Sequence record: OZ346228.1
Length of the DNA stretch: 64,000 nucleotides
Direction: 5' to 3' (one strand)
Source of the DNA: a phage
In this document: positions 1-64,000 of the stretch, one piece after another
How the letters are laid out: every line of letters begins with the position of its first letter
Numbering within the stretch: the first letter of the stretch is position 1
Program-made: the position numbers and the translations under genes
The notes under the pieces: model-generated
Database searches by the model: none
The model's input: the letters and a program-made list of their open reading frames with translations, nothing else
Told to the model about the DNA's origin: nothing

Positions 1-1463
1 ACTGTGGATGTGCAAACGCAGTAGATACTTTTGCAAACAATGAGAAATTTATCCGTAGCTACGGAACAGTGGTCCTTGCAATGGACAACGATGCGGCTAA
101 CGAGGTAGAGAAGCAAAAACACGTTATCAAAGGTGTTGAAGCCACACATAATATTGCAGCATTTTTGATGGCTGACAACGTTTACCACGTGGAATATCCT
201 GGCGAGGTAAACGACCCTGATGGTGTAAAAGATATCCGTGACATGCTGAAGGCTAAAAAGCTGGAAGATATTGTAAACATGTTCCGGCATCCTGTTAAGT
301 ATGTGCCTGATGCTGTGTCGGATTTAGAAGACTTCTCTATCGAATCTTTGCGGAAAAAGACTTCCAACGGGGTAGATATCAGCGCAGAGTTTCCAAAACT
401 GCAAAAAATGCTAAAAGGCTTGCACAAAGGGACACTCGTAATGCTTACAGGTCCATCAGGAGGTGGTAAAACAACTGTAGCCAAAAAACTGGAACACTGT
501 ATTGCAAGATACCTAATGGACCCGACATGTCCAAAGGCCGATGACTACGAAGAGGATGATCGTCTATGCATGATTCATCTTGAGGAGGACCCAGAGGAAG
601 CAATTAACTCCTTGTATGCAAACCAGTTAGGGTTTGATGTTAAAGAGTTTGTTGAAGATCCTAGCCAGTTTTTAACTGATCAAGAACATGCAGAGATTCA
701 CCAATCATGGGCAAAAGCTGGAAAAATCAAAGTGTTCAAACATTTCGGGTCTATTCCAGTGGACGAGTTGATTACCAAGCTTAAGCAAATGGTCTGCCTG
801 TACCATTGTCGCTATATTGTGCTGGATCACCTGTCTATGGTAATTTCAGGGCTTAATGTTAAAGATGAGCGAAAAGAACTGGACATGGCTATGACTCAGC
901 TGGCTGCGTTTTGTAAGCAGTTTAACGTGTTTATCTTGGTGATCGCTCACCTCAAACGTACAGAGATTGTGCCTCCTAAGGACAAGGATGGTAACCCATT
1001 ACCTTTCTGGTATCCTGTGCGAAAAGAGAATTTGCGAGGATCGGCTGGGCTTGAACAGTTGAGTTGGGTAGTCATAGGTGTCGAGGCCGAAGAAATGGTG
1101 GATCGTTCTCGTGGGCGTGTCCGTCTGGTAGGTCTTAAAAACCGTCCAGCAAAAACTTTAGGTATTGCTGACACTTTAGTTATGGACCCACATACAGGTA
1201 AGTTCCATGATGCCAGTAATTGGTACTGGGACAAAGAAATGCAGATGTTTACAGACGGAGAAGGTGGGGAGGTTGTTTGGAGACCTCAGGCCATGTTTGA
1301 GGACCAAGAGCATGCAGTTGTAGAAACACCTATGGGCAAGGTTGTAGCCGATAAGGTTGTAACTCCTACTATTAAGCCTGTTGACACGCAGGAAGACCTT
1401 CAGTACGATGATCCATCCTCTGATCCGGTCCCCGGTTTTGAGGATGATGAAACACCTTTTTAA
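1..1463 (+). CDS. DNA primase/helicase, T7 gp4-like (5' end upstream of window)
   Basis: Frame open from nt 3 with no start; TOPRIM-like VVLAMDNDAAN, Walker A LTGPSGGGKTT, helicase-like body; acidic C-terminus ending DDETPF. Confidence 0.85.
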   Translation, partial: CGCANAVDTFANNEKFIRSYGTVVLAMDNDAANEVEKQKHVIKGVEATHNIAAFLMADNVYHVEYPGEVNDPDGVKDIRDMLKAKKLEDIVNMFRHPVKYVPDAVSDLEDFSIESLRKKTSNGVDISAEFPKLQKMLKGLHKGTLVMLTGPSGGGKTTVAKKLEHCIARYLMDPTCPKADDYEEDDRLCMIHLEEDPEEAINSLYANQLGFDVKEFVEDPSQFLTDQEHAEIHQSWAKAGKIKVFKHFGSIPVDELITKLKQMVCLYHCRYIVLDHLSMVISGLNVKDERKELDMAMTQLAAFCKQFNVFILVIAHLKRTEIVPPKDKDGNPLPFWYPVRKENLRGSAGLEQLSWVVIGVEAEEMVDRSRGRVRLVGLKNRPAKTLGIADTLVMDPHTGKFHDASNWYWDKEMQMFTDGEGGEVVWRPQAMFEDQEHAVVETPMGKVVADKVVTPTIKPVDTQEDLQYDDPSSDPVPGFEDDETPF

Positions 1464-1521
1464 TGTTTAACAAAGAGTGGGAGGGGTAGTACAACCGCCT
1501 CCCCTTTAAGGAGAACTGTAT

Positions 1522-3945
1522 ATGAGCATGTGGTCGTTCGACTTTGAGTCATCCGGTTTGCTGGAAGACCCAGATCTTTATTATCACTGCGGCCTGTTTA
1601 AAGAGCTGAATAAGAACCGTTTTATGCTGTTCCTTCCTCTAAATGACCGCACACACTACTCCGAGGAGGATATAGAAAAGGCTAAGAACTTCATTCTGGC
1701 AAAGAAAACTCTTTATAAAGATTTTGAAGTTCGCATAGCAGATTTTTCAGAGTTGGAAGGTTGGCTTACAGGAAATTCTGACTGGTCACCAACAGCTTTG
1801 AACTGCCATAACTGCTACAGTTATGACTTTATGCTGATGGAAAGATTATCTGGTATTCATTTTGATATGTTCCGTGATCCTAAGTGTATGGGGACTATCA
1901 ACGATCACCAGGTTAACCTGTTTGATACGTTGGCGATGAGCCGAATCTTGTGGCCTGATCGCCCTTTACCAAAAGGTTGTCCGGACTCTGTATTCAACCC
2001 GGTTACTAAGAAAATGCAGCCTGTTGGTCCTCACGGCCTTATGGCATGGGGCTACGCCCTTGGTAACCAGAAAGTTCAAATTGATGACTGGCGCGATCTT
2101 CCGTTATGGAAGTATGTGGATCGTGTATTTGAGGACGTTATCATCCAGGAGCTGCTCTGGAAAGAGCTGGTAGCGGAATCAAAAGGTGTATTCTACGGCA
2201 AATCTGACATGCAGAACTTTATGTACGATCCTGCCAAAGAGAAGCCGAAAGGGTTCAAGAAGATCACCTGGAAGAACGCATTACGTCGAGGCATGTTGCA
2301 GCACTTCCTGATGGAGCTGCAGGCCCGTCAGGGTGTATACTTCGACATAGATGGGGCTATTGCTTTACGTGACCGCTGCGATGCGTGGATGAAAGAGATC
2401 GCTGATCGTGTTGAACCACAACTGCCTTTAAAAGAGCTGTCAATGTCTCAGCGGCCCAAGTTCCCTGAAAAGCCGTTTAACCAAGATGGGACAATCTCTA
2501 ATAATGGTTGGAAATGGTTAAAAGATAAGCTTGGCTATCCTGTGGACATGAGTGCTTTAGAGTTCAAAGCCCCACCTAAGCGAGCATTTACCTCTACAGG
2601 AGATGTCAGTAAGATGGGGATAAAATGGTGTGAAGAGATGGGCTGCAAAGACCACGATAAGATGGCTGATTTCTTGAGAGGTTATATTAAGGGCACCTCC
2701 ACACCACAACCTTTACCTAAAGAGCTGATGGATCAGGCAATAAGCGATCTGCAACAGAAGCGAATGCCTGACTGCAAGATACCTATGAAAATCAGCAATC
2801 AGGACGACATTAAGCGATACCTGATCAGTGCTGGTTGGCTTCCGACAATGTGGAGAACTAAGGATGTAACTAAGGACAGCAAGAAGAAAGCTCTACCTGA
2901 TGCAGATGTTGATGCACGAGTATATGCATACATGGACGAGCTTTTAGAGTCAGAGTATTGTGACCTAATTATCAACTTCTGGAACAAAACTGATGCTAAG
3001 TTTCAGACAACAGTGCACAAGTTCCGAAGCTTTCCTAACTCCGAAAGGATTAAAAAGGAAGTGTTCGGGAAAATACGCAGAAAAGCCAGGGCACTTATTA
3101 CTTCTCCGCAACTGAAAGATACGTTTGGACACCTATGTCCGAATCTTGAAAAATTGAACGGAGAGATGGCTAAAGATATCGTCTTGTGGTTATCATTGCG
3201 AAACCGCAGATCGGTCCTTGATCCAATCAAGGAGGATAAGGTTGATACTGGTCTTCTTAATCACCCACGTTTGAAGATTGACCATAAGCTTCCTGCTAAA
3301 AGCTCTGGATTAACAAACACTTCCCGACAGAAACACAGTATTTGTGCAAACATGCCTAAACCATCTCCTAAAGTGGTTATGGGTAAAGAGATGCGTAGCT
3401 TGTGGGGTGTTCCTCCTGGATACTTTGAGATCGGTATTGACGGGTCCAACTTAGAGCAGCTTATCGGGGCTTGGGGTGCCTTTGAGTTCGACAACGGCTT
3501 GTACTATGATGTTGTAAGTAACGGGGACGCACACCAAAACAATGCTGAGGCATATACAAAAGTAGCAGGCAGAGAGGTGTCTCGTAACGACGGTAAACCT
3601 ATCACGTATGGGGTTATGTACGGGGCACAAAAAGATAAAGTTGCAGATATGCTGGATATCTCCCCAGAGTTGGGGCAAAGGGTGATCGATGCACTTTGGG
3701 ATGCCAACCCAGGTCTTAAGGGGCGCAAAGAGGATCTGGAGAAATTCTGGGAAGCAACAGGTAAGAAGTTTATCTACTCTTTTGATGGTCATGCTATCTG
3801 GACCCGATCTAAACACTCTTTACTTAATGCATACCAACAAAATGGCGGCGCATCGTTGTGTGACTTAGTTGGGATACTCATGCACCATCAAATGGTGAAG
3901 CGTGGGTGGTACGATGAAGGTGTTCGTCGTATTATCTATTACCAT
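1522..3945 (+). CDS. DNA polymerase family A (T7 gp5-like), exon 1
   Basis: RBS AAGGAGA; N-terminal exo motif FDFESSG, HGLMAWGYALG region, motif A IDGSNLEQL, motif B KPITYGVMYGAQ; frame stops 2 codons after ..IIYYH, before any HDE motif C. Confidence 0.85.
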
Positions 3946-4787
3946 AAATAACATTGTGGCTTCGTGCAGTGATGCACGTCGAAAACCTCTTTAATTGACG
4001 GGAAGGCTAAGTTGACTTTTACACCTAAACATGGTAAAAGCTCAATATGCTAATCCGCAGCGAAGACTAAAGGGGTGTAGTTAAAATGGCTAGATCAGTT
4101 GAGTATCACGGATATACCGTGTTTGATGATGGAACAATACCTTTATCGAAACGTGATCATACAACAATGTTTTGTTTTGATAATGGTCGAGGTTACCTTT
4201 GCGTAACCATGTTCATCGAGGGGAAGCAGTGCACAAAAGGTGTCCACCACTTGGTTGCTGAATGCTTTGTATCAAACCCTGATCCTGAAAGGCTCACATG
4301 GGTGAACCATAAGGACGGAAACAAATACAACAATGCATACTGGAACCTTGAATGGACCACCCCTGGTGGAAATATCAAACACGCTTATGATAATGACCTC
4401 AGAGTAAGGCCAGTCGGTGAGTATAATGCCAACGCTGTACTGACCGAGGATGAGGTAACGGAGATTTGCGAACTGTTACAAAGTGGTTTACGACAATGCG
4501 AGATTAGGGATCTTGGGTATCCTTATGAGACGGTCAGAGCCATAAAGCAAAGAAGACAGTGGAAACATATCTCTAAAAACTACACCTGGTAGTAACGTTC
4601 AGAGACTATCGAAAGCATAGCGCCAACATAAATTGGTGCGAAGAAGCGAGTAGAGTAGACCAGCAAGTGCGGTCGAAATGGGAGGTGCCTTGGTAACAAG
4701 GTAGTGAGATAGTCCGATCCATACAGGAAACTGTATGGCTGTGCACGTAATGGTGCGGGGTAGCTTAACGACCTACCTGAACTATTG
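3946..4787 (+). mobile_element. Group I intron interrupting DNA polymerase before motif C
   Basis: Exon 1 ends on U at 3945; AGACTA (P7 5' strand) at 4064-4069; GAGATAGTCCG (P7 3' strand) at 4706-4716; P9-like hairpin CCATACAG-GAAA-CTGTATGG at 4719-4738; terminal G at 4787; joining gives ..YYH-DEYQLQV. Confidence 0.75.
4086..4592 (+). CDS. HNH homing endonuclease, intron-encoded
   Basis: HNH motif WVNHKDGNKYNNAYWNLEW; lies inside the proposed intron between P7 5' and P7 3' elements. Confidence 0.8.
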   Translation: MARSVEYHGYTVFDDGTIPLSKRDHTTMFCFDNGRGYLCVTMFIEGKQCTKGVHHLVAECFVSNPDPERLTWVNHKDGNKYNNAYWNLEWTTPGGNIKHAYDNDLRVRPVGEYNANAVLTEDEVTEICELLQSGLRQCEIRDLGYPYETVRAIKQRRQWKHISKNYTW

Positions 4788-5141
4788 GATGAGTACCAAC
4801 TTCAAGTCCCTGACACACCGAAGTATAAGACTGTGTACACCTTCGACACAATCGAAGAACTGGAAGCATTTAAGGCAGAGCAGGAGGCCAAACTTCATGT
4901 GTTCGACGGTCATAAGTACAAAAAGGCACGCAAGGATGAGGACGGAAACGAAGTGGTTGACAGAGACGGAAACACGGTGTACGATCCTATCCTGAACGAT
5001 GACGGAAAGCTTGAACTTATCTGGAGCCCTGTGGGTGAAATGGTGGTGCATTGCTTCTGGCAAGCTTCTAAAATGATGGGCGTCCCGTTCCAGATCACGG
5101 GTGAATACCTGTGTGGTCGTAATTGGGGTGATTGTCACTAA
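4788..5141 (+). CDS. DNA polymerase family A, exon 2
   Basis: Begins GAT GAG (DE of motif C) in frame after omega-G; C-terminus ..GRNWGDCH resembles T7 gp5 end ..GPNWAICH (from memory). Confidence 0.75.
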   Translation, partial: DEYQLQVPDTPKYKTVYTFDTIEELEAFKAEQEAKLHVFDGHKYKKARKDEDGNEVVDRDGNTVYDPILNDDGKLELIWSPVGEMVVHCFWQASKMMGVPFQITGEYLCGRNWGDCH

Positions 5142-5190
5142 TGTAAACTATCAACACATGGAAGTGTTGTTGAGCAAAGAGGAGACTTTT

Positions 5191-5475
5191 ATGGTAGTAG
5201 AACCAACAAAAACATTTACATCCATGACTATCCCTGTTATTATGCAGGTGGAGTGTGTTCAGGTATCTCAAGTGTGGCCTGGCACCAAAATCCCGACAGG
5301 GCCTGATTTCTTTCAGGTTGGCAAAGTGTACAATGTCTGGAAGGCACCAGATTGTTACCCTTTCATCAAAGATGACCGTGGGATGCTGTGGTATCTTGGA
5401 AATGATTTGACACTGCACCTTGGGAATGCTATTATTGCAGTATTCAGACTTAACAAGAAGGAGACTGATCAATGA
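5191..5475 (+). CDS. hypothetical protein
   Basis: RBS AAAGAGGAG then ATG; 4-nt overlap with next ORF. Confidence 0.5.
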   Translation: MVVEPTKTFTSMTIPVIMQVECVQVSQVWPGTKIPTGPDFFQVGKVYNVWKAPDCYPFIKDDRGMLWYLGNDLTLHLGNAIIAVFRLNKKETDQ

Positions 5476-5699
5476 CGACTTTGGTTAAAGCTACCTTTGT
5501 AGAAGAAAAGATGACAGACCTGTCATTCTTTAAAGAAGGAAAGACCTACGAGGTTTATTACGATAAAGCTCGTGCAAATAAAATGATTAAAGACGAGGAA
5601 GGGGTTGCCTGGTTTATCTCCCATCTGGCAAACGGTGAGTATCATATCTACGGAACCACCCTGCTTGCCAAGTTTGTAGCTGTTGAAGAGGACCTATGA
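5472..5699 (+). CDS. hypothetical protein
   Basis: RBS AAGGAG; ATGA-type overlap with flanking ORFs. Confidence 0.55.
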   Translation: MTTLVKATFVEEKMTDLSFFKEGKTYEVYYDKARANKMIKDEEGVAWFISHLANGEYHIYGTTLLAKFVAVEEDL

Positions 5700-5890
5700 A
5701 AGTAAAGTATCTGGCTGAGGGTATGAGTAGGTATTTCACCCTTGGTGAAGAATATTGGCCATTTACAAGCAACGGCGATGTCTACGTGAAAGATAATTTC
5801 GGCACGCCATGGTTTTTGCACCCTAACGGGTTAGGGTATTCTATTTATCGCAGTGCAATGAGCGACACAACCCTTGCAGAGTTTGTATAG
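5696..5890 (+). CDS. hypothetical protein
   Basis: Co-oriented ORF coupled to upstream gene. Confidence 0.5.
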   Translation: MKVKYLAEGMSRYFTLGEEYWPFTSNGDVYVKDNFGTPWFLHPNGLGYSIYRSAMSDTTLAEFV

Positions 5891-5900
5891 AGGAGGTAGA

Positions 5901-6272
5901 ATGTTAGTAAAAGGTACTCACACAGTCAAACAACGTATCGAAGTTGAGATCGATGACTGCGAGCTGAAGCATATTTTACGGTCATGTTCCAACGTTTTGC
6001 TCCTTAGTATTCTCCAGGAGCGAGCGGAGAACGAGTTCTTAAATGCACTGGCAGGCCGCCCTGGTGATTTCTGTGTGCGTAAGCGTGGTGACAACAAGTC
6101 ATGGCTGTGGGAGATAGACGCAGAATGGGATTACCATAAAAATGAGGGTATAGATGAACCTATTCGTGAATTGACGGACAACGAGGTTCAGATGTACAAT
6201 GAAGTTTGTCAGTGGGCAAAAAGTCAACAAACTTATCTTGATCCTTGGTGGATGATCGAAAATAGTCGTTGA
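5901..6272 (+). CDS. hypothetical protein
   Basis: RBS AGGAGG 5 nt before ATG. Confidence 0.55.
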   Translation: MLVKGTHTVKQRIEVEIDDCELKHILRSCSNVLLLSILQERAENEFLNALAGRPGDFCVRKRGDNKSWLWEIDAEWDYHKNEGIDEPIRELTDNEVQMYNEVCQWAKSQQTYLDPWWMIENSR

Positions 6273-6348
6273 CAGGAAGTAAGATTAGATATAAGATGCT
6301 TCACACAAACAGAGCGTTGATTGTTTAACACTTAAGGAGACCGCTAAG

Positions 6349-6603
6349 ATGAAAATTACTCTGAAGCCAGAATGCGTTGAAAATGACCGAGCTTTTAAAG
6401 ATTGCACAATCGGTGCAATTTATGAAGCAGAGTTTTGTGAGAACCCTTTGGTAAAAGCCCTTCTGGAAGAAGGAGCTCCTCTATCACAGGAAGAGCTTGA
6501 TGAGTTGGAAAACTCAGCACAGTGCCTTACCTTTAAAGATGATGAAGGAGACTCTGTCTGGTGCACTGTTAATGAAGTAGTTTTTGTAAAACCTGAACAT
6601 TAA
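6349..6603 (+). CDS. hypothetical Cys-containing protein (tandem paralog 1)
   Basis: RBS AAGGAG; KPECVENDRAFKDCT..TFKDDEGDSVWCT shared with next ORF. Confidence 0.6.
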   Translation: MKITLKPECVENDRAFKDCTIGAIYEAEFCENPLVKALLEEGAPLSQEELDELENSAQCLTFKDDEGDSVWCTVNEVVFVKPEH

Positions 6604-6666
6604 TGCTTGACAACAGTCATAGGGCCTACTATAATGGCCCTATCAAAACGAAAGGGGACCACAGCA

Positions 6667-6939
6667 ATGACCAAACAATATCAACGAATTAAAGCCAAGG
6701 TTAAGCCAGACTATCTGGAGAAGGACTCTGCTTTTCGGGACTGCACAGCTGACAAAGTTTACACAGGGGCCGTCCTGTTGAACGATGAACTTGAAGTAGA
6801 TATTCTGGGTAAAGAGGCCACTATTAAGGACGACCAAGGCGATTATGTTTGCTGCACCACACGTGAGCTAGAAATCTTAGAATACTTCGGTGAAATCTTC
6901 ACCTCTCTTGATGATTACTTAGATGATGAGGAAGCGTGA
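6667..6939 (+). CDS. hypothetical Cys-containing protein (tandem paralog 2)
   Basis: RBS AAGGGG; KPDYLEKDSAFRDCT..TIKDDQGDYVCCT parallels previous ORF. Confidence 0.6.
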   Translation: MTKQYQRIKAKVKPDYLEKDSAFRDCTADKVYTGAVLLNDELEVDILGKEATIKDDQGDYVCCTTRELEILEYFGEIFTSLDDYLDDEEA

Positions 6940-7328
6940 TGAAAAATATTTGGGATATCGATATCTTTGAAGCCTCTAAGCTTGATGGTGCTGATGGAGT
7001 GATTATGGTGTCTGATGGCAAAGCAACACTAACTTCCGGAGATATCATCTATGCCTTGGACGAGCTGGCGCTTCTGAAATCTACCGGTAACACTTTAGAG
7101 GAGCGTCTTCAAGGCTTCGCCTTCAAAGAAGGCACAAATACCGCCATGATGTGCACCACACGGACAGTTCAAGTTGGTAACGGTGTCTATATGATCATTG
7201 CTGTGTGTCCTAAATTCAGCAACGTCAACAAAGATGATGCTGACGCTGTCAACGATGTGGTTGTTCTCTTCGTGGGTGACGCTATGGCAGATCTGATGAA
7301 TGCAGGAGAAGCAGCAAATGAAGACTGA
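6936..7328 (+). CDS. hypothetical protein
   Basis: Start overlaps upstream stop; RBS GAGGAAG. Confidence 0.55.
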   Translation: MMKNIWDIDIFEASKLDGADGVIMVSDGKATLTSGDIIYALDELALLKSTGNTLEERLQGFAFKEGTNTAMMCTTRTVQVGNGVYMIIAVCPKFSNVNKDDADAVNDVVVLFVGDAMADLMNAGEAANED

Positions 7329-7620
7329 AAACATCACCCCCGCAGGGTTCTTAAAAGTATACCGTGAACTGCTATATACTACAGAGGACAGTGTTCTAGA
7401 GTATCCAGAATATCTTTTGCTGTATAAGTATCTGCAGGAGGCTGGTGAAAATCTGCCAGTTAGTGCAGAAGGTGGTCCGAACTGGATATACAGCGCATGG
7501 AGAAAGGTTGACATTCTCCCAGATCCGGGTAAAGATATGGTAGTTTGGCAGCTTATCAACAACATCGGGATTCCAATCTTTGATGAAGCTGTTAAAATCT
7601 ATTTTGAACTTGACGATTAA
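7318..7620 (+). CDS. hypothetical protein
   Basis: RBS AGGAGAAG before ATG at 7318 (track ORF begins 7300). Confidence 0.5.
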   Translation: MKTENITPAGFLKVYRELLYTTEDSVLEYPEYLLLYKYLQEAGENLPVSAEGGPNWIYSAWRKVDILPDPGKDMVVWQLINNIGIPIFDEAVKIYFELDD

Positions 7621-7637
7621 TATCAGGAGACCTTAAG

Positions 7638-7883
7638 ATGGCTGAAGTAGTTGCTCGCGCAGGACAGAAAGTACGTTGTGTGGAAGTAGGTTTTGGTGGC
7701 AAAGGGTGTCAAAACTTGACTCAAGGTAAGGAATACGCTGTTATTTCTGGTGGTGGCGACGAGAGTATTGTGTTCGAGGGCCACATCCTGGATGCTGAAA
7801 ACTTTGAAATCTTTGACGACGATGGAGATCCGATCACCTGCCTGCTGGACGGGAATTGGGGAACTTTCGAAGTGATTGGCTAA
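7638..7883 (+). CDS. hypothetical protein
   Basis: RBS CAGGAG. Confidence 0.55.
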   Translation: MAEVVARAGQKVRCVEVGFGGKGCQNLTQGKEYAVISGGGDESIVFEGHILDAENFEIFDDDGDPITCLLDGNWGTFEVIG

Positions 7884-7966
7884 CAAATACCTATTGTAAT
7901 TTACAGAAGGGGATGCTAAAATAGTGTCTCCTTCTATGTTGTTCAAATAAAATCGGAGATTCCATA

Positions 7967-8332
7967 ATGGAACAAATGAACGATCAAGCGTCGGTTGCGA
8001 TGAACGAGCAAGAACAACCTCAAGAATTTTTCTTAGGGTTAAGTAAAGATCAAGTGTCTCTTCTGCTAGTGCTTTCTTCTTTCATGGGAAGACTTCAGGA
8101 GCTCACACAACAGCCAGAGGCTGAACAATTATTCCAAGCTTTGCGTGAAGAAGAAAAATATCGTCGTTTGGACTATGCCTTAGGTTGGGTAGCTCAACAA
8201 CGAGATATGCTGATGGCCCTCTCTGGGACCACAAGTTTTGCAATGGGGCTGTTGGCTCAAGTTCAGGACAAATTAATTCAAGCAGGGTTTGCACACACGG
8301 CAAACACTAACGAAGAACAAGGAGACAAATAA
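7967..8332 (+). CDS. hypothetical protein
   Basis: RBS CGGAG; stop overlaps next start. Confidence 0.55.
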   Translation: MEQMNDQASVAMNEQEQPQEFFLGLSKDQVSLLLVLSSFMGRLQELTQQPEAEQLFQALREEEKYRRLDYALGWVAQQRDMLMALSGTTSFAMGLLAQVQDKLIQAGFAHTANTNEEQGDK

Positions 8333-9558
8333 TGAGCGTTATTCAACAATTCGCTAACCCGATGAATCCGCGTGAAACTGTTTTACTGGCTCACGGCATG
8401 ATTAAACGTGTCAGCATCAAGCCTATCAAAGGTGCTGATCCTACAACAGGTATTAAAACCACTGTGTGGCAAGGTAAGAAAATTGAATCCAGCCACACCA
8501 TCTCTTTACTGATTTCTGAACTGGATTCCTCTGATAACCTGCTTCAAGGTGGTGAAGAAGTTTGGATCAGCATGGGTGATAAGCTGCTTAAACCTGGTCA
8601 TCAAGACTCTGTCTCTGTTAAAATTGATGACAAGTGGGAAACCGTAACGCCGGGATGGATCGTAAATATTCCTTTGAAGGCAAACGAGCATAACGGTAAG
8701 ACCTATTACAAAGGCTCACTGGCTAAGATGGTCAAGCTGGGTGCAGGAGAGGCTCCAGCAGCGACTCAGCAGCAAAAACAGCAACAAGGTGCACAATCAC
8801 AAGGCCAGAAGCAGAAACCTCAGCAGAATGCCAATCAGGACGTTTTACGCATCTATGGTGATGTGACTCAGATTGTTGGCAACGTGGTTACTGTTAATGA
8901 CCACAAGATTGGCGAAGGTGCTATGGTTGTAACTGATGAGCAGCTTAAAGACCTGGTGGTAGGTGGTCGTGTTGCAGCCATTGTTGACAAAGACACCGGA
9001 AACATTATCAGTGGTTTCAAGGCCTATCCTCCTAAGGCAGAGAACGGCACTCAAGGCTCTGGTGGCAAGCGTAAATCCTCTTACGACCCTATCGGTGTGG
9101 AAACGGGGCATAGCATCAATGCGTTGCAGATCATCCTGGATCGCGGGTTTAAGGTAGACGACCCACTGGGCGTGGCTAAAACACTGCACGTAGTCACCAT
9201 TGAGCTTAAGAAAGAGTATGCTCAAGCCACCAACCGAGCTGAAGATGAAGTAGGTGCCAGTGTCGGTAATGCGGTGTTGAACGCTTGTCGCCGTATTGAC
9301 AAGAAAACGAAAGTTGATGATTTTGCAGTGGCAATTACTGCAGAAGCAAAAGATGTCTTGACTAATCTAGCTGAGCCGTTGTACGATTGGATCAAGAACG
9401 GTGCTGAGTCCACTGACCATCAAGAACCTCAGGCTGCCAAACAGGAAGCAGCTCCACAGCAAAACACTGTAGACGCTCCTCCTGTAAATGATGCGGAAGA
9501 TGACCCAATGGATCAGAATCCAGCACAGTACGTCTTTGATGATGACATCCCATTTTAA
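8332..9558 (+). CDS. SSB-like replication protein with E. coli SSB C-terminal tip
   Basis: RBS AAGGAG; 408 aa with Q-rich linker; last residues ..YVFDDDIPF match the E. coli SSB tail DFDDDIPF; core fold not recognisable by eye. Confidence 0.6.
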   Translation: MSVIQQFANPMNPRETVLLAHGMIKRVSIKPIKGADPTTGIKTTVWQGKKIESSHTISLLISELDSSDNLLQGGEEVWISMGDKLLKPGHQDSVSVKIDDKWETVTPGWIVNIPLKANEHNGKTYYKGSLAKMVKLGAGEAPAATQQQKQQQGAQSQGQKQKPQQNANQDVLRIYGDVTQIVGNVVTVNDHKIGEGAMVVTDEQLKDLVVGGRVAAIVDKDTGNIISGFKAYPPKAENGTQGSGGKRKSSYDPIGVETGHSINALQIILDRGFKVDDPLGVAKTLHVVTIELKKEYAQATNRAEDEVGASVGNAVLNACRRIDKKTKVDDFAVAITAEAKDVLTNLAEPLYDWIKNGAESTDHQEPQAAKQEAAPQQNTVDAPPVNDAEDDPMDQNPAQYVFDDDIPF

Positions 9559-9620
9559 CATTTAGTTAACATAGCCCTGCCAGAAAGGGTGGGGTATTTT
9601 TGTATAAGGAGATCTAAAAA

Positions 9621-10037
9621 ATGACATTAGAAGATATCATTGTTAAACCTGAGAACTATGACCAATACAACCTGTCAACTCAATCTGTAGACCTTGGATG
9701 CGCCACGGTCAGTGCGTGGCTGGTTAACGGAAAAGAGCTGGATAAATGCTTAGAAGCTCACATGTCTATTAACAAGTTTCTGGATGAAAATACTCACTGG
9801 CTTGAGGGTGCAGGAGTATATGCTTCATGGTTGGAAAGTATGGGATTCGACTACCAATCTGAAGAAGGGTGGTGGAGCTATTTAGCTATCTGCCCAGAGA
9901 CGCTGCAATGCTTCATGAAATATTCTGAAGATTTGGAGTACCGGGCGGTGGTTGATAGTGCTATTGCCCGTTATAGCCGTAAACCTTTTTCCCACGACAT
10001 TAAAACTGTGGAAGAGTTTGTTGAAGTTTTCTGTTGA
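9621..10037 (+). CDS. hypothetical protein
   Basis: RBS AAGGAG. Confidence 0.55.
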   Translation: MTLEDIIVKPENYDQYNLSTQSVDLGCATVSAWLVNGKELDKCLEAHMSINKFLDENTHWLEGAGVYASWLESMGFDYQSEEGWWSYLAICPETLQCFMKYSEDLEYRAVVDSAIARYSRKPFSHDIKTVEEFVEVFC

Positions 10038-10133
10038 CACAGGTGGAAAGGTGTGCAATTATAACTTCATAGAACGGGAGGACGTGATGAACGAAGAAAA
10101 CTGGGATGTATAACTAACAGGAGGCCACTGCCC

Positions 10134-10331
10134 ATGATTTATCGAATCCGTGTAAGAGAAGATGCACCAGGCTGTTACTTTGACTGGCGTGGGTGGTGGT
10201 TTCTCCACCCAATGGATGGACTCACAGATAGAATGCTGGATGCTGCCCTTTATACAGATACCGACATAGAATATAATCTCTATCTGAAGGACGGTATAGA
10301 TAACGGCCTGTTTGAAGCAATTCCTGTGTAA
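10134..10331 (+). CDS. hypothetical protein
   Basis: RBS CAGGAGG. Confidence 0.5.
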   Translation: MIYRIRVREDAPGCYFDWRGWWFLHPMDGLTDRMLDAALYTDTDIEYNLYLKDGIDNGLFEAIPV

Positions 10332-10399
10332 GAGACTGTAATAGCTATGTTTTATGATCTTCCTGTAGCACCACCACCTGTTGAACCCGGAGAACTAAG

Positions 10400-10825
10400 A
10401 TGATCTATGAAATGCCAAAACTGATTCGTGACGATGCCCAAAACGCCCACACCTTTATCATGGGCAAGCGCATGGATATTATTTGTCATAAAGATTTCTG
10501 GGAAGGTAGTTACTTCACAGAATATTTTGGTAAACTGGATAATGGTCTGCTGATCCAGTTCTACACCGATGCGGAAAACAATATCTGCTGGGAGTTCGAA
10601 ACTGAAGATATCCATAAACTTTTCACCTTCCTAGGTATTAAGGTTGAGGCCAAGTTTGAAGAAGGCGAGTGCGACGATTGTGGATTCTACGAGGTAACAG
10701 ATTTCTATCTCCCAAGTGGTGAGAACCTTTACTATGAAAGCCACTTCGGCAACTCAAATATGCCACAAGGTTGGGATGAGTTTTTTGAAATTGCGGAAGA
10801 GGAGCTGACATACCGTGATTATTGA
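10400..10825 (+). CDS. hypothetical protein, coupled to macro-domain gene
   Basis: RBS CCGGAG; stop overlaps GTG start of next ORF. Confidence 0.55.
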   Translation: MIYEMPKLIRDDAQNAHTFIMGKRMDIICHKDFWEGSYFTEYFGKLDNGLLIQFYTDAENNICWEFETEDIHKLFTFLGIKVEAKFEEGECDDCGFYEVTDFYLPSGENLYYESHFGNSNMPQGWDEFFEIAEEELTYRDY

Positions 10826-11273
10826 TACTGTAGCGGGAGATTTAATCTCCCTTTTTAAGAGCGGTGCTGGTCACCTGATCCACGGTTGTAACTGCTTTCA
10901 TACAATGGGTGCAGGCATAGCGAAAGATATTGCCCGTGAGTTCCCTCAAGCACTGGCAGCCGACAAAGAGACTGCCTATGGTAATCTGGACAAGCTGGGT
11001 ATGTTTTCTTGTTGGGAGCATTTTGCCAAGAACAGGGTCGTATATGGAATCAACCTGTATACCCAGTTCTACCCAGGGCCCAATGCTGAATACTTCTCAA
11101 TAATGAAAGGTTTTGAGCGAGTCAACGAGGTATTCAAAGGTGTGTCATTGCCGTTCTACATTCCTAAAATTGGATGCGGTATTGGCGGTCTAAAGTGGGA
11201 ACATGTAGAAGATGTAATTAATCTTGCAACCACAGATATTGATGTGGTTGTAGTAGAGTACAAAAAGTGTTGA
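10815..11273 (+). CDS. macro-domain protein (ADP-ribose binding/hydrolase family)
   Basis: GDLISLF..HLIHGCNCFHTMGAGIAKDI parallels macro motifs GDIT..NAAN..GGGVDGAI; later IPKIGCGIGGL. Confidence 0.6.
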   Translation: MIIDTVAGDLISLFKSGAGHLIHGCNCFHTMGAGIAKDIAREFPQALAADKETAYGNLDKLGMFSCWEHFAKNRVVYGINLYTQFYPGPNAEYFSIMKGFERVNEVFKGVSLPFYIPKIGCGIGGLKWEHVEDVINLATTDIDVVVVEYKKC

Positions 11274-11524
11274 CGACCATCTTCTGAGGTGATATAGTTT
11301 CCACAACAACTAAGAGAGGAGAGCACTGTGGAGACTAAAATCTTAATTCTTGCTGTGGTAGATACAACCGAAGGAGCTATATTCGAATCTGCAGGGGGGT
11401 ATTTCTACCTACCATACGGAAAAAGAACTTCCGAGCCAAGTAAAGATTCAATCCTCAAGGTGTTCCCGTGTGCTTTCTGGCTGGAGATTTTGGTATAAGA
11501 TTGCAGAGGATTTGGGAGAGAATT

Positions 11525-11719
11525 ATGAGAAACAAGAAAGAGCTTTACTCTGGTGAGTGGATCAACGATCAACAGGTGGGAGAGGTAACCTGCTTCCGAT
11601 GTTTTACCAGGTACAATCTTAAAACTGCACCAAAAAGTGTTCCAAAGACTGACGGTTATTACATAAAAGAACCTCATTGCCCAAAATGTAAATGCCGATT
11701 ATACTGGAGTAACCTGTAA
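11525..11719 (+). CDS. small zinc-ribbon protein
   Basis: RBS GGAGAG; CFRC..(x24)..CPKCKC. Confidence 0.5.
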   Translation: MRNKKELYSGEWINDQQVGEVTCFRCFTRYNLKTAPKSVPKTDGYYIKEPHCPKCKCRLYWSNL

Positions 11720-11782
11720 AAGATTGACATCTGAAAACTGCAGTGTATAATATATGCATAAACTAACAGAGAGTGATGTATT

Positions 11783-11974
11783 ATGGTAATTTTTAACCGG
11801 GATGGTATCATAGTTAGACAGCACCCGTTCCTTGAATACTATCAAATTGAGCAATGGTGCTACGGGGATTGCAGTCACTCCTATGGGCAAAGTTGGGGAT
11901 ATCGTACAGTTTTTGAATCCACAGACCTTGACAAAGTAAAACAGAAAGTTTTAGAACTTCTTAACAACAAGTGA
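11783..11974 (+). CDS. hypothetical protein
   Basis: ORF with weak RBS. Confidence 0.4.
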   Translation: MVIFNRDGIIVRQHPFLEYYQIEQWCYGDCSHSYGQSWGYRTVFESTDLDKVKQKVLELLNNK

Positions 11975-11984
11975 GTATCGTGCC

Positions 11985-12317
11985 ATGGTAACATTGGAAA
12001 GACGTAAAGCTATTGCCGCCACACTGGCAGACATCTTTTGGGATTGTAATTTAAAATCTACCCGAAATTGTGGTGCATCTGTAGATGTATTATTCCCACG
12101 GCCTACTATTGTTGCAATGGGCAACCTGCTCGATGTGGTATATGGAGCATGGGACAAGGAAGGTGGATTCTATATCTGGCAACCTGACTACGGGACTTGG
12201 AAAGAGGTTAGTGGTTCTTCGGACTTCACTCCTGCAGTGGCTAAAATGGATGGCTGGAAAATCTATGTCGGTAACGACATGGAACTGAAAGGCGAAATTG
12301 TTTACTGGTTACCTTAA
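11985..12317 (+). CDS. hypothetical protein
   Basis: Co-oriented ORF, weak RBS. Confidence 0.45.
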   Translation: MVTLERRKAIAATLADIFWDCNLKSTRNCGASVDVLFPRPTIVAMGNLLDVVYGAWDKEGGFYIWQPDYGTWKEVSGSSDFTPAVAKMDGWKIYVGNDMELKGEIVYWLP

Positions 12318-12338
12318 GAAAGTCCAGGAGATAAAGTT

Positions 12339-12584
12339 ATGAACAAAGGGTGGACATTTGTAGACGGCGTTAAAAACATGCCTCTAGGAAAGTATATTGT
12401 AGCCATGGCAGATGAGAATGGCAAGGTTGATTTCGGAGTTTGCGAGGTTGTTCTTGCAGGATCTGGTGACTATGCTCACAAAACTGGGATAATTAACGGT
12501 CATTTCTACTTTGATTACAACCCTGTTGTGGCGTATATGGCTATGCCAGAGTTCGAGCTCCCAAAGGAAGGTGCAGATGTTTAA
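12339..12584 (+). CDS. hypothetical protein
   Basis: RBS CAGGAG. Confidence 0.5.
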   Translation: MNKGWTFVDGVKNMPLGKYIVAMADENGKVDFGVCEVVLAGSGDYAHKTGIINGHFYFDYNPVVAYMAMPEFELPKEGADV

Positions 12585-12774
12585 GCTTAAATCTGCATGG
12601 AACATCGCTGTGGGGGACGAGATCCGTATCCCAGGTGGAAAGACCATTATGAAAATATCTCGTATCGAGTACGAAGGTGATCGTGTATTTCATATCTTTG
12701 CAGAAGATGGTCGAGAGATTTATATACAGGCAGGATCTCACATCTATATTCGTAAGAAAGGGGAGGACAAATGA
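12577..12774 (+). CDS. hypothetical protein
   Basis: RBS AAGGAAG before internal ATG of track ORF 12511. Confidence 0.45.
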   Translation: MFKLKSAWNIAVGDEIRIPGGKTIMKISRIEYEGDRVFHIFAEDGREIYIQAGSHIYIRKKGEDK

Positions 12775-13100
12775 CAGAGATCATCATTTCAACTGCAGGG
12801 TATGTATTCCTGACAATCATTGCACTGGCTATTTTGGTGACAGTGTATGGGTTTGTTATCCTTCCTATCCTTGAGACATTTAGTTTGTGTCGGTGTTGGA
12901 GAAAAGCTTACGGTCCACAACCATGGAAGGACTGGCCCCACCTGGTGCGCTTAGCGTTCTCTTATGCTTACGATCACTCCAGTAGTGCATGCATAACCGG
13001 ATACCACGCCCACAACTGGAGCTGGGAAGGGTTGAGGAAATGGAATGTTACAAAGACCATACCTCTGCGCATGTACAAACCTAAAAACAAAGACAACTGA
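12771..13100 (+). CDS. hypothetical membrane protein
   Basis: RBS GGGGAGG; N-terminal hydrophobic helix, Cys/Trp-rich tail. Confidence 0.5.
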   Translation: MTEIIISTAGYVFLTIIALAILVTVYGFVILPILETFSLCRCWRKAYGPQPWKDWPHLVRLAFSYAYDHSSSACITGYHAHNWSWEGLRKWNVTKTIPLRMYKPKNKDN

Positions 13101-13104
13101 TACT

Positions 13105-13620
13105 TGAAAATTCCTGGCATATCAAGTATAAGGGGGATTTCTAAAATGGATTTCCTCCTTTTGATATTTCACCGGGCTGGATATTTTAAAATTCTTAGAA
13201 AATCAGAAAATGGATCGAAAACTAAAATGGATTTTTCAGAGTAGGCGCGACAAGCTGAATAACTCATCCTATCGTTTGCACCATATTCCAGGCCACCATT
13301 ATAGATTTCCCACACATGCTAACCTCTCCCTACTAGAACTTCCTCCACTTACCCTTGACCTTCTATGGTAACAATCTAACCGCTATCTTGAAGTTGCGGT
13401 GCAGCTTTCCAGGTACTCGATCTACTTTTCATTTCAGGGCTTGGATTTTCTGAAAATTTTTCTCGATAAATTTCTCAGTACTCGATCTGTTTTTCGTTTT
13501 CTGAATCGGATTTTCTGGAAATCGTTCCGGCTCTCAACCTGAAATTTTTGGGGACGAAATCGATTTTTCGTTTTCAGAAATGGATTTTTAAAATTTCTAT
13601 ATGGGAATATTTTAGTGGAT
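13105..13620. repeat. Non-coding repeat region (iteron-like direct repeats)
   Basis: No credible ORF; AAAATGGATTT x3, GTACTCGATCT x2 inside two ~55-nt direct repeats, GGATTTTCTGRAAA x2. Confidence 0.5.
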
Positions 13621-13704
13621 ACTGTTTTATAGGAAATTGTTACGGAGGGTAATTAGCATGCTAATTAAATTTATTAAATGCGAGGAGTTCTCATTTAGAA
13701 TTTT

Positions 13705-13870
13705 GAATGATAATCATTCTCGTTTGCAGAATAACGGGCAGGCCCGGTGATTGTCTCCCGGCCCCTGTTGCCCCGGCTTGTTATTATAGTATCACACAGG
13801 ACAAAGAAAGCAAGGACTTTTTGCATAAATTTTTAAATGATAATGATAACCGTTCTCATTTTATGCAGCG
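13705..13870. promoter_or_regulatory. Two Fur-box-like palindromes, each followed by a GC-rich tract
   Basis: GAATGATAATCATTCTC (13705-13721) matches about 15/19 of the E. coli Fur box GATAATGATAATCATTATC; second copy AATGATAATGATAACCGTTCTCATT at 13845-13870. Confidence 0.35.
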
Positions 13871-14283
13871 CCCATCCCCGGTGGTTGTCTCCCCCGTCAC
13901 CGGTGCCTGCCGTCCTTTCGATATGTATATTGTGCCACCTGGCGGGGCCGCTGTCAACACTTTTCAAAAAATTTTTCTAACCTGGTGCGCTAACCGTTGC
14001 AACCTGGCGGGGCCAGCCTGGCAGGACCTAACTGACCAGGTAGGGGAGAATGAAGGCTTGTAAACCTGGTGGGCCTATGCTACAGGATAGGTAACAATTG
14101 AAGAGGAGGTACAAAAATGATATGATCCCCCTGGAAAATGTAGCTATTAATGACTCTGAGGCTATCGCCCTGGTTGAAAAGGCTATGGCGGGAGCGTTGG
14201 AACATAAAGAAGAGTACGAAAATGGTGGTTAACCTGGCGGGGGCGGCAGGTGGATTCTATCATAAAAATAATTTAAAATAGTA

Positions 14284-14313
14284 GTTGACAACAAGGTTAA
14301 TCATGGTATTATT
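14284..14313 (+). promoter_or_regulatory. sigma70-like promoter
   Basis: TTGACA -35, about 17-nt spacer, ATTATT -10. Confidence 0.45.
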
Positions 14314-14362
14314 ACCCTACAAGGTGAACAACACCGCACTAACCAGTAAAGAGGATAAATTT

Positions 14363-14560
14363 ATGAACGCATACGGGATCAAAGTACGTCGCAACACTCG
14401 CCAGGTGGTCACCAATCAAGTGATTTGCCGGGTGGATGTAACCATCAACAACGGGCAAGGCCTTTATAAATTTCGTCGCGGTCATAGCTATACCCTGCAA
14501 CAGCTTAATCGTTGCGCCCTGACAAAAGGTCAGATCAACCACTGGTTTAATAAAAAATAA
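14363..14560 (+). CDS. hypothetical protein
   Basis: RBS AAGAGG; downstream of promoter. Confidence 0.55.
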   Translation: MNAYGIKVRRNTRQVVTNQVICRVDVTINNGQGLYKFRRGHSYTLQQLNRCALTKGQINHWFNKK

Positions 14561-14564
14561 GTAT

Positions 14565-14593
14565 TGACATACAGTCAGACACCAAATACACTA
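14565..14593 (+). promoter_or_regulatory. sigma70-like promoter (weaker -10)
   Basis: TTGACA followed at 17 nt by TACACT. Confidence 0.4.
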
Positions 14594-14624
14594 AAAGCAC
14601 AAAAGACACTAAGAGGATAAAATC

Positions 14625-14810
14625 ATGAAAACCACTACCTTTAATTTTGATAATGCAGACTTTTCTTTTTCTGATGTCAAGAACTGCCGCCGTGATCGTG
14701 GATTTTACAAGGCTTATAATCTGGTGGGCCTGGACGATGACAATAATTTGCACGAAGTAGCTGAGATCCAGCTTGACAGATTGGACGGGAAAGTACTAAA
14801 AACTTATTGA
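14625..14810 (+). CDS. hypothetical protein
   Basis: RBS AAGAGG. Confidence 0.55.
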   Translation: MKTTTFNFDNADFSFSDVKNCRRDRGFYKAYNLVGLDDDNNLHEVAEIQLDRLDGKVLKTY

Positions 14811-14811
14811 G

Positions 14812-14858
14812 TTTATTTTTAGATGGCCTTGACACCAGGGCCATCAATAAAGTAAACT
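14812..14858 (+). repeat. Conserved post-stop intergenic element, copy 1
   Basis: TTATTTTTAGATGGCCTTGACACCAGGGCCATCAATAAAGTAAAC; 7-bp stem GATGGCC/GGCCATC around TTGACA. Confidence 0.6.
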
Positions 14859-14890
14859 AACCACAGTTGAGCGGAAAAGGAGGCTTAAAG

Positions 14891-15010
14891 ATGAGCACTA
14901 CACGCCAGCACACAAAGGTAACCATCATCGTTTGCATCATTGGGTACATCCTGGCGCAAATGTTGATGGGTAGCGCCAACGGTGTCGCAAAATTTTTCTT
15001 AAACTTTTAA
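14891..15010 (+). CDS. small hydrophobic peptide (39 aa)
   Basis: RBS AAAGGAGG; predicted TM helix VTIIVCIIGYILAQMLMG; below the ORF-track cutoff. Confidence 0.4.
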   Translation: MSTTRQHTKVTIIVCIIGYILAQMLMGSANGVAKFFLNF

Positions 15011-15038
15011 TTGACAAGCTAACTTAAATCGATATAAT
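15011..15038 (+). promoter_or_regulatory. sigma70 consensus promoter
   Basis: TTGACA, 16-nt spacer, TATAAT. Confidence 0.65.
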
Positions 15039-15089
15039 AAGCACATAAACGGGAAAACTTCCCAGAACACACAAAAGGAGAAAAACACC

Positions 15090-15431
15090 ATGACTACTAT
15101 GACCGCCTCAGAAAAAGCTATGCAGATCGCTGAACTGAAAAAACAGATCGCAGACCTTGAGAATAAGATCGATAACTTTGAAATCGACGAGGACAAGTAC
15201 GACGAAAACTATGATGAATGGTTAGACGAGATCTACGGCGAAATTATGATCGGAAACATTTCTTTTCTTCCGTCGCGTATCCTCAAGGAGCTAGATCCTA
15301 TCGCTTACCGCTGCGGATTTAGCGACTACATCGACAGCCTGGATATTGAGGACGATGAAGAATACCAGGAATTACAGACAGAGTTAGAAGAAGCAAAAGA
15401 AGAGCTTGCGGAGCTGGAAGAAAACGAGTAA
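15090..15431 (+). CDS. highly acidic protein (candidate DNA mimic)
   Basis: RBS AAAGGAG; about 36 of 113 residues D/E; first gene behind the consensus promoter. Confidence 0.65.
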   Translation: MTTMTASEKAMQIAELKKQIADLENKIDNFEIDEDKYDENYDEWLDEIYGEIMIGNISFLPSRILKELDPIAYRCGFSDYIDSLDIEDDEEYQELQTELEEAKEELAELEENE

Positions 15432-15432
15432 G

Positions 15433-15479
15433 CTTATTTTTAGATGGCCTTGACACCAGGGCCATCAATAAAGTAAACT
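15433..15479 (+). repeat. Conserved post-stop intergenic element, copy 2
   Basis: Near-identical to 14812-14858. Confidence 0.6.
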
Positions 15480-15520
15480 TTATACTGTTAACACTGAACT
15501 AATGCATAGGAGTTAAAACC

Positions 15521-15766
15521 ATGGCAGCACTAATCACCAAATATTATGCCCCTACCAACACCAAAAGCGCCCGTATCATGGTAAAAGGCTTCGGACGTAA
15601 AAAGGTGTACACCTGGGATTATGCCTTAGACACGGAAGACAACTACACCAACGCAATGACCGATTTTATTAATGAACTAAATAAGCAGATCTTGACAAGT
15701 TATAAAGTGACCGATATTGCTTATATAGGTGAAGGCGGGATCTGTTTTGTAGGCATTGTGAAATAG
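15521..15766 (+). CDS. hypothetical protein
   Basis: RBS/start ATAGGAGTTAAAACCATGGC, identical 20-mer to that of ORF 19764. Confidence 0.55.
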   Translation: MAALITKYYAPTNTKSARIMVKGFGRKKVYTWDYALDTEDNYTNAMTDFINELNKQILTSYKVTDIAYIGEGGICFVGIVK

Positions 15767-15767
15767 T

Positions 15768-15812
15768 TATTTTTTCGGTGGTCCTGGTTGCAGGGCCATC
15801 TATAAAGATAAT
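15768..15812 (+). repeat. Diverged copy of the post-stop intergenic element
   Basis: TTATTTTTTCGGTGGTCCTGGTTGCAGGGCCATCTATAAAGATAA. Confidence 0.3.
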
Positions 15813-15840
15813 TTATTAACACCATGAAAGGAGAAAGTAC

Positions 15841-16194
15841 ATGATCAGCGGGGCAAGTTTTATTATTGGCGCTATTGCTACGGCTTTAATTGTAAATAAG
15901 ATCCAGGATAAAAAGGAAAGAGGAAGTACCGCCCTTGCAGAATATCCATTTTGGGCATTCAACGATAACGAAGATTATATTATAAAGTATAAAAATAAAG
16001 AAGGTGACCAAGTAACACCGCGACCGATCCCGGCTTACAAAATGCAGGAAACACTATACCGCCTGGAGGCGGGTGGCGCAAAAATTGTAGACTTTTGGGG
16101 ATACGACCACACAGATCAGGAAGTTATAAAGCGCCGTATCCGGGCTATTCAGGCCAATATTGAAGTTAGCAAGGGGGGAATATATGAAAATTAA
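15841..16194 (+). CDS. hypothetical protein with N-terminal TM helix
   Basis: RBS AAAGGAG; hydrophobic N-terminus. Confidence 0.55.
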   Translation: MISGASFIIGAIATALIVNKIQDKKERGSTALAEYPFWAFNDNEDYIIKYKNKEGDQVTPRPIPAYKMQETLYRLEAGGAKIVDFWGYDHTDQEVIKRRIRAIQANIEVSKGGIYEN

Positions 16195-16381
16195 TTTCGA
16201 GAAAATTGTAAAGCGCCCTCATGATTCCGAAGAGCTGCCAGAACGCCGCCAGCGTAACAATAAACTGAATAAGCCAAAAAGGTTTGGGAAGATCTGGCGT
16301 AATCATTATGATCGTAAATTGCCCGGCCTACTTTTGGAACGTGAACGACAGGCAGAACGATACCGCCATAAAGACAAATAA
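16184..16381 (+). CDS. small basic protein
   Basis: RBS AAGGGGGG; R/K-rich; overlaps upstream ORF by 11 nt. Confidence 0.45.
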   Translation: MKINFEKIVKRPHDSEELPERRQRNNKLNKPKRFGKIWRNHYDRKLPGLLLERERQAERYRHKDK

Positions 16382-16390
16382 CAACCAACG

Positions 16391-16418
16391 CCCCGCCATT
16401 GTGCGGGGCTTTTTATTT
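16391..16418 (+). terminator. rho-independent terminator
   Basis: CCCCGC-CATTGT-GCGGGG then TTTTTATTT. Confidence 0.55.
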
Positions 16419-16538
16419 CTATCCTACGAATAGCGCCCCTGGTTGGCCCTGTAAGCGCCAAAAAGGCCCCCACCTATGCAATCGCCCCTTTAACCTGAAA
16501 ACATCGCCCAGGGCCGTTTCATGGCGTTAAAAATATCA

Positions 16539-16566
16539 TTGACATCGTCAACAGGTTAGCTATACT
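16539..16566 (+). promoter_or_regulatory. sigma70-like promoter
   Basis: TTGACA, 16-nt spacer, TATACT. Confidence 0.6.
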
Positions 16567-16598
16567 AACCACATCAAAGAGAGAAAGGAGTAAACGCC

Positions 16599-16859
16599 AT
16601 GCGTAAATTAAAAAATTTTGATAAAGTTGATGTTATCCTGAATAATTTTTACTACTGCAACAACAAGGCTATTTGGTGGCGTGATAGTTCCACCGATAAA
16701 GTCAGGGCGCGCTTTCTTCAGGGGCACTGGCAAGGCCGCCCAGTGATTAAAATCATGGGGCAATCGGTAGCGTTTAAAAATTGCCGCCGTGTTGATGACG
16801 TTGAGGAGATTTTAAACATTTTGCGCCACAATAATTTAAAAAATAGTGTTGACAAGTAA
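16599..16859 (+). CDS. hypothetical protein
   Basis: RBS AAAGGAG. Confidence 0.55.
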   Translation: MRKLKNFDKVDVILNNFYYCNNKAIWWRDSSTDKVRARFLQGHWQGRPVIKIMGQSVAFKNCRRVDDVEEILNILRHNNLKNSVDK

Positions 16860-16876
16860 GCCTCAATAAGTATACT
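16849..16876 (+). promoter_or_regulatory. sigma70-like promoter
   Basis: TTGACA, 16-nt spacer, TATACT; overlaps 3' end of upstream ORF. Confidence 0.6.
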
Positions 16877-16933
16877 TAAACACACAGGCGGGAAAACTTC
16901 CCGCCACTAACAAAGAAAATAGGAGAAAATATC

Positions 16934-17557
16934 ATGACCACCGTTAACATTACCGCAGGTTACAATTTATCTTTCGACGTGCTGACCGACGAACAAAAAG
17001 AAAAAGCCGTTGAAATGGTCCGCGAAAGAGAAGAACACAGCGGGGATAACTTTTTTGCAGAAAGTGTAATTGAATACTATAAAGAATATGTTTTTCCAGA
17101 GTATGGCCTTGAAGATACCGAAGTACATTGGTCAGGCTTTTGGTGCCAGGGTGACGGCGCGTCAATCAGTGCTGAAAACGTGGATTTAGAAAAATTTTTA
17201 CGTAAAGTAAAGGCCCTGACCAAGTTCCGATCAATTCGTCACTTGTTCGGCACAATGCACGATGGCGAGTTATCAGCCAGTGTTGAACGCGACAAGTACA
17301 GCCATTACAGCCATGAAAACACTGTAAGCGGGTACATTGATACCACTTGGCTAGATCTGACCGCCAAACAAGAAAACAAAGTGGAAGACCTGGAAGAACT
17401 GATCACCGAGACGGTACGGGAGCTATCCCGCAAGGTTTACGTAGACCTGGAGGAGGCCTATCTAGAACAGTTCACCGCAGAAAACCTGATCGGCCTTATC
17501 GAGGCCAATGATTGGCGGTTTGATGTCGATGAATATGGTGAGATGACTTTTTCATAA
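16934..17557 (+). CDS. hypothetical protein
   Basis: RBS ATAGGAG; 207 aa. Confidence 0.6.
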   Translation: MTTVNITAGYNLSFDVLTDEQKEKAVEMVREREEHSGDNFFAESVIEYYKEYVFPEYGLEDTEVHWSGFWCQGDGASISAENVDLEKFLRKVKALTKFRSIRHLFGTMHDGELSASVERDKYSHYSHENTVSGYIDTTWLDLTAKQENKVEDLEELITETVRELSRKVYVDLEEAYLEQFTAENLIGLIEANDWRFDVDEYGEMTFS

Positions 17558-17565
17558 ATAAAGTG

Positions 17566-17593
17566 TTGCAATAACCTAAAAACCTGCTATATT
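17566..17593 (+). promoter_or_regulatory. sigma70-like promoter
   Basis: TTGCAA, 16-nt spacer, TATATT. Confidence 0.45.
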
Positions 17594-17647
17594 AAAACTC
17601 AAGGGGGCAAGACGTTTGCCCCAACACAAAACAAAGAGGATAACATC

Positions 17648-18028
17648 ATGAAAAACACTACCAAGGCTATTGACACCGTTATGTTTAACCTGGTTACATT
17701 CCGTGAAGATATGAAAGATCTTCCTCGTGAAACAGTGTGCGACCATATCGAAAACTATCGCAAACTAATCAAAGAGTTGCCTTTAAAACGTGATCAATAT
17801 GCGGCTAACGCCATGCTTAATGCCATGATCAAAAAGATGATCCAGTGTGATTTAACCCTGGCCTATGATTATGCAGGCGGTCGTTTTGCAGTATACAATC
17901 AGCCCGTGCCCGGTATGAGCACCACCGAAGAATTGCACGCGCTCAATCTAAAACAAGACGTGTGGGATAGTATGCCTCGCGTGGTGGTATGGGTAGAAAG
18001 CGGAAAGATTTACGGCGATAATTTTTAA
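17648..18028 (+). CDS. hypothetical protein
   Basis: RBS AAAGAGG. Confidence 0.55.
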   Translation: MKNTTKAIDTVMFNLVTFREDMKDLPRETVCDHIENYRKLIKELPLKRDQYAANAMLNAMIKKMIQCDLTLAYDYAGGRFAVYNQPVPGMSTTEELHALNLKQDVWDSMPRVVVWVESGKIYGDNF

Positions 18029-18036
18029 TCAGGTAG

Positions 18037-18064
18037 CAGGCGGCATATTTGCCGCCTTATTGTT
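18037..18064 (+). terminator. putative terminator hairpin
   Basis: GGCGGC-ATATTT-GCCGCC then TTATTGTT. Confidence 0.5.
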
Positions 18065-18092
18065 AATCAGAACTGTAAAAGAGGTACATAGA

Positions 18093-18464
18093 ATGGAATT
18101 TATTATTTTGGCTGTATTGGTTGCCTTGTTTAACGCCTGGATCGCTGGCAAGATGGGAAGATCCGCCTTTTTATGGTTTATTATATCTATTTTCCTGGGG
18201 GTGGTTGCAACTATTGTATTGGTTATCCTTGCAATTGTTGACAAGGGGAATAATAGAAAGGGTAAAGTATTTTCAGACCTGTACGACGCTCAAACGTTTG
18301 TCAACGCCTATTATAGTGATCTTCCAGTCTCCCTACGTTGCAGCCTTGCACAACAGGTTTTCGATGAAGCTAAAACCAGAGATCACGCCCATGAGATTTG
18401 TTTAACTGAGGCGGATCGCCTATTTGAGAGGAATAGAAAATATGTGGACCAGCCGTTTAAATAA
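18093..18464 (+). CDS. hypothetical membrane protein
   Basis: RBS AAGAGG; two predicted TM helices. Confidence 0.55.
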   Translation: MEFIILAVLVALFNAWIAGKMGRSAFLWFIISIFLGVVATIVLVILAIVDKGNNRKGKVFSDLYDAQTFVNAYYSDLPVSLRCSLAQQVFDEAKTRDHAHEICLTEADRLFERNRKYVDQPFK

Positions 18465-18648
18465 TGCCACGTTAATTAACCCCTTTAGTAAAGATTTGAA
18501 GCCAGCCGCCTGGCGGGATGGATTCAATAACGAACGCTTTATTTTCAGGCCTGATCTTGAGGAATTTTATAACAATGGATCGAACAACAGCGGAGATAAT
18601 TTTTCTTGTGGTGTGTGTCGTGATAGGACTCCTGGGGGGCCATTGTAG
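18442..18648 (+). CDS. hypothetical protein (uncertain)
   Basis: RBS GAGAGG; overlaps neighbours; alternative small TM ORF 18575-18700 in another frame. Confidence 0.3.
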   Translation: MWTSRLNNATLINPFSKDLKPAAWRDGFNNERFIFRPDLEEFYNNGSNNSGDNFSCGVCRDRTPGGPL

Positions 18649-18807
18649 ATCGCGTCACTACTACCAGAAGGAAAGGGGAGACGATGACAACCAAGGATAA
18701 GCCCCGCACCGATAAGGTGCGCCGTGTTATGGTATGGCTTGAGATCATCGCCCTTGAAATATTGTTAGGCGTAGGGATGTATTTTATCTCTGTAAGTAAC
18801 TGATAAC

Positions 18808-18840
18808 GGCCCCCGATCCCTGGGGGGCCTAACTTTTTTC
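18808..18840 (+). terminator. rho-independent terminator
   Basis: GGCCCCCGATCCCTGGGGGGCC then TAACTTTTTT. Confidence 0.5.
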
Positions 18841-18946
18841 AAAAAATTTTTCTTCCGGGGTGTTGCAATCCGGTCCTGAATATGGATAATAACAATCAAC
18901 GGGGAAACATCCCCACCAACACAAAAACCAGAAAGGAGAAACAAAA

Positions 18947-19147
18947 ATGAGCAACAATATCCGCGTTATTAACTTCAAAAAAGAAGAAAAAATTGCCGTG
19001 CTGATTGACGGTCAAGAAATCTTCAAGGGCGACTATGAAGATCATCAAACGGCGATTAGTATCACTCGCGTGATTGGTTACCATAATTTTTACCCCCAAG
19101 GCGCTGAGGCGGCGGTTAAACGAATCAAAGAGATTGTAGGCCTGTAA
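18947..19147 (+). CDS. hypothetical protein
   Basis: RBS AAAGGAG. Confidence 0.55.
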   Translation: MSNNIRVINFKKEEKIAVLIDGQEIFKGDYEDHQTAISITRVIGYHNFYPQGAEAAVKRIKEIVGL

Positions 19148-19149
19148 AA

Positions 19150-19196
19150 TTTATTTTTAGATGGCCTTGACTCTAGGGCCATCAATAAAGTAAATT
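19150..19196 (+). repeat. Conserved post-stop intergenic element, copy 3
   Basis: TTATTTTTAGATGGCCTTGACTCTAGGGCCATCAATAAAGTAAAT. Confidence 0.6.
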
Positions 19197-19240
19197 TAAA
19201 CCCTGTTAAAATACCACGCAGTTAACAAGGAGTAATGATC

Positions 19241-19540
19241 ATGTTTATCCAGGCTAATAATCTTTATTTCTTTGATGGTCAGATCGTAGATGGTGTGGAA
19301 GTGGAGATCACTGGGTGCCCTGGTGGTCAGGCTATGACTTTTCGGAATAATGCCTTTGATGATTCTCATATCGTTATGAGAATGGAAGTTACAAAGCTGG
19401 ACGACAAGAAAACGCTCATTGACTATTCCGTGAAAGATCATCCAGACTACCACATGATCTATGGTGATTTGTGCATTGTTGACCGTGACAAGGTGGGCGG
19501 CATTGTGATCGCTATTGTGAACGATGTTTTCTCTGTATAG
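19241..19540 (+). CDS. hypothetical protein
   Basis: RBS AAGGAG. Confidence 0.55.
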   Translation: MFIQANNLYFFDGQIVDGVEVEITGCPGGQAMTFRNNAFDDSHIVMRMEVTKLDDKKTLIDYSVKDHPDYHMIYGDLCIVDRDKVGGIVIAIVNDVFSV

Positions 19541-19598
19541 TTCCGCAAATGATGCAAAAGAAGGCCCCTAGCAGGGCCTACAGCGATATAATCACATA

Positions 19599-19630
19599 AA
19601 GGCCATGCAACCGCATGGCCTTTATTATTT
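19599..19630 (+). terminator. rho-independent terminator
   Basis: GGCCATGC-AACC-GCATGGCC then TTTATTATTTT. Confidence 0.55.
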
Positions 19631-19763
19631 TGGCGTTACAGCGGCCCCAAGGCGCTTAAAAATTTTTTAAAGAAGTACTTGCATCAAGCCCTACAATATG
19701 GATAATAGGACGTGTCAGGGGGGGAGGCCCCAATCATTAACCGGATAGATAGGAGTTAAAACC

Positions 19764-20048
19764 ATGGCTATTGTTACCGCTGGCGATGTAGTAGAAATGG
19801 AAGCAAAATACTTAAAAGCGGGTATGCATATCCTACGCAACGATCTTGAACTGGTCCTGACAATGGTTGACTATAACCCAGGGCAAGATTATCCAAGTGT
19901 TGACTACTTTTTTGAGTATGTTGATGAAGAGTTGAAAGAGGATGAGGCCTATTGCGGTGAGTTCTGCAACTTCTTTTGTCCTGATGAGGTTGTAAAGGTT
20001 ATCTATCAACCTGGCGTAGCTTTCCCGCTGCACGCTATCAATAAATAA
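19764..20048 (+). CDS. hypothetical protein
   Basis: RBS TAGGAG; followed by AACCTGGCGGGGCC hairpin. Confidence 0.55.
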   Translation: MAIVTAGDVVEMEAKYLKAGMHILRNDLELVLTMVDYNPGQDYPSVDYFFEYVDEELKEDEAYCGEFCNFFCPDEVVKVIYQPGVAFPLHAINK

Positions 20049-20110
20049 ACCTGGCGGGGCCGAAAAGGCCCCCGCCTGAAATTATGAAAAATAAAAAGAG
20101 GCAAACTATC

Positions 20111-20344
20111 ATGATGGAACAAATTAAACGCGCTGAGGCTATTAATGGCAATGTAATCTATTTTGTCAGCAAAAACGAAAAAGGCGTACCCTATGCGGCG
20201 GTAATAGTACAGCCTGACGGCGATTATTGGTGCACTGTGTACGGCGCTTATTCTTTTGGGCGTCCAGTGCATGATAAAATTTTGAAAGTAGCGAACCCTA
20301 CCGGGAAAAATATTACAGCAGAAAAATTTTTTGAAAAAAGTTGA
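20111..20344 (+). CDS. hypothetical protein
   Basis: RBS AAGAGG before ATG at 20111. Confidence 0.5.
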   Translation: MMEQIKRAEAINGNVIYFVSKNEKGVPYAAVIVQPDGDYWCTVYGAYSFGRPVHDKILKVANPTGKNITAEKFFEKS

Positions 20345-20368
20345 CATGACCATATAAAACTGTAGTAT
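20341..20368 (+). promoter_or_regulatory. sigma70-like promoter
   Basis: TTGACA, 16-nt spacer, TAGTAT. Confidence 0.55.
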
Positions 20369-20421
20369 ATAAATCAAAAGGGGGCAACAAGCCCCACCAA
20401 CCACAAAGAGGATAAAAAATC

Positions 20422-20601
20422 ATGGCTATTATTGCAAAGACCGAGATCGTAGGCTTAGATTCTATTCTCCTCGCATATGAGGAAGCTATAGAAATGTATG
20501 TGGTTTCCTATGGTGAGTATATCCGTGAATATGAATCTATTGATCTAGCTTTTGAATGTTATATTCGCCAGGTTAATAAAGCGTACGATGATTATCGTTA
20601 A
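20422..20601 (+). CDS. hypothetical protein (59 aa)
   Basis: RBS AAGAGG; below the ORF-track cutoff. Confidence 0.45.
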   Translation: MAIIAKTEIVGLDSILLAYEEAIEMYVVSYGEYIREYESIDLAFECYIRQVNKAYDDYR

Positions 20602-20692
20602 AATAGTTTGACAACAAACAACCATCTAACAAAGCATAATACATAAGGTGGTAGAATGATCCGCCACCCGGAACAAAGAAGAGGTAAACACC

Positions 20693-20938
20693 ATGAAAAG
20701 CAATAAAGGTTATAACGGTTACAAAAACAAAACTCATTGGAATGTAAGCCTTTGGATTAATAACGATGAGTCATTGTACCGGTTGGCCCAAGGATTTATT
20801 AACGCTAATGCTAATCGTAATGATGCGGCGCGGGATATGATGCTTTTTCTGGAGCTAACCGGACAAGATAAGACCCCGGACGGCTTCAAGTACAGCACTA
20901 CGGCGATCCGTGCCGCGATGGTTGGAATGAAACACTAA
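20693..20938 (+). CDS. hypothetical protein
   Basis: RBS AAGAGG; last gene of rightward block. Confidence 0.55.
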   Translation: MKSNKGYNGYKNKTHWNVSLWINNDESLYRLAQGFINANANRNDAARDMMLFLELTGQDKTPDGFKYSTTAIRAAMVGMKH

Positions 20939-21984
20939 AAGCACATAGCCGCCAGATCTCAGAATTTACGTACGCTCACCAGTCTATAGCCTGCTAAGTA
21001 TTTATTCCAACCATAGAATAACGGAATAGTCAATACCTGCATAAAATAATTATTCGTGTAAACTGCATAACATAAATCGGCTAGGATGTCAACATTTTTC
21101 GTAAACAGCTCGAAATTATAACGGTGAGTTATAATAAACAGAGAAATCTTTAGTCGTCTAATGTTTACTGTACATTACTATACTGACTGGAATCATTAGA
21201 TGACTAAGAGAAAGATAAGAAATCATTAACAATGCAATTGTTTTATTCGTAACAATAAGGCAACTATGCAAACGGATGGCATGGCGCGACGGAGTCGCGA
21301 CATAATATAAAAGCAGTAACCATCACCCCCGTGATAGTTTGTCTGCAAACTATTAATCAGATCATAGTTGCCTTGTATTTAGTTAATCATGACATAACAA
21401 GCAAGGCAACTATAGATCTGCTAATAGTTGCCCTGCTTTTATATTATGTCATAGATTATTAGCCTGTTAATTGTTAGTCAGTCAAATCAACAACGTTATC
21501 ATTTCAGTCTTTATTGTTGTTGATCGTTATTGTTATCATGCAAACGAATGGCATGGCTTATCATTTTTGAGTAAACAATCTATACGTGAACAGTGAGGCA
21601 TGCAATAGTAAGGGCGGGAATAATGAGAGTGTAAACTGTCAGGCATGTCAATTATATCAATCGTGTCAGTTATGTCACCATTATGTCAGACAAGTTTTTC
21701 TCCTCTTTGTCAAGTGCTGCATGAAAAATTTACAATCTTGTATGGTAGCATTTTTGCGGCCCTGTTTACATTCAGTATTGTATGTATAATCCTTGTTGTG
21801 TGGGCGTTTAGACGTCTAGACGGTCAGAAGTCTGCAGGTTAATATCTAATCTATCGGCTGCTAACTATATCCCACACAAATAGTAAGAAATATAATTGTT
21901 ATGTGCGTAAACAGTAACTCATGTTATCAATCCCTGTATGTATCGCCAGTGGTGCGCATAATGGGTATTATGTTAAATTGCCCG

Positions 21985-22128
21985 TAATGATAATGGTTCT
22001 CACAATGATAGGTATTCTCATTCCCCCACACAAAATAGATTGCAAATGTTGTGCCACTATGTGAACGGCCTCACCTATTAATTTGCCTCACTGCCTCGAT
22101 ATTTGAGAATTATCATAAGAATGAGAAG
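21985..22128. promoter_or_regulatory. Further copies of the Fur-box-like motif inside the 2.2-kb non-coding region
   Basis: AATGATAATGGTTCTCACAATGATAGGTATTCTCATT and inverted GAGAATTATCATAAGAATGAGAAG. Confidence 0.3.
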
Positions 22129-23125
22129 TATTCCCATTTCGTCCGCCTGGCAGCACTCCAGTCGCTACGGCTCAGAACAGGGCAGAATTGTGTCCATTCA
22201 GATATTTCTGTCTGGCTCTTCAGGTCTGTGTGGGAAAAGTCCACCTCTCTGGCGGGGCATGGGGTCATGACGGGAAAATTGCAGGTCAATTAAAAAATTT
22301 ACGTGGTGTATGAAGCGCTCTTCAGGTAAGGCATGTATTATGGGATGAAACCCTCTTCAGGCAATGATATTTGTGGGTGTGATATTTGCTGGAAAGCCAG
22401 ATATGACGGGACTCCCGGCGGGGCAGGGGTAGTACAGACAGGGGAAATATGGAGGATGTGGTTAGGTGAATTGATCAGACAGGTAGAGTATGGAATATGT
22501 TACAGGTATGTTAAATAGGGCGGCTGAATATCTGTAGGATTTGTGTGTAAAATCAAAGACTTAAGTGGTGTTGTGGTATTTTCTATAAATAATTCAAGTT
22601 TAATAGGTAATATTTGTCTCTATTCGCTTTGTGTGGTAAACAGATTCAGATGAGATTGGTTTACAAGCGTATACATAATATACAAATTAAAGATACAAGA
22701 AACCCCCCTCCCCCTTCGGCTACCATTCACCTTTTCCTCTGACTGGTACTTAAACACTTATTCAGACTCTTCAGGTTATCACCCATATATCATATGGCAG
22801 TGACTGGTGTCCTCCGGCCCCTCTTTCGTCACCCGTCCGCTTCGCCATGCTAATGCCATAGCCAATGGTTCGGTTGTTCACCCTGTTCACTCAGGTGTAT
22901 CTCCATACCCCTTCAAAACGAAGAGAACAGAAAACCCGAATTACTCGGTAAAAGAAAAGAGAAGAACTTAATTTTATCAGGATAGGCAAGAATGTCAAGG
23001 CATGACTGCTCACTAAACAAGCAAACAGTCATGTGTGGGAGGTAAGTGATTGTGGTGGTAGGAAATTTAGTTGAAAGATGTGTTATAGGTGCTTCCAGCA
23101 CTTTAGCCGGGCAGCTAATTGTGTG

Positions 23126-23341
23126 TCAGTCCAGCGGTTCATCCTCTACTTCACTGAAATCAATGTTCATGGTCTCTTCCCAACCATCGATCTCAGCACA
23201 AGAGTGGAGTTCTTTAGGGTTTACTCCTAAAGCCTCAGCAACAGAGTCTATATTTAACACCTCTGGCAGGTATGATTCATCAAATTCAAGGTAAATCAGG
23301 CCACGAGTGTTGTCAGCTCCACCAAATATTTCTATCTTCAT
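23126..23341 (-). CDS. hypothetical acidic protein
   Basis: RBS GAGGAG; last gene of leftward array. Confidence 0.5.
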   Translation of the reverse strand: MKIEIFGGADNTRGLIYLEFDESYLPEVLNIDSVAEALGVNPKELHSCAEIDGWEETMNIDFSEVEDEPLD

Positions 23342-23462
23342 AAAATCTCCTCTGGAAATGAGAGTGTGAACAGGGTTTTATACGTCCCAATGCACAGGAA
23401 TTATGCACGTTTTCCTCTTCAGGCCATGCTTTAGCATGAGGAACCTGTGTGGGCTCGGTGCT

Positions 23463-23675
23463 TCATAGTCTACCACCTCTGAACTCTTCGTGCTCAGGCA
23501 TAATAGAGAACCAGATATCTACGATGTCCTCCCACGTCAGGTCATCAGCCTCAGGATCTGTCTGGGACGAAGATGAAGAGTCCTCAGAATCTAAGTTTTC
23601 CTCTTTAACTGGCTCATCCAAGGGACATATGGTCACTCCTTCGGATGTCTCTTCAGATGCATGTGTGTTGATCAT
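23463..23675 (-). CDS. hypothetical acidic protein
   Basis: D/E/S-rich ORF. Confidence 0.5.
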   Translation of the reverse strand: MINTHASEETSEGVTICPLDEPVKEENLDSEDSSSSSQTDPEADDLTWEDIVDIWFSIMPEHEEFRGGRL

Positions 23676-24035
23676 GTTCCACCCGTGAGTATTCCGGCAA
23701 CAGCTGCTATGGACGTAATGATCATCAGGATCACCACTAAAACTTCGGACAATGTTCTCATTGTGTACTCCATATTCTACAAACTATGTGTGGATACTAT
23801 CACTGGATCGGTAATGTGTCAACAGAAACGCCGCGAGGGTTTGGTTAAAATCCGAGCGTATGGTGATTTGGGTCAAAACGGACGTGCGTTCTCGCTACGC
23901 TCGAAAGAGAGATTTGTTTGTAGGAAGCTCTTAAACGCTCTGTAATGAGATTATCTGTCCAAGGTATGCAATCGTGCACCAGATAAAGAAAAGGACGCCA
24001 CAGAGCGTCCTAGGTGTCTTAAATTTGATATTTTG

Positions 24036-24347
24036 CTATACCCATGAGGGCTTATCAAGGTTGGAGTAGCTGAAAGGTGTCAAAAGGTGACTGTCAAAAT
24101 CTCTCAAACTATCTAAATCTTTTTCCTCGTCCTGACACCATCTGTGCCTACATTTATTGTTGTAGTGCATAGAATGCATAGCGTTCTGCAACTTAACAGG
24201 TACAAGTGATTCAGGAGTAGATAGTATTGTTGGGTATGCCAGAATCACCTCAAACAGTGGAAACACATCGAAACTAAAGTCTACCTCTGCAGAGGTTGAT
24301 GGCATATAGGAGTATTTAGCCGCCTTTGTAGACATAATCCACCTCAC
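24036..24347 (-). CDS. hypothetical protein
   Basis: Co-oriented ORF; 4-nt overlap with upstream gene. Confidence 0.45.
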   Translation of the reverse strand: MRWIMSTKAAKYSYMPSTSAEVDFSFDVFPLFEVILAYPTILSTPESLVPVKLQNAMHSMHYNNKCRHRWCQDEEKDLDSLRDFDSHLLTPFSYSNLDKPSWV

Positions 24348-24670
24348 ACAGGTTTGATAATACCTTTACCGAATAATTCTTCGTATCTAATCTTATCCGG
24401 ATCCCACTCTTGGATAATTTCGAAGACAATATCCAACCCAGGGATAATCACTTCTCCAGTGTCAAGTTTGGCAAGAACAAAACCAGAAGGCTGAATGGTT
24501 TCCCAGTTGCGCCGATTGGAATAGAAGACCTCGAAAATATCGCCGACCTTTATCTGTTGATCAAGATGTTCAAGATTCTCTTTCATATAGACGCAGCGGA
24601 TTTTTCGTGCAGGCCATAGACCACCTGCATCACGTTCATTTAGCTCTTTTACAGTAATCGGTATACCCAT
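24344..24670 (-). CDS. hypothetical protein
   Basis: RBS GAAGGAG; follows terminator hairpin. Confidence 0.5.
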   Translation of the reverse strand: MGIPITVKELNERDAGGLWPARKIRCVYMKENLEHLDQQIKVGDIFEVFYSNRRNWETIQPSGFVLAKLDTGEVIIPGLDIVFEIIQEWDPDKIRYEELFGKGIIKPV

Positions 24671-24691
24671 CTCAAATCTCCTTCATAGATA

Positions 24692-24720
24692 GTAAAAAGA
24701 GGGGCCCAAGCCCCCTCTTT
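24692..24720 (-). terminator. rho-independent terminator (- strand)
   Basis: On - strand AAGAGGGGGC-TTGG-GCCCCCTCTT then TTTTTAC. Confidence 0.5.
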
Positions 24721-24724
24721 GTCA

Positions 24725-25030
24725 TCATTCTACAGAGCGTTTGAACAGAATGTCTGCCTCAGACATGTGCTCAACCTCTTCTTCGATTTTAGCGCGACGT
24801 TTTTCAGCCTCATAGCGAATATCGAACTCGGTAGCCACCAGAGATTTGATGAATTTAGGAGAATACAGGTGATCCTGCTTCTCAACGAGAATGATATCCT
24901 TAATGGCATCTTTCAGATCTTTAATCTGAAGTTGGAGTTCTACCAGTTCTTCGATTGTTTTGCGAAGGCGATCACGCTCTGCAGTGTCAGAAGGAAGAGA
25001 GGTGAACAGTTCAACTTTAGATTTAGCCAT
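24725..25030 (-). CDS. hypothetical protein (coiled-coil-like)
   Basis: Charged, heptad-like sequence. Confidence 0.5.
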   Translation of the reverse strand: MAKSKVELFTSLPSDTAERDRLRKTIEELVELQLQIKDLKDAIKDIILVEKQDHLYSPKFIKSLVATEFDIRYEAEKRRAKIEEEVEHMSEADILFKRSVE

Positions 25031-25058
25031 AGTAAGAGTCTCCTTATGTTGTTTTAAA

Positions 25059-25310
25059 TTAACGTTCTACAAAAATACCGTTCAGTTCAATAACCAGGAA
25101 TTTCTGGTCTTCACTATCGTCTCGTGCCAGCACCTCACAGACGTATCGGTCATCCCCATCATCATCGCAGTCAAATACAAGACTGAGGACTTTATCATGG
25201 TAAACCTTCGCCACTACCGCCTCGTAAGTATTGCCGATTGTGAATCCAAGATAATCTCCGATGCATTTGACAACAACATGGTCTCCAGCATTTAAGTCAA
25301 TCTTCGTCAT
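25059..25310 (-). CDS. hypothetical protein
   Basis: RBS AAGGAG before internal ATG of track ORF. Confidence 0.5.
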   Translation of the reverse strand: MTKIDLNAGDHVVVKCIGDYLGFTIGNTYEAVVAKVYHDKVLSLVFDCDDDGDDRYVCEVLARDDSEDQKFLVIELNGIFVER

Positions 25311-25465
25311 TACTGCGCTCCTTGGGTAATAATACTGTATGTAAAACTTTAACCAGAGATGTGAATAACGCCCCAAAACACACCGATAGCGCTAAAACAG
25401 ACAAGGCCATCATTAAAGCTTCAGTAAAATCAGTCATTCCTCACCTCTTGTTAGCCACTATACTA

Positions 25466-25729
25466 TCATTTATCCTTTTCGTCAAGAACTTTTTTAAATC
25501 TTTCAGGGATATCTCCCGTTCTTAGATAGTTCATGACCTCGCAAGGTTCCCACTTGAATTTCTTACAGAGCAGGGCGGCTGAGATTGTTTCATTGCGAAA
25601 AGAAAGGATATTAATATCCCACTCTGAGAACCCCAACTTCCGAAGGGTAGCTACAGAAATCCTCACCGCAACCCAGCAGCAAAAACATGCAACAAACGCC
25701 ACTGCTACAACCCACATCAGGATGTTCAT
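25466..25729 (-). CDS. hypothetical membrane protein
   Basis: N-terminal TM helix WVVAVAFVACFCCWVAV. Confidence 0.5.
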   Translation of the reverse strand: MNILMWVVAVAFVACFCCWVAVRISVATLRKLGFSEWDINILSFRNETISAALLCKKFKWEPCEVMNYLRTGDIPERFKKVLDEKDK

Positions 25730-25818
25730 ATAAGCACCTTACTGAAATACAAGACACAGTGTTAAGGTTACTGACCAGCAAATAATTAGCAGGACCATTG
25801 CAACCTTGGCAAGATTTA

Positions 25819-26106
25819 TCATAGTGCCTCTAAGATTTCATATCCTTCAGGTCGAAATACAAGCCACTCCGTGGCTCCGTTTGGTCGATACGCTTTATAC
25901 AGAACAACCTGATCTCGGCACATGCACATGGCTACATAGTTTTCATCCACACCTGCAGCCTGCATTGCATCTTCTTCTCCGGCAACTGCTTTGCTTACAA
26001 CTTCCTTGGTAGGTAGGTGTGCGATCAGCTCGTCACCATCATTAATTCCAAAATGACTGAGTTCTCCATTGGTATCTTTAATCTTAATCTTAACCAGATC
26101 TTTCAT
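25819..26106 (-). CDS. hypothetical protein
   Basis: 1-nt start/stop overlap with upstream gene. Confidence 0.5.
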   Translation of the reverse strand: MKDLVKIKIKDTNGELSHFGINDGDELIAHLPTKEVVSKAVAGEEDAMQAAGVDENYVAMCMCRDQVVLYKAYRPNGATEWLVFRPEGYEILEAL

Positions 26107-26435
26107 TAGTCTTTCTCCAGGTTCAAAGGTCCTAAGATTTCATATGCCAGATTAGAAGTTACCAGAGGGTCTTCTGCATCTTTAGTATTGTACCACCCGT
26201 GAATAACCAGAGTCCCACTTTGTTTCATATCCAACTGGAACTGTTCTGCAGTTTCCTCATCCAGCTCCAAGATTTCCATAAGGTATTTGATGTTAGGAAG
26301 GTATGCAGCTGTTACAGTTCCCTCCACCAAACCTTCGGGCCAACCTACATCCGGATGACAAGTAGGAACCAGGTTGGTCAACTTAATGGTGTACGCTTTT
26401 TCTGCACGAGCCTTCAGTAACGGGTCAATCTTCAT
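26106..26435 (-). CDS. hypothetical protein
   Basis: Translationally coupled array. Confidence 0.5.
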   Translation of the reverse strand: MKIDPLLKARAEKAYTIKLTNLVPTCHPDVGWPEGLVEGTVTAAYLPNIKYLMEILELDEETAEQFQLDMKQSGTLVIHGWYNTKDAEDPLVTSNLAYEILGPLNLEKD

Positions 26436-26785
26436 TATTCGTCCTCCTCTTCGGTGCCTGCTTCCAGTAATAAGTTAAGAATATCTTCTGCACAAGGCTC
26501 ATAGAACTCTTGGCCTTCATTATCGATGATTTTGTAGTCATCTCCACGAATAATCAGGGGATCACTCTCAAAATTATCGAGACCTTTAACAACGACAACA
26601 CGATCGATTGCCATCATTGTAAGAACTTTATCGACATCTTCCTCTGCTACACCATACTGCAGCAGAATGTCTTTGGTAGGAGGAACAGCATCCACCACAA
26701 CGCCGTTACCAAAACCTTCTGGAAGTTTAGCTAAAATATCTTCCGGAACCACATTCACATCAAAACCGGTAATTTCTACTTTCAT
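26435..26785 (-). CDS. hypothetical acidic protein
   Basis: Translationally coupled array. Confidence 0.5.
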   Translation of the reverse strand: MKVEITGFDVNVVPEDILAKLPEGFGNGVVVDAVPPTKDILLQYGVAEEDVDKVLTMMAIDRVVVVKGLDNFESDPLIIRGDDYKIIDNEGQEFYEPCAEDILNLLLEAGTEEEDE

Positions 26786-27046
26786 TTACAGCACCTCTTC
26801 GTCAACTACTTCATAAAAATGGCCTGGGATTGCAATAGCGTTCTCACCTTCACCTGCAAACACAGTTCCGTCAAGAATCAACATCATAAGAATTTCTGTA
26901 ATATCCTCTTCCGGAACGTTGCCAAAACCTTTAATCAGCTCGTAGGTTGGAATATTTACATCTAAGATGTCACCATCTTTAGAACGGAAATCAACACCGT
27001 CCTGAATCTCTGCCGTTTCAAGGTTTTTCAATTTAATCTTCATCAA
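26786..27046 (-). CDS. hypothetical protein
   Basis: Co-oriented ORF; C-terminus FYEVVDEEVL. Confidence 0.5.
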   Translation of the reverse strand: MMKIKLKNLETAEIQDGVDFRSKDGDILDVNIPTYELIKGFGNVPEEDITEILMMLILDGTVFAGEGENAIAIPGHFYEVVDEEVL

Positions 27047-27122
27047 TCGGTCTCCTGTCTTGTTAAGATGAAGGTATTATTTCACACAGGGTTGGCGTTG
27101 TCAACACCTGTGTGCAAGAAAA

Positions 27123-27518
27123 TTACTGAAACAGTGCGGATAAATTACCTTCTGGTGGGAACTTATCTGCCAAAAACGGTGTTAGCACAGTAGCCTTCTG
27201 AAGATCTGGGGTCCACTCGTTGTTCAGAACATCCCAGTAGTACGCAATGTTGCTGTGTGGGTGCCGCATTACGAACTTTTTCCCTTCGTAGTCGTCTGAA
27301 ACCTCTACAGAAGAAATAACAACAGAATCTTCAAGGGTTTCTTCATAGAAAGATCCCCCTTCAAATTTCCAACGAGATGCAAGAGCCCCTGCCTTGAACG
27401 CTGCAGATAACGGACTGTCGGCAAGAACATACATTTCTTGCACTCTGTCGCTGCGATCTTTGCTTCTTACGTTGTATACAGTATCTGAGCTATACTCAAC
27501 ACGGTATAGGCTTACCAT
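27123..27518 (-). CDS. hypothetical protein, paralog of 29330-29728
   Basis: KFVMRHPHSNIAYYWDVLNNEWTP versus KVFVIVHPDSRVKHYWNSRTKTWTP. Confidence 0.55.
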   Translation of the reverse strand: MVSLYRVEYSSDTVYNVRSKDRSDRVQEMYVLADSPLSAAFKAGALASRWKFEGGSFYEETLEDSVVISSVEVSDDYEGKKFVMRHPHSNIAYYWDVLNNEWTPDLQKATVLTPFLADKFPPEGNLSALFQ

Positions 27519-27877
27519 TACCGCACCTCCTCAATAACTTCCACATCTGAACCTACCACAAATGCAAAAGGACAGGTTTCATGAAAGACATCTGGATCGC
27601 CGCCAAGCTTGCTAACAATCTCTCCACCACTAATAAACACAAGCTCACCGATATTCATCAGATTGCTGAAATAGTACCCATAATGATTAAAGAATGCAGC
27701 AGGGTCAGGTAGACTGGTAGCCTCAAGCACTACATCGGTTGAGGTTACTTTCTTATCATAACCTCTCGCCTTTTGAGATGCAAGATCTGCAGAATCCTCA
27801 GGAGACCGGAGATGCACAGGAATTGTTTCACCAATAAAGCGTACTTTCATATTATCACCCAACAACCATAGCTTCAA
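27518..27877 (-). CDS. hypothetical protein (start uncertain)
   Basis: C-terminus ..DVEVIEEVR; overlaps upstream ORF. Confidence 0.5.
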   Translation of the reverse strand: MKLWLLGDNMKVRFIGETIPVHLRSPEDSADLASQKARGYDKKVTSTDVVLEATSLPDPAAFFNHYGYYFSNLMNIGELVFISGGEIVSKLGGDPDVFHETCPFAFVVGSDVEVIEEVR

Positions 27878-28118
27878 AAGGAGTCATGAACGAATAAACG
27901 GCATCATCATCTGCTTCAGGGAATGCTCCCAAAGACTTCATATCTGAACCCTTGACAAATACAAGGTTTTGATCAAAGGCTTCTTGGGGGTCAATCCGAT
28001 ACATATTTCGTAGAATATCGCTTACCTCCTCATCAAGAGGTGAGTATGCTGTGCACGTTTTTCCGATCAAGCTTTGAGAATCAGGGTATCCACCTGAAGT
28101 TTTAAAATAAACAATCAT
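27855..28118 (-). CDS. hypothetical protein
   Basis: Co-oriented ORF. Confidence 0.45.
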   Translation of the reverse strand: MIVYFKTSGGYPDSQSLIGKTCTAYSPLDEEVSDILRNMYRIDPQEAFDQNLVFVKGSDMKSLGAFPEADDDAVYSFMTPFEAMVVG

Positions 28119-28209
28119 ATAGTATCACCTCTGGTAAGAGATTGGGATTCCTTTCCCACAAATAATTACAAATCTTCCTTATCGAGGAAGTATGCTAATC
28201 CAAGCAGGA

Positions 28210-28479
28210 TTATTCCTCTACAATCTCATACACATCAGGAGTTACAATCAACTCTTCTCCGTTACCCGGTGCAACAAACACCACCAAACCTTCAGGTGTG
28301 TGCTTTTTAGCCATCTCGATAACATCTTCTCGCAGAGCTGGCTCCATCAGATCAAAACCTTCACCCAGGGCATCACGAACCACCTTCATATAGTCAACTG
28401 GTTGTGCTTCAACAATCATGCCTTCAACCAGTCCACAGTTTTTGTCTGCCAGCTCAGTTTTGAATAATTTAATTTTCAT
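28210..28479 (-). CDS. hypothetical protein
   Basis: RBS GAGGAG; C-terminus ..VYEIVEE. Confidence 0.5.
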   Translation of the reverse strand: MKIKLFKTELADKNCGLVEGMIVEAQPVDYMKVVRDALGEGFDLMEPALREDVIEMAKKHTPEGLVVFVAPGNGEELIVTPDVYEIVEE

Positions 28480-28505
28480 TTAGAGGTCTCCTCAATTATT
28501 TGATA

Positions 28506-28607
28506 TTAATAGCCGTAACCTAACACATTAACTACAACTGCGATTGCAAACATAATTTCAAAGCATGCAATCTCTACATTTGGGACTAATTTCTTAATCA
28601 CACCCAT
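28506..28607 (-). CDS. small hydrophobic peptide (33 aa, tentative)
   Basis: RBS GAGGTG; MGVIKKLVPNVEIACFEIMFAIAVVVNVLGYGY. Confidence 0.3.
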   Translation of the reverse strand: MGVIKKLVPNVEIACFEIMFAIAVVVNVLGYGY

Positions 28608-28616
28608 TGTAGCACC

Positions 28617-28937
28617 TCATTCTCCAAAGTCAATCTTTACTTTGCCTTTCCCCTTACCTTTCTTTCCACCGCATTTAGCCAGCTGACGTGCTGCAACATC
28701 TACCATACGGTCAGTTGCCTCGTAAGCATCACTGCCTTTAGCCTTGGCAATAACTTCTTTTCCAGAATTGTCAAAAATGAACGCCATAACTTCCTGGTGA
28801 TCATTTTCAACTTTTACACTTACACGTGCATAGTTAACAGAGGGATGTAAACGCTCCAGCTTGGACATTTTGCGGGAAATAAAAGATACCATACCTTCTG
28901 TGATTTCTACATTGTTGCCAGTGATTTCAATTTGCAT
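28617..28937 (-). CDS. hpf: ribosome hibernation promoting factor (HPF/YfiA family)
   Basis: MQIEITGNNVEITEG..KLE..VSVKVE..ARQLAK tracks E. coli HPF MQLNITGNNVEITEA..KLE..VVLKVE..ARQLTK (from memory). Confidence 0.8.
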   Translation of the reverse strand: MQIEITGNNVEITEGMVSFISRKMSKLERLHPSVNYARVSVKVENDHQEVMAFIFDNSGKEVIAKAKGSDAYEATDRMVDVAARQLAKCGGKKGKGKGKVKIDFGE

Positions 28938-29021
28938 AACGTGTTCCTTTTAAGGAAGAGGGAATAACTATCTCTCTTTGAAAACAATGATACTAAATCT
29001 GAAGCGTTGTGTCAACAGTTT

Positions 29022-29312
29022 TTACAGCTTGTTGTCGATAGTTTTTAAAATATCCACAGCAAGATCTGCCATTTTTCGAACATACTCTGCAAACTCAACA
29101 GGATCCTTGATCAAAGAATTCACAGGGTCGTACCCTAGAGCGTTTAAAATGGCTGCAGCATCTACAACCTTCTCATCATTTGCGAAGATCTCTCCGTCAA
29201 ACTTGTAGGTCCATTTTGAGTCAACCTTAGCAGAGCAGGGTTTGTCCATGCTTGTTACACCATCGTCTTTAAACTCTCCTGCGTTATCAATATTTAGAAT
29301 TAAATCCATCAT
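29022..29312 (-). CDS. hypothetical protein
   Basis: Co-oriented ORF. Confidence 0.5.
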   Translation of the reverse strand: MMDLILNIDNAGEFKDDGVTSMDKPCSAKVDSKWTYKFDGEIFANDEKVVDAAAILNALGYDPVNSLIKDPVEFAEYVRKMADLAVDILKTIDNKL

Positions 29313-29329
29313 GGTGACACCTCACTGTT

Positions 29330-29728
29330 TCAGTTTAGCTTTTCTTCAACAACCCCATAACTTGGGGCAGAGTCAAGAGCTTTCTGGTTTAAAAGTGGCG
29401 TAGCAGAATCTGCAAACGGTGTCCAAGTTTTTGTTCTGGAATTCCAGTAATGCTTCACTCTGGAATCTGGATGCACTATAACAAAAACTTTTTCACTTGT
29501 CAACACATTAATTTCTTCTACACCCTTGCTGATAATTTCTCCGTCATAGCCCCCAGTCTGGTATCCTTCGTACCAGGTTCTTGCATAGGCATAGCCAGCC
29601 TGCCAGCATGCAGCCTCCTCCGAGGTGGAGACTACGTAGAAGTCTTTCTCAAATTCCGGAATACGCCCTTGCTTTACGCTCCAAGCTCCGCGAATTTTCA
29701 TTGTTACTTTGAAAAGCTTGTTCTTCAT
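29330..29728 (-). CDS. hypothetical protein, paralog of 27123-27518
   Basis: Shared HP(D/H)S..YW..(W/T)TP motif. Confidence 0.55.
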   Translation of the reverse strand: MKNKLFKVTMKIRGAWSVKQGRIPEFEKDFYVVSTSEEAACWQAGYAYARTWYEGYQTGGYDGEIISKGVEEINVLTSEKVFVIVHPDSRVKHYWNSRTKTWTPFADSATPLLNQKALDSAPSYGVVEEKLN

Positions 29729-29729
29729 A

Positions 29730-29984
29730 CTACCGCTCTACAATCTCTACGTCTGTTCCTACACCGAAGGCATAGTAATGTTCTTCCCCAAAGTAATACT
29801 TGGGGACACCCGCTTTGATCAGATCTAACCCGCGAATAAATACCACACCGTGTGATACAGTGGAATGCTTCTGACGCACAGGATCGTTGTCAGGCAACCA
29901 TTCAAAGTACACCGCAGGTACAACCTTTCCCTTCAGGAAGGATTGTCCCAAGTAGACGTTAGAATCAAGAATTTTAACCTTCAT
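29730..29984 (-). CDS. small protein, MKVK..EIVE paralog family
   Basis: MKVKILDSNVYLGQ..GKV..RGLDLIKAG..DVEIVER. Confidence 0.55.
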   Translation of the reverse strand: MKVKILDSNVYLGQSFLKGKVVPAVYFEWLPDNDPVRQKHSTVSHGVVFIRGLDLIKAGVPKYYFGEEHYYAFGVGTDVEIVER

Positions 29985-30201
29985 TCTCGTCCTCCACTAT
30001 CTCTGCATCCTCACCAAGGGCAAAGTTGTAGGTCCACTGGCTGTCAAAGCAGTCTTGAGATGCACCAGCGGCAATAAGATCTGCACCTTTTATTTTTAAA
30101 AGGTCAGGATAATCTTCGTTAGGGATAGCGGTAAACACTTTCCCCACTAAGGGCTCCTGACCAATATAGAAGCTTGAATCTAAAACTTTAACTTTCATCA
30201 A
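29974..30201 (-). CDS. small protein, MKVK..EIVE paralog family
   Basis: MMKVKVLDSSFYIGQ..GKV..KGADLIAAG..AEIVED; tandem to previous. Confidence 0.55.
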   Translation of the reverse strand: MMKVKVLDSSFYIGQEPLVGKVFTAIPNEDYPDLLKIKGADLIAAGASQDCFDSQWTYNFALGEDAEIVEDENEG

Positions 30202-30485
30202 CGGTCTCCCTCAGGCGGTTGTGGGACGTAAACACTGTTACGAATATCGTCAGCAGTGTAGTAATAAGTGGTTCCAACCCTATCTCGGGCTGCAATGTAC
30301 TCTGCTATACCAACAAGTGCCATTGATTTGGTGGCGTATCTTCCCCACTCGTTAGCTCCCCAGTAGAATTTAGACCAGTAGGGAATAAGACCGAACAAAT
30401 ATACCTTTTGACGAACTTCCCAGTAAGTGCCTTTTCCGACAAGTTTAAACTCTACTTCACTACTGTTAATCTTTTTCATTATCAA
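30198..30485 (-). CDS. hypothetical protein
   Basis: 4-nt overlaps both sides. Confidence 0.5.
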   Translation of the reverse strand: MIMKKINSSEVEFKLVGKGTYWEVRQKVYLFGLIPYWSKFYWGANEWGRYATKSMALVGIAEYIAARDRVGTTYYYTADDIRNSVYVPQPPEGDR

Positions 30486-30778
30486 TCTCCCTCTACCGTG
30501 GTCGGATTGTCAGTAAGAAATTGAGCATTGGCTGGAGGCACGCCTGACATTTTCCACACAACCATAAGTTTATAACCAGGCACTCTATTAAGTGCAGATC
30601 GAGTAGAGTTTGTGCACGTATACTTTCGCTTTCCAAACCCGTTCTCCATCATAATCCAGTACCCAGTATCTTTGTCACCAGGTATCGGTAGACCACCTTC
30701 ATCAACCCACTGAATTGACCACGGCACGATGGCTACAGCTTTATATTTAAACTTTTTAAACCACTCAAAAAGTTTCAT
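30482..30778 (-). CDS. hypothetical protein
   Basis: Co-oriented ORF. Confidence 0.5.
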   Translation of the reverse strand: MKLFEWFKKFKYKAVAIVPWSIQWVDEGGLPIPGDKDTGYWIMMENGFGKRKYTCTNSTRSALNRVPGYKLMVVWKMSGVPPANAQFLTDNPTTVEGD

Positions 30779-31078
30779 AATTCAGCCCCGCATAGACATA
30801 ATCACTATAAATAGGCAAACAATGAATCCGAATGCCACGCCACCCATAAACGTTAATATTGATGCAATCATAGTCAATCAGCCTCGCCTGGCAACTCTTC
30901 TACCTTAACATGCCGAAAAGTGTTACCGTAATGGTTGATCCATGACATCAGCTCACTTTCTTGCTCTTCCTCTGGGATGAACTCTCGAATACTGACAAGT
31001 TTTAAGAAAACCTAATCACAATCTGCACCCATTCTACCAGACAGACAATAGTGCTTCATAAAAACCCTCCCGCCCGGT

Positions 31079-31273
31079 TTAGAATATTGCTTCTTCCATT
31101 GCGCCTGAGAGCAACAAAGAGGTGATCTGGCTAACATTCATCTCAGACTCTACTTCCTCCCCTTTGAAAGGTTCGCGGCAGAATAGGACTGTTTCAGGAC
31201 TTTTACTTCGAACAATATAATACAAATCATTCAATGTGTTGTAGTAATAAGTGTTAAAACGTAAGTTTTTCAT
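31079..31273 (-). CDS. hypothetical protein
   Basis: 4-nt overlap with upstream gene. Confidence 0.45.
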   Translation of the reverse strand: MKNLRFNTYYYNTLNDLYYIVRSKSPETVLFCREPFKGEEVESEMNVSQITSLLLSGAMEEAIF

Positions 31274-31557
31274 TTTCTAGTCCTCTTCTTAGATTTTTGG
31301 GGAGAAACGCTTTCTGCAATACGAGACAGACGTTCTTCTGAAGCCTTACCTACTCCAGGTTTTTTGAGTGGATTATCTTTATGACCACAATCCAACTGGA
31401 TATTGGATACCTCTCCAACTTTGTAAGTCAATTCTAGCAAAAGGTTGTCGTCCTTGTCAAATGTTTTTACGATAAATTTTTTATCGTTCTCCTGAACTTC
31501 ATATCTGGTACCTGCAGTATACAGCATGGTGCCATCAGCATAGGATATCCAGATCAT
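31270..31557 (-). CDS. hypothetical protein
   Basis: Translationally coupled. Confidence 0.5.
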   Translation of the reverse strand: MIWISYADGTMLYTAGTRYEVQENDKKFIVKTFDKDDNLLLELTYKVGEVSNIQLDCGHKDNPLKKPGVGKASEERLSRIAESVSPQKSKKRTRK

Positions 31558-31901
31558 TGAGCCTCCTTTTGCTGCAACAGCATTAACTCTTTGTTAGAGA
31601 TCTTTACTGCTGTTTTTATTGTTCCATCTTCACGAAACCACGACCAGAACTCTACAGTGTCACCACTATCAAGTAAAGCATGCCCATGGTAAAAATCTTT
31701 GTCCTTAGACAGTTTCTCATCTATATCTGCATCAACACATTCGTGATCCAGAGCATTTTGCCTGAACGCATCGGTTATGCCAATGCACGCCTTGCTCTCA
31801 AGACTGGTATATCCGATATCTTTTAATTCAGTTTCCCAAGTCCAGTACCCTATAAAAGCTAAAACAGCTACCCACAGTAATAACGTTTTAATCTTTGGCA
31901 T
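31554..31901 (-). CDS. hypothetical exported/membrane protein
   Basis: N-terminal hydrophobic segment LLLWVAVLAFIGYWTW. Confidence 0.5.
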   Translation of the reverse strand: MPKIKTLLLWVAVLAFIGYWTWETELKDIGYTSLESKACIGITDAFRQNALDHECVDADIDEKLSKDKDFYHGHALLDSGDTVEFWSWFREDGTIKTAVKISNKELMLLQQKEAQ

Positions 31902-31963
31902 TCTCTCTACCTCTTTCTTAGTTTATTTCACTATGGCACATCCTTTGTGCCATATCTCAACTA

Positions 31964-32434
31964 CTACTTAAATAGTAGTTCAAAATAGTGCAAAATTAAC
32001 AGAAGTTGAACTACACCTAGTGCAACGGCGAGTATGTTAATCTTAGAATCGAAAAACTTCTTAACTTTTACTCTAAAAGGTTCCTTAATGTCCTTTACGA
32101 TCCTATCTATAGATGACCTCATATCTCTGATTACCATCCTGAACATTAAAGACGGATGCTCCCCCATCTCCGTAACGGAATCGAAAACATACTCTCTTCG
32201 GTCATAAGGGCCGCCAGCTCTGCGTATTAACCTCTCCACAGAGACCTCGAACGTCACACCTGTAACGTAATCATCTATAACAAGTCGTGACGGGTCTTTA
32301 CCTTTACTATCAAGAGGTATCAAAGTTATCTTTCCAGATTTTGTTAAAATTTCCCCTTTTTCAAGCAAGGTGTACCAATGCTCTCTGCCAAGACTGTTGA
32401 GGCACGTTTTTACATATTTAACAAACATCGTCAC
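31964..32434 (-). CDS. hypothetical protein with C-terminal TM helix
   Basis: C-terminal ILAVALGVVQLLLILHYF. Confidence 0.5.
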   Translation of the reverse strand: MTMFVKYVKTCLNSLGREHWYTLLEKGEILTKSGKITLIPLDSKGKDPSRLVIDDYVTGVTFEVSVERLIRRAGGPYDRREYVFDSVTEMGEHPSLMFRMVIRDMRSSIDRIVKDIKEPFRVKVKKFFDSKINILAVALGVVQLLLILHYFELLFK

Positions 32435-32634
32435 CCCTCATCGCACGTCTGATATAACCACTCTATAAAATCTTGATACCATTCGCCCTCTGAGCGCTCC
32501 GTAGGCCAATAATCTTCACCCTCTCGTGCATTAAAATCTGAGTATTCAACTTTCCACTCCTTTACCAGCTCGTGGAGAAGGTTTTCAGCCTGCTCTAAAG
32601 ATTTATTTTTTACCATTGCTGTCTCCTTTTTCAA
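32431..32634 (-). CDS. hypothetical protein
   Basis: RBS AAAGGAG. Confidence 0.5.
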   Translation of the reverse strand: MKKETAMVKNKSLEQAENLLHELVKEWKVEYSDFNAREGEDYWPTERSEGEWYQDFIEWLYQTCDEG

Positions 32635-32710
32635 GATAGTTATACATCAGAACTGCACCACCTAAGATGGCTACCAGTAACAATATCCCAGATAGCATCT
32701 CAATAAACAT
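32603..32710 (-). CDS. small hydrophobic peptide (35 aa, tentative)
   Basis: MFIEMLSGILLLVAILGGAVLMYNYLEKGDSNGKK; carries RBS of next gene. Confidence 0.3.
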   Translation of the reverse strand: MFIEMLSGILLLVAILGGAVLMYNYLEKGDSNGKK

Positions 32711-32835
32711 GGCTTGAAACACTGGAAGGTCTCCCTAAATTAACGCACCATTTTAAATACATGCTCTTTTCCCATAAAGGTGCCTGGCTAAGATCTGCGT
32801 AGAACGCAATCTCTTTAAGAACAGTATAGATAGTT

Positions 32836-33063
32836 TTAGGTGCGGTCTCCATCCCTACTCTCCTTCCTGATATTCTTGTAGTAATCAACTAGGCACATTA
32901 TTACGATGAAGATAACAACAGGCCAAAAAGGTGCAGCAGTGATGATGGTGATAAAATCATCAAACTTCACCCTTCGTCTGGACACGATGCATACACCTGT
33001 CAAGAATACCGCTGTTATAACGGACATTACCAGGTAACCTATTAGCACAACATTTATACTCAT
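32836..33063 (-). CDS. hypothetical membrane protein
   Basis: Two predicted TM helices. Confidence 0.45.
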   Translation of the reverse strand: MSINVVLIGYLVMSVITAVFLTGVCIVSRRRVKFDDFITIITAAPFWPVVIFIVIMCLVDYYKNIRKESRDGDRT

Positions 33064-33093
33064 TGGTCCTCCCTTTGTAGGTTAAATTGTATA

Positions 33094-33627
33094 CTACAAA
33101 TGGTCGCTGAGGGTGTCAAGAAAATTATCCCGTTCTTTCTCAGAGTTTTCATGTGTGTAGCTGAAAAACATATCGAGAATAACCTTATTGATATATTCCA
33201 GCTCCTCTGTGTTCAGATGCTTAGCAGGATCTACAATGACATCCCAAATATCATACAGACCGCACTCATGATACCCATAACGCCACTCAATTGTCAAGCT
33301 GAGCGGCAAATCTTTACCTTCACAAACAACCTTCCATCTACATATGTTGGTATCTGGTCGTACCTGTGCACGGTACACCTGCACAAAATCCAATTTGAAT
33401 TTGAGGTACTCGTCATACAATTTAAGCACAAAGCTCTCGATTTGTGGAGACACTTTTGCAGCAAACTGTGCGTATTCGTACTTGCACTGGATGATCTTTC
33501 TGCGTTTTGCAGTTAAATTTTTTGCCGCCAGTTGTTCTTCAGTGTATCTCCACCTACGATCAACAAACGCAACAGGGTCTTTGTCCCCATAGAGGTCTTC
33601 CCAGTTAATCAGAAGCATACCTGTCAC
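33094..33627 (-). CDS. hypothetical protein
   Basis: 177-aa ORF, 4-nt overlap with upstream gene. Confidence 0.55.
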   Translation of the reverse strand: MTGMLLINWEDLYGDKDPVAFVDRRWRYTEEQLAAKNLTAKRRKIIQCKYEYAQFAAKVSPQIESFVLKLYDEYLKFKLDFVQVYRAQVRPDTNICRWKVVCEGKDLPLSLTIEWRYGYHECGLYDIWDVIVDPAKHLNTEELEYINKVILDMFFSYTHENSEKERDNFLDTLSDHL

Positions 33628-33857
33628 TCCTCCACAACTTCAAGGCCTTTACCGCCTCGCTCTGGCAGATTACTTAAAGATAGGTAATACATATAATCAG
33701 GAGAGATCCTGCCAGACTCTGCACCTGCAGCTAGTAAATCCTTCCCTTTAACCAGGACAACATTCTCGTTTGCAGATAGCCGTTTTGCTTCCACAATTTT
33801 ACCAACACAGTCAACCAAGGAAGGGTACCCTAAATCTGTAAGAAATTTAACTTTCAT
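33624..33857 (-). CDS. small protein, MKVK..EIVE paralog family
   Basis: MKVKFLTDLGY..GKIV..KGKDLLAAG..LEVVEE. Confidence 0.55.
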   Translation of the reverse strand: MKVKFLTDLGYPSLVDCVGKIVEAKRLSANENVVLVKGKDLLAAGAESGRISPDYMYYLSLSNLPERGGKGLEVVEE

Positions 33858-33894
33858 GCTACCTCCTACCTACCGTCCCTGGTAAGATAAATTA

Positions 33895-34293
33895 TTACTG
33901 AACAGAGCGCGGTGCTGGGAAGGATAACTCTTCTAAAGAGAAGATTTCATTTCCTACCACCCAAGTTGCTGGGTCATCTGGATCAACAGGTTGGATAATC
34001 ATTACCTCATCCGCCTCGCACACACGTTTCCCACCCATAGTAGCGTCAGCCACTAACATACGCGGCTCTTCAGAAATGCACAGGTAGCCACCTCGGCCCA
34101 CTGTTCCTTCCACGGGATCCTGCCCTTTGACCACAATGAATACCTTCTCTCCTGTGGCGATATTACTTTTCACACTAACAGTTTGACCAACTTTAGATGT
34201 ACCGATCTTGGTGGCTTCAAACATTAAATCCCGAATTACTGTTGCATAGTTGCCGGACACTTTCTTACCTTCTTTAGTAATCTCAATCTTCAT
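33895..34293 (-). CDS. hypothetical protein
   Basis: Co-oriented ORF. Confidence 0.5.
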   Translation of the reverse strand: MKIEITKEGKKVSGNYATVIRDLMFEATKIGTSKVGQTVSVKSNIATGEKVFIVVKGQDPVEGTVGRGGYLCISEEPRMLVADATMGGKRVCEADEVMIIQPVDPDDPATWVVGNEIFSLEELSFPAPRSVQ

Positions 34294-34529
34294 AACCTAG
34301 GCTCCTTAAATGAATCTATGTAATCAATTAAATCCCAAGCATCGCGATGGGCTGTCAGAGGGTATACTTCTCCGAGAGGGATCATAGCAATAAGTCTATC
34401 AAAAACCCAGTCTGGACGCAACATTTTATGGTGATATTCCCACTCACCTTCCACAGATTTTTTCTGAGTGATCAGGATCTCTGTGTAGTGTTTCGCCTGT
34501 CTTGAGTAGATTGAAAATGACTTGTACAT
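34290..34529 (-). CDS. hypothetical protein
   Basis: RBS AGAGGGGG before internal ATG. Confidence 0.5.
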   Translation of the reverse strand: MYKSFSIYSRQAKHYTEILITQKKSVEGEWEYHHKMLRPDWVFDRLIAMIPLGEVYPLTAHRDAWDLIDYIDSFKEPRL

Positions 34530-34564
34530 AAAGACCCCCTCTTGTTGAAAACAACAATACACAA

Positions 34565-34849
34565 CTACCAGGTTACTGTCAAGTAGGCAACCGTATTATT
34601 TTTCTCTGGGGAGATGCCAACAACATCTACCTGCAGACCTCCTGCCCTTAAATCTCCAACAATGTGCGGGAAGTAATCTGAGAGATGCGAGGGTAGATTT
34701 ATCGAAAATCCGCACCCCAGAAAGCCTGCTAACGCTTTATTTTGTATCTCCCCTACAATCGCATCATAAATGGAGTTAAGCTCGTCAGGGAGCGTTACAG
34801 GACGTTTTAGCGCTAACTGGTGTAATTTGTCCTTAGCACTCATTTTCAT
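34565..34849 (-). CDS. hypothetical protein
   Basis: ATGA overlap with methyltransferase stop. Confidence 0.5.
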   Translation of the reverse strand: MKMSAKDKLHQLALKRPVTLPDELNSIYDAIVGEIQNKALAGFLGCGFSINLPSHLSDYFPHIVGDLRAGGLQVDVVGISPEKNNTVAYLTVTW

Positions 34850-35379
34850 TTCAGGTCTACCTCTGGTGGTGCCAACCACATAAATGGCGGCAAGCCTAAA
34901 CGGTTTTTCTTATCCCACACAAAATATGCATATGCTTGCCCGTCAGTTCTGCCATTTGATTGAAAAGATGGACGCTTAGATATTGTGATCACAGTGGTAG
35001 GTGCATTATCAAGCCACCATTCAAATCTGGCTTTGCTTTCCAGAAAATTAAGACGCAAAAGCATAATAACTACGTCAGCATCTTTCAACGCCTTGTCTAC
35101 AAACTCACGAGCCAAACTGTATGGTGGGTTGGTGATAATACAGTCAACATGGTTGTATTCTGTATTCAGATAGTCAACACCTTCTTGGATTTCTCCCCAT
35201 GCAGATCCTAACGGCATACGGGAGTAGAACACACCTGAGGCACTATTCCTGCAAGGCTCTAAGTAGGTCCAGTCTTCTGGGAACGGAATAAGGTCATACA
35301 GCCCTTCTGCACACCACTCCGGTGTCACATACTCATCGTAGGCGTTACGTTGTTCATCAGGTTTTCGAGCACAAGTCAT
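34846..35379 (-). CDS. DNA N6-adenine methyltransferase (small Dam-like)
   Basis: Catalytic motif IITNPPY. Confidence 0.7.
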   Translation of the reverse strand: MTCARKPDEQRNAYDEYVTPEWCAEGLYDLIPFPEDWTYLEPCRNSASGVFYSRMPLGSAWGEIQEGVDYLNTEYNHVDCIITNPPYSLAREFVDKALKDADVVIMLLRLNFLESKARFEWWLDNAPTTVITISKRPSFQSNGRTDGQAYAYFVWDKKNRLGLPPFMWLAPPEVDLK

Positions 35380-35396
35380 GCAAATCTCCAGATCAT

Positions 35397-35425
35397 AAAA
35401 GCCCTCCGAAGAGGGCTTTAGAATT
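35397..35425 (-). terminator. stem-loop/putative terminator between protease and MTase
   Basis: AAAGCCCTC-TTCG-GAGGGCTTT then TTTAT on - strand. Confidence 0.4.
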
Positions 35426-35430
35426 AATGT

Positions 35431-36480
35431 TTAAGCTTCTTCGACAATTCCTGCACCCAGGATTTTTTCATTGAGCTCTTTTGCTGTTTTAATAATATTG
35501 TCCACCAGACGCTTGCGAGTCTTATCTTTTACCTTAACCTCTTCACCGCCGTTCAGGGTTGTCTTCAATTGGGACAGAATGTCTTGAAGTTCAACGACAG
35601 AGAATCGCTGCAGATCTTCTGAGGTAATCTCGCCTAAGGCAATCTTAACGGTCTCACCACTTTCCATCTGCAGGTTCAGGAACACAGTGTGAACATCACC
35701 TTTCGAACCACCCGCTTTTGCAGATTCAACAGCATGAACTAGCTCATCTAAAGAGGTGCACTGGTGAATCTCCGGAAGACCTGCTTCACCTAGCACACCT
35801 TCTTCATCACCTTTTGCCAAAAGCTTTTTAGGTTTTTGTCCGTTCTGGATGCGTTGTATGTTGCCTTCATCCAGAATGATAGCTCCAGTTCGAGCTGCCA
35901 GCTCCTCTCCGTCCAACCACACTTCGCCACCCGCTGTGATGGATGCGATCTCATCTTCTGTCAGCACCCAACCGTAGTATTTTTCGATCAGGCGTTCGAA
36001 ACGTTTTTTCCAGTAGCTGACCTGAGTATTCATGTTCACACCATTGCCATAAGTGCCGCCTTGATAGTAGTGGAACATAAACTCTGTGTCCGGAGCCACA
36101 GTGCGTTCTTTGCAACCCAGCCATAGGATTGTTCCAGCAGAGCAGCACATCCCTTCAGCATGTGCAACAACGCTTGCCTGAGACTCGCGGAATGCCTGTA
36201 GATAAGCCATTGCAATGTGCACGCAACCCCCAGGGCTATTGATGATCACACGAATGCTTTCTTCCGGCTGAGCCATACGGATCGTCTGCAGACGAGACAT
36301 ATGATCCTGCAGGTCCTCCAAATCGTCGATATAAAGAACGTGGTCAACAACAGGTGTTGGGTAGCTGTATGTTTCCATAATACCACCCGGCATACCAAAC
36401 ATTTTATTACTCATAGGTTCGAAACCGTTCTGTTTTTCTTTCATGCCGTGTACCATGGTTCTGCGAGGTGTTAAATTCAT
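35431..36480 (-). CDS. ClpP-family (S14) serine protease with C-terminal extension
   Basis: RVIINSPGGCV, MCCSAGT (Ser), FMFHYYQG (His) parallel ClpP INSPGG..SMGA..MIHQP; extra ~150 aa C-terminal. Confidence 0.7.
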   Translation of the reverse strand: MNLTPRRTMVHGMKEKQNGFEPMSNKMFGMPGGIMETYSYPTPVVDHVLYIDDLEDLQDHMSRLQTIRMAQPEESIRVIINSPGGCVHIAMAYLQAFRESQASVVAHAEGMCCSAGTILWLGCKERTVAPDTEFMFHYYQGGTYGNGVNMNTQVSYWKKRFERLIEKYYGWVLTEDEIASITAGGEVWLDGEELAARTGAIILDEGNIQRIQNGQKPKKLLAKGDEEGVLGEAGLPEIHQCTSLDELVHAVESAKAGGSKGDVHTVFLNLQMESGETVKIALGEITSEDLQRFSVVELQDILSQLKTTLNGGEEVKVKDKTRKRLVDNIIKTAKELNEKILGAGIVEEA

Positions 36481-36540
36481 GAGAAATCCTTAATATTGGA
36501 AGTTGAAAGCTATTTATTTAAACCTGATTCACATTTACCT

Positions 36541-36852
36541 TTATTTAGCAATCACTATGGAATACTTACGATTGTCAGAAGCATCACAACTCAATGATTG
36601 CCAGTCTACCACATACCACGTATCATTGTCAACAATTACTTTATCGCCTGTTCTGTAGCAAGTGCTGCTTTCAATAATTCGAGACTCGATAAAGAATCTG
36701 TGTCGGCGCTCACGTAGCAACGCTAAGTTAATTATATTACCACCGCTGTCCTTGGTCCACACATTCTTGGATCCCTTATTTGCCAAAATTGTCTCGCCGT
36801 TATAGACAAACAGGCAGTATATTTTATTCAGTTTCTCTTGTATTGTAGCCAT
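36541..36852 (-). CDS. hypothetical protein
   Basis: Co-oriented ORF. Confidence 0.5.
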   Translation of the reverse strand: MATIQEKLNKIYCLFVYNGETILANKGSKNVWTKDSGGNIINLALLRERRHRFFIESRIIESSTCYRTGDKVIVDNDTWYVVDWQSLSCDASDNRKYSIVIAK

Positions 36853-36953
36853 ACTGTCCTTCTCTCTGTTTTGTCCGATAATAATATCTAAAGCTTACCT
36901 ATTTGTCAACAACTGTTTTAGATATTTAAGGGTGGAATAACCACCCTTCTGTA

Positions 36954-37742
36954 TTACTCGGAAACAGGGGTCCAAATATGATTTGCACGATCCTCAATAA
37001 GATTGAGTGCGATCTGACGACCCAACCCAGAACGAACGACATCGTCTGGACTATCAAAGCTGATCATTCCAACCTCAGGATCTGGATGACGAGTAAAGAA
37101 ATCCGTCACCCATGCAAGGCCAGATTTACCAGGGATGTCACGTTGGCTATTATCACCCATAATTACAAGGGTGGCTTGATCAGAGATCCTTGTGATAATT
37201 GACAACATTTCTTCAGGGTTAGTTTGCTGTGCCTCGTCAATCAGGACAAAGCATCGCTCATCGAAACTACGACCACGAATGCTTTCAACTTCACAAATCT
37301 CGATACGGCTGTTCTGACCGTCTCCCAGCATTGCGGCAAAAGCACCTTTGCCAACACGACGACAAATCGTGTCCATCATGCTTCGAAGATAGGGCCACAG
37401 TTTCTGCATTGCATTTCCAGGTTTAAATCCTGAAGTCTTTCCTGTCTGAACGTAAGGACGTGCAACAATAATCTTATCAATCTCGTTCTTACGCAGAAGA
37501 TCACCTGCATATGCAGATGCCATGAATGTCTTACCGGATCCAAACACACCGTTTACAATAATAATCTTACGTGACCCTAGATAATCAAGATACTTTTGCT
37601 GCTTCTTATTCATTGGTCTGAGAGCTGGAGCGGTGTGCTCTCTTTCGTCAGCAAATTTCTCAGCAGCCTTACGCAGGCGATCAGATTTGCGAGCCTCTCT
37701 AGCTTCATCACGCATGCGTTTTGTTTCTTTAGCTCGACCCAT
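36954..37742 (-). CDS. phoH: PhoH-like ATPase
   Basis: Walker A VFGSGKTFMA; PYLRSMMD; LIDEAQQT; VIMGDNSQRD. Confidence 0.85.
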   Translation of the reverse strand: MGRAKETKRMRDEAREARKSDRLRKAAEKFADEREHTAPALRPMNKKQQKYLDYLGSRKIIIVNGVFGSGKTFMASAYAGDLLRKNEIDKIIVARPYVQTGKTSGFKPGNAMQKLWPYLRSMMDTICRRVGKGAFAAMLGDGQNSRIEICEVESIRGRSFDERCFVLIDEAQQTNPEEMLSIITRISDQATLVIMGDNSQRDIPGKSGLAWVTDFFTRHPDPEVGMISFDSPDDVVRSGLGRQIALNLIEDRANHIWTPVSE

Positions 37743-37780
37743 GTTGGGACTCCTTTCAGATTGAGATGTGCCAAGTACTT

Positions 37781-38131
37781 TTACTGCAACAGTTTTTCAA
37801 TAGCCGCTTCCATGCTGCTTGCAACAGCCTGAACTCGGATATTCATCTCTTCTTGGTGGATCAGCTCCTTAAGCTCTTTAATGGTAAATTCTTTAGAGAA
37901 ACCTTCCACCATAATCTTGTGCAAGGCTTCTTGCGTGTCTACTTGCAAGAACTTTTCCAGTTTGTTGGCAGAGGCTTCTAAATCAGCCCGAATACGAGGG
38001 TCATCTGTGCGATTCAGCATTAGGCGTAAGCCATCAAGATTAGTAGAAATAGCATCTGCATGTTGAGTAACTAACCGTGGCAAAATGAGATCTACAAACT
38101 TATTAGCCAAATCGATACGTTCTTGTGTCAC
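37781..38131 (-). CDS. hypothetical protein (GTG start)
   Basis: GTGA overlap with upstream small ORF. Confidence 0.5.
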   Translation of the reverse strand: MTQERIDLANKFVDLILPRLVTQHADAISTNLDGLRLMLNRTDDPRIRADLEASANKLEKFLQVDTQEALHKIMVEGFSKEFTIKELKELIHQEEMNIRVQAVASSMEAAIEKLLQ

Positions 38132-38241
38132 TGTTGCACCCCCTCTTCATCTTCATGATGTTTCTTTTCACGCTTGTGTTTTTTCTTAAGCTCAAGCGCA
38201 ATCTCTTTCTTGTACGCCTTCTTCAAGGCTTTTTTAGCCAT
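38128..38241 (-). CDS. small lysine-rich protein (37 aa)
   Basis: RBS GAGGAGG; MAKKALKKAYKKEIALELKKKHKREKKHHEDEEGVQQ. Confidence 0.4.
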   Translation of the reverse strand: MAKKALKKAYKKEIALELKKKHKREKKHHEDEEGVQQ

Positions 38242-38303
38242 TTGGCACCTCCTCTGCTTTCATTACGGCAATTATAACCAACTCAACAAAGCTTTGTCAA
38301 CAA

Positions 38304-38777
38304 CTAGTCTACCTGAACCCAACCGCCTGATACTTTTTTAAACATTCTTTGGTTATCACTGCCTCGGAACGGTTTCTTGGTTGGTAAATCTTTTACATAC
38401 TTACCGTCAATGATGATATCAGCCAGTTTAATAACATCACTAGAGATATGGTCAAATGTGAACCCAGTATATACAAGAATAGTTTTCTTGTCACCAAATT
38501 TTTCCTTAATTTTCTCCATCAGGCTAATAATATCTGGCTCATTATAGTATGCTAAGGGTTCTCCACCCAGTAGAGAGATACCGCACACAGACGGGTTATC
38601 TAAATCTGACAAGATTTTTTGCAAGTCTTCTTCAGTGAACTTCCTCCCCTTATCTTTTGACCAAAATGCCTGATTAAAGCAACCAGGGCAAGCGTGTGGG
38701 CACCCAGATACCCACAAGGCAGTTCTAATACCTGGTCCTTCGGTGTAAGATATTTCTGTGTATCCAGCAATGTTCAT
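38304..38777 (-). CDS. nrdG: anaerobic ribonucleotide reductase activating protein
   Basis: Radical-SAM-like CPHACPGC cluster; directly downstream of nrdD. Confidence 0.75.
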   Translation of the reverse strand: MNIAGYTEISYTEGPGIRTALWVSGCPHACPGCFNQAFWSKDKGRKFTEEDLQKILSDLDNPSVCGISLLGGEPLAYYNEPDIISLMEKIKEKFGDKKTILVYTGFTFDHISSDVIKLADIIIDGKYVKDLPTKKPFRGSDNQRMFKKVSGGWVQVD

Positions 38778-38890
38778 AGATACTCCGCATCACATTTAGG
38801 GCAATGCCAAATAAAATCGTCTAGTGCCTTGCACCAACGAAGATTACAACTACAGCCGCACTTGCAAATTTTATAAATACCTGATGACAT
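38774..38890 (-). CDS. small zinc-ribbon protein (38 aa) coupled to nrdG
   Basis: RBS AGGAGG; CKCGCSC..(x12)..CPKCD; stop overlaps nrdG ATG. Confidence 0.45.
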   Translation of the reverse strand: MSSGIYKICKCGCSCNLRWCKALDDFIWHCPKCDAEYL

Positions 38891-38953
38891 ACTGCACCTC
38901 CTAGCTCACTGTGTGTCAATAATATGCCACATCCTTGTGGCTTTTGTCAAGAA

Positions 38954-40216
38954 TCAGCAACCACAACTTCCGTAGTGCTTAACTCGCTCGATAACTTCCG
39001 CTTGCTTACCTTTATTGTAAGGACGGGAGTTAGGACTGGAAAGGTATCCAGACACACGTCGAATTACACTGATCGTTCCCTCTTCATGGTTTCCACACTC
39101 TGGGCATACAAAGCCTTTAGCTGTTGCACTGAACTCACCAGAGAAACCACACTTGAGACATTTATCCACAGGTTGGTTAATACCAAAATACATAATGTGT
39201 TTATACCCGAAGTCAACAAGAGCCTCTAAAGCATCCAGGTTGTTTTTCAGGTTAGGTGTTTCTACGTATCCGATGTTGCCACCAGAGGATATCATAGCAA
39301 AACCTTCTTCATACTCCCACTTATCAAAAGGAGAGCTATTGATCCATACTGGCTGATGGAAACTGTTGGTGAGATATTCATGCTCGTGCTTCAACACTTC
39401 AGGATATTCACGATCCAGACAGGTTGCAGCTTTATAGCATAGACTCTCAGAAGGGGTGCCGTACAAACTAAACGCTAGTCTACTTTTCTTCTTGTATCGC
39501 TCACAAGCATCTCTCATGTGCTGAAGTATTCCAAGAGCTAAAGCCTTGTCACCCTCTCTGCCCAAAATCTGACAGGTTTCATACACACCAATATACCCAA
39601 TACTGATGGAAGCGTACCCGTCATAGAAGAGTTTATCAATACTCTCTTCAGGATCCAGGCGAGCAAGAGCGCCTTCACACCACATGATAGGGTTCTGCCC
39701 TGCCTTAGTGCCTTTCAGACGGTTAACCCTTACAAGGTGAGCTTCATATGCCAAATCCAGATACTCGTCAAGAACGGAAAAGAAATCAACACCTTCCGTC
39801 TTAGCTTTTGCCGCAATCATTGGCAGGTTAAGACTAACAACACCCAAGTTGAATCTGCCGAGGTATTTCTCCTCACCTGTTTCCAAGTCATTGTATTTGC
39901 TAAGAAAACTCCGGCAACCCATGCTCGTTACTTTACCATCTGTCGAGCCTGTCACTTTACGATTTAGTGGAACAGAAACAAAGTCAGGATAAATCCGCTC
40001 TGCAGAGCATTCCAGAGCTAATCGTTTCAAATCATAGTTAGGATCTCCAGGGTTCATGTTGACACCCTCTTCTAGGAAGAACAACACTTTAGGGAACACA
40101 GGTGTGATACGTTCTTCACCAAGACCCATTTTGTGGACTTTCAAGTAGTTTTTGGTAATCATTCTACCAAAGACTGAGGTGTCCAGACCTAAACTTAATG
40201 TGATGAATGGAGTCTG
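38954..40216 (-). CDS. nrdD: anaerobic ribonucleotide reductase NrdD, exon 2
   Basis: QTPFITLSLG.. continues from exon 1; C-terminal CPECG zinc site and glycyl-radical motif RRVSGYL. Confidence 0.8.
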   Translation of the reverse strand, partial: QTPFITLSLGLDTSVFGRMITKNYLKVHKMGLGEERITPVFPKVLFFLEEGVNMNPGDPNYDLKRLALECSAERIYPDFVSVPLNRKVTGSTDGKVTSMGCRSFLSKYNDLETGEEKYLGRFNLGVVSLNLPMIAAKAKTEGVDFFSVLDEYLDLAYEAHLVRVNRLKGTKAGQNPIMWCEGALARLDPEESIDKLFYDGYASISIGYIGVYETCQILGREGDKALALGILQHMRDACERYKKKSRLAFSLYGTPSESLCYKAATCLDREYPEVLKHEHEYLTNSFHQPVWINSSPFDKWEYEEGFAMISSGGNIGYVETPNLKNNLDALEALVDFGYKHIMYFGINQPVDKCLKCGFSGEFSATAKGFVCPECGNHEEGTISVIRRVSGYLSSPNSRPYNKGKQAEVIERVKHYGSCGC

Positions 40217-41013
40217 CTGTCTCCTCCCTGTGTTTCCACAGGGCCAGACTATCTCTTACTCTACTTCAATAAGATAATAACCCTTTATTGTGAGATGCTT
40301 ACCTTCGGCATTTCCTTCGATAGCCCTATGAACGTTACCTACGTTCAAATTTAAGGCTTTTGCACAGGCATAGAGTGAAGGATATTCACCCACCAAGGTT
40401 TTACCTTTGTATGCCTGCACTTTCCTATAGCACTTACCTGGACAAAGTCCTGTTCGGAAAGCATGTCTCTTATTATCTTCCGGCAAAACCCACTCTAGGT
40501 TAGACGGATGATCATTCAATGTATTGCCATCTTTATGATTCACTTCCCAGTTTTCAGGGTCTTCTGGGACATCCGGCAAACAATACAAGGCAACAATCCT
40601 TGAGGTTTGGATTCGAATCTTTTTACCTTTGTGGTTGAAAGAGTACATATAACGGCGTTTAACATGCTTGTTACCTTTTCCATAACCTCCCCACAATATT
40701 GGGTGTAGCATTCCACGTTTTCCGTATACGTTTCCAACCTCATCAATCACATAGTTTGATTCTTCACCATTAAGAATGATCTTTTTCATAGAGCCTCTCC
40801 ATTTCGAAGTTAGTATTTCAACTAACCCCTACACTACTTGGTTCAGAAATGTTTGTCAAGCATTTCTGCCTTTCGTTAGTCGTTACAACCGTTCCAACTC
40901 CTGTAAGAACTAGTCACGGGATTGGCATAGCTTTCGCCTTAGCGTTCCCCGTTAGCCGGATTTACCGACCCCTCTTATGAGGTTAGGAGAGTTTTACAAC
41001 GGCCAGTTTGTTA
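40217..41013 (-). mobile_element. Group I intron in nrdD
   Basis: On - strand: exon 1 ends on U; AACGGGGAAC, CAATCCCGUG, CGACUAACG (P7 5'), GAGAUAGUCUGG (P7 3'), P9 hairpin CCCUGUG-GAAA-CACAGGG, terminal G. Confidence 0.75.
40256..40789 (-). CDS. HNH homing endonuclease, intron-encoded
   Basis: HNH motif EVNHKDGNTLNDHPSNLEW; inside nrdD intron. Confidence 0.8.
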   Translation of the reverse strand: MKKIILNGEESNYVIDEVGNVYGKRGMLHPILWGGYGKGNKHVKRRYMYSFNHKGKKIRIQTSRIVALYCLPDVPEDPENWEVNHKDGNTLNDHPSNLEWVLPEDNKRHAFRTGLCPGKCYRKVQAYKGKTLVGEYPSLYACAKALNLNVGNVHRAIEGNAEGKHLTIKGYYLIEVE

Positions 41014-41874
41014 ACCGTTGACAGAAGTTAACGTGTTGATTTGATAGAGCAAAGTCTGCATGCTGTCAAATACGTCTTTATCTGTCATTTGCATTGCAAC
41101 AGTTTCAGCATCCGGCAACCAATGTTCCTGGCAAAATTTAAGGTTCTTCTCATAGGTTGCTTCAGCATACTGTGCCAGATAATGATCAATATGGCTCATA
41201 GTCTGACCACCATATTGAGCACTAGCTACCGCACTAGAGATTTGGCTAAGGATTGTTGTTGCAACCCCTATTGACTTCGGCTTACTGACATGGGCGTTAC
41301 CAATGTTGAATCCGTTTTCCAACATATCTGGATAATTTACCAAACAACAGTTTGTTAACGGACTGATCAAGTAGTCAAGATCATGCACATGGATGAATCC
41401 TTTATTGTGCTCTTCGGAGACACGGTCTGGCAGGATCTGTGTTGATGCAAGGTGTTTGCTAAGAATACCTGCAAGCAGGTCGCGATGAGTGTGTACATGA
41501 TTAGTAGGCTTATTTGCGTTTTCTTTTGTAAATTCATCACAAGTTCGATCCAAGAAGCCACTAATATCTGCAAGCAGTTTTCCACCTGCCTCTCTGTTAT
41601 TATCTCTTGTCTGTCTATACTGGATGTATTCTCTGGCTGCACATTTTAAACCCATATCCATAAGAGCATCTTCAACAAGGATATGGATATTTTTTACAGA
41701 GATCGTGCACTGGTCGGTTGGTAGATTGTTAGCAACAACTTCATTAACCGCGCAGGCGATCCGGTAAGCTTCTTCTTCAGTATGTCCAGACTCAAGTAAG
41801 GCGGACTCTGCCGCCTTGATCACCTTAATTCCGTTATAGAACTCTTCTCTACCGTCCCGTTTTACAACTTTCAC
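41014..41874 (-). CDS. nrdD: anaerobic ribonucleotide reductase NrdD, exon 1
   Basis: ATP-cone-like start MKVVKRDGREEFYNGIKV; GFIHVHDLDY..TNCCLVNYPDMLENGF; ends ..NTLTSVNG at splice site. Confidence 0.8.
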
Positions 41875-42149
41875 TTTTTCTCTCCAAAACCATTCTTAAC
41901 AAAAGAGATGAAATCGTCGGCACCGCCTATATGGACACTGTCAAGATCGCTTTCTAAGAAGATCTGCGGCAACGTTCTGGGGACAATTGGACTGCACTTC
42001 TCAATAAGCTCTTCTTTTGTGTAGCCCTCGCCAAGTGTCTTATATACAAAAGGCAGACCTTTGCTGATTGCAAATTCTTTTGCTCTGACACAATGTGGGC
42101 AGTTATCATTACCGTAAATGATGATGAAAAAAGATTTTTCGCAGCTCAT
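41871..42149 (-). CDS. glutaredoxin/NrdH-like redoxin
   Basis: Active site CPHC near N-terminus; adjacent to RNR genes. Confidence 0.65.
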   Translation of the reverse strand: MSCEKSFFIIIYGNDNCPHCVRAKEFAISKGLPFVYKTLGEGYTKEELIEKCSPIVPRTLPQIFLESDLDSVHIGGADDFISFVKNGFGEKK

Positions 42150-42152
42150 ATA

Positions 42153-43241
42153 TTAAAACTCCCAAATTTCTTCTTCAGCGTCGTTAACAGTTGTGTTGAC
42201 GCGGTAGTCAGTGTTCGACATTTCTTGGTTCGCCGTCTGTTGTAATGAAGGTTTCATCCACACCTGCATAAACGGTAGCGGGTCCTTTGTTGGCGGCACA
42301 AAGTCTTTGTCGATGTCGTAGTAATCATAAATCGGTGAGCAGTTATAGTCAACCCACTCTTTAAGCAACGGTGAGTTAAGACCTATAATCGCTCTTCCTT
42401 CGCTGAAAATATAGTCACTCCAACCGTACTCTTTGGTTCGTACTTCATCAAGAATCTCTTTTAACTCCCCCTTTATCTCAAGGAAGCTTTTCTCCCATGC
42501 GGGATCATTAAGCAAGATATCAATGATGGCAAAATCACCTTTCGAATGTAGCATTTCGTCAAGCATGATTTTTTGAACAAGCTGCGCCACCTGAACAAAG
42601 ATACCCTGTTCAGCTACTGCGAAAGTGCATGCAAAACTTGCAATAAACTCAATACTTTCCAGAGCTAAAAGTGCAAAAAGCGCTCTAAGAATGCATTTCC
42701 GCACAACATCTTCTTCAACACTAGAAGGATCCAGTCGGTATTTTGCACCAATAACCTCAAGCTCTTGCATGTATTTGACAATAACGCCAGATCTGCTCAG
42801 AACGTTTTGGTTTTCCTGAATCTCTTCTATAATCTCACGGGCATTGGGGAGGCATTGTCTAACAATCTCTGAGTAAGTTAGTGCGTGAAGAACTTCAATC
42901 TCTGACTGTTTCATCAATAGAGTGAAAAGCTCACTATTAGTGATGAATGGTGAAAAGAGGCAGATGATCGATCTTGCCGCAACGCTATCAGCCTCCCATT
43001 GCCACATCAAGGTCTGCACCATCACGTCATAAGTTGACTTTGAGCATGTTACAAAATCTGAAATAGATTGCGACAAATCCACTTCATCCTCTGCCCAATC
43101 TTGCTCTTTTTGTTTTTTGTATAGTTCAAACAGTTGTGGATATTTTTTGTTGATAGAGTCGTACATACCCATTTGCTGTCCCAGAAACAGCGGATAGTCA
43201 CCAGTTTTATGAGCGGTGTTCTCAGCATTAAATACAGCCAT
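42153..43241 (-). CDS. nrdB: ribonucleotide reductase class I beta subunit
   Basis: RBS AGAGG; position after nrdA; ferritin-like helical protein with C-terminal acidic tail. Confidence 0.75.
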   Translation of the reverse strand: MAVFNAENTAHKTGDYPLFLGQQMGMYDSINKKYPQLFELYKKQKEQDWAEDEVDLSQSISDFVTCSKSTYDVMVQTLMWQWEADSVAARSIICLFSPFITNSELFTLLMKQSEIEVLHALTYSEIVRQCLPNAREIIEEIQENQNVLSRSGVIVKYMQELEVIGAKYRLDPSSVEEDVVRKCILRALFALLALESIEFIASFACTFAVAEQGIFVQVAQLVQKIMLDEMLHSKGDFAIIDILLNDPAWEKSFLEIKGELKEILDEVRTKEYGWSDYIFSEGRAIIGLNSPLLKEWVDYNCSPIYDYYDIDKDFVPPTKDPLPFMQVWMKPSLQQTANQEMSNTDYRVNTTVNDAEEEIWEF

Positions 43242-43279
43242 TATTCTACCTCTAAAATGGGGCCGAAGCCCCTTTAAAA

Positions 43280-45595
43280 TTATAGTGCACAGCTTTCGCA
43301 ATACGGATCTTCAACTGAACTATCTGCAATCAAAGGATAGTTCTTTCTGGTTTCATCTTCAGCCTGTTTCTTGGCATGGAGTTCCTCTGCCAAGGAGTCA
43401 CCAGCACCAACCCTAGAGTTTAAATAATACCATGTCTTCATCCCGAATTTAGTGGCACGGATAAGGTACCCTAGCTGCTCCTTCATTGAAATTTTACCAT
43501 CTTTCAACTTGGTGTAGTCTATGTATAAATCCGCGCTGATTGCCTGACCTGTGAATTTTTGAATCACAGCATACATATCGATCATGTCGTTAGTATCAAC
43601 GTCCCAAGCCGAAGTGTAATACTCTTTCAACTCATCGTATTCAGGAACGATAAACAGCACCTGCCCTTGTGGCGACTTTTTAAAGATAATGTGCTCACGG
43701 ACAGGATAAACCCCGTTAGTGGTGTTTGTTGCCAGCGAAGAGCTTTCATTAGGCATATATGCTTCAAGAACGCTATTACGTAGCCCACCATTTTCAATGA
43801 TTTCTTTACGTAACCCTTCCCAATCCTGTTTAAGAGAAGGATCTTTCACCACACTATCGACCTCTTTGTTATAAGTGTCGATTGGTAACCAACCTTCTGG
43901 ATATTTTGTTTTATACATCCACTCGCAGACACCACGCTCTTTTGCCAACCGTAAACTTGCCTTATGCAAGCTGTAGCTGTGAAGTTCTGCAAGATCGTGA
44001 ACAAGCTGTTTACTTTCAGGAGATCCGTAAGTAACCTTGTGGCTGGCAATAAAATGTGCAACATTGGTAAGGCCAACCCCGATGGATCTGCGTTTTTTAA
44101 CAGTACTCTCCATGTTTTCATACGGATATGCCATGATTTCCATAACATTGTCAATCATAAGCACCGTGTAGTATGCAACATCCTCATACTCCTCTGGGGT
44201 AACCCTTCCAGCTACAAGAGATGACAGGAAGCACAATGCAACCTCACCATCATCAACATCGTACTTGAAGATATTACGCATATCTGAATAGCCTTTTGTC
44301 GGGAGGGCTATTTCTGCACACAGGTTGCTTGAATAGATCACATCTTTAAAAGGTGTATGTCTATTCATCTCATCTGTCCAGTATACGTACAGCCTTCCCA
44401 CCTCAGTACGCTGCGTGATCAGCTCAACAGCAAGATCTCTAGCCCGGATCCATGTCTTAGGAATACTGTCATCTTTAGCAATACGCTCAACCTCTGCATC
44501 GAACTCCTCCATAGACATGGTGAAGATACCCTCATACAGTTGAGGAGCGTGCTTATAAGAAACAAGCATCCAATCTAAATTCTTAGCCACACGGTTGATA
44601 AACGACCTATTAATACCGATGGAGTAGTCCATGGTGTTGATTCTTTTTGAAGCAACAGTCATAGGGTTTCTCAAACGGATTAGCTCATCAATCTGCGGGT
44701 CCAGTGCAAGGAATGATACTGTTGCAGAACCGCCACGTGATTGTTGTCTGTTCTCCTTAACACCAGCATCAATACCTCGATAATATGGAATCTTACCCAT
44801 GTGTTTAATAGTGTTACCGCGAACACCATCACCTGCAGATCTTGATGATAAATAGTAGCCGATACCTGCTTGGTTAACCGTCATTGTGTACGCAACTTCA
44901 CGTGCCACACCAATAGATTTTGCTGTATCGTCAGCTTTTATTACACAACAAGATGCATACCCTGTCTTACCTGTGCGCAGCCCGTTTAAGTACGGTGTCG
45001 GGGCATTGATCTTTAAGTCGGACAGATAAGTGTATAATTTTACAACATCGTTGATACGACGTTCTTTCGGCATATTCTTCATGACAGCCATTGCTATCCC
45101 CATAAACATCATCTGGGGAGATTCAAACAAGGTGTCTTTAAGAGTATCCTTGATCCCGTATTTGTCGCGAAACTGTTTAAGGACTGCATAGCCATAGCCG
45201 AGATCTTTACTGTGGTCAATAACAGCGTCTAAAGTGTTTAGCTCGGTAAAGCTATATCCCATATCCTCCCAATACCCTTTCTCAACCATGTCGTTGTAAA
45301 ATGATGGTAAGGAAGGGATCTTTGTAAACCCTCCAAAAGCCTCTTTATAAATCTGACCAATAAGAACACGACCAGCCATACGGGAATGTGCTTCGTCTTT
45401 ACGGCTAACACAGGAGTCTATGATAGCTTGGTTAACTTCTTTGGTTGTACATCCATCATACAGTCGTTTGTATGCATCCAGTGCAATATGTGACCAATTG
45501 CCGTTACCGTCGTCACCGAAAATAGCTGCCTTATTTAAACGTTCTGGATCGAATGCCACTTCACATCCGTTGCTTTTAATTACCTTGGTGATCAA
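43280..45595 (-). CDS. nrdA: ribonucleotide reductase class I alpha subunit
   Basis: 771 aa; active-site signature NLCAEIALP; C-terminal Cys pair. Confidence 0.9.
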   Translation of the reverse strand: MITKVIKSNGCEVAFDPERLNKAAIFGDDGNGNWSHIALDAYKRLYDGCTTKEVNQAIIDSCVSRKDEAHSRMAGRVLIGQIYKEAFGGFTKIPSLPSFYNDMVEKGYWEDMGYSFTELNTLDAVIDHSKDLGYGYAVLKQFRDKYGIKDTLKDTLFESPQMMFMGIAMAVMKNMPKERRINDVVKLYTYLSDLKINAPTPYLNGLRTGKTGYASCCVIKADDTAKSIGVAREVAYTMTVNQAGIGYYLSSRSAGDGVRGNTIKHMGKIPYYRGIDAGVKENRQQSRGGSATVSFLALDPQIDELIRLRNPMTVASKRINTMDYSIGINRSFINRVAKNLDWMLVSYKHAPQLYEGIFTMSMEEFDAEVERIAKDDSIPKTWIRARDLAVELITQRTEVGRLYVYWTDEMNRHTPFKDVIYSSNLCAEIALPTKGYSDMRNIFKYDVDDGEVALCFLSSLVAGRVTPEEYEDVAYYTVLMIDNVMEIMAYPYENMESTVKKRRSIGVGLTNVAHFIASHKVTYGSPESKQLVHDLAELHSYSLHKASLRLAKERGVCEWMYKTKYPEGWLPIDTYNKEVDSVVKDPSLKQDWEGLRKEIIENGGLRNSVLEAYMPNESSSLATNTTNGVYPVREHIIFKKSPQGQVLFIVPEYDELKEYYTSAWDVDTNDMIDMYAVIQKFTGQAISADLYIDYTKLKDGKISMKEQLGYLIRATKFGMKTWYYLNSRVGAGDSLAEELHAKKQAEDETRKNYPLIADSSVEDPYCESCAL

Positions 45596-45822
45596 TTTGC
45601 TTCCTCCACTTCATCAACGTATTTATCAAGGCAGGTATCAGTATCTTGCTGGATAAAGGTATCCTCTTCTACAGAGATATTTATAATTTTGCCTGTATAC
45701 TCGTCATAATAAACATCATCATACATTTTAATATCGTTTGTCAGGCCGTTGAACCAAAGCCAACCAACATACTCTGACCGACTTGCAAAACCAAGATCCT
45801 TCCACTTGGAGTTATGACTCAT
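45592..45822 (-). CDS. hypothetical protein
   Basis: RBS AAGGTGG; 4-nt overlap with nrdA start. Confidence 0.45.
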   Translation of the reverse strand: MSHNSKWKDLGFASRSEYVGWLWFNGLTNDIKMYDDVYYDEYTGKIINISVEEDTFIQQDTDTCLDKYVDEVEEAN

Positions 45823-45832
45823 CTTCACCACC

Positions 45833-46294
45833 TTAGCTTTCAATACCGAATAATTTTTCCAGGCGATGCAGATCTTCAAAATTGAAAGGTTCATCAACAA
45901 TATGAATATCTTCAGCCTTTTCAGATTGTTTTGTATACTTTCTTACATTAACACGATCCTCTACAGGAATATCATACGGAAGATCTTGAACAAGCATTGC
46001 CTCACCAGGTGCTTTATCCACATCTAAAATATCTACACCGTTATACATTTGCGGGTATCTAAAGTCTGCACGCATGACACCAGCAAATACATCTGCCTTT
46101 CGATAATGTGTTGGCTTATTTTTGCATCGAACGTTTTTTCCACGAAGAACATCAATACTTTTTAAATCAAACCCTACGGCAAAGAGTGCAGCTCGGAGAC
46201 CGTTTCGTGTGCGAACGTTAAACCCGGGAACGGTAGATAGGAAATCCAAAGTAACTGAAATAAATGTCTTTTTAGGAATCATAACATTACTCAT
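45833..46294 (-). CDS. hypothetical protein (weak dUTPase-like motifs)
   Basis: RBS GGAGA; VGFDLKS, RTRNGL, GVMRADFRY loosely resemble dUTPase motifs but order is atypical. Confidence 0.5.
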   Translation of the reverse strand: MSNVMIPKKTFISVTLDFLSTVPGFNVRTRNGLRAALFAVGFDLKSIDVLRGKNVRCKNKPTHYRKADVFAGVMRADFRYPQMYNGVDILDVDKAPGEAMLVQDLPYDIPVEDRVNVRKYTKQSEKAEDIHIVDEPFNFEDLHRLEKLFGIES

Positions 46295-46392
46295 ATCTGT
46301 CTCCATTTCTGGCTCACCAACAAAGTGAGCCATTATTATAGATTATCTAATACTATTAGTCAACACAAAAGTTACCTATCGCTGTGATAGGA

Positions 46393-47376
46393 TTAACCTT
46401 TCACGAAGTGGTTATTAAGCAGTTGTCTGTGCTGAACCCACCCACAAAAGTTGGCAGACCAGAATTTACCATCACGGTCTTGATGGGTTACACCTTCCTG
46501 CCAAGTACTGATGTCTTGTGTGATTTCACATGAAGACAGGTAGTAGTTTAAACGTTCCATTGCGTTATCGTGATCCATAGGTGTTGCCTGGTGCTCGTAA
46601 GGGCTTGCATGAATACGATCCCCACCAATCAATTTTTTAGCCACACTGTCTGCCTTTTCAAACGTGCTGTCAATATTTCGATAAGATACTTGTGCACAGC
46701 AACTAGCACTGATAGACAGAGCTTCTTTAGTATCGAGAATGCAGAGCTTTCCTTCTGTGTCACGTACAGCGTAGTTAAACTCCCCGTCCAAATAAACGTG
46801 CTCTACATATGGAGTGTGCCATTGACCCGGTTTAAGGATTTCAGGAGTGCTATTCACAAGAGCCTCCCACATACAATTAGCTAACATCTGAATCGTAGGA
46901 TCCGCATCGTGCCAGCAACGGAGGTGGAAAAAATTATTCCACTCGGTGCTTGTTACAACTGTTTTCATGCGCTGAAAAGGCTCCACTAAGCGGTTACATA
47001 CTTGCTTATGGTAACCAGCAAGGGCAAACTTCTCTGCATGCCAAGCGGCGTTTTTTGCAGCTTCTTTCCAAAACTCTTCCGGAGTTAGCTCCATATCAGT
47101 GTACTCTACACGGATCTTTTGATCGTGTTCCCCACCATCTTCCATTCCTCGCTTATTTACACCGAAGCGAACTGGCATTGCCGGATTCTCCACAATCTGT
47201 TGCAGCATCTTTCCGACAGGCACTGCACGGGAAGACATGGCGTTTCGGCTGAACACTCGGTGCGTCATAAGCTCTGAGTGAATAATTCGAGGATACTCTA
47301 GCTCAAAAGTGGTGATGCGCTTACCTTTCTCGGAAATGCTGTCAGCAATGATCTTTGCAGTGCACAGTTTTAGCAT
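46393..47376 (-). CDS. thyX: flavin-dependent thymidylate synthase ThyX (long form)
   Basis: ThyX-type motif THRVFSRNAMSSR; 327 aa, longer than typical. Confidence 0.7.
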   Translation of the reverse strand: MLKLCTAKIIADSISEKGKRITTFELEYPRIIHSELMTHRVFSRNAMSSRAVPVGKMLQQIVENPAMPVRFGVNKRGMEDGGEHDQKIRVEYTDMELTPEEFWKEAAKNAAWHAEKFALAGYHKQVCNRLVEPFQRMKTVVTSTEWNNFFHLRCWHDADPTIQMLANCMWEALVNSTPEILKPGQWHTPYVEHVYLDGEFNYAVRDTEGKLCILDTKEALSISASCCAQVSYRNIDSTFEKADSVAKKLIGGDRIHASPYEHQATPMDHDNAMERLNYYLSSCEITQDISTWQEGVTHQDRDGKFWSANFCGWVQHRQLLNNHFVKG

Positions 47377-47576
47377 TATTTAGCTCTCCTTGTTTTAATT
47401 TTGGAAATTTCGTCTGGGTTTATGTTGGCCTTAAATGCAAGGTATCTGTTGAACATATCGGAGCACATGTCTTGGGTGATCCTGGAGGCATACACCAGCT
47501 TACCTCCCAGATCATACACCTCTAGCCAGTCACCGTATCTGACTACAGGATCGCCACCTTTAGAACATCTGCCCAT
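47376..47576 (-). CDS. hypothetical protein
   Basis: 1-nt overlap with thyX start. Confidence 0.45.
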   Translation of the reverse strand: MGRCSKGGDPVVRYGDWLEVYDLGGKLVYASRITQDMCSDMFNRYLAFKANINPDEISKIKTRRAK

Positions 47577-47577
47577 T

Positions 47578-48171
47578 TCAAATACCTTCTAAAAACTTTC
47601 CTATTTTATACCAGCTATTAGCGGTATAGTCAACACTGACCTTTAACTCCTCAAATTGCTCATAAGGCGTATCTTTTAGGATTTTAATAACTTCAGGGCG
47701 TGAAGCGAATTGGTTCAGGTATTCATGCCTGTCGTCAATTATAACATCTACAGCCACATTTCCCTTGAAATGCGTGGCGTAGAAGCCGTGACCCTGGGTG
47801 TGATCGTCCAGATCCATAAAATCACTAGTCCAACGCTTTAAGAACCTTGATTTAGATGCAAGGTGACCTTTCTTGCATACCGAGATAAATGCAAGCTTGT
47901 GACCACGAGCCACCAAATCTTTCATAACCTCAATAGCCCCCTCTTCAGGCTTAAGAAAGTCGTAGAGGAACGGGTCACTCCAGAAATCAAAAGGCCCTAT
48001 GATGTTTTCTTTGGGGCGATCAGGCCAATACTTTGACAGATCGTAATACATTAACCCATTAGAAGGTTTAGTGACTGTCTTACTGGCTGGACCATATAAA
48101 CGCTCCAACCACTCCCACCATGCTGTTCCTGAATCTACCAGTGTCAAATCTACATCAATACCGATTAACAT
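47578..48171 (-). CDS. HAD-family phosphatase (putative nucleotidase)
   Basis: N-terminal HAD motif I IGIDVDLTLVDSG. Confidence 0.55.
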   Translation of the reverse strand: MLIGIDVDLTLVDSGTAWWEWLERLYGPASKTVTKPSNGLMYYDLSKYWPDRPKENIIGPFDFWSDPFLYDFLKPEEGAIEVMKDLVARGHKLAFISVCKKGHLASKSRFLKRWTSDFMDLDDHTQGHGFYATHFKGNVAVDVIIDDRHEYLNQFASRPEVIKILKDTPYEQFEELKVSVDYTANSWYKIGKFLEGI

Positions 48172-48782
48172 TCTTCTTGGGCCTCTTTAGCATCAATATA
48201 CTTGCACACAATCTCCGATGCACATTCCCAAGGTGCACCTTCAGGGTTTACAACATCGAACTCAATTCCTTTTATTCCGTTCTTTTCCAGACTTAGATAG
48301 GTTCTGGAATCATTTCCCCAGTCATATCCGACACGGTGAATACGGAACAACAACAGATCTCCACCTGTGCTGTACGCGTACTCGCTAAGGCATGCCAGCT
48401 CCTCTTTGAATCCACCATCGGAGTAAACAACAACCCCTTTACCTTTAGGGAAATCTTTCTTCAAAGATGCGACTGCGGCTTTACCGAAAGCATCTTCACC
48501 AAAGATAGGTTTAATCAGATTTTCACTACAATGGATCATCCATTCTCGCGGAGAAACATGCTTGCCGTCTATCATTAAGAAAGGGCAAGGCTCTTCTTTG
48601 TAGTGGCGGTCATAAAGTGCATTCCAGAGTTGAGGAGTTACACCAGCTGCCTTAATTGCCACACTGAAGAGCATCTCCTTAACCTCACGGTGGTGTGAGT
48701 TAGGAATAGCTTCCAACAAGAGATCTGCAATGTGATCCTTACCACTGCTGGGTGGGGCGTTAAGAACAATAATATCCATCAA
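48165..48782 (-). CDS. P-loop nucleotide kinase (dNMP kinase-like)
   Basis: Walker A LNAPPSSGKDHIA; size and context like T4 gp1-type kinases. Confidence 0.55.
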   Translation of the reverse strand: MMDIIVLNAPPSSGKDHIADLLLEAIPNSHHREVKEMLFSVAIKAAGVTPQLWNALYDRHYKEEPCPFLMIDGKHVSPREWMIHCSENLIKPIFGEDAFGKAAVASLKKDFPKGKGVVVYSDGGFKEELACLSEYAYSTGGDLLLFRIHRVGYDWGNDSRTYLSLEKNGIKGIEFDVVNPEGAPWECASEIVCKYIDAKEAQEEC

Positions 48783-48982
48783 AAACCTCCGTGGTATTCT
48801 TCAACTGCATCAATAATACTTTTACACTTATCTACCAGCTCGTTAGCCACTACAGCATCGTCTTCCCAAACAGCTTCCTCGATCTGATCAAGCAATGATC
48901 GCATCTTACCCATCATTTCTGGGATAAAGTCTTCTGAAAAGCTGTCTGGAATTGTTAACTTTAGTGTCATTGCGTTCTCCAA
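48779..48982 (-). CDS. hypothetical protein
   Basis: 4-nt overlap with kinase start. Confidence 0.45.
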   Translation of the reverse strand: MENAMTLKLTIPDSFSEDFIPEMMGKMRSLLDQIEEAVWEDDAVVANELVDKCKSIIDAVEEYHGGF

Positions 48983-48997
48983 TCATACTATGCGTTA

Positions 48998-49456
48998 TTA
49001 GAAGTTTGTTTTTACACGTCCCTTTTCATCAACCTCGTTGTTGGCTAGAAGCGTTACAAAGTCTGTGAAACGGACATGAAGAACTCTTTTCTTATCAAGG
49101 TATCCTAAAGCCACCCCTGAGAAATTTAGCATCAAAGGGGCTAAAGAAGCTCTGGCACTGAAATGCTGTTGTTCTACCCTTCCAACACCCTTAGTGTAGG
49201 ATGGGTTAAGATTGTAAGTTCTGAATCCCAGTTTTGTTGGAGCTTTAGAATTAAAAACAACTTTATAGCGTTTCTTACTCAACTTATGCTCCAGGATAAG
49301 CATTCCCTTATCACCCTTGATAAGTTGAAAATCTGTAAAGTGCTCTTTTAATACGAAAGGTAGTGCCAGTCCCATCGCCTGCCCCCTTTGTACCGCTGTC
49401 TCACCAAAAGCTTTTGCATCAGTAAGTTCTTTGGTCAAGTCTATGCTTTTGATCAT
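48998..49456 (-). CDS. hypothetical protein
   Basis: Co-oriented ORF. Confidence 0.5.
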   Translation of the reverse strand: MIKSIDLTKELTDAKAFGETAVQRGQAMGLALPFVLKEHFTDFQLIKGDKGMLILEHKLSKKRYKVVFNSKAPTKLGFRTYNLNPSYTKGVGRVEQQHFSARASLAPLMLNFSGVALGYLDKKRVLHVRFTDFVTLLANNEVDEKGRVKTNF

Positions 49457-50267
49457 ACCTAGTCTCCAAAATGTATTGTAGTTCTTTCTTACCTATACTC
49501 TTCATTCCGGCAGTCTTACCTGCTTCTTCTTGAAAAGAAGAATAGCATTCAGCAAACACTCTGTCAACACCGTCAACTAAAGATTTTATGAAATATGTTG
49601 ATTCTTCAGATTTTGGGTCATCCTCCCCCAATACTTTTCCAGCATTATACCCAACACGTCTTACACAGAAGTCGTAGTCATCTGGAGTGCTAAAAGAAAA
49701 TAACTTATTCTCCCCAATCTCTACAGGATCCCTGTTGCACGCCTTTTTCTCCCAAATTTGGAAAACACACGGCACGTCATAAGGTTTGCCATTAAGTAGA
49801 AACGAGTTCTTAGGGCACCTTTCACTGTAGACAAGGTGCATCGACATGTCCAGTTTGTTTGCAAAAAATATTTTTTCAAATGTCCGTGGCAAGATGAAGG
49901 CTATAGCCCCTCCAAGCTCTAGCAATGATGCACAATGGTTAAAGAATTTGCAAGCTAAAGATGAATTCTTGCCAAATGGTGGGTTACCTATGAAGACATC
50001 TGCCTTGGGATGCACCTCCAAGAAGTTTGCCTGAATGCACGGTGTTGGTCCTTCAAATTCAGGATCTGGTACTAGATCGTAAGACAGTATCTCTGAAAAT
50101 AGTTTTGAAAAAGAACCCCTTCCAGCAGAAGGCTCAACGTATGCACAATTTCCATACTTATCTTTTACTTTACCAACAAGATATTCTGCATACTCAGGGT
50201 TTGTGTAATATTTGTCGTTGGACTCTTTCTTGCTCAAAGTGCCTCCAAAAGGAAAAGGGAGGCGCAA
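49419..50267 (-). CDS. DNA N6-adenine methyltransferase
   Basis: AdoMet motif VEPSAGRGSF and catalytic motif FIGNPPFG. Confidence 0.7.
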   Translation of the reverse strand: MRLPFPFGGTLSKKESNDKYYTNPEYAEYLVGKVKDKYGNCAYVEPSAGRGSFSKLFSEILSYDLVPDPEFEGPTPCIQANFLEVHPKADVFIGNPPFGKNSSLACKFFNHCASLLELGGAIAFILPRTFEKIFFANKLDMSMHLVYSERCPKNSFLLNGKPYDVPCVFQIWEKKACNRDPVEIGENKLFSFSTPDDYDFCVRRVGYNAGKVLGEDDPKSEESTYFIKSLVDGVDRVFAECYSSFQEEAGKTAGMKSIGKKELQYILETRYDQKHRLDQRTY

Positions 50268-50283
50268 GCCTCCCTATACTTGA

Positions 50284-51273
50284 TTAGATTATCTGAATCA
50301 GGGTGTTTTTCATTTCTTCTCTGGTACGGATGTTGTTACGGTCACGAACAACAGATCCACAACCTTCGCAGCGATATGTTTTAAATGCACTCAGTTGAGT
50401 ATACGCCAAAGCTTCTTCCTCGTGAAGGTGTTCTCCACCGCAGCGTGGGCAACGAACTTTTGGCTCCTCATCCTGGTAGTACAATGACATATTGGGGTGC
50501 TGCTTAGCAAACGGGCGTGCCAGCAAATACAGGCCTTCCAGAGATAGGATATCACCAACATTGTACTCCCGCATCTGTTTAAACGCCTCAAGATCACCAT
50601 GAACACACTTGATCCACATTTCAAATGTGTGGTCAATCAGTTTCTGTCGGGCAAGTTGGAAGTATTTGCATGCATACTCCAAAGTGTTTGCATTCAAACG
50701 GAATGCCTTCTTGATCATTTTAAGGGTGTCAACCTCTTTGTATGGGCTTGTTGGAGGCAACCCGTGAAATGCAAATCGTTGGTTTGCCCACCCACAGTCA
50801 AAACCTGAATTGTGGGCTACTGCGACATCACATTTATCCAGATAATACCACAAGTCCTGAATCAATTCGAGGTCATTGTGAATATCCTCATCCCACATTT
50901 TGTAATCGGGAAGAGCGCAGTCAACCACACTAGGACTGTCTAACCACTTACCTGCGAAAGTTAGCATATAGGGCATAATTTCAATACCGCAGGTTTGAAT
51001 GTTGGTCTTATAGTGCCCAAAGAACCAGCCGTTTGTTGGTGATGTTTCTGTATCATACACCCAAACTTTAGCTCCTTTGTGTTCTTCAAGGAAGCGCTCA
51101 GTTGCTTCTCCTACAATCTCTGACATATTCTCTTGTGCACGTTTAAGCTGTAGTCGGATCCAACTCTCACGTGACTCACGGCCTAAAAATTCACGAGCAA
51201 TTTGTCTATTAGTGTATCCCTGCTGCTTTAGTGTTAAAATTTGCTCAAGAGTTAACTTTGTCATCATCGTCAA
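50284..51273 (-). CDS. DnaQ-like 3'-5' exonuclease with N-terminal HTH and C-terminal zinc ribbon
   Basis: Exo I VYDTETS, Exo II VAHNSGFDCGW, Exo III HGDLEAF; N-terminal GYTNRQIAREF; C-terminal CPRCGG..CEGCG. Confidence 0.55.
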   Translation of the reverse strand: MTMMTKLTLEQILTLKQQGYTNRQIAREFLGRESRESWIRLQLKRAQENMSEIVGEATERFLEEHKGAKVWVYDTETSPTNGWFFGHYKTNIQTCGIEIMPYMLTFAGKWLDSPSVVDCALPDYKMWDEDIHNDLELIQDLWYYLDKCDVAVAHNSGFDCGWANQRFAFHGLPPTSPYKEVDTLKMIKKAFRLNANTLEYACKYFQLARQKLIDHTFEMWIKCVHGDLEAFKQMREYNVGDILSLEGLYLLARPFAKQHPNMSLYYQDEEPKVRCPRCGGEHLHEEEALAYTQLSAFKTYRCEGCGSVVRDRNNIRTREEMKNTLIQII

Positions 51274-51279
51274 AATTCC

Positions 51280-51501
51280 TTAGTAAAACTGAAGAATGTC
51301 TTTTAAAGCGAAGTCACGATATTCGCCCTTGTCTACATCAAAGGCATGCATCAACCACTGCTCTTCTTTATGATACTCTGTAGAGCCAAACCATAAATTA
51401 GGCTCAGTAACGCAGCGATCTGCAACAACACCTTTCCAGTTACGGTATTTCATCCTGATCAGGACTGAGTCGCAAGGATTGAATACCTTTTTCATCCCCA
51501 T
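51280..51501 (-). CDS. hypothetical protein (start uncertain)
   Basis: Short ORF overlapping endo VII 3' end. Confidence 0.35.
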   Translation of the reverse strand: MGMKKVFNPCDSVLIRMKYRNWKGVVADRCVTEPNLWFGSTEYHKEEQWLMHAFDVDKGEYRDFALKDILQFY

Positions 51502-52045
51502 AGAAATCTCTCTCCTCAGTTTTCTTTATAAACTCCTGCATGTAGGACTCAATAGCCTCATGCTTGGTGCACTCTGGATTAATGACAAGATTGAGATCTG
51601 ATTCTGCTCGTGCAATAATCGTAGCTTTAGAGCATCTCCTCAAGAACTTTGTCATATCATCTCTGTAGTTTTTGTGGAGCGGGAAGTCGCTGTAGTCTTT
51701 CTCCAGATAGTCAGCCATCCGGCGCAACGCCTCTGATAAACTGCAATCTGTATACTCGTTACAGTATTTCATCCAGTATTTAAGCACATACCCCTCAAAG
51801 GTATTAGTGCACTGAGACAAAACACCCCTGCAACGACCAGTCAGATGATCATGATCTAAACAAGGCTTACGAAGTGGCTCGCACAAGATCGGATCAAGAC
51901 CATCCTGCTCCTCTGACAATTCTTTTCGAAAGTTGGCTATGTCCTTAGAATCTTTTAGCCACCCGCTATGAACGGGGGCTTTGACAGCTTTCTTTCTTAT
52001 TTTACGCTTTGCGATAACCCCTCCAGATGCGCCCTGCCTATCCAA
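51440..52045 (-). CDS. endonuclease VII-like Holliday junction resolvase
   Basis: CLDHDHLTGRCRGVLSQCTNTFEG parallels T4 gp49 NHLDHDHELNG..GKVRGLLCNLCNAAEG (from memory); start uncertain. Confidence 0.65.
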   Translation of the reverse strand: MDRQGASGGVIAKRKIRKKAVKAPVHSGWLKDSKDIANFRKELSEEQDGLDPILCEPLRKPCLDHDHLTGRCRGVLSQCTNTFEGYVLKYWMKYCNEYTDCSLSEALRRMADYLEKDYSDFPLHKNYRDDMTKFLRRCSKATIIARAESDLNLVINPECTKHEAIESYMQEFIKKTEERDFYGDEKGIQSLRLSPDQDEIP

Positions 52046-52626
52046 TAAGCATCTGCGAGATCGGCCTTACCTTGTACCAAATTGATCCCATCTAGGAACC
52101 CAGGTTCAGATACTTCGCAGGCCTTAACCATCAACTTTTTATCCATCGTAACAGGTTTCTTCACAGTATGCTCTTTACCTGTCTTTTTGTCAAGCTTTTT
52201 CTTCTCCTCAAAAGCAAGTTCCTCAGGAAGATGACTACGAGCAAACTTTTTGGCAGTTGTTGGTGTCACAGTGTGGACCTTAAACAGGCCGTCATTTTCA
52301 CAATCAGCTAAAGCATCCCAAAGCATAACTTCAAGACCGTAAAACAACCCAGCCAGTTCGCGTGTGGCATCCCCGCGTGATCCAAAGGAAAGCCCTTCCA
52401 TAACCACGGTGTCAACGCCGTGCGTGTGGATGTAATATCTGACCTGTTTGCAGATCCAGTCAATACGCTCAGCAGCTGTTGCAAAAGAAACCGTCCCTGG
52501 TTTCTTCTCTTTTGCAGATGAGCTTTGAGTTCGTAACACAACCTTATGAACAGGCTTTCCATCGTCCCATACAACGCAAGCTGTGTGTGTCAACGACTGG
52601 TCTATGGATAATAGACGCTCTCTCAT
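51997..52626 (-). CDS. RuvC-like resolvase (putative)
   Basis: LSIDQSLTHTACVV, VVMEGLSF, ADLADAYWIGRAH loosely match RuvC GIDPG..IE..ADAADALAIA. Confidence 0.5.
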   Translation of the reverse strand: MRERLLSIDQSLTHTACVVWDDGKPVHKVVLRTQSSSAKEKKPGTVSFATAAERIDWICKQVRYYIHTHGVDTVVMEGLSFGSRGDATRELAGLFYGLEVMLWDALADCENDGLFKVHTVTPTTAKKFARSHLPEELAFEEKKKLDKKTGKEHTVKKPVTMDKKLMVKACEVSEPGFLDGINLVQGKADLADAYWIGRAHLEGLSQSVK

Positions 52627-52955
52627 GCTTCCTCGTCCTCCTCTCCTTCATCAGGAGCATAAGCCTTATCTTTGAACAAGACGAGAGAGCAAAGCTTAAC
52701 ATCTGTTTCCACACTGGTGAACATGCATAACCGCTCGCCCTCAATCAGCTCACAATCCTCTTTTAAAACAGCAGACCATACACGGTCATCTGCGTAATCA
52801 TCCGTGTACAGGATGTATGAAATGGTGTCATCTTCATACAACCGCCACATACCTGTGGCAACAACGAATGTATTTTTTGTTTTAAGTGTCCCTGTTGTGT
52901 GATCATCCTCAAAAACAGCTTCCATAATTGCGTTATCTACAGCATTTTTAGTCAT
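52623..52955 (-). CDS. hypothetical acidic protein
   Basis: 4-nt overlaps; acidic C-terminus EGEEDEEA. Confidence 0.5.
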   Translation of the reverse strand: MTKNAVDNAIMEAVFEDDHTTGTLKTKNTFVVATGMWRLYEDDTISYILYTDDYADDRVWSAVLKEDCELIEGERLCMFTSVETDVKLCSLVLFKDKAYAPDEGEEDEEA

Positions 52956-54094
52956 CAGATTGCTCCAACATTTCTAAGAACGTTAACAAGTTTTGTCTGG
53001 TCATTAAATGTCCGCTTCATATACAAACAGTCAAAAATTATACTCATCCATTGACCTACGGAAATTCTACGATCAATACCATTGAAGTCAGTATACTTAA
53101 CAACACCTTTCGGGAACCACTTCTTGTACTGATCAATAATAGCCACCCACATCTCCTTTGGAGTGCTGCACTGAGACAGTAGGTAGAATGCTGAGGCATC
53201 CCCGAACTTACCCTTACCGATAAGTCCTTGATACGGCTTGATGTTGTCAGCAGAGTCACCACACAGCATTTGGTATCCGAAGAACAGCATCCCGTAACCG
53301 CCAACCTCTCCATTGGGCTTCATGAAGATGTTCCCCATACCGTTATCGATCAGCATAGGGGTTTCCCTTACAAAATCTCCCTTATCGTTTCGCATGGGAT
53401 CGAACACAAGCCCCGGTAGTGTTCTTTGGTCCTTATCAATAGAGATAATAAACTTGTTGAACTTACCTGTTTTTTGGTAGTGGTTCCAACCTTCAAATTG
53501 CTGGATAGCTAACCAGTCGTCAGCCTCGATACCGTTGATCACTTGAGCATTATACTGCTTTTGGAGATACTGTCTTGCATCTCCAAGCAGCAGTGGTCGA
53601 AGAGTATTGTTACGGTTGGCTTTATATCTTTCCGGCATGGGAAGATCTAGTCTGAAATTACCTGTGCCTCCAAGTACCCCCACGCACCGATCTTCCGGAA
53701 TACCGAGATAATTAAGGACTGCATTAGCTTTACACTTAATTGTGTGCAAGCAGTTCTCTACAGGATCAGGGGTTTGGATATCCAAGACATCGAAATCTTC
53801 TCGTGTCCACGGAATAAACTCCTTGCCAGCCTTTTTACATGCAGCTTCACGGTTGGTATTCTCAGCTTTTAACCAACCACCAACGGTGTTCTTCTGCCGC
53901 CCCCAGAACTCTGTTCGTGTTTTAAACATCTTCTTACGTCCGGAGGCTTTGTGTGTTACCTCAATTGTCCTTTTTTCACAACTTGCTGCAGCTTGATATG
54001 CAACCTGATCGAAGTCATAATAAACTATAGCGTCAGGTTCAAGAAGATCAGCCAGACAATCTATGGACTCAATAAGTGGATATTCTCTACTCAA
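52955..54094 (-). CDS. 5'-3' exonuclease / flap endonuclease (FEN)
   Basis: GIEADDWLAIQQ matches the FEN G(Y/F)EADD motif. Confidence 0.75.
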   Translation of the reverse strand: MSREYPLIESIDCLADLLEPDAIVYYDFDQVAYQAAASCEKRTIEVTHKASGRKKMFKTRTEFWGRQKNTVGGWLKAENTNREAACKKAGKEFIPWTREDFDVLDIQTPDPVENCLHTIKCKANAVLNYLGIPEDRCVGVLGGTGNFRLDLPMPERYKANRNNTLRPLLLGDARQYLQKQYNAQVINGIEADDWLAIQQFEGWNHYQKTGKFNKFIISIDKDQRTLPGLVFDPMRNDKGDFVRETPMLIDNGMGNIFMKPNGEVGGYGMLFFGYQMLCGDSADNIKPYQGLIGKGKFGDASAFYLLSQCSTPKEMWVAIIDQYKKWFPKGVVKYTDFNGIDRRISVGQWMSIIFDCLYMKRTFNDQTKLVNVLRNVGAI

Positions 54095-54395
54095 AGACCC
54101 TCCTGTTAGTTATTCTGCAAGATGGTTGGATGCTGTAATGGAATGCATCATCACTCTCTGCAATAAGTGACTCAACATCCCAATACTTTTCAAAAAGGAA
54201 CGGATTAGACCCCCAGTGGTGGGTTATTTTCATCAAGGAGTCTGGTATCATATAACCACAGATCTTAATTACATCGCCAGGTTGAATTGTGTTTTCATGA
54301 AGGTTGCTTGCCTTCTTCAGAATCATACCTTTATGATTCTCGTTTGCATACAACTGGACAATATCTTTATCTTCAACAATAAAAATTTTAAGCAT
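54087..54395 (-). CDS. hypothetical protein
   Basis: Overlaps FEN start. Confidence 0.5.
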   Translation of the reverse strand: MLKIFIVEDKDIVQLYANENHKGMILKKASNLHENTIQPGDVIKICGYMIPDSLMKITHHWGSNPFLFEKYWDVESLIAESDDAFHYSIQPSCRITNRRVFE

Positions 54396-54454
54396 ATCTA
54401 GTTCTCCTAGTTTATAGATATCTGACCGATAATATCAGATTAATAACACTTTTG

Positions 54455-54748
54455 TCAAGACTTTTTAGTCTTTCTTGGAGAGCTTTTTGTTGATCTTTTC
54501 CTTTTGTGGTAGATTCCAAGTGCAGCGTTTTCTTGGGCGCACGTTTTAACAGTTCTCAGAGAAGAACTTTCAGCTTTAGGCAGGTTTAACTCCCACCAAC
54601 CGAGCCAGTAAAGTTCTGATTCCGACAGCTGCTCAGATTCAGCCTTCCGATACAATGATTGCATACCTCTAATGATGTCGTCCAGAGGTGTATCGAATAC
54701 AAAAGCTGTCTTATCGAATTTCTCTTTTACAGGTCTCTTAGCCATCAA
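54455..54748 (-). CDS. hypothetical basic protein
   Basis: K/R-rich C-terminus. Confidence 0.45.
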   Translation of the reverse strand: MMAKRPVKEKFDKTAFVFDTPLDDIIRGMQSLYRKAESEQLSESELYWLGWWELNLPKAESSSLRTVKTCAQENAALGIYHKRKRSTKSSPRKTKKS

Positions 54749-55184
54749 GGTAACCCTCTATCCACGAAAAGTCAGTCTTCCATTCTGGAACTTTACTAAG
54801 CTCACGCCACTCTGCAAAGCAGTCTCGGTAATACGCCTCTGCCATACTCTTGGTGATCTTATTCACCTTAGCCAACTGATTAACTGCCTGAGCATACTTT
54901 CCACGGATATTTGCTAACCCAGGATGCACCGATGTGTGACAATCCGGGCACAGTGCTATCAGTCCGACAAGCCGGATCACTCCCTCTTCGAAAGTGTAAA
55001 GTTCATGACACTCCACTGGGTGTTTGCTGCCTTTACCGCCGCACACCTCACAAGTGTAGTTGGCTTCTCTATAGCACTTCTTACGTATCTTATCCCACTC
55101 ACTCTTCTTCACAGCGTTTCGGAGGTTATTATACCAAGCTGTTTCTGGGATCAGTTGCACAATAAGCCTGCGTTCAGACTTCAT
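54738..55184 (-). CDS. zinc-binding protein (possible HNH-like)
   Basis: CEVCGG..HPVECHE..CPDCH; start chosen at internal ATG. Confidence 0.4.
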   Translation of the reverse strand: MKSERRLIVQLIPETAWYNNLRNAVKKSEWDKIRKKCYREANYTCEVCGGKGSKHPVECHELYTFEEGVIRLVGLIALCPDCHTSVHPGLANIRGKYAQAVNQLAKVNKITKSMAEAYYRDCFAEWRELSKVPEWKTDFSWIEGYLDG

Positions 55185-55212
55185 TAAACGTCCGTCTTCC
55201 ACGTGTTCTCCC

Positions 55213-55419
55213 TCATTCAAAGAAATGGGTGCGAGGGCAGGAACCTGCCTCACCTTGTTTCACAAGCTCGTAGAGCTCACCTTGACTTGTCTCATAAAGG
55301 CAAATACGTTTACCATTGTCCCGATATACATCGACAAGATACGCTGTTTCACCTGCAAACACGACACCACAGGCCAGACATGCTACCATGAACAAAATTG
55401 CCAATAGAAAATCTTTCAT
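55213..55419 (-). CDS. small signal-peptide/TM protein next to endolysin
   Basis: N-terminal FLLAILFMVACLACGVVFAG then hydrophilic tail. Confidence 0.45.
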   Translation of the reverse strand: MKDFLLAILFMVACLACGVVFAGETAYLVDVYRDNGKRICLYETSQGELYELVKQGEAGSCPRTHFFE

Positions 55420-55482
55420 GGTTAAGCCCTCCTAAACATTTTATGAGGTAACAATACCACGTCCGTGTGGTTATGTCAATGA

Positions 55483-55953
55483 TCAATCAAGGACAACACC
55501 GCCTGCCTTTTTAAACACCTCGATCAACTTCTCGATCTTCTGTTCATGCTGACCATATCCAGCACCAGGTAACGAAGCCCAGCGGGAACGGCATTTATGG
55601 ATAGCCTCGTGGATACGCCCTTCGTCAATGTCGGCGAGAGCCTTGCACTCACGGATCAGTTGCAACGCAATCTTGTCCTGACTGGCGGGGCCAAAATCTG
55701 GCAATCCTAACTGTTCCATGTAGTGTTTAGCAAACTTCTCCAAAACCTGGTAACGACCAGCAGCGGAGGAGGTAAGTTTAGCATTTAGCTTAACGTACAC
55801 ACCTGGATGCTTGCTGTAATCGCTAAACAGCTTGCCACCAACTATGACATCGTATCCCCGATCCTTAGTGGGTTGCCTACCATTATCTGTGCCTTCCGAA
55901 TATGCGATCATGTCCAAGAAAGCTTTTCGTTGAACATTTTTATCAAGTTTCAT
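55483..55953 (-). CDS. endolysin, lambda R-like lytic transglycosylase
   Basis: QRKAFLDMIAYSEGTDNGRQ, YDVIVGG, WASLPGAGYGQ near-colinear with lambda R (from memory). Confidence 0.9.
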   Translation of the reverse strand: MKLDKNVQRKAFLDMIAYSEGTDNGRQPTKDRGYDVIVGGKLFSDYSKHPGVYVKLNAKLTSSAAGRYQVLEKFAKHYMEQLGLPDFGPASQDKIALQLIRECKALADIDEGRIHEAIHKCRSRWASLPGAGYGQHEQKIEKLIEVFKKAGGVVLD

Positions 55954-56076
55954 TTTTCATACTCTCCAGTTTACTCATAACTAACACGATCAACAACACT
56001 ACACAGTGTGGTTATGTAGGTGCCGATTGAAAACCATCATTCAATTGGCTACCGTTACCTACTGAACCTTCCTACA

Positions 56077-57360
56077 TCATTCAAGCACCTCCCAAGTGTC
56101 TGGGTTAACATTTCGGACGCAGATACCGACAGGGAATTGGTAATTGTTGTCTTCTGTCCTTGCTTGGTATTTGAAGGTGACAAACTTGCCGATCATTTCC
56201 TGCATCCTGTCATAGCTACGCTCCTCGTGCGTGCCTTTCATCTTCATTTTAACAACAACACCTTCCTTGTCAACACAGATAAGAACACCTTCATCATTCT
56301 TATCTTTCTCAACGTCAATAACTTTCACCTCTGCGTCGTTGAACTTTTTCCATTTCAATGCTTCAGATGTTCGCTGACCATACTCATATTTACCGCAGAA
56401 ATTACGCATGATAGTACCTTCATATCCTTCGGACATGAATATACCAACAGATTCTTCGCAATGATCAACTGTGTACGCAAGCTCTGCGTCAACAACCTTG
56501 ATATGATCAAGCATCAGAGTGGTAACGGTATCCTCTGCATCCATAAGATCCTTGCAGCGTCCAGACTCTGTTTCTGGATCCCACCACACCTTGTCGCTAG
56601 GAATATCAAAAATGTGATACTCCAGATCGTAGCTACAGTATCCACCGTAACGCAAATCATCACGAACAGGCTCAACATCGACAGGAATATCTACCTTGTT
56701 GAAGTTTTTGTATGTTGATAAGCCTGCCTTAATTGCTGCATGACGGCGTTTTTTATCTGCCTCATAGTCTTTATCGATCTCGGCCTGAATCTCTTCCTGT
56801 GTGCGCCACCGTTTAGCAAGAGACACTATTTTCTGCAAAGGAAGACCATGAATGTATAGTTCCCCATCAAGTTGTTTAATCCCAGTGGTAGAATGGAAAG
56901 AACGAAGTTGCTCTAAAAGCTTTCCTTGAATAGGGTAGGACTTATTACCACGGGAAATAAATTTAGGCTCACCATTTTGGAAAACAACAAGCAGACGAAG
57001 GCCATCTAACTTACGCAAGATCCAGCAAGGTAATTTAAGTGCCTTGCCACGCTTCAGGTAGTCATGCACCAGCATAGGTAAAAGATCAACACCCTGCTCG
57101 CAATCTTCCATGTTTTCAACATACCCCAGACGGACTTGTTTTTCCCACTTGCTGATAGCCTCAAGCTCGGCCTGTTGCTCAGCTGTAGTCTCGTTGGCAC
57201 GACCTACGTTTTTAGGTGTACATACCGTCTCTTTGTACTGCAATTTACCGTCAAGCTTGCCAAACTCTACGATAACCTTTTCGCCATCAGTGAATACTTT
57301 CCACTGTTGGTAGCTGCCATCTTTGTTCAGTGCGTACAGTGTTGTTTTGATTTGATGCAT
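56077..57360 (-). CDS. ATP-dependent DNA ligase
   Basis: Adenylation motif I RKLDGLR (KxDGxR); 427 aa. Confidence 0.8.
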   Translation of the reverse strand: MHQIKTTLYALNKDGSYQQWKVFTDGEKVIVEFGKLDGKLQYKETVCTPKNVGRANETTAEQQAELEAISKWEKQVRLGYVENMEDCEQGVDLLPMLVHDYLKRGKALKLPCWILRKLDGLRLLVVFQNGEPKFISRGNKSYPIQGKLLEQLRSFHSTTGIKQLDGELYIHGLPLQKIVSLAKRWRTQEEIQAEIDKDYEADKKRRHAAIKAGLSTYKNFNKVDIPVDVEPVRDDLRYGGYCSYDLEYHIFDIPSDKVWWDPETESGRCKDLMDAEDTVTTLMLDHIKVVDAELAYTVDHCEESVGIFMSEGYEGTIMRNFCGKYEYGQRTSEALKWKKFNDAEVKVIDVEKDKNDEGVLICVDKEGVVVKMKMKGTHEERSYDRMQEMIGKFVTFKYQARTEDNNYQFPVGICVRNVNPDTWEVLE

Positions 57361-57629
57361 TACTCGGCCTCTTCCTTAAAAATTTTAAACATCTCTTCTT
57401 TACTCATTACCAACCAGTCTCCCATAAAGTCAACTAACCAATCTCCCTGGTACAAAACCAAGTTGCCAAACGGCTCAACAAGCTCACACATGCGACGAAT
57501 ATCTCTGGTCCGAACAGGTGACGATGTAAACACACCTGTATCAATCCACCGTTGCAGATCAGATACTGATGAAGAGCTTCCATCAAACTGGTGTGCTTCT
57601 ACAGGTTTAGCAAGATTAAATAACGGCAT
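57360..57629 (-). CDS. hypothetical protein
   Basis: 1-nt overlap with ligase start. Confidence 0.5.
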   Translation of the reverse strand: MPLFNLAKPVEAHQFDGSSSSVSDLQRWIDTGVFTSSPVRTRDIRRMCELVEPFGNLVLYQGDWLVDFMGDWLVMSKEEMFKIFKEEAE

Positions 57630-57924
57630 TGCAGTCCTCCTTCTGTAGTAGGTCTTTTATAGGATAAACAAGTAAGTGTGGATCGGAATAACGTATAGTC
57701 CTATTCTGCCACACTATGAACTTTATTACAACCAAATTTACAATATCTTTATCACCATGTAGCCCAACACACACATTTGTCCATATTTTGTGGTTGAAGA
57801 TCTTGCTATCGATGTAGATTTTAGTGTCAAACTTATCTTCCATTCTACCTATAAGTTTGATCAGCTCCTTCATCTGGTCGCCAAACACAGCATCTTTTTC
57901 AAGATCTCTGGAATGCTTGTACAT
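57616..57924 (-). CDS. hypothetical protein
   Basis: Co-oriented ORF. Confidence 0.45.
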   Translation of the reverse strand: MYKHSRDLEKDAVFGDQMKELIKLIGRMEDKFDTKIYIDSKIFNHKIWTNVCVGLHGDKDIVNLVVIKFIVWQNRTIRYSDPHLLVYPIKDLLQKEDCNAVI

Positions 57925-57986
57925 AACTAACTACCTCACTGCATACTTTCCATAATAAGTAAAGCCGGGTAATCCCGGCTATGTTG

Positions 57987-58700
57987 TTAAATATACTCTG
58001 TTACATCCTTGAAGCTCGAAGGCTTCATAATCTTACCTTTACTGTCAAGGAATATAATAACTTTATTACCGTTGTAGAACTCCTCTTTAGCAACGAAACC
58101 TTCGTAGCGACCACCAAAACGACGCTCAAGATCTTCAATCTCTAACTCTATGAGCAATTCAGTAGACATATCTGCACTGGCACCGTGAGAATATCGTAGA
58201 TGGTTGATCCGTGCAAACTTGCTGTCATTAGATTTGAGAACCTTCCGCATCATCCCACACACATCGCCGCGAAGCTGGAACAGCAAAGCTGTTGACAACT
58301 CCGCTAAGCGGTAAGCTGACGCTCTTTGCTTGGATGTGTTTTTCGCAGCGATCAGTGTATCATAGAACTCACCGATCTTGAACTTAAGACCTCGTGGATT
58401 ATCAAACAGGTTTGACCACTTTTCGTGATTATCATTAACAAGATAAGCGGCATAACTTGTGACAACGTGAAGATCGCAGGCCTCTTTTAGCAGGTGATCT
58501 CCACCATCACCTTTCTCCAGCTCTTCCAAAACCTCATTGAACTCTTCCTCAATGAAGCTAAGCTGTAATTCGAATGGTGTGTATGATTTTTTCACTTTAG
58601 CTGCCACACGGTTCCAGTTTTCCACCCAGTTGGCAGACCAAAGGTAGTTTTCAGGCTGAGACAGTTTTTCCAGGTTGTCGATCAGTTTAGTATTCAGCAT
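57987..58700 (-). CDS. hypothetical protein (possible MazG-like segment)
   Basis: IEEEFNEVLEELEKG..EACDLHVV weakly MazG-like. Confidence 0.5.
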   Translation of the reverse strand: MLNTKLIDNLEKLSQPENYLWSANWVENWNRVAAKVKKSYTPFELQLSFIEEEFNEVLEELEKGDGGDHLLKEACDLHVVTSYAAYLVNDNHEKWSNLFDNPRGLKFKIGEFYDTLIAAKNTSKQRASAYRLAELSTALLFQLRGDVCGMMRKVLKSNDSKFARINHLRYSHGASADMSTELLIELEIEDLERRFGGRYEGFVAKEEFYNGNKVIIFLDSKGKIMKPSSFKDVTEYI

Positions 58701-58713
58701 TAAAGGTCTCCTT

Positions 58714-59475
58714 TTAAAGTTCCATAAAGTTTTCTACAGTTTCAATAAATGCTTTATCAGAGAAAGCGTCAACAGCACCGTTAAACCATACAGGGATCCC
58801 GCGATCCTCATATTGATAAAGGTCGCTACGTGAAATGCCACTCCCATCTGCACTCTGCGAGTCATACTTGTTTACAATCAGCAGTTTTGTGCCTTTACAA
58901 GTAGCAGGAAACAATTCCCAGTTAAAATTAATAACTGTGTTAGAACAACCTACTAGGATCACCATATCATTGCTTGTGAGAGATGTCAACAGGTCATACA
59001 TGTCTGTATACTTAGGAGCAACCTCACCGAAGAACACTACATTGGGCTTAACCCAGGTATACTTGCCTGTATCTACCTCCGTGTATCCGATATTTTTAAT
59101 TACATCATTACCTTCAGCATCTTCGTAGGTGATTTCAGGCAAATACCCGTGGACATGTAAAATATCTTCATGTTTTACACCAGCACGCTCCAGCAAATCA
59201 TCTACATTGGTGGTAAGGTTGATCACACGACCAGACCAGCGGGAATACCACTCAGCGATCCGAAGATGTGCAAGGTTAGGATCAACACTGCCCAGAGCTA
59301 CACGACGTGCATTGTAAAAGTCATGCACCTTATAGTAGTTCTTGGCAAAGGTGTGGATGTTGCACACCTCATCGATGCTGAAATTCTCCCACATTGCAGT
59401 GCTACCAGATCGGAAAGTGGGAATACCAGATTCAGCGCTCAAACCAGCACCGGAGATAATAATCAGTCGTCGCAT
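58714..59475 (-). CDS. Sir2-family NAD-dependent protein (no zinc ribbon)
   Basis: ISGAGLSAESGIPTFRS, LTTNVDDLLERAG..HVHG, VVFFGE; no CxxC..CxxC pairs in small-domain region. Confidence 0.75.
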   Translation of the reverse strand: MRRLIIISGAGLSAESGIPTFRSGSTAMWENFSIDEVCNIHTFAKNYYKVHDFYNARRVALGSVDPNLAHLRIAEWYSRWSGRVINLTTNVDDLLERAGVKHEDILHVHGYLPEITYEDAEGNDVIKNIGYTEVDTGKYTWVKPNVVFFGEVAPKYTDMYDLLTSLTSNDMVILVGCSNTVINFNWELFPATCKGTKLLIVNKYDSQSADGSGISRSDLYQYEDRGIPVWFNGAVDAFSDKAFIETVENFMEL

Positions 59476-59483
59476 AAGTGTCC

Positions 59484-59834
59484 TCAGTAGATGTTTTGTT
59501 TAATCTCTATTCCAAACTTCTTGAATGAGTCAGCAGCAAGCATAAATTTACGAGCTGCCGATGGATTAGAAGTATGCACGAAAATAATCACGTTGTCAAT
59601 AAGTGGTGGCTTTCCGAATACAAGTTTCTCCTCTAGCGCAGAGAAGCAGTCGTACCCTTCAAGCACTTCACCTAGATCATTGTCAAAATACCACTCAGAT
59701 ACGCGTCTGTAGAGCTTTCTCTTATCATTAAGAAAATCCATAAACTCAGAAGAATTCTTTAGCCACAGAGCGTCTGGGAGTCCATAATCTGACGGATCTC
59801 TAAAATCATCAAGCCACACAATCCACTTCTTCAT
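59484..59834 (-). CDS. hypothetical protein
   Basis: 4-nt overlap with RNA ligase gene. Confidence 0.5.
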   Translation of the reverse strand: MKKWIVWLDDFRDPSDYGLPDALWLKNSSEFMDFLNDKRKLYRRVSEWYFDNDLGEVLEGYDCFSALEEKLVFGKPPLIDNVIIFVHTSNPSAARKFMLAADSFKKFGIEIKQNIY

Positions 59835-60766
59835 TGCATATAGTCCTCGTTGTGGAAATAGTAGTCCAGTATCTCACGACGCTCCTGCTCTAATAAGCAA
59901 TTCCACACATCTTCTGTATAGTTGCTACGAATAAATTTTACCATACCGTAAAACTCTTCGTCAACACGTTTAAAGATATCATCATCCCAAATCTTCCAAG
60001 CTTTACCCCTCATTACTGCCTTCCGTGCCAGATAGTATGGAGACTTGATCTTCAGCTGCAGATCATAAGGGTAGTAAGGCTTACGAATCATATACCCTTC
60101 ACCTCTTGTTTCTGCAGCTAATTCTTTTGCATAGCTGAACGGAATTTCACGCACAGTGTTAGGACGTTTTGCACCAAGGTATTTGGCAATCCCATCTAAA
60201 GCTGCTTCTGGTAGCATTATTCCAGAATCATTATATCTGCAACCTATCAAATATGCGCCATGGTCTTCTTGAACAATATGCGGATCTGAAGGGTGACAAA
60301 TTTCAAACATGAATGTCATGTTTTCATTGCCCATAACCTTCTTGATAAGATCTAAATTACCACATTGCTCTTGGATGGTTTCCTTTGCAAGGTTACAATA
60401 TGGAGAATCAAGAGACCCGGTTGTTGAGAACAATAGGTCACCTTTATGAGATGATACCACACCAAGGAATCCGTTCTTTTTCTCTACCGCAGTCACAAGC
60501 TTATTGTCAGGCAGGTTGGTGGAGTTTTCTCCCAAGTTAAACACTTTTGTGAAGGGCCATGCCACAACATTTCCTTCATTACCTACAACAATGCCTCGGC
60601 ACTCCAGTAAACGAGGGGACAAATGCCATAAATTGTTGTAAAATACTTTTCTAGCATATTTATAGATCTTTAACCCGAGATCTGGGTAATACCTACTGGT
60701 TACAAGACCTTTGTCAACTAGGTCGTCTGCATTAAAATACTTCATTATATGTTCCTCATTTGTCAT
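59831..60766 (-). CDS. RNA ligase, T4 Rnl1-like
   Basis: LECRGIVV, KVFNLGEN, motif I EKKNGFLGV, GDLLFSTTGSL parallel T4 RnlA LECRGIMF, KFFNLNEN, TKEDGSL, GDEILFKSKGSI (from memory); start may be ATG at 60745. Confidence 0.75.
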   Translation of the reverse strand: MTNEEHIMKYFNADDLVDKGLVTSRYYPDLGLKIYKYARKVFYNNLWHLSPRLLECRGIVVGNEGNVVAWPFTKVFNLGENSTNLPDNKLVTAVEKKNGFLGVVSSHKGDLLFSTTGSLDSPYCNLAKETIQEQCGNLDLIKKVMGNENMTFMFEICHPSDPHIVQEDHGAYLIGCRYNDSGIMLPEAALDGIAKYLGAKRPNTVREIPFSYAKELAAETRGEGYMIRKPYYPYDLQLKIKSPYYLARKAVMRGKAWKIWDDDIFKRVDEEFYGMVKFIRSNYTEDVWNCLLEQERREILDYYFHNEDYMQ

Positions 60767-60809
60767 TTTGTCAGTCTATCCTGCCACACAAATAACCTAG
60801 TGTCAACAC

Positions 60810-60838
60810 TTGAAATTAACAAAACAGTTAGGTATACT
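60810..60838 (+). promoter_or_regulatory. sigma70-like promoter in divergent region
   Basis: TTGAAA, 17-nt spacer, TATACT. Confidence 0.45.
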
Positions 60839-60866
60839 ACCGTTGAAATTAAAACGGAGGGTCGCT

Positions 60867-61277
60867 ATGTCTAAAATGCTATATATCGTGCGTGGTCTAC
60901 CAGGGTCTGGCAAATCAACACTGGCAAATGAGCTATCTTTAGAGGGTCTGTATCCACATTTTGAGAACGACATGTTCTGGTATGACGATGACGGCAATTA
61001 CAACTGGGATGCAAGTAAAGTAACACTCGCAGCAAAATGGTGCAAAGATAACGTAGAAGATATGATGCGTATGGGATACGACCGTATCGTGGTAAGTAAT
61101 ACGTTTACAAAAGAAAAACATGTGCAGGAATATGTTGACATGGCAATCACTCACGGGTATAGTTATACCGTGATCGTGGTTGAAAACCGCCACGGTAATA
61201 AAAGCATTCATGATGTTCCAGACAAGGTTGTGGATCGTATGGAACGCCAGCTTAAAAACTGCATTAAACTTAAATGA
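60867..61277 (+). CDS. P-loop polynucleotide kinase-like protein
   Basis: RBS ACGGAGG; Walker A VRGLPGSGKSTLA; divergent from RNA ligase. Confidence 0.6.
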   Translation: MSKMLYIVRGLPGSGKSTLANELSLEGLYPHFENDMFWYDDDGNYNWDASKVTLAAKWCKDNVEDMMRMGYDRIVVSNTFTKEKHVQEYVDMAITHGYSYTVIVVENRHGNKSIHDVPDKVVDRMERQLKNCIKLK

Positions 61278-61284
61278 GGAATGT

Positions 61285-61839
61285 ATGAAATACTTTGTAA
61301 CAAGCGACACACACTTTCTCCACCAGCGGGTCATGGAGTTTGATTCATGTCAAAAACACAGATCTCAGTATGATCACAATCTTGACAGTATGAATGCAGG
61401 AATCATCGCCGAGTGGAACTCTGTTGTGTCACCTGCAGACACTGTGTTCCACTTGGGAGATATTGCGTGCACTAATGATAAGAATATCAACAACTTACTT
61501 CCAGATATTCTAAATATGTTGAACGGACATATTATTCTTGTTCGTGGCAACCATGACACAAGGACGACTGTCAGAATTATGAAAGAGTTCGGTCATGAGG
61601 TTGTAGATTATTACGAGCTTCGCCACAACAAGAATTTGATCTGTATGAGCCATTACCAGTTTGCAAAGTGGAACAGAAAGCCTCACGGATCAGTCCAACT
61701 GTTCGGTCATGCTCACGGAACCACACAACAGTTGTTTGGCAGGCAGCTTGATGTCGGTTGGGATGTGTGGGGGAGACTCTTACCATTAGAAGAGGCATAC
61801 CGTATTGCAATGAGTTTTGATATTGACAGCAGGGAGTAA
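61285..61839 (+). CDS. calcineurin-like metallophosphoesterase
   Basis: RBS TGAGGA; motifs SDTHFLH, HLGDIA, VRGNHD. Confidence 0.7.
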   Translation: MKYFVTSDTHFLHQRVMEFDSCQKHRSQYDHNLDSMNAGIIAEWNSVVSPADTVFHLGDIACTNDKNINNLLPDILNMLNGHIILVRGNHDTRTTVRIMKEFGHEVVDYYELRHNKNLICMSHYQFAKWNRKPHGSVQLFGHAHGTTQQLFGRQLDVGWDVWGRLLPLEEAYRIAMSFDIDSRE

Positions 61840-61886
61840 TCCCTGCTATTTTAAAGAAAATTGCCACACAAGGAGAATCAGGAGAT

Positions 61887-62237
61887 ATGAAAGATGGGGA
61901 TAAGCTGCTATATCTTAAAGTCCCCCTTGAAATACTATCTATGTCAAAAGTTTTGAATGACACAACTGGGGAGGTTGTTGTTCTTGACTTGTATGACAAG
62001 ATCGTATACTGCTACCTGCACAACTGGTATAAGCTTGGAGGAAATTCACGCTTCACACCAAGCACAAGGAAAATTGCAGCAGATGTTGGGATAAAGAAAA
62101 CAAAAGCAGCAGCGTGCGTTAAAACTTTAGAATGTGCAGGAGTGGTTGAAACATCCACACAAGGGAGAGGTAAAAGATGCACATTTTCCAAAGTTTTGCC
62201 ACCAGAAGAAGTTATTCGGATGTCAACAACTGGTTAG
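61887..62237 (+). CDS. putative DNA-binding (HTH-like) protein
   Basis: RBS AAGGAG; STRKIAADVGIKKTKAAACVKTLECAGVV resembles an HTH; followed by palindrome array. Confidence 0.5.
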   Translation: MKDGDKLLYLKVPLEILSMSKVLNDTTGEVVVLDLYDKIVYCYLHNWYKLGGNSRFTPSTRKIAADVGIKKTKAAACVKTLECAGVVETSTQGRGKRCTFSKVLPPEEVIRMSTTG

Positions 62238-62311
62238 ACCAGTAAAAACTTAAATATCTGTACTATAAGGATTCGTATGTTTTATGTTCGCCATGGAACG
62301 GATACTATTAA

Positions 62312-62394
62312 CTGTCCGTGATACGGACACTACTGTCCGTCACGCGGACACATCTGCCCGTAATACGGACACTAACTGTCCGTGATACGGACAC
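62312..62394. repeat. Four tandem 19-bp palindromic sites, 21-22 bp period
   Basis: CTGTCCGTGATACGGACAC, CTGTCCGTCACGCGGACAC, CTGCCCGTAATACGGACAC, CTGTCCGTGATACGGACAC; followed by ~130 bp AT-rich DNA. Confidence 0.6.
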
Positions 62395-62528
62395 ATAAAG
62401 AATATAACTAAAATAACTAAATAATAAAAAATAAAAGATCTAGTACTTATGGTACTAAGTACATATACTTAACTTATGTAGAATATACTAGATCCTAAGT
62501 ACCATGTTTTAAATTTATTACTTACTAT

Positions 62529-62790
62529 GGGCAGTGTCGGCCCTTCATTGGCACTCGCCTACGAGGGGGCGAGATGCCGGGCCTCCTTGGCGCACACAAT
62601 AACAGAAGTTCATACATGCAGGTCTGTTAACATGTGTGGGAGCGAAGCGATAGCGCAGGCCAAAGGCCGAGCACTGATGTGGACCACCGACGAAAGCTTG
62701 CCAGCGCCGTAAGGAGTCGGTTGAGAGTCTCCCGCGCGAGCTTGGATGAAGTTTATGTGTGGAAACTGACAAGAAGGCCCCTAAATCGCT
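62529..62790. other. GC-rich structured non-coding element (candidate ncRNA)
   Basis: ~260 nt of sharply higher GC flanked by AT-rich DNA; hairpins GGCACTCGCC..GGCGAGATGCC and GGCC-AAA-GGCC; track ORFs here on both strands look spurious. Confidence 0.3.
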
Positions 62791-62898
62791 CCACAGCTAT
62801 ATAAACTATACCAGGTAATGCAATCGCACCAGTTTGATAGAAAAGCTCGTTACAAAGCGATACAGTGAGTTTTTCTATAACTTGAAGAGGAGGCAGCT

Positions 62899-63477
62899 AT
62901 GGGTTCACGCAAAGATGACCGTGAAAAGATTGCAAAACGTTATCAGAATGAAGAACAGATGGAGAAAACTTTCAAGTGGAAGCCAGGTTTCCAGCGTAAT
63001 CATTCTAACGCTCGTGATCGTAAGCATCCGGATAAGTGGCTAACACCGCCAAATGATGGCATGCAGGTTGGGGATGAGAAGGAGATGTCGCCTGGAAAAG
63101 ATGGCAACTACATTCGCACTAAGGACGCTGGTCCAAAGGATGACAGCTATCTTGTAGATAAGGTTCTTGATGGTATCAATGTAGATGTTGACACTGCACG
63201 AAACCTTTTTCTTGGGTGGTATCGCACAGGTTTTTTCGACATCAAGGCTATTCGTCGTGTTTGTGATATTAAAAAGTCTGCATATGATGACGACTCGTTA
63301 CATCGCACCCTGAGACAATATTCAGAAAGATATGGTCATCCGGTTATCACTCTTGACGATGTTAACGAAGTGATGTATCATGCAGAGGTTGTTGCAGGAA
63401 GATTCGGTGATGCATATCTTGATATCCTTTCTGCAAAGGATGAGGTAATGTTAAATAAGATTTACTATGAACGCTGA
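62899..63477 (+). CDS. hypothetical protein
   Basis: RBS GAGGAGG; 192 aa. Confidence 0.55.
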   Translation: MGSRKDDREKIAKRYQNEEQMEKTFKWKPGFQRNHSNARDRKHPDKWLTPPNDGMQVGDEKEMSPGKDGNYIRTKDAGPKDDSYLVDKVLDGINVDVDTARNLFLGWYRTGFFDIKAIRRVCDIKKSAYDDDSLHRTLRQYSERYGHPVITLDDVNEVMYHAEVVAGRFGDAYLDILSAKDEVMLNKIYYER

Positions 63478-63487
63478 GGAGCGCTTA

Positions 63488-63676
63488 ATGAACAACCCGG
63501 TAGCAAAGAACTGTAATAAGTTCAACAAGTCTGCAATTCACACTGACAGGAAAAAGAGCTGGTCTCCTGACATTGACGAGGAGCTTGAGAGTTACTTTGA
63601 AGACCTGGTCACTAATGCAGATGAGGTTGCGATTAAAGAATACGCAGACAGGAAGGATAAGGCCGGAATCTGTTGA
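63488..63676 (+). CDS. hypothetical protein
   Basis: RBS TGAGGAG before internal ATG. Confidence 0.45.
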   Translation: MNNPVAKNCNKFNKSAIHTDRKKSWSPDIDEELESYFEDLVTNADEVAIKEYADRKDKAGIC

Positions 63677-63752
63677 CAAAAATAGTGTTACCTGATAAGA
63701 TCTGCAATATGATGTGATGCAATTTTAACTTACGAGGTCTACAGGTAATGCT

Positions 63753-63995
63753 ATGTTTAAGGTTAAGCTCGTTTTTCGTTCCATGAATGAGGATTATTTA
63801 GAAGATGAAGGTGAATTTCGTGCACTGGATGATGCAATAGATTTTGCCAACGACTTAGCTTGTATGAATACGGGTTATGGGCTATGCTGTTGGGATGGTG
63901 GTGTTCAGATCGGTGATAGCAAGATCTTCTACTTCTACCCTGAACCTGATAACAAACAAATTAAGTATGTTTTATTTATTTGTGCTTTACAATGA
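63753..63995 (+). CDS. hypothetical protein
   Basis: 80-aa ORF, stop at 63993-63995. Confidence 0.5.
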   Translation: MFKVKLVFRSMNEDYLEDEGEFRALDDAIDFANDLACMNTGYGLCCWDGGVQIGDSKIFYFYPEPDNKQIKYVLFICALQ

Positions 63996-64000
63996 GGTTG

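Follow-up and report, generated by a model that had tools for sequence, protein, structure and literature searches.

In the 64,000-nt stretch of phage DNA analysed here (sequence record OZ346228.1; hereafter, the window), the gene for a family A DNA polymerase is broken off within its catalytic motif C, and a frame encoding the rest of the enzyme resumes 842 nt further downstream. The question raised by this locus is whether the two coding pieces are joined at the RNA level, and what kind of element separates them. The window represents a Vequintavirus, i.e. an rV5-like myovirus of E. coli, and about 117 Vequintavirus genomes match the region with 94-99% identity. Our main conclusion, to which we assign a probability of roughly 0.94, is that positions 3946 to 4787 constitute a mobile IA2-like group I intron that carries an I-HmuI-like HNH endonuclease gene and is inserted between the His and the Asp-Glu codons of motif C. 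A preliminary description of the locus had proposed a group I intron with an HNH gene at this position; each of the elements that it named is found where it was placed, and the fold covaries among homologs. All features given below are on the + strand.

The polymerase gene and its predicted splice junction

The polymerase ORF (1522..3951) ends with ...RRIIYYH, followed by AAA (K) and then TAA. This agrees with the earlier remark that the frame stops two codons past ..IIYYH, the stop being the second codon after the histidine, at 3951. A gene for a DnaB-like primase/helicase is located upstream of this ORF, at 69-1463. As delimited by the ORF list, the Pfam DNA_pol_A profile and the intronless alleles, exon 1 of the polymerase comprises 808 codons (1522..3945) and ends with ...IIYYH (CAT). 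Exon 2 comprises 117 codons plus the stop (4788..5141), as indicated by the ORF list, the alignment with T7 gp5 and an intronless homolog. Its frame is open over 4764-5141 and reads DEYQLQV... from 4788, the first codons being GAT GAG TAC CAA (DEYQ).

Joining 3945 to 4788 yields a protein of 925 aa that contains ...IIYYH/DEYQLQV (the slash marks the junction) and ...IIYYHDEYQLQV..., and motif C is regained as had been anticipated. The spliced junction is predicted to read ...TATTACCAT/GATGAGTAC in the nucleic acid and IIYYHDEYQLQVPDTPK in the polymerase. Motif C (HDE, with the catalytic aspartate) exists in the polymerase only after splicing: the spliced protein aligns with T7 gp5 across the junction (E 1.7e-13), ...IYYHDEYQL being matched to ...AWVHDEIQV, so that YYH/DEYQL corresponds to WVHDEIQV of T7. 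Splicing also lengthens the match to Pfam DNA_pol_A from profile positions 137-261 to 137-348, with a score on the spliced protein (31.8) that is slightly below the cut-off of 34.3. When exon 2 alone is compared with the PDB, only chance hits and no polymerase are obtained. The earlier description of the downstream ORF as having a T7-like C-terminus is therefore borne out for the spliced protein but not for exon 2 taken by itself.

The junction can be read directly from relatives that lack the insertion. The intronless phage DrSchubert has ...TATTACCAT/GACGAATATCAG... (GACGAA after the junction), with 0 inserted bases at the site. In the intronless genome MG065666.1, an uninterrupted ORF encodes a 925-aa polymerase that is 100% identical to the spliced product of the window, while the nucleotide sequence differs from the window's exons at 38 of 2778 nt, all of them synonymous. 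Thus, precise excision restores the reading frame, as shown by the absence of any inserted nucleotide in intronless alleles and by the identical product. The alignment to intronless polymerases, which the preliminary description had put forward as a check, therefore places the junction exactly; the same uninterrupted homolog speaks against the possibility, also raised there, that homologs naturally encode the polymerase as two polypeptides.

The predicted ribozyme fold

The identification of the 842-nt element (3946..4787) as a group I intron with an IA2-like architecture is based on the Rfam model RF00028, on covariation and on its exact absence in intronless alleles. RF00028 (Intron_gpI) matches 3936..4737 over all 253 model positions with 39.1 bits, which corresponds to an E-value of 3e-8 on 1 kb and of 1.8e-6 on the whole 64-kb window. 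The covariance-model search that had been recommended thus returns a full-length match, although one that is under the gathering score of the model (50 bits) and surfaces only under an E-value threshold; a default Rfam scan of the window, which applies the gathering threshold, reports nothing (39.1 < 50). The model treats a large P6 insert as well as the additional P7.1/P7.2/P9.x helices as insertions, and in the alignment 510 nt with the ORF are handled as a P6 insert.

A fold model from P1 to P9.2 was built by hand from the RF00028 alignment and the usual group I architecture. In P1, CCAUAA (3942-3947), consisting of the four last exon bases and two intron bases, is paired with the internal guide UUGUGG (3954-3959). 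The U before the 5' splice site and the G at the 3' end, both noted previously, are U3945 and G4787; the former is placed in a U3945-G3956 wobble of P1 at the splice site and the latter is the terminal intron base (omega G), and both the wobble and omega G are invariant in 11/11 homologs. P10 is a predicted pairing in which GAUG of exon 2 can pair with CAUU (3952-3955). The P2 hairpin CGUGCA-GUGA-UGCACG (3963..3978) shows compensatory changes in 5 of its 6 pairs, and P3, formed by CCUCUU (3986..3991) and GGGAGG (4680..4685), in 3 of 6. P4 (3996-4002 with 4054-4059) and P5 (4005-4007 with 4049-4051) are taken from the fold model, whereas the extended hairpin P5a (4012-4045) also appears when an ORF-less relative is folded without constraints. 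P6 pairs GCG (4060-4062) with CGU (4596-4598), and P6a pairs ACUA (4066-4069) with UAGU (4590-4593), both according to the RF00028 alignment and the fold; a further P6a segment, GGUGUAGUU (4074-4082) with AACUACACC (4578-4586), closes the loop in which the HNH gene lies.

The two P7 elements of the preliminary description are present as GACUA (4604..4608), within the R element GUUCAGAGACUA, and UAGUC (4710..4714), within the S element GAGAUAGUCC. The 5' strand of P7 shows a compensatory change from U-A to C-G in 4 sequences, and the 3' strand is placed by the RF00028 alignment and by covariation. Downstream of the 5' strand, P7.1 consists of UCG (4609-4611) with CGA (4647-4649) and an inner stem (4620-4626 with 4633-4639), as judged from the fold; it is followed by a G-U-A linker (4655-4657), GUAG being invariant in the alignment, and by P7.2 (4658-4664 with 4669-4674), which covaries. 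The P8 hairpin GCCUUG-GUAA-CAAGGU (4687..4702) has compensatory changes in 5 of 6 pairs. The P9 hairpin with a GAAA loop, also part of the earlier description, is found at 4719-4738 as CCAUACAG-GAAA-CUGUAUGG; like P9, P9.1 (4742-4746 with 4753-4757) and P9.2 (4759-4763 with 4773-4777) are supported by fold and covariation. The linking of P7.1 and P7.2 by G-U-A between P7 and P3' defines subgroup IA2 (PMC3428280), and the window has P7.1 at 4609-4649, GUA at 4655-4657 and P7.2 at 4658-4674. By this criterion, the modelled architecture of the intron is IA2-like.

For the analysis of covariation, the variable insert in P6a was cut out of 11 homologous introns and the remaining cores were aligned. 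The introns come from Vequintavirus, Avunavirus, Seunavirus, an unclassified Vequintavirinae phage, and Aeromonas, Pseudomonas and Vibrio phages; it should be noted that they are related and that some are near-duplicates. When the fold, counted as 12 helices, is imposed on the 11 introns, 98.6% of 699 cells are paired and 29 of the 65 pairs are changed on both sides, i.e. are compensatory. If the 3' partners are moved by 1-3 columns, 33-41% of the cells pair and 3-8 pairs change; because the tested structure goes back to one of the sequences in the alignment, the proportion of paired cells is inflated relative to these slid controls, the compensatory counts being less affected. In 500 column shuffles, neither the observed pairing nor the compensatory-pair count nor the covariation score was ever reached. 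Compensatory changes are especially frequent in P2, P3, P8, P9 and P9.2, the P7 pseudoknot includes the U-A to C-G exchange, and the core from P3 to P8 with its P3/P7 pseudoknot is supported by covariation. P5a was omitted from the counted structure since it lies in a length-variable region that is misaligned by MAFFT. P1 is invariant and P10 nearly so, and hence covariation is uninformative on both. An unconstrained minimum free energy fold of the natural ORF-less intron of phage JEP1 recovers P1, P2, P3, P5a, P6a, P8, P9, P9.1 and P9.2 (z = -2.5).

The HNH gene and the distribution of the intron

The HNH gene that had been noted in the intervening 842 nt is the ORF at 4086..4592, which encodes an I-HmuI-like homing endonuclease of 168 aa. 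The ORF matches PHROG 59 ‘HNH endonuclease’ with an E-value of 6.5e-38, and the best solved relative of the protein is I-HmuI (1U3E; E 4.4e-6), the nicking endonuclease encoded by the intron in the SPO1 polymerase gene. In the alignment with 1U3E, the active-site motif is recognized as VHHLVAECF...VNHKDGNKYNN...NLEW. Pfam HNH_3 is not reached at its curated cut-off (17.7 bits vs. 24.8). Members of the family abound in phages, with 556 records at E below 1e-10; orthologs with 45-71% identity, encoded in the same P6a loop, are found in Av-05, SSE121, Csp-D17, A5-4, SPA01 and phiA019. A candidate ribosome-binding site, AAGGGG (about 4064-4073), is located beside or partly within the P6a stem. This stem begins 4 nt 5' of the HNH ATG and takes in the last codons of the ORF. 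Given its location at both ends of the ORF, folding of the ribozyme may limit translation of the HNH protein, by analogy with what is said of the PhiI and W31 introns (PMC3428280).

Independent sequencing of about 30 genomes has revealed the same 842-nt element, with 94-100% identity, and shorter forms are found among close relatives. JEP1 contains a 328-nt ORF-less version at the same insertion point, in which a short P6a hairpin replaces the ORF, while the ORF-less intron of rV5 and MaxTheCat, at exactly the same point, is 276 nt long and more diverged. In JEP1 and rV5, a 14-nt hairpin occupies the P6a position at which the window holds the HNH gene, and both ORF-less versions (328 and 276 nt) retain the ribozyme. 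In a sample of 60 evenly spaced rows from the 117 matching Vequintavirus records, 29 genomes are intronless, 15 have an ORF-less intron and 16 an intron with the HNH gene. An active cycle of intron gain, ORF loss and intron loss may be under way within Vequintavirus.

Beyond this genus, insertion at the same H/DE site is seen in the Avunavirus phages Av-05 and 18-1-2, the Seunavirus phages SSE121 and Csp-D17 and the unclassified Vequintavirinae phage A5-4, as well as in Aeromonas phage phiA019, Pseudomonas phage SPA01 and Vibrio phage K460. These introns have the 5' exon end UACCAU and the guide UUGUGG in common. Altogether, the H/DE-site intron is present in at least eight phage groups, including Certrevirus, Aeromonas Plateaulakevirus and Pseudomonas Pakpunavirus. 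A weak hit to the 43-kb phage ECO104 4-5-2 was considered as a T7-like copy and rejected, since what matches is the 3' half of a related intron that is located elsewhere in the polymerase gene.

The exons next to the insertion were also compared between alleles. Four of the 38 synonymous differences from MG065666.1 are located at +2, +5, +8 and +11 of exon 2, against an expectation of ~0.16 differences per given 12-nt stretch (binomial P about 2e-5, for a stretch that was chosen post hoc). This cluster may mark the target of the endonuclease or a co-conversion tract. One of the differences, GAU (vs. GAC), creates the third pair of P10. Strict linkage of the exon 2 variant GATGAGTACCAA to the intron can be dismissed because the intronless phages JeffSchatz, Pr121LW and rV5_ev147/156 match the intron-type junction in a single piece, with 98.3% identity (59/60 or 58/59).

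Known introns at the site and alternative explanations

The intron itself is already known: an identical sequence is annotated in GenBank with the same junction, and the insertion site has been published. The intron of Escherichia phage AlexBoehm (MZ501048.1), a member of the BASEL collection, is 100% identical to that of the window over 842 nt. In the AlexBoehm record the polymerase CDS is entered as a join of two pieces, and its product, QXV75624.1, is that of the junction equivalent to 3945/4788. An exact-sequence look-up finds QXV75624.1 to be the product of the YYH/DE junction in AlexBoehm, and hence the depositors used the same junction. According to the BASEL paper (Maffei et al. 2021, PMC8594841), of which the searchable text contains neither RNA structure nor splicing data, intron boundaries were set via comparative genomics. 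The HNH protein of AlexBoehm (QXV75625.1, ‘putative homing endonuclease’) is identical to that of the window. The two phages differ at 34 aa of the polymerase, and in that the nrdD intron of the window has an HNH ORF whereas that of AlexBoehm does not.

In E. coli Pol I, motif C is formed by H881-D882-E883, which places site 881 at the H/DE boundary; on this numbering, the intron site of the window is that of the introns of the T7-like coliphages PhiI and W31. PMC3428280 (2012) describes the latter as self-splicing IA2 introns that interrupt the polymerase at site 881 (E. coli numbering), in which P7.1 and P7.2 are joined by G-U-A and, citing Bonocora and Shub 2004, an HNH ORF (I-TslI in W31) is located in P6a. 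The PhiI and W31 introns, like that of the window, reside in phages of enteric bacteria; however, their hosts are podoviruses of the T7 group and not rV5-like myoviruses, and the likeness concerns site and described architecture. The introns of SPO1 and SP82 resemble that of the window in that they, too, are of group I, interrupt a phage gene for a family A polymerase and encode HNH nicking endonucleases (I-HmuI and I-HmuII), but they belong to phages of Gram-positive hosts, and their site, 674, is in the fingers region and not in motif C. The introns of Bastille and Pf-WMP3 share site 674 with those of SPO1 and SP82, and the phiL7 intron is at 676 (PMC3428280).

The closest comparison with experimental data is the Pectobacterium phage CB7 (Certrevirus, Vequintavirinae), which has an intron at the same site (RRIIYYH/DEYQLEV), with the same P1 and guide and a closely similar 3' half. 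Splicing of this homologous polymerase intron was confirmed by RT-PCR and Sanger sequencing (PMC7344957). At 687 nt, the CB7 intron differs in length from that of the window, and its HNH protein, CB7_50 (127 aa), belongs to another lineage, with only 38% identity over 53 aa. In CB7, the polymerase gene is interrupted by a second intron as well, which has no counterpart in the window. In a literature search for group I introns in Vequintavirus and its subfamily, only two papers, both on Certrevirus, were found, and the rV5 genome paper reports terminase introns only.

With these comparisons in hand, three other explanations of the locus can be weighed. The polymerase might not be spliced at all but assemble post-translationally from polypeptides of 809 aa and about 117 aa, as does the NrdA of Aeromonas phage Aeh1 that is split by mobE. 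Many GenBank records of relatives do list two separate polymerase CDSs, and PMC7344957 cites a precedent for non-splicing and reports that one of the CB7 insertions is unspliced. Such a split, however, would part H from DE within the catalytic motif itself, and the 5' end of exon 2 has no in-frame ATG or GTG from which a second polypeptide could start; the only candidate is TTG 4785, within the last bases of the intron, for which no ribosome-binding site is visible. Moreover, the compensatory changes maintain the fold even in ORF-less variants, which would be unexpected were splicing dispensable, and the homologous CB7 intron splices. We therefore regard a two-polypeptide polymerase as very improbable. 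Even more remote, and in our view refuted, is the notion that the insertion arose as an artefact of sequencing or assembly, or that it resembles group I introns only by chance: apart from the sub-threshold Rfam score nothing speaks for it, while the occurrence of the element in the roughly 30 independent genomes and the covariation of its fold speak against it.

A less extreme alternative, which we find unlikely though clearly less so than the other two, is that the intron is still spliced out by its ribozyme while the HNH gene, decaying or domesticated, is carried along without homing activity, the intron persisting by vertical descent only. About a quarter of the sampled Vequintavirus genomes have ORF-less introns, and hence the ORF is dispensable and gets lost. 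On the other hand, the ORF of the window is full length, its motif residues align with those of I-HmuI, and the orthologs in the same loop extend to phages of Escherichia, Salmonella/Cronobacter, Aeromonas and Pseudomonas. The mixture of intron-plus, ORF-less and intron-minus alleles among phages that are 90-99% identical also fits an ongoing homing cycle.

A mobile, probably self-splicing intron is therefore the reading that we retain. By analogy with its relatives, the intron is expected to splice in the phage of the window, and the steps below are those that its class would imply. The polymerase gene would be transcribed as a single pre-mRNA, in which the intron RNA would fold into the P1-P9.2 ribozyme. 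An external guanosine would attack after U3945, held in P1 by the guide UUGUGG; the freed exon 1 would then attack after G4787, with P10 (GAUG/CAUU) aligning exon 2, and the ligated mRNA would encode the 925-aa polymerase with an intact ...YYHDEYQ.... The HNH protein, encoded in the P6a loop and thus outside the catalytic core, is predicted from its sequence to be an active and specific endonuclease; in mixed infections it would presumably nick intronless alleles near the insertion site, and recombinational repair of the nicked allele would then copy the intron in. Whether the intron and its HNH gene form a single lineage that spreads horizontally and in every case targets the H/DE site of motif C, perhaps including the introns of PhiI and W31, is a proposition for which we see even odds.

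These results do not change what is known of group I introns or of phage polymerases. In the literature searched, we found no description of the distribution and RNA structure of the H/DE-site intron, and the covariation-backed structure and the breadth of carrier phages are, as far as we found, undescribed; their interest is modest. The main importance of the finding is for annotation, as the intron is missed at the default Rfam threshold. Many GenBank records of rV5-like phages, including that of rV5 itself (DQ832317.1), list a truncated polymerase and ‘hypothetical proteins’ instead of one spliced gene. Finally, several of the sampled genomes belong to the public BASEL collection, so that the homing and the loss of introns in E. 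coli phages could readily be studied in this natural system.

A second group I intron in nrdD

The anaerobic ribonucleotide reductase gene of the window, nrdD, is split by a second group I intron of 797 nt (40217-41013, minus strand), placed by a match to the Rfam family Intron_gpI (27.8 bits, E 0.0046, for a search of the whole window) and by the junction relative to the intronless gene of JohannBauhin. In the latter, ...GTCAACGGG runs directly into CAAACTCCA..., exactly at the nrdD intron junction of the window. The exons lie at 41014-41874 and 38954-40216, both on the minus strand, and the intron ends with G40217. P1 reads CAACGGU|UAA, with GCCGUUG as the guide, and the P8 region holds an HNH ORF of 177 aa (40256-40789, minus strand). 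The Escherichia phage AlexBoehm (MZ501048.1) carries the same nrdD intron but without a 617-nt ORF segment, and its record annotates nrdD as a join.

Insertions and annotation of the polymerase gene in relatives

Among the relatives, extra insertions were found at other places in the same polymerase gene, including the polymerase regions PQ014731.1 52706-55474 and OR449013.1 128846-131615. In the Avunavirus Av-05 (KM190144.1; piece L006, 1-2643) the gene is in three pieces, with an additional ORF between pieces 1 and 2, while VB-EcoM-WM and Mangalyan have ~970 extra nt upstream of the motif C-site intron and the Pectobacterium phage CB7 has two polymerase introns. The 3′ half of a related IA-type intron is also found in a 43-kb phage contig (OR844702.1; piece L017, ~1300-1580), preceded by a different HNH-like ORF. 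Its P7′, P9, P9.1 and P9.2 are similar to those of the window's polymerase intron. Its insertion point in the polymerase is a different one, immediately 5′ to the motif A region (...QCDYSAMEVVM).

The rV5 record (DQ832317.1; piece L003, 1-1530) annotates no spliced gene; it lists a truncated polymerase and the hypothetical ORFs 225-227, which overlie the intron, here 276 nt long and without an ORF, together with exon 2, the polymerase part 3′ of it. Many other records have two 'DNA polymerase' CDSs, or exon 2 as a 'hypothetical protein'. Furthermore, ~16-20 records titled 'Campylobacter phage' (MG0656xx; host C. jejuni) are genomes of Vequintavirus; over the regions compared, they share 95-99% identity with E. 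coli phages. Their host label looks doubtful; the one record examined, MG065666.1 (L020), is flagged UNVERIFIED.

Intron-like sequence at the terminase gene

A 51-nt stretch of the window's polymerase intron core, covering the P4′-P6-R element region, has counterparts of 94% identity in many Vequintaviruses, located within the gene for the large terminase subunit or close to it (e.g. MZ501083.1 1241-1292). Terminase introns are reported in the rV5 paper. This recurrence of core sequence suggests that a related intron resides at the Vequintavirus terminase large-subunit gene.

What the first reader, a model, noticed from the sequence alone, without database searches (positions are those of the whole stretch)
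10400..11273. Macro-domain protein in a two-gene coupled unit
ORF 10815-11273 carries macro-domain-like motifs (GDL..HGCNC..MGAGIAKDI..IGCGIGG) and is translationally coupled to an unknown 141-aa gene. Phage macro domains can reverse ADP-ribosylation, so this pair is a candidate counter-defence unit. A Sir2-family gene sits elsewhere in the window (58714-59475).
Basis: partly seen in the sequence, partly recalled or inferred. Interest (0 to 1): 0.6.

Follow-up and report, generated by a model that had tools for sequence, protein, structure and literature searches.

The report
Phage macrodomain: T4 Tk.4/AdfM homologue
This gene in an rV5-like E. coli phage encodes a small macrodomain enzyme related to T4 Tk.4 (AdfM), a protein recently shown to let T4 escape the DarTG2 DNA-ADP-ribosylating defence; it is an ordinary new member of a known family, and its upstream neighbour is not a conserved partner.

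Summary
ORFs 10400-10825 (141 aa) and 10815-11273 (152 aa, GTG start with its own GAGGAG Shine-Dalgarno) overlap by 11 nt, and all the quoted motifs are present.

- **Source:** the window is a Vequintavirus (rV5-like phage), 99.8% identical to phage JLBYU08. GenBank already annotates this gene as macro domain, phosphatase or Poa1p-like.
- **Fold:** the 152-aa protein passes the Pfam Macro threshold and models with pLDDT 94.7. It matches the TARG1/DarG/Poa1p/SCO6735 class. Its only PADLOC and NCBIfam hit is the N-terminal macrodomain of DarG.
- **Closest relatives:** it is 39% identical over its full length to T4 Tk.4 (E=1e-43) and 69% identical to Krischvirus Tk.4. A 2025 preprint named T4 Tk.4 AdfM and showed T4 needs it to resist DarTG2.
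- **Active site:** the family has an invariant Gln where DarG and TARG1 have the catalytic Lys. SCO6735, which removes thymidine-linked ADP-ribose from DNA, has the same Gln.
- **Likely function:** an orphan DarG-like DNA de-ADP-ribosylase.
- **The pair:** the two-gene unit is not supported. The 141-aa acidic orphan protein sits beside dam, not beside a macro gene, in every other lineage examined.
- **Sir2:** the distant Sir2 gene belongs to a separate, previously predicted RNA-repair cluster.

Verdict: new member of a known kind, modest interest.

The parts
10815..11273 (+). Macro-domain gene (152 aa, GTG start), homologue of T4 tk.4/adfM
   Evidence: Pfam Macro above threshold. AF2 pLDDT 94.7. 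Foldseek top hits are TARG1, Poa1p, DarG and SCO6735. 39% identical to T4 Tk.4 at E=1e-43 and 69% to Krischvirus Tk.4. The only PADLOC and NCBIfam hit is DarG.
10890..10892 (+). Codon for Asn26 in HGCNC, the conserved macrodomain Asn that contacts the distal ribose (equivalent to DarG N22, PhiKZ AdfM N23, SCO6735 N27)
   Evidence: Invariant in 66/66 homologues. Aligned to SCO6735 N27 and the DarG Asn. N23A abolishes PhiKZ AdfM activity (PMC13309987).
11064..11066 (+). Codon for Gln84 in NLYTQ, at the position of the catalytic Lys of DarG (K80) and TARG1 (K84) and equal to SCO6735 Gln85
   Evidence: Alignments to DarG, TARG1 and SCO6735. Invariant in 66/66. T4 Tk.4 also has NLYTQ. SCO6735 Q85A and Q85E are inactive (PMC9411070).
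10905..10922 (+). MGAGIA glycine-rich loop (residues 31-36), first phosphate/ADP-ribose-binding loop
   Evidence: M31, G34 and A36 are invariant. Aligned to the MGAGIA/MGKGIA loops of TARG1 and DarG.
11169..11189 (+). IGCGIGG loop (residues 119-125), second diphosphate-binding loop. TARG1 Asp125 is replaced here by Gly124.
   Evidence: G120 and G122 are invariant. Aligned to TARG1 IGCGLDR and SCO6735 IGCGLAGG.
10799..10804 (+). Shine-Dalgarno GAGGAG for the macro gene, inside the 3' end of the upstream ORF
   Evidence: Read directly from the sequence. Annotated as a ribosome_binding_site at the same place in phage Murica.
10400..10825 (+). Upstream 141-aa orphan gene (very acidic, pI 4.2, net charge -21). 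A physical neighbour that overlaps the macro gene by 11 nt; not shown to be a functional partner.
10249..10277 (+). Nearest intact sigma-70-like promoter match upstream of the pair (TTTATA-17-TATAAT, 10/12)
   Evidence: Consensus scan only; function not shown.
11270..11298 (+). Sigma-70-like promoter match (TTGACG-17-TATAGT with TG) starting at the macro stop codon, probably serving the next gene at 11328
   Evidence: Consensus scan only.

Best explanation
ORF 10815-11273 encodes a stand-alone, catalytically competent macrodomain of the ALC1-like/TARG1/DarG class. It is the Vequintavirus counterpart of T4 Tk.4 (AdfM). The most likely job is that of an orphan antitoxin. When a host DarTG2-type system releases its DarT2 toxin and ADP-ribosylates thymidines in single-stranded phage DNA, the enzyme binds the ADP-ribose through Asn26 and the two glycine loops and hydrolyses the thymidine-ADP-ribose bond, so replication can continue. 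Catalysis would follow the SCO6735 route, in which an essential Gln (here Gln84) positions the substrate and a water network. It would not follow the Lys-dependent route of DarG and TARG1. The protein lacks DarG's C-terminal DarT-binding domain, so it would act on the modification and not on the toxin. Shown here: the gene, the fold, the class, the homology to T4 Tk.4 and the conservation of the active-site residues. Inferred: the substrate and the counter-defence role in this phage.
For: Homology: 39% identity over the whole length to T4 Tk.4 (E=1e-43), with the HGCNCFHTMG, ADK, NLYTQ.PGPN.EY and IG.GIG blocks shared. It is 69% identical to the gene at the tk.4 position (between vs and tk) of Krischvirus JK32 and Phi1. 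T4 tk.4 was the single significant hit for DarTG2 in a transposon screen, and a clean knockout sensitised T4 to DarTG2 (preprint 10.1101/2025.11.20.689424). Fold: the AF2 model has pLDDT 94.7 and pTM 0.90, and Foldseek gives TARG1, Poa1p, Taq and Mtb DarG, BT1257 and SCO6735 at E 1e-10 to 1e-7. A family-profile search of PDB puts SCO6735 first (2.2e-14), followed by TARG1, BT1257, DarG and Poa1p. The only PADLOC and NCBIfam hits are DarG, covering model positions 4-144 of 338. Active site: N26, Q84, G120 and G122 are invariant in 66/66 homologues and H23 is present in 65/66. Q84 aligns with SCO6735 Gln85. SCO6735 removes DarT-made thymidine-ADP-ribose from DNA and rescues cells from DarT, and its Q85A and Q85E mutants are inactive (PMC9411070). 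A second phage macrodomain, PhiKZ AdfM, has been shown biochemically to remove T-ADPr from DNA and to protect against DarTG2 (PMC13309987). Selection: dN/dS is 0.10 across a deeply diverged allele pair (dS about 1) with all catalytic residues kept.
Against: There is no experiment on any Vequintavirus protein. The Bas54 (Vequintavirinae) transposon work does not report a DarTG2 challenge in the passages read. The T4 evidence is genetic only and comes from a preprint. At 39% identity the substrate could differ. Two features reported as important for SCO6735's DNA activity are missing in this allele: Lys34 is Ala33 here, and the long mobile loop carrying Lys89 is absent. The magaca allele does have Lys33. 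Enzymes of this class are promiscuous: TARG1 and SCO6735 also act on proteins, and Poa1p is a phosphatase. His23 and Thr30 match the Poa1p residues H23 and S30 that were chosen for mutagenesis. A comparative survey argued that phage macrodomains mostly target small ADP-ribose derivatives (PMC9503650).
Confidence: 0.65

Rival explanations
1. The macrodomain is a Poa1p-like ADP-ribose-1''-phosphate phosphatase, or another small-molecule ADP-ribose-derivative hydrolase. It would clean up the by-product of the phage's own NAD-dependent RNA repair: the Sir2 protein at 58714-59475 would remove RNA 2'-phosphates as KptA does, giving ADP-ribose 1'',2''-cyclic phosphate; the adjacent cREC protein would open it to Appr1p; and the macrodomain would dephosphorylate that.
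For: The window carries the Sir2 / cREC / T4-type RNA ligase / AAA_33 kinase cluster. Iyer et al. 2022 describe this cluster, with phage V5 as prototype, as a predicted sirtuin-based RNA-repair system that has no adjacent macro gene (PMC9503650). Poa1p is among the best sequence and fold matches. His23 and Thr30 align with Poa1p H23 and S30. The historical GenBank names are 'phosphatase' and 'Poa1p-like'.
Against: The macro gene lies about 47 kb from that cluster, on the other strand. Tk.4 homologues occur in 2831 phage records, including T4. The T4 stretch inspected has no Sir2 annotation, and that T4 lacks Sir2 altogether is my own knowledge. In T4 the demonstrated phenotype is DarTG2 resistance. 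The Sir2-as-KptA step is itself only a prediction. Poa1p has Ser where the family's invariant Gln84 sits (Poa1p sequence recalled from memory, not checked against a tool output). The only defence-library and NCBIfam match is DarG.
Confidence: 0.13
2. The enzyme mainly reverses ADP-ribosylation of proteins or RNA rather than DNA. Possible targets are host toxin ADP-ribosyltransferases that act on mRNA, tRNA or the translation machinery, or modifications written by a phage enzyme.
For: TARG1 and SCO6735, its class relatives, also hydrolyse protein-linked ADP-ribose. RNA ADP-ribosylation reversed by macrodomains has been described (titles PMC11833690 and PMC13036486). The protein has a net negative charge (pI 5.9).
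Against: T4 AdfM has the same pI (5.9) and still counters DarTG2. No ADP-ribosyltransferase gene is annotated in the relatives' records for the parts of the window I inspected, although I did not scan every ORF. DarG-type enzymes are specific for DNA (PMC13309987).
Confidence: 0.1
3. The two overlapping genes form a functional pair. The very acidic 141-aa protein supplies what the orphan macrodomain lacks compared with DarG, namely direct binding and inhibition of DarT (as the DarG C-terminal domain and ICP1 AdfB do), or it otherwise works together with the macrodomain.
For: There is an 11-nt overlap and the genes are probably co-transcribed. The protein has net charge -21 and pI 4.2, which resembles DNA-mimic inhibitors. 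AdfB is a small DarT-binding antitoxin mimic (PMC11481870). Among sequenced phages the 141-aa family is found only in Vequintavirus and Krischvirus, the two groups whose macro proteins are each other's closest relatives. The recombination tract seen in phage magaca covers the 3' half of the 141-aa gene together with the macro gene.
Against: Adjacency is not conserved. The Phi1 homologue lies directly upstream of dam, 9 kb from tk.4. Homologues in four other contig types lie upstream of dam or of a QueC-like gene plus dam, or among unknown genes, and tblastn finds no macro gene in those loci. The macro family is present in 2831 phage records and the 141-aa family in 177. The 141-aa protein has no match to DarG models and no structural match to anything. 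Overlapping junctions are common in this gene cluster.
Confidence: 0.07
4. The macrodomain deacetylates O-acetyl-ADP-ribose produced by the phage Sir2 deacylase.
For: TARG1/OARD1 has this activity (molecule name). The Sir2 protein is CobB-like. Some database sources name homologues 'O-acetyl-ADP-ribose deacetylase'.
Against: The two genes are not linked (about 47 kb apart, opposite strands). The family is widespread, including in T4, whose inspected tk.4 region has no Sir2. The Sir2 scores far below all NCBIfam equivalog cutoffs, and its gene context is RNA repair.
Confidence: 0.04

Closest known systems
T4 Tk.4 = AdfM (anti-DarT factor Macrodomain), preprint 10.1101/2025.11.20.689424
   Same: Same size (152 vs 155 aa) and a single macrodomain. 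39% identity end to end (E=1e-43). Same signature blocks, including NLYTQ with Gln at the catalytic-Lys position. Same pI. The start codon overlaps the upstream gene in both.
   Different: Different phage family (Vequintavirinae vs Straboviridae) and a different locus: downstream of the SSB-like gene and small ORFs here, between vs and tk.3 in T4. The phenotype has been shown only for T4.
Krischvirus Tk.4 (phages Phi1 and JK32)
   Same: Closest relative outside the genus: 69% identity with no gaps.
   Different: It sits at the canonical tk.4 position between vs and tk. The 141-aa homologue in the same genome is 9 kb away, next to dam.
Streptomyces coelicolor SCO6735 (PDB 5E3B; PMC9411070)
   Same: Best PDB hit for the family profile (2.2e-14). 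A stand-alone ALC1-like macrodomain with Gln at the catalytic-Lys position, plus the His and Asn of the first strand and loop. It lacks the TARG1 Lys/Asp dyad. It hydrolyses DarT-made thymidine-ADP-ribose on DNA and neutralises DarT.
   Different: About 20% identity. SCO6735 has a long mobile loop with Lys89, and Lys34, both of which are absent in the window protein (Ala33). It is a bacterial chromosomal gene, not a phage gene.
DarG antitoxin of DarTG2 (PDB 5M31, 5M3I, 7OMU)
   Same: Same macrodomain class. It is the only hit in PADLOC (1.4e-13) and NCBIfam (1.7e-12). TM-score about 0.74.
   Different: DarG uses a catalytic Lys80 where this protein has Gln. DarG has a C-terminal DarT-binding domain (model length 338), which is absent here. 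DarG is encoded next to darT, and there is none here.
PhiKZ gp104 = AdfM of chimalliviruses (PMC13309987)
   Same: A phage-encoded stand-alone macrodomain that counters DarTG2. Removal of T-ADPr from DNA has been shown biochemically.
   Different: It is of the Lys type (N23, K78) like DarG, and is imported into the phage nucleus. It is a different lineage from the Gln-type Tk.4 family. I made no direct sequence comparison.
Yeast Poa1p (PDB 6LFQ-6LFU) and human TARG1/OARD1 (PDB 4J5R)
   Same: Top fold matches. His23 and the Ser/Thr30 position are shared with Poa1p, and the glycine loops are shared with both.
   Different: Poa1p is an Appr1p phosphatase. TARG1 uses a Lys84/Asp125 dyad, and both positions are replaced here (Gln84, Gly124).

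Membership tests
Macro domain superfamily (Pfam PF01661) | Profile match above the curated threshold | tested here: met
   25.9 bits against a gathering score of 22, E=1e-5. No other Pfam family, including Macro_2, matched at E<=1.
Macro domain superfamily (Pfam PF01661) | Macro alpha/beta/alpha fold | tested here: met
   AF2 pLDDT 94.7 and pTM 0.90. 191 PDB matches at E<=0.001; nearly all of the 50 listed are macrodomains, with TARG1, Poa1p and DarG at the top.
Phage Tk.4 / AdfM (T4 type) | Full-length sequence homology to T4 Tk.4 | tested here: met
   39% identity over 150 of 152 residues, E=1e-43. Same PHROG (phrog_335 'phosphatase', 1.4e-59). rV5's own GenBank record names it 'Tk.4 conserved hypothetical protein' (H102).
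Phage Tk.4 / AdfM (T4 type) | Family signature residues (H23, N26, D50, N80-x-Y-T-Q84, P117, G120, G122) | tested here: met
   All are present in the window protein and are invariant or nearly so in 66 homologues. All except the Pro are visible in the T4 Tk.4 alignment.
Phage Tk.4 / AdfM (T4 type) | Protects the phage against DarTG2 | not testable with these tools
   Shown for T4 only. No Vequintavirus data were found in the passages searched.
Phage Tk.4 / AdfM (T4 type) | Hydrolyses thymidine-linked ADP-ribose on ssDNA | not testable with these tools
   Shown for SCO6735 and PhiKZ AdfM. Not shown for any Gln-type phage protein.
DarG antitoxin (NCBIfam NF048014, PADLOC DarG) | N-terminal macrodomain similar to DarG | tested here: met
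   PADLOC 1.4e-13 and NCBIfam 1.7e-12, covering model positions 4-144.
DarG antitoxin (NCBIfam NF048014, PADLOC DarG) | Catalytic lysine (Taq/Mtb DarG K80) | tested here: not met
   DarG NFPTKKHW aligns with NLYTQFYP. Gln84 is invariant in the family.
DarG antitoxin (NCBIfam NF048014, PADLOC DarG) | C-terminal DarT-binding domain and full-length equivalog score | tested here: not met
   The protein is 152 aa and scores 47.3 bits against a cutoff of 250. The match ends at model position 144 of 338.
DarG antitoxin (NCBIfam NF048014, PADLOC DarG) | Encoded next to a darT toxin gene | tested here: not met
   The overlapping upstream gene has no PADLOC, NCBIfam or Pfam hit. The downstream ORF 11328-11498 was not scanned; it is annotated as a hypothetical protein in four relatives.
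TARG1/OARD1-type glycohydrolase | Lys84/Asp125 catalytic dyad | tested here: not met
   In the profile alignment to 4J5R, K84 corresponds to Gln84 and D125 to Gly124.
SCO6735-type (Gln) ALC1-like macrodomain | Gln at the catalytic-Lys position together with the His/Asn of the first strand and loop | tested here: met
   The alignment puts SCO6735 H24, N27 and Q85 against H23, N26 and Q84. Residue roles are from PMC9411070.
SCO6735-type (Gln) ALC1-like macrodomain | Extended mobile loop with Lys89, and Lys34, for DNA binding | tested here: not met
   The loop appears as an insertion in SCO6735 relative to the phage family, and Lys34 aligns with Ala33. A33 occurs in 58/66 homologues.
Poa1p-type Appr1p phosphatase | Fold similarity and the His23 / Ser30 positions | tested here: inconclusive
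   Foldseek E=8e-10. 'LIHSCNCNGSWGGGIA' aligns with 'LIHGCNCFHTMGAGIA'. Phosphatase activity cannot be tested here.
Sirtuin-macrodomain operon (SirTM/Zn-Macro type) | Sir2 and macro genes adjacent in one operon | tested here: not met
   The Sir2 gene is at 58714-59475 on the minus strand, about 47 kb away, and is flanked by cREC, RNA ligase and kinase genes.
Conserved two-gene module (141-aa gene plus macro gene) | Adjacency conserved outside closely related genomes | tested here: not met
   In Phi1 the homologue lies next to dam, 9 kb from tk.4. Metagenomic homologues have no macro gene in the fetched loci.

The most novel reading that the evidence does not exclude
The acidic 141-aa orphan protein (net charge -21) and the orphan macrodomain together form a 'split DarG' in Vequintaviruses. 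The macrodomain would erase thymidine ADP-ribosylation while the neighbour binds and blocks DarT2 (or another DNA-directed defence enzyme) as a DNA mimic. This would make the overlapping pair a two-pronged counter-defence cassette. A weaker variant is that the macrodomain also serves the phage's Sir2-based RNA-repair pathway as its missing Appr1p phosphatase.
Probability: 0.07. Interest if true: 0.6.

Novelty: new member of a known kind. Interest (0 to 1): 0.3.

Why it matters
If the assignment holds, rV5-like phages, which are used in phage-therapy and biocontrol cocktails and are represented in the BASEL collection, carry a ready-made enzyme against DarTG2-type DNA ADP-ribosylation. That would help predict host range on E. 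coli strains carrying DarTG2. The analysis adds one point of mechanistic interest: the whole T4 Tk.4/AdfM family, found in about 2800 of 50,697 phage records, has an invariant Gln where DarG, TARG1 and PhiKZ AdfM use a catalytic Lys. Phages therefore carry two mechanistically different kinds of 'AdfM', and the Gln type matches the SCO6735 mechanism. None of this changes the general picture, because orphan antitoxin-like enzymes in phages are already established for both NADAR and macro domains.

Tried and rejected
- **Conserved partner for the 141-aa gene.** I ran a word-indexed search of 5.8 billion proteins with the sequence and with a profile, a full HMMER scan of 1.84 billion representatives, and tblastn against phage genomes. 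These gave only a tiny family. Context look-ups put its members next to dam, not next to a macro gene. Rejected.
- **The 141-aa protein as a mimic of the DarG C-terminal domain.** It has no hit to the PADLOC or NCBIfam DarG models. Not supported, though not excluded.
- **Hairpin at 10835-10851 as a regulatory or coupling element.** This hairpin is annotated as a terminator in phage Murica. The fold of 10785-10875 is no more stable than shuffled sequence (z=-0.49), and the hairpin does not cover the SD or the start codon. Not pursued further.
- **Diversifying selection on the macro gene.** The sharp divergence island between Vequintavirus genomes is mostly synonymous (dS about 1.0, dN/dS 0.10). 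It reflects an old allele exchange under purifying selection, not positive selection.
- **ICP1 AdfB as a relative.** It is a 77-aa DarT binder, not a macrodomain.
- **Literature search for 'AdfM'.** It returned mostly unrelated matches.
- **Alternative start.** I considered the longer start annotated in phage PMBT16 (10776). In this window that frame hits TGA at 10806-10808, and the N-terminus MIIDTV matches the homologues, so GTG at 10815 stands.
Full report
**What is there.** The window is a Vequintavirus (rV5-like myovirus). Bases 9600-12400 are 99.8% identical to Escherichia phage JLBYU08, and 116 phage records cover at least 80% of that stretch.

Both ORFs of the finding exist as described. 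One runs 10400-10825 (ATG, 141 aa) and the other 10815-11273 (GTG, 152 aa), both on the + strand. The GTG lies 8 nt before the upstream TGA, which gives an 11-nt overlap. A GAGGAG Shine-Dalgarno sits at 10799-10804.

The genes are annotated at the same positions in JLBYU08 ('putative macro domain-containing protein'), Murica ('phosphatase; contains Macro domain'), PMBT16 ('Poa1p-like family protein') and rV5 itself ('Tk.4 conserved hypothetical protein'). The existence of a macro gene here is therefore already recorded in databases.

**The macrodomain.**
- Pfam Macro is passed: 25.9 bits against a gathering score of 22, with no other family matching.
- phrog_335 matches at 1.4e-59.
- An AlphaFold2 model built on 66 homologues is confident (pLDDT 94.7, pTM 0.90).
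- Its best PDB matches are all from the ALC1-like class: TARG1, Poa1p, DarG from Thermus and Mycobacterium, BT1257 and SCO6735.
- A family-profile search of PDB sequences gives the same set, with SCO6735 first at 2.2e-14.
- In the defence-system library and in NCBIfam the only hit is the antitoxin DarG (1.4e-13 and 1.7e-12). The match covers only the N-terminal macrodomain, positions 4-144 of 338, and scores far below the equivalog cutoff.

The protein is thus a stand-alone, DarG-like macrodomain without the DarT-binding domain.

**Relation to T4 Tk.4/AdfM.** tblastn finds homologues in 2831 of 50,697 phage records. Many are T4-like phages where the hit lies beside vs, the valyl-tRNA-synthetase modifier. 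That is the position of T4 tk.4.

Direct comparison gives 39% identity over the whole length with T4 Tk.4 (E=1e-43). It gives 69% identity, without gaps, with the tk.4-position gene of Krischvirus JK32 and Phi1.

A bioRxiv preprint of November 2025 (10.1101/2025.11.20.689424) reports three things. tk.4 was the single significant T4 gene depleted on a DarTG2 host. A clean deletion sensitised T4 to DarTG2. The authors named the gene adfM, for anti-DarT factor Macrodomain.

A Cell Reports paper of 2026 (PMC13309987) independently used the same name for PhiKZ gp104. It showed removal of thymidine-linked ADP-ribose from DNA in vitro and protection against DarTG2 in vivo.

**Active site.** In an alignment of 66 homologues these residues are invariant: G24, N26, C27, M31, G34, A36, D50, N80, Y82, Q84, P117, G120 and G122. 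H23 is present in 65 of 66.

Gln84, in the motif N-L-Y-T-Q, aligns with the catalytic Lys of DarG (NFPTKKHW) and of TARG1 (LITKK). TARG1 Asp125 is a Gly here. T4 Tk.4 has the same NLYTQ, whereas PhiKZ AdfM has Lys78.

SCO6735 also has Gln at this position (Gln85). It lacks the Lys/Asp dyad, efficiently removes DarT-made thymidine-ADP-ribose from DNA, protects cells from DarT, and is inactivated by Q85A or Q85E (PMC9411070).

The Tk.4 family therefore looks like a Gln-type enzyme working by the SCO6735 route. It differs from SCO6735 in lacking the long mobile loop with Lys89 and, in this allele, Lys34 (Ala33 here). Its slightly acidic pI (5.9) is the same as that of T4 AdfM, so this is no argument against a DNA substrate.

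**The upstream gene and the 'unit'.** The 141-aa protein has no Pfam, NCBIfam or PADLOC hit. It is very acidic (pI 4.2, net charge -21). Its family is tiny:
- 4 to 8 clusters among 5.8 billion proteins;
- 18 among 1.84 billion representatives;
- 177 phage records, all Vequintavirus or Krischvirus-like.

Adjacency to the macro gene is confined to the closely related Vequintavirus genomes. In Krischvirus Phi1 the homologue (ORF064) lies directly upstream of dam, 9 kb and about 27 genes from tk.4. More distant homologues in metagenomic T4-like contigs lie directly upstream of a Dam-type methyltransferase, or upstream of a QueC-like gene plus dam with a Mom-like gene before them. One group lies among unknown genes. 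tblastn finds no macro gene in any of these loci.

The macro family is also about 16 times more widespread than the 141-aa family. Overlapping junctions are common in this cluster, at about 10 of 36, and T4 tk.4 likewise overlaps its unrelated upstream gene vs.

I conclude that the pair is a local juxtaposition and not a conserved module. The context of the 141-aa family points, weakly, towards DNA-modification loci.

**Evolution within the genus.** Compared with phage magaca, the flanks are 97-100% identical. Identity falls to 65-88% across the macro gene and to 87-93% in the 3' half of the 141-aa gene.

The divergence is mostly synonymous. For the macro gene dS is 1.03, dN is 0.10 and the ratio is 0.10. 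For the 141-aa gene dS is 0.34 and the ratio is 0.09. Neighbouring ORFs have dS of 0.02-0.08.

This is replacement by an old allele through recombination, with purifying selection and all catalytic residues retained. The magaca allele has MGKGIA, that is a Lys at the SCO6735 Lys34 position.

**The Sir2 gene.** ORF 58714-59475 (minus strand) is a CobB-like Sir2 (Pfam 98 bits; NCBIfam sub-threshold). It sits beside three other genes:
- a cREC 'cyclic-phosphate processing receiver' protein (59484-59834);
- a T4 Rnl1-type RNA ligase (59831-60766);
- an AAA_33 kinase (60864-61277, + strand).

Iyer et al. 2022 (PMC9503650) describe exactly this neighbourhood, with phage V5 as prototype, as a predicted sirtuin-based RNA-repair system. 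They note that it lacks an adjacent macro gene.

This supports a specific rival explanation: the macrodomain as the Appr1p phosphatase for that pathway. I rate that rival low. The genes are about 47 kb apart on opposite strands, Tk.4 homologues are widespread, including in T4, and the T4 phenotype is DarTG2 resistance.

**Verdict.** It is not supported for the two-gene unit or for the Sir2 link.

The most likely mechanism is enzymatic removal of DarT2-made thymidine ADP-ribose from phage DNA by a Gln-type, SCO6735-like macrodomain (confidence about 0.65). The fold and class are essentially certain, while the substrate and role are inferred.

This is a new member of a known kind. Interest is modest at 0.3.

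Noticed in passing
window 57987-61277: A cluster of a 237-aa ORF without any Pfam hit, a CobB-like Sir2 (58714-59475, -), a cREC protein (59484-59834, -), a T4 Rnl1-type RNA ligase (59831-60766, -) and an AAA_33 kinase (60864-61277, +). It matches the phage-V5 sirtuin-centred RNA-repair neighbourhood predicted by Iyer et al. 2022 (PMC9503650). That system is untested experimentally as far as I found.
   Followed up: partly
window 10555-10564 and 11063-11072: A 10-bp direct repeat, CCAGTTCTAC (encoding Q-F-Y in both genes), occurs once in the 141-aa gene and once in the macro gene. None of 100 shuffles had two matches. Protein P0017 (121 aa, from a 135.5-kb assembled contig) is exactly the in-frame fusion expected from a 508-bp deletion between these repeats. 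The deletion removes the N-terminal half of the macrodomain, so a natural macro-deficient variant, or an assembly artefact, exists.
   Followed up: partly
window 10575-11294: There is a sharp divergence island between otherwise 97-100% identical Vequintavirus genomes (window vs phage magaca). Identity is 65-88% over the macro gene, with dS about 1.0 and dN/dS 0.10. This indicates allele replacement by recombination. Across phage records, 73 have the macro protein at only 80-90% identity, while the 141-aa protein is at least 90% identical in all Vequintavirus records.
   Followed up: yes
loci L012-L014, L010-L011, and L005/L007 (Phi1 ORF064): Homologues of the 141-aa protein in T4-like phages sit immediately upstream of a Dam-type methyltransferase, sometimes with a QueC-like PP-loop gene between them and a Mom-like gene before them. 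The conserved motif is EGxCDxCGxYxVxD...LPxG..Y.E.HFGN.N.P..W.EF. This suggests a link to DNA modification or anti-restriction.
   Followed up: partly
window 10835-10851: A terminator-like hairpin, GGGAGATTTAATCTCCC followed by TTTTT, lies 20 nt inside the macro coding sequence, over the GDLISLF codons. It is annotated as a terminator in phage Murica. The local fold is not more stable than shuffled sequence (z=-0.49).
   Followed up: partly
window 11724-11751 and 10034-10062: There is a perfect sigma-70 consensus promoter match (TTGACA-16-TATAAT) at 11724-11751, and several other strong matches in this region. The scan found 19 against 9.9 expected, which is consistent with an early region made of many small transcription units.
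   Followed up: no
search results for window 9600-12400: Sixteen GenBank records named 'Campylobacter phage' (for example C5, C2, A147, A141 and C12) are 96-97% identical to this E. coli rV5-like sequence. They are probably mislabelled or come from contaminating coliphages.
   Followed up: no
window 8332-9558 vs locus L008 7745-9558: Phage PMBT16 carries an extra 'endonuclease VII' gene (579 bp) between the 408-aa SSB-like gene and the 138-aa ORF. The window lacks it, so this is a small mobile-gene indel just upstream of the region studied.
   Followed up: no
literature: The name AdfM has been given independently to two different phage macrodomain lineages: T4 Tk.4 (Gln type) and PhiKZ gp104 (Lys type, N23/K78). 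Some Vequintavirinae (Bas60-62) also carry a NADAR anti-DarTG1 factor (PMC11825919). I did not check whether this window encodes one.
   Followed up: no

Follow-up and report, generated by a model that had tools for sequence, protein, structure and literature searches.

Judged from its sequence, the repeat-rich region near position 13,100 of OZ346228.1 is the left, repeat-array half of a single-copy non-coding element of about 950 bp, which runs from 13101 to approximately 14060. We propose, with a probability of roughly 0.4, that this element is a transcription-activated replication origin. The DNA analysed, referred to here as the window, is a 64,000-nt stretch of a phage genome; it was found to be a Vequintavirus (rV5-like myovirus) segment with 99% identity to Escherichia phage EdH4 over positions 12000-15000. 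The initial annotation had placed the repeat block at 13105-13620, which proved too narrow, as the conserved non-coding sequence continues to about 14060. It had also offered a replication origin, a packaging site or a genome end as possible functions; the origin fits most of the evidence, whereas packaging is unlikely and the genome-end option is refuted. The rV5-like phages are among the commonest E. coli phage isolates and are candidates for therapy, but descriptions of a replication origin in these phages, or of any other essential cis-acting site except the terminal repeats, are lacking. The authors of the rV5 genome sought an origin by skew analysis and located none, and full-text literature searches turned up no account of an origin, a non-coding RNA or a transcript map for rV5-like phages, or of this element.

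The fine structure of the element was derived from an alignment of 13 genomes. The following features were distinguished, with the strand given where one applies.

13130-13170, + strand: T1, a hairpin (13130-13160; 8-bp outer and 4-bp inner stem) with a U-run
13175-13243: block A2, near-invariant, with GGAT-centred words at 13179, 13212 and 13229, including GAAAATGGATCGAAAACTAAAATGGATTTTT
13244-13410: variable spacer of conserved length, present as several mosaic haplotypes
13411-13475: unit V1, GGTACTCGATCT...TTTTCATTTC...GGATTTTCTGAAAATTTTTC
13476-13541: unit V2, GTACTCGATCT...TTTTCGTTTTC...CGGATTTTCTGGAAATCG, the last 17 nt variable
13542-13615: unit V3, AAATTTTTGGGGACGAAATCGATTTTTCGTTTTCAGAAATGGATTTTTAAAATTTC, the best conserved unit (92% invariant columns)
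13544-13581, + strand: T2, a hairpin of 16 bp with four G.U pairs, followed by GGAUUUUUAAAAUUU, inside V3
13562-13638: the least stable duplex, 5% C, a candidate unwinding element that abuts the array
13676-13725: operator-like words, two Fur-box-like palindromes (AAATGCGAGGAGTTCTCATTT and TGAATGATAATCATTCTCGTTT), outside the block as first drawn
13730-13925: near-invariant stretch of two tandem sub-units of about 135 nt, with a third operator-like word at 13836-13860 and + strand C-runs
13929-13957, - strand: sigma-70 promoter with an extended -10 (TTGACA-17-TGgCACAAT), pointing leftward at the array

As evident from 1000 dinucleotide-preserving shuffles of the 516-bp region first described, the repeats are real and lie far above chance. 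The region holds 13 repeated 10-mers against 0.5 expected, and none of the shuffles reached 13; GGATTT occurs six times against 0.7 expected (0/1000 shuffles), and GGAT is found nine times on the + strand versus once on the - strand. The 10-mer AAATGGATTT is exact at 13144, 13225 and 13578 and has no other copy in the 64-kb window. A word had earlier been reported to occur three times in the block; this is true of the core AAATGGATTT, whereas the 11-mer AAAATGGATTT is exact only at the first two of these sites and reads GAAATGGATTT at the third. The two direct repeats previously estimated at about 55 nt are present as 57-nt units opened by GTACTCGATCT at 13412 and 13477, with 74% identity and a spacing of 65, and a third, more diverged copy was found at 13542 with a spacing of 74. 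Likewise, GGATTTTCTGRAAA is indeed present twice, at 13443 and 13508. The shorter GGAT words are irregularly spaced, and their core is altered (G to A) at two sites in five genomes. The repeat words occur in no other part of the window, nor in the ~74 kb of EdH4, a nearly identical genome, that the window leaves uncovered; judging from these two records, the ~136-kb genome has a single such motif cluster. We also found the block to be single-copy in every record examined. A pattern scan of IMG/VR returned one Vequintavirus-sized contig and nine single matches, the latter resembling chance.

The left half of the element opens with T1, which starts 30 nt past the stop codon of the upstream gene and carries the first AAAATGGATTT word in its loop. 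The fold energy of T1 was -14.9 kcal/mol on the + strand (z -3.1, reached in 0 of 200 shuffles) versus -6.8 on the - strand. In its stem, a compensatory change of G-C to A-U was present in Mangalyan, four positions were changed yet still paired in YP-6, and G.U had become A-U in four genomes. T1 thus combines a stable stem-loop, a U-run just after a gene and a stem kept by compensatory change, all of which are expected of a terminator, and it is probably the intrinsic terminator of the upstream operon. T2 folds with -15.9 kcal/mol on the + strand (z -2.5) versus -6.4 on the - strand, was flagged in the terminator scan and shows two one-sided changes that keep the pairing; it appears to be a weak terminator-like element for rightward transcription. 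In block A (13131-13243), which contains the AAAATGGAT words of block A2, 77% of the columns were invariant across 12 genomes. The spacer that follows showed only 39% invariant columns and a mean pairwise identity of 0.76, and its indels cancel (+1, +1, -2, or +1, -1), so that 13101-13658 stays at 555-559 nt in 13 genomes. The repeat units (13411-13615) are 65-74 nt long and 70-74% alike, with 81-92% invariant columns. The A/T tracts of block B, which holds these units, are phased at 10.75-11 bp (11/500 shuffles), and this phasing should give rise to DNA curvature. Any 40-mer that begins within 13562-13599 falls beyond the window's 99th percentile for duplex instability.

The stability of RNA:DNA hybrids was compared with that of the DNA duplex per 100 nt, using nearest-neighbour energies. 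With approximate RNA:DNA values, rightward RNA through block B and over 13400-13550 formed hybrids near the weak extreme of the window (percentile 99.8 for block B), and leftward RNA through the repeat block was not R-loop-favourable (percentiles 78-90). The weak rightward hybrids and the two + strand hairpins with U-runs could together describe a transcriptional insulator and nothing more, that is, tandem rightward terminators (T1, the U-rich units and T2) placed between the operon and the early block, and the array does sit between two co-oriented gene blocks. We consider this quite unlikely. Termination needs tens of bases, compared with a 500-bp block of fixed length that is near-invariant between the hairpins and is found in three genera, and a pure insulator would offer no explanation for the AAAATGGAT words or for the organisation into units. 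Additionally, the terminator searches of the rV5 and EdH4 authors flagged nothing at the block.

The absence of credible coding potential that had been noted for the block was borne out. Its longest ORF (13210-13371) was disrupted in eight of the 12 relatives: it was cut to 11-14 aa in three, had lost its start codon in a fourth and was frame-shifted into an unrelated peptide in four further ones. Variable sites in this ORF were distributed over the codon positions as 22:23:25, which shows no periodicity, and a hidden small gene in the block was ruled out by the ORF disruption together with the absent codon periodicity. The small ORFs of the block are annotated inconsistently, or are absent, in the records of the 12 relatives. 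In the right half, a 118-aa ORF at 13707-14063 matches the PHROG family phrog_14993 and is annotated as a protein of 92-96 aa in many relatives. In EdH4, Alma and rV5_ev147 its reading frame is interrupted by 1-nt indels, whereas FV3, Mangalyan and YP-6 have a 48-nt deletion that disrupts it. The conserved promoter also runs antisense to this ORF, which is probably not a gene. The ORFs annotated across the element in many records thus appear to be artefacts.

Comparison with related genomes clearly spoke against the non-conservation that had been named as grounds for refuting the block, which is kept in more than 110 genomes. The constraint is of a non-coding kind, with 77-92% invariant columns in blocks A2 and B versus 39% in the spacer. 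The right half is conserved still further afield, as a DNA search with it returned about 160 records from other genera. In a Klebsiella Mydovirus, an Enterobacter Seunavirus and an Escherichia Phapecoctavirus, we found a shared core in which two or three palindromes are followed by GCAGAATGACGGGCA...CCGGTG. The Mydovirus and the Seunavirus carry tandem repeats of about 66-67 nt directly upstream of this core, and these could be aligned with the units of the window. The cross-genus unit consensus reads GGT(T/A)CTCGATC - TTTTC - ATCGGATTTTTTCT - GAAAAAATTTTT, the first word of which may also be given as GGTTCTCGATCG. In Vequintavirus as well as in Mydovirus and Seunavirus, TTTTTGGGG closes the array. 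Unit E0 of the Seunavirus contains TTTTCGATTTAGGAATCGGATTTTTTCT, which is near to TTTTCGTTTTCTGAATCGGATTTTCT of V2. In the Phapecoctavirus, unrelated AT-rich 72-nt repeats occupy the same position. As both the units and the core are shared across genera, the block is best understood as one half of an old composite element, and the persistence of parts of this element in at least three genera on different hosts points to an essential function.

The relation of the array to the two AAAATGGATTT words differs between the genera. In Seunavirus EC152 these words lie upstream of the units and are inverted, whereas they are co-oriented with the units in the window, and this inversion is easier to reconcile with a DNA-binding site than with an RNA motif. 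It bears on the proposal that the block forms all or part of a structured + strand non-coding RNA, for example a long 3' UTR or a decoy comparable to the pseudo-ToxI of PhiTE. Such an RNA would account for the covariation in T1, for the strand specificity of T1 and T2 and for the slight excess of folding on the + strand only; the whole block gave z -1.67 on the + strand and +0.13 on the - strand relative to shuffles. RNAalifold also predicted a long-range helix of 22 bp in which all one-sided changes keep the pairing. This picture failed in a mutational test that was independent of the alignment: when the fold was predicted solely from the sequence of the window, the substitutions found in nature in the conserved blocks disturbed it no less than random ones of the same type (p = 0.38 and 0.53), and a long-range structured RNA was rejected. 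We regard the predicted helices as by-products of the quasi-palindromic words (GATTTT-N3-AAAATC). Moreover, the promoter scan revealed no promoter for an RNA of this kind, Rfam gave no match at E <= 1, and no sequence similar to block B or the right half was found in 5,426 E. coli genomes. Among plasmids, the sole full-length match was CP057073.1, an apparent Vequintavirus genome.

A precedent for such an RNA exists in the same subfamily. The pseudo-ToxI of PhiTE consists of near-identical 36-nt repeats that resemble a host antitoxin and lie beside terminase and tRNA genes (PLoS Genet 2012, PMC3475682). It shares with the block its intergenic position and its tandem repeats. In contrast, the units of the window are 65-74 nt long and only 70-74% alike, and they have no host or Rfam counterpart. 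The PhiTE locus, next to its terminase and tRNA genes, lacks both the module and the units and was ruled out as the same locus. A type III antitoxin mimic was likewise rejected, as the units are not near-identical repeats of 34-45 nt and have no match in Rfam, E. coli or plasmids; host mimics in general (antitoxin, CRISPR repeat or sRNA) were ruled out by the lack of a counterpart in the 5,426 E. coli genomes. Overall, a non-coding RNA is an unlikely explanation of the block. Blocks A2 and B are treated here as putative DNA-level sites, because the mutational test was negative, no promoter or Rfam match was found and AAAATGGATTT is inverted elsewhere, while T1 is treated as an RNA-level feature. 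As a separate observation, tRNA-Met, tRNA-Ile and tRNA-Lys are annotated across the module in Klebsiella phage K45PH128C2 (L045 2511-2664 and 3131-3206). ARAGORN found no tRNA in the window or in three relatives; the tRNA-Met, which covers the segment homologous to 13670-13752, was rejected on this ground, and the tRNAs of K45PH128C2 are probably false annotations.

The right half showed the strongest constraint of the element. Over the 340 bp of 13625-13965, about 93% of the columns were invariant among genomes whose neighbouring genes show 15-18% divergence. The words at 13676-13725 are invariant in 13 genomes and are kept in Mydovirus, Seunavirus and Phapecoctavirus. The third word matches the E. 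coli Fur box consensus at 16 of 19 positions (13839-13857), which is the sole such match in 64 kb. These words belong to a palindromic family, ATGA(T/G)AANNRTTCTC, with sites at 13676-13725, 13836-13860, 21987-22019 and 22121-22135. Within the ~136-kb genome the family is limited to the module beside the array and to the terminal repeat, and it is also kept in the three other genera. Candidate ligands of the words are host Fur and a phage protein that connects the module with the terminal repeat. The + strand of the near-invariant stretch contains seven C-runs and one G-run. To the right of it, the promoter at 13957-13929 is near-consensus in sequence and stands at the same offset in 13 of 13 genomes, pointing towards 13638-13562. 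A comparable promoter was found in Phapecoctavirus anhysbys; at the same stringency, none was found in the Mydovirus or Seunavirus examined. Leftward RNA over 13850-13950, at the start of the transcript expected from this promoter, has the best balance of RNA:DNA over DNA:DNA stability of all 100-nt stretches in the window (percentile 0.0, again with approximate RNA:DNA energies).

The main rival to the origin is a control region for the early (host-takeover) genes, in which Fur or a phage repressor would act on the operator words over a weak rightward promoter, the curved array would have an architectural or activating role and the terminators would insulate. The operator-like words and the weak + strand promoter-like sequence fit such a region equally well. 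In particular, all four genera keep unchanged two or three palindromic words that overlap TTGAAT-18-CAGAAT, the word at 13839 is the Fur-box match described above, and the element heads the promoter-rich early block. The rightward terminator-like nature of T1 and T2 and the weakness of the rightward hybrids in block B (percentile 99.8, from the same approximate energies) would also be expected. On the other hand, the early promoters at 14285-15011 carry none of the operator-like words, and since these words are present only at the module and the terminal repeat, control of the entire early block through them is ruled out. The putative rightward promoter agrees with the consensus at eight of 12 positions and is absent from the promoter scan, and the upstream activating regions known so far are much smaller than this array of 200-500 bp, which is shared across genera. 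We therefore give the control region a real but minor chance.

Beyond the inward promoter, the element passes into a variable zone. We observed TGC(C/A)ACCTGGCGGGGCC repeated at 13933 and 13998 (zone 13933-14014). The + strand turns G-rich to the right of the promoter, with rightward RNA over 14000-14100 at percentile 0.0 for hybrid stability by the same approximate energies, a mirror of the C-rich sequence on the left. FV3, Mangalyan and YP-6 lack 48 nt in the zone 14000-14200. The whole of 13965-15000 is a hot zone for indels, and the distance between the conserved element and position ~15000 is about 1.2 kb longer in EdH4 and about 0.7 kb longer in Alma. As a consequence, relatives differ in how far the array lies from the genome end, with values of 8.5 to 11.7 kb.

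The position of the genome end was taken from EdH4, in whose record positions 1-459 equal 135573-136031. This terminal repeat maps to 21689-22147 of the window, where two converging gene blocks meet, and the gene coordinates of Gotham agree with this placement. Published terminal redundancies are of the same size (458-bp terminal repeats in EdH4 and HdK5 and a 459-bp one in Gotham). The repeat block thus lies 8.5-9.0 kb inside the physical end in the window and 11.7-12.2 kb (8.6-9.0%) from the left end in EdH4. A genome end or packaging-initiation site at the block would agree with its repeat-rich, non-coding nature and with its size, which is near that of the published terminal repeats. The terminal repeat about 8.5 kb away refutes the former and, by its location, also makes a packaging site unlikely, and the block is single-copy in all records examined; we see virtually no chance for this explanation. 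The record of Seunavirus EC152 starts within its own array yet has no terminal duplication, and its start was dropped as a candidate terminus. A different word family just outside the block (ATGATAANNRTTCTC) also occurs in the terminal repeat. About 3 kb around the genome end (20945-24036) contain no ORF of at least 100 aa and adjoin the kilobase with the lowest G+C of the window (0.354, 21001-22000).

The distance of the array from the end recalls the injection stop region of T5, which is untranslated, contains 66-bp DRE units and eight ordered, paired DnaA boxes and lies at 7.9% of the genome (Davison, bioRxiv 10.1101/866236). By analogy, a segment of 8.5-12 kb with tiny host-takeover genes and strong host promoters might enter first, entry would pause at the array and the rest would follow once early proteins had been made. 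The array stands 8.6-9.0% from the left physical end in EdH4, close to the T5 value, and both regions bound small early genes with host promoters. Both are also untranslated and more conserved than the ORFs next to them, and both abound in palindromes and in direct and inverted repeats. Additionally, a word family is common to the region of the block and the terminal repeat, and hypersensitivity to daunorubicin is common to Vequintaviruses and T5-like phages. The likeness is one of architecture and position. The ordered DnaA boxes of T5 are absent, and the phage is a myovirus with a terminal repeat of 459 bp rather than 10 kb. No contractile-tailed phage is known to deliver its DNA in two steps. 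The early-block ORFs of at least 100 aa reach at most 207 aa, compared with the much larger A1 of T5, and the array-to-end distance is not constant between relatives (8.5 to 11.7 kb). A DNA-entry stop is very unlikely on these grounds.

We prefer a replication origin as the explanation of a single-copy cis-element that looks essential and is probably not the packaging site. In favor of an origin are the strong constraint across genera, the phased A/T tracts, the adjacent meltable stretch, the inward promoter in 13 of 13 genomes with its hybrid-favouring transcript region, the terminators that would screen the array from the upstream operon, and the inverted AAAATGGATTT words of the Seunavirus. 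The phage also encodes its own DnaB-like helicase and family-A polymerase, and no origin was identified by the rV5 authors. From this arrangement we infer protein binding, actual transcription, R-loop formation and initiation of replication as follows. Rightward transcription of the upstream operon would be stopped at T1 and its leakage at T2, which would spare the array from passing transcription. A phage or host protein would bind the AAAATGGAT words and the three curved units of about 66 nt. The host-type promoter at 13957-13929 would send a leftward RNA, whose clustered G residues would make it prone to stay hybridised to the template. This hybrid may then help to open the AT-rich 13562-13638 beside the array, where the T7-like helicase-primase and the polymerase could load.

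Such an arrangement resembles the transcription-activated origins, namely the primary origin of T7, oriF and oriG of T4 and the origin of ColE1. The similarities are a promoter directed into an AT-rich, meltable stretch, a transcript region computed to favour the hybrid, and a T7-like helicase-primase and family-A polymerase with no recognisable initiator gene. Several differences were also present. The promoter is of the host sigma-70 type, in contrast to the phage-polymerase or MotA-dependent promoters of T7 and T4; the stretch to be melted is about 285-360 nt from the predicted start; and the large array of ~66-nt units and the AAAATGGAT words have no counterpart in those origins. Iteron origins (lambda ori, P1 oriR and theta plasmids) share with the element co-oriented repeats, an AT-rich neighbour, single copy and curved DNA. 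They are characterised by at least four near-identical direct repeats of 17-22 bp in helical register, whereas the element has three units of 65-74 nt that are 70-74% alike and are spaced 65 and 74 nt apart, out of helical register. The AT-rich unwinding element of iteron origins is present here (13562-13638, in the least stable 1%), whereas iteron repeats, DnaA boxes, IHF sites and a recognisable adjacent initiator gene are absent. In particular, no exact DnaA box was found in the element and relaxed matches numbered two against 2.0 expected, and there was no IHF site above background. The changes of the GGAT core at two sites, the R-loop-unfavourable repeat block and the lack of the promoter, at the same stringency, in the Mydovirus and the Seunavirus also speak against an origin. 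The probability stays at roughly 0.4 because no initiator is recognisable, the units are not classical and DnaA and IHF sites are absent.

The gene context is in part that of a replication locus. The block had been placed between a replication block and a promoter-rich early block, which holds roughly: the genes for the DnaB-like helicase and the family-A polymerase lie at 69-3951 of the window and strong sigma-70 promoters were found by the promoter scan from 14285 onward, but the replication genes and the repeat block are separated by about 9 kb of genes without a known function. The largest of the early-block ORFs of at least 100 aa has 207 aa. The proteins that flank the repeat block match families of unknown function only, and no initiator or DNA-binding protein was recognisable among the neighbouring genes; a cognate initiator of a new type could be encoded beside the array. 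In a protein-anchored synteny search toward other genera, the flanking proteins were restricted to Vequintavirus. A macro-domain protein was rejected as a synteny anchor because it is too widespread, and the one match followed proved to be an unrelated phage of the Ackermannviridae. In phage phi92 the genes are ordered differently, and the corresponding place lacks a gap.

If the element is an origin, it could be put to use in engineering and in phage-dependent plasmids, and it would help to explain how host polymerase starts a T7-like replisome. Binding of host Fur to the operator words, if it occurs, would tie the lytic early programme to iron status.

Some database records that contain the block carry unexpected labels. 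Sixteen to 17 'Campylobacter phage' records (MG0656xx) share 94-98% identity with the E. coli phage OZ346228.1 over the block, and the E. coli 'plasmid' CP057073.1 (137.5 kb) matches 99% of the block length at 91.5% and is probably a Vequintavirus genome; these entries look like mislabelled records or contaminants. Finally, we observed a GC-rich segment downstream of the module that is common to Mydovirus, Seunavirus and Phapecoctavirus and is absent from the window (L045 2680-2775, L046 425-520 and L044 2685-2775). It reads CTACCGGCGATC.ACCTTCC.ACC...GTTAGCCCCGCCTTT.CGCCGTGGGGTGGCG, lies under an annotated CDS in one record and may be a structured RNA.
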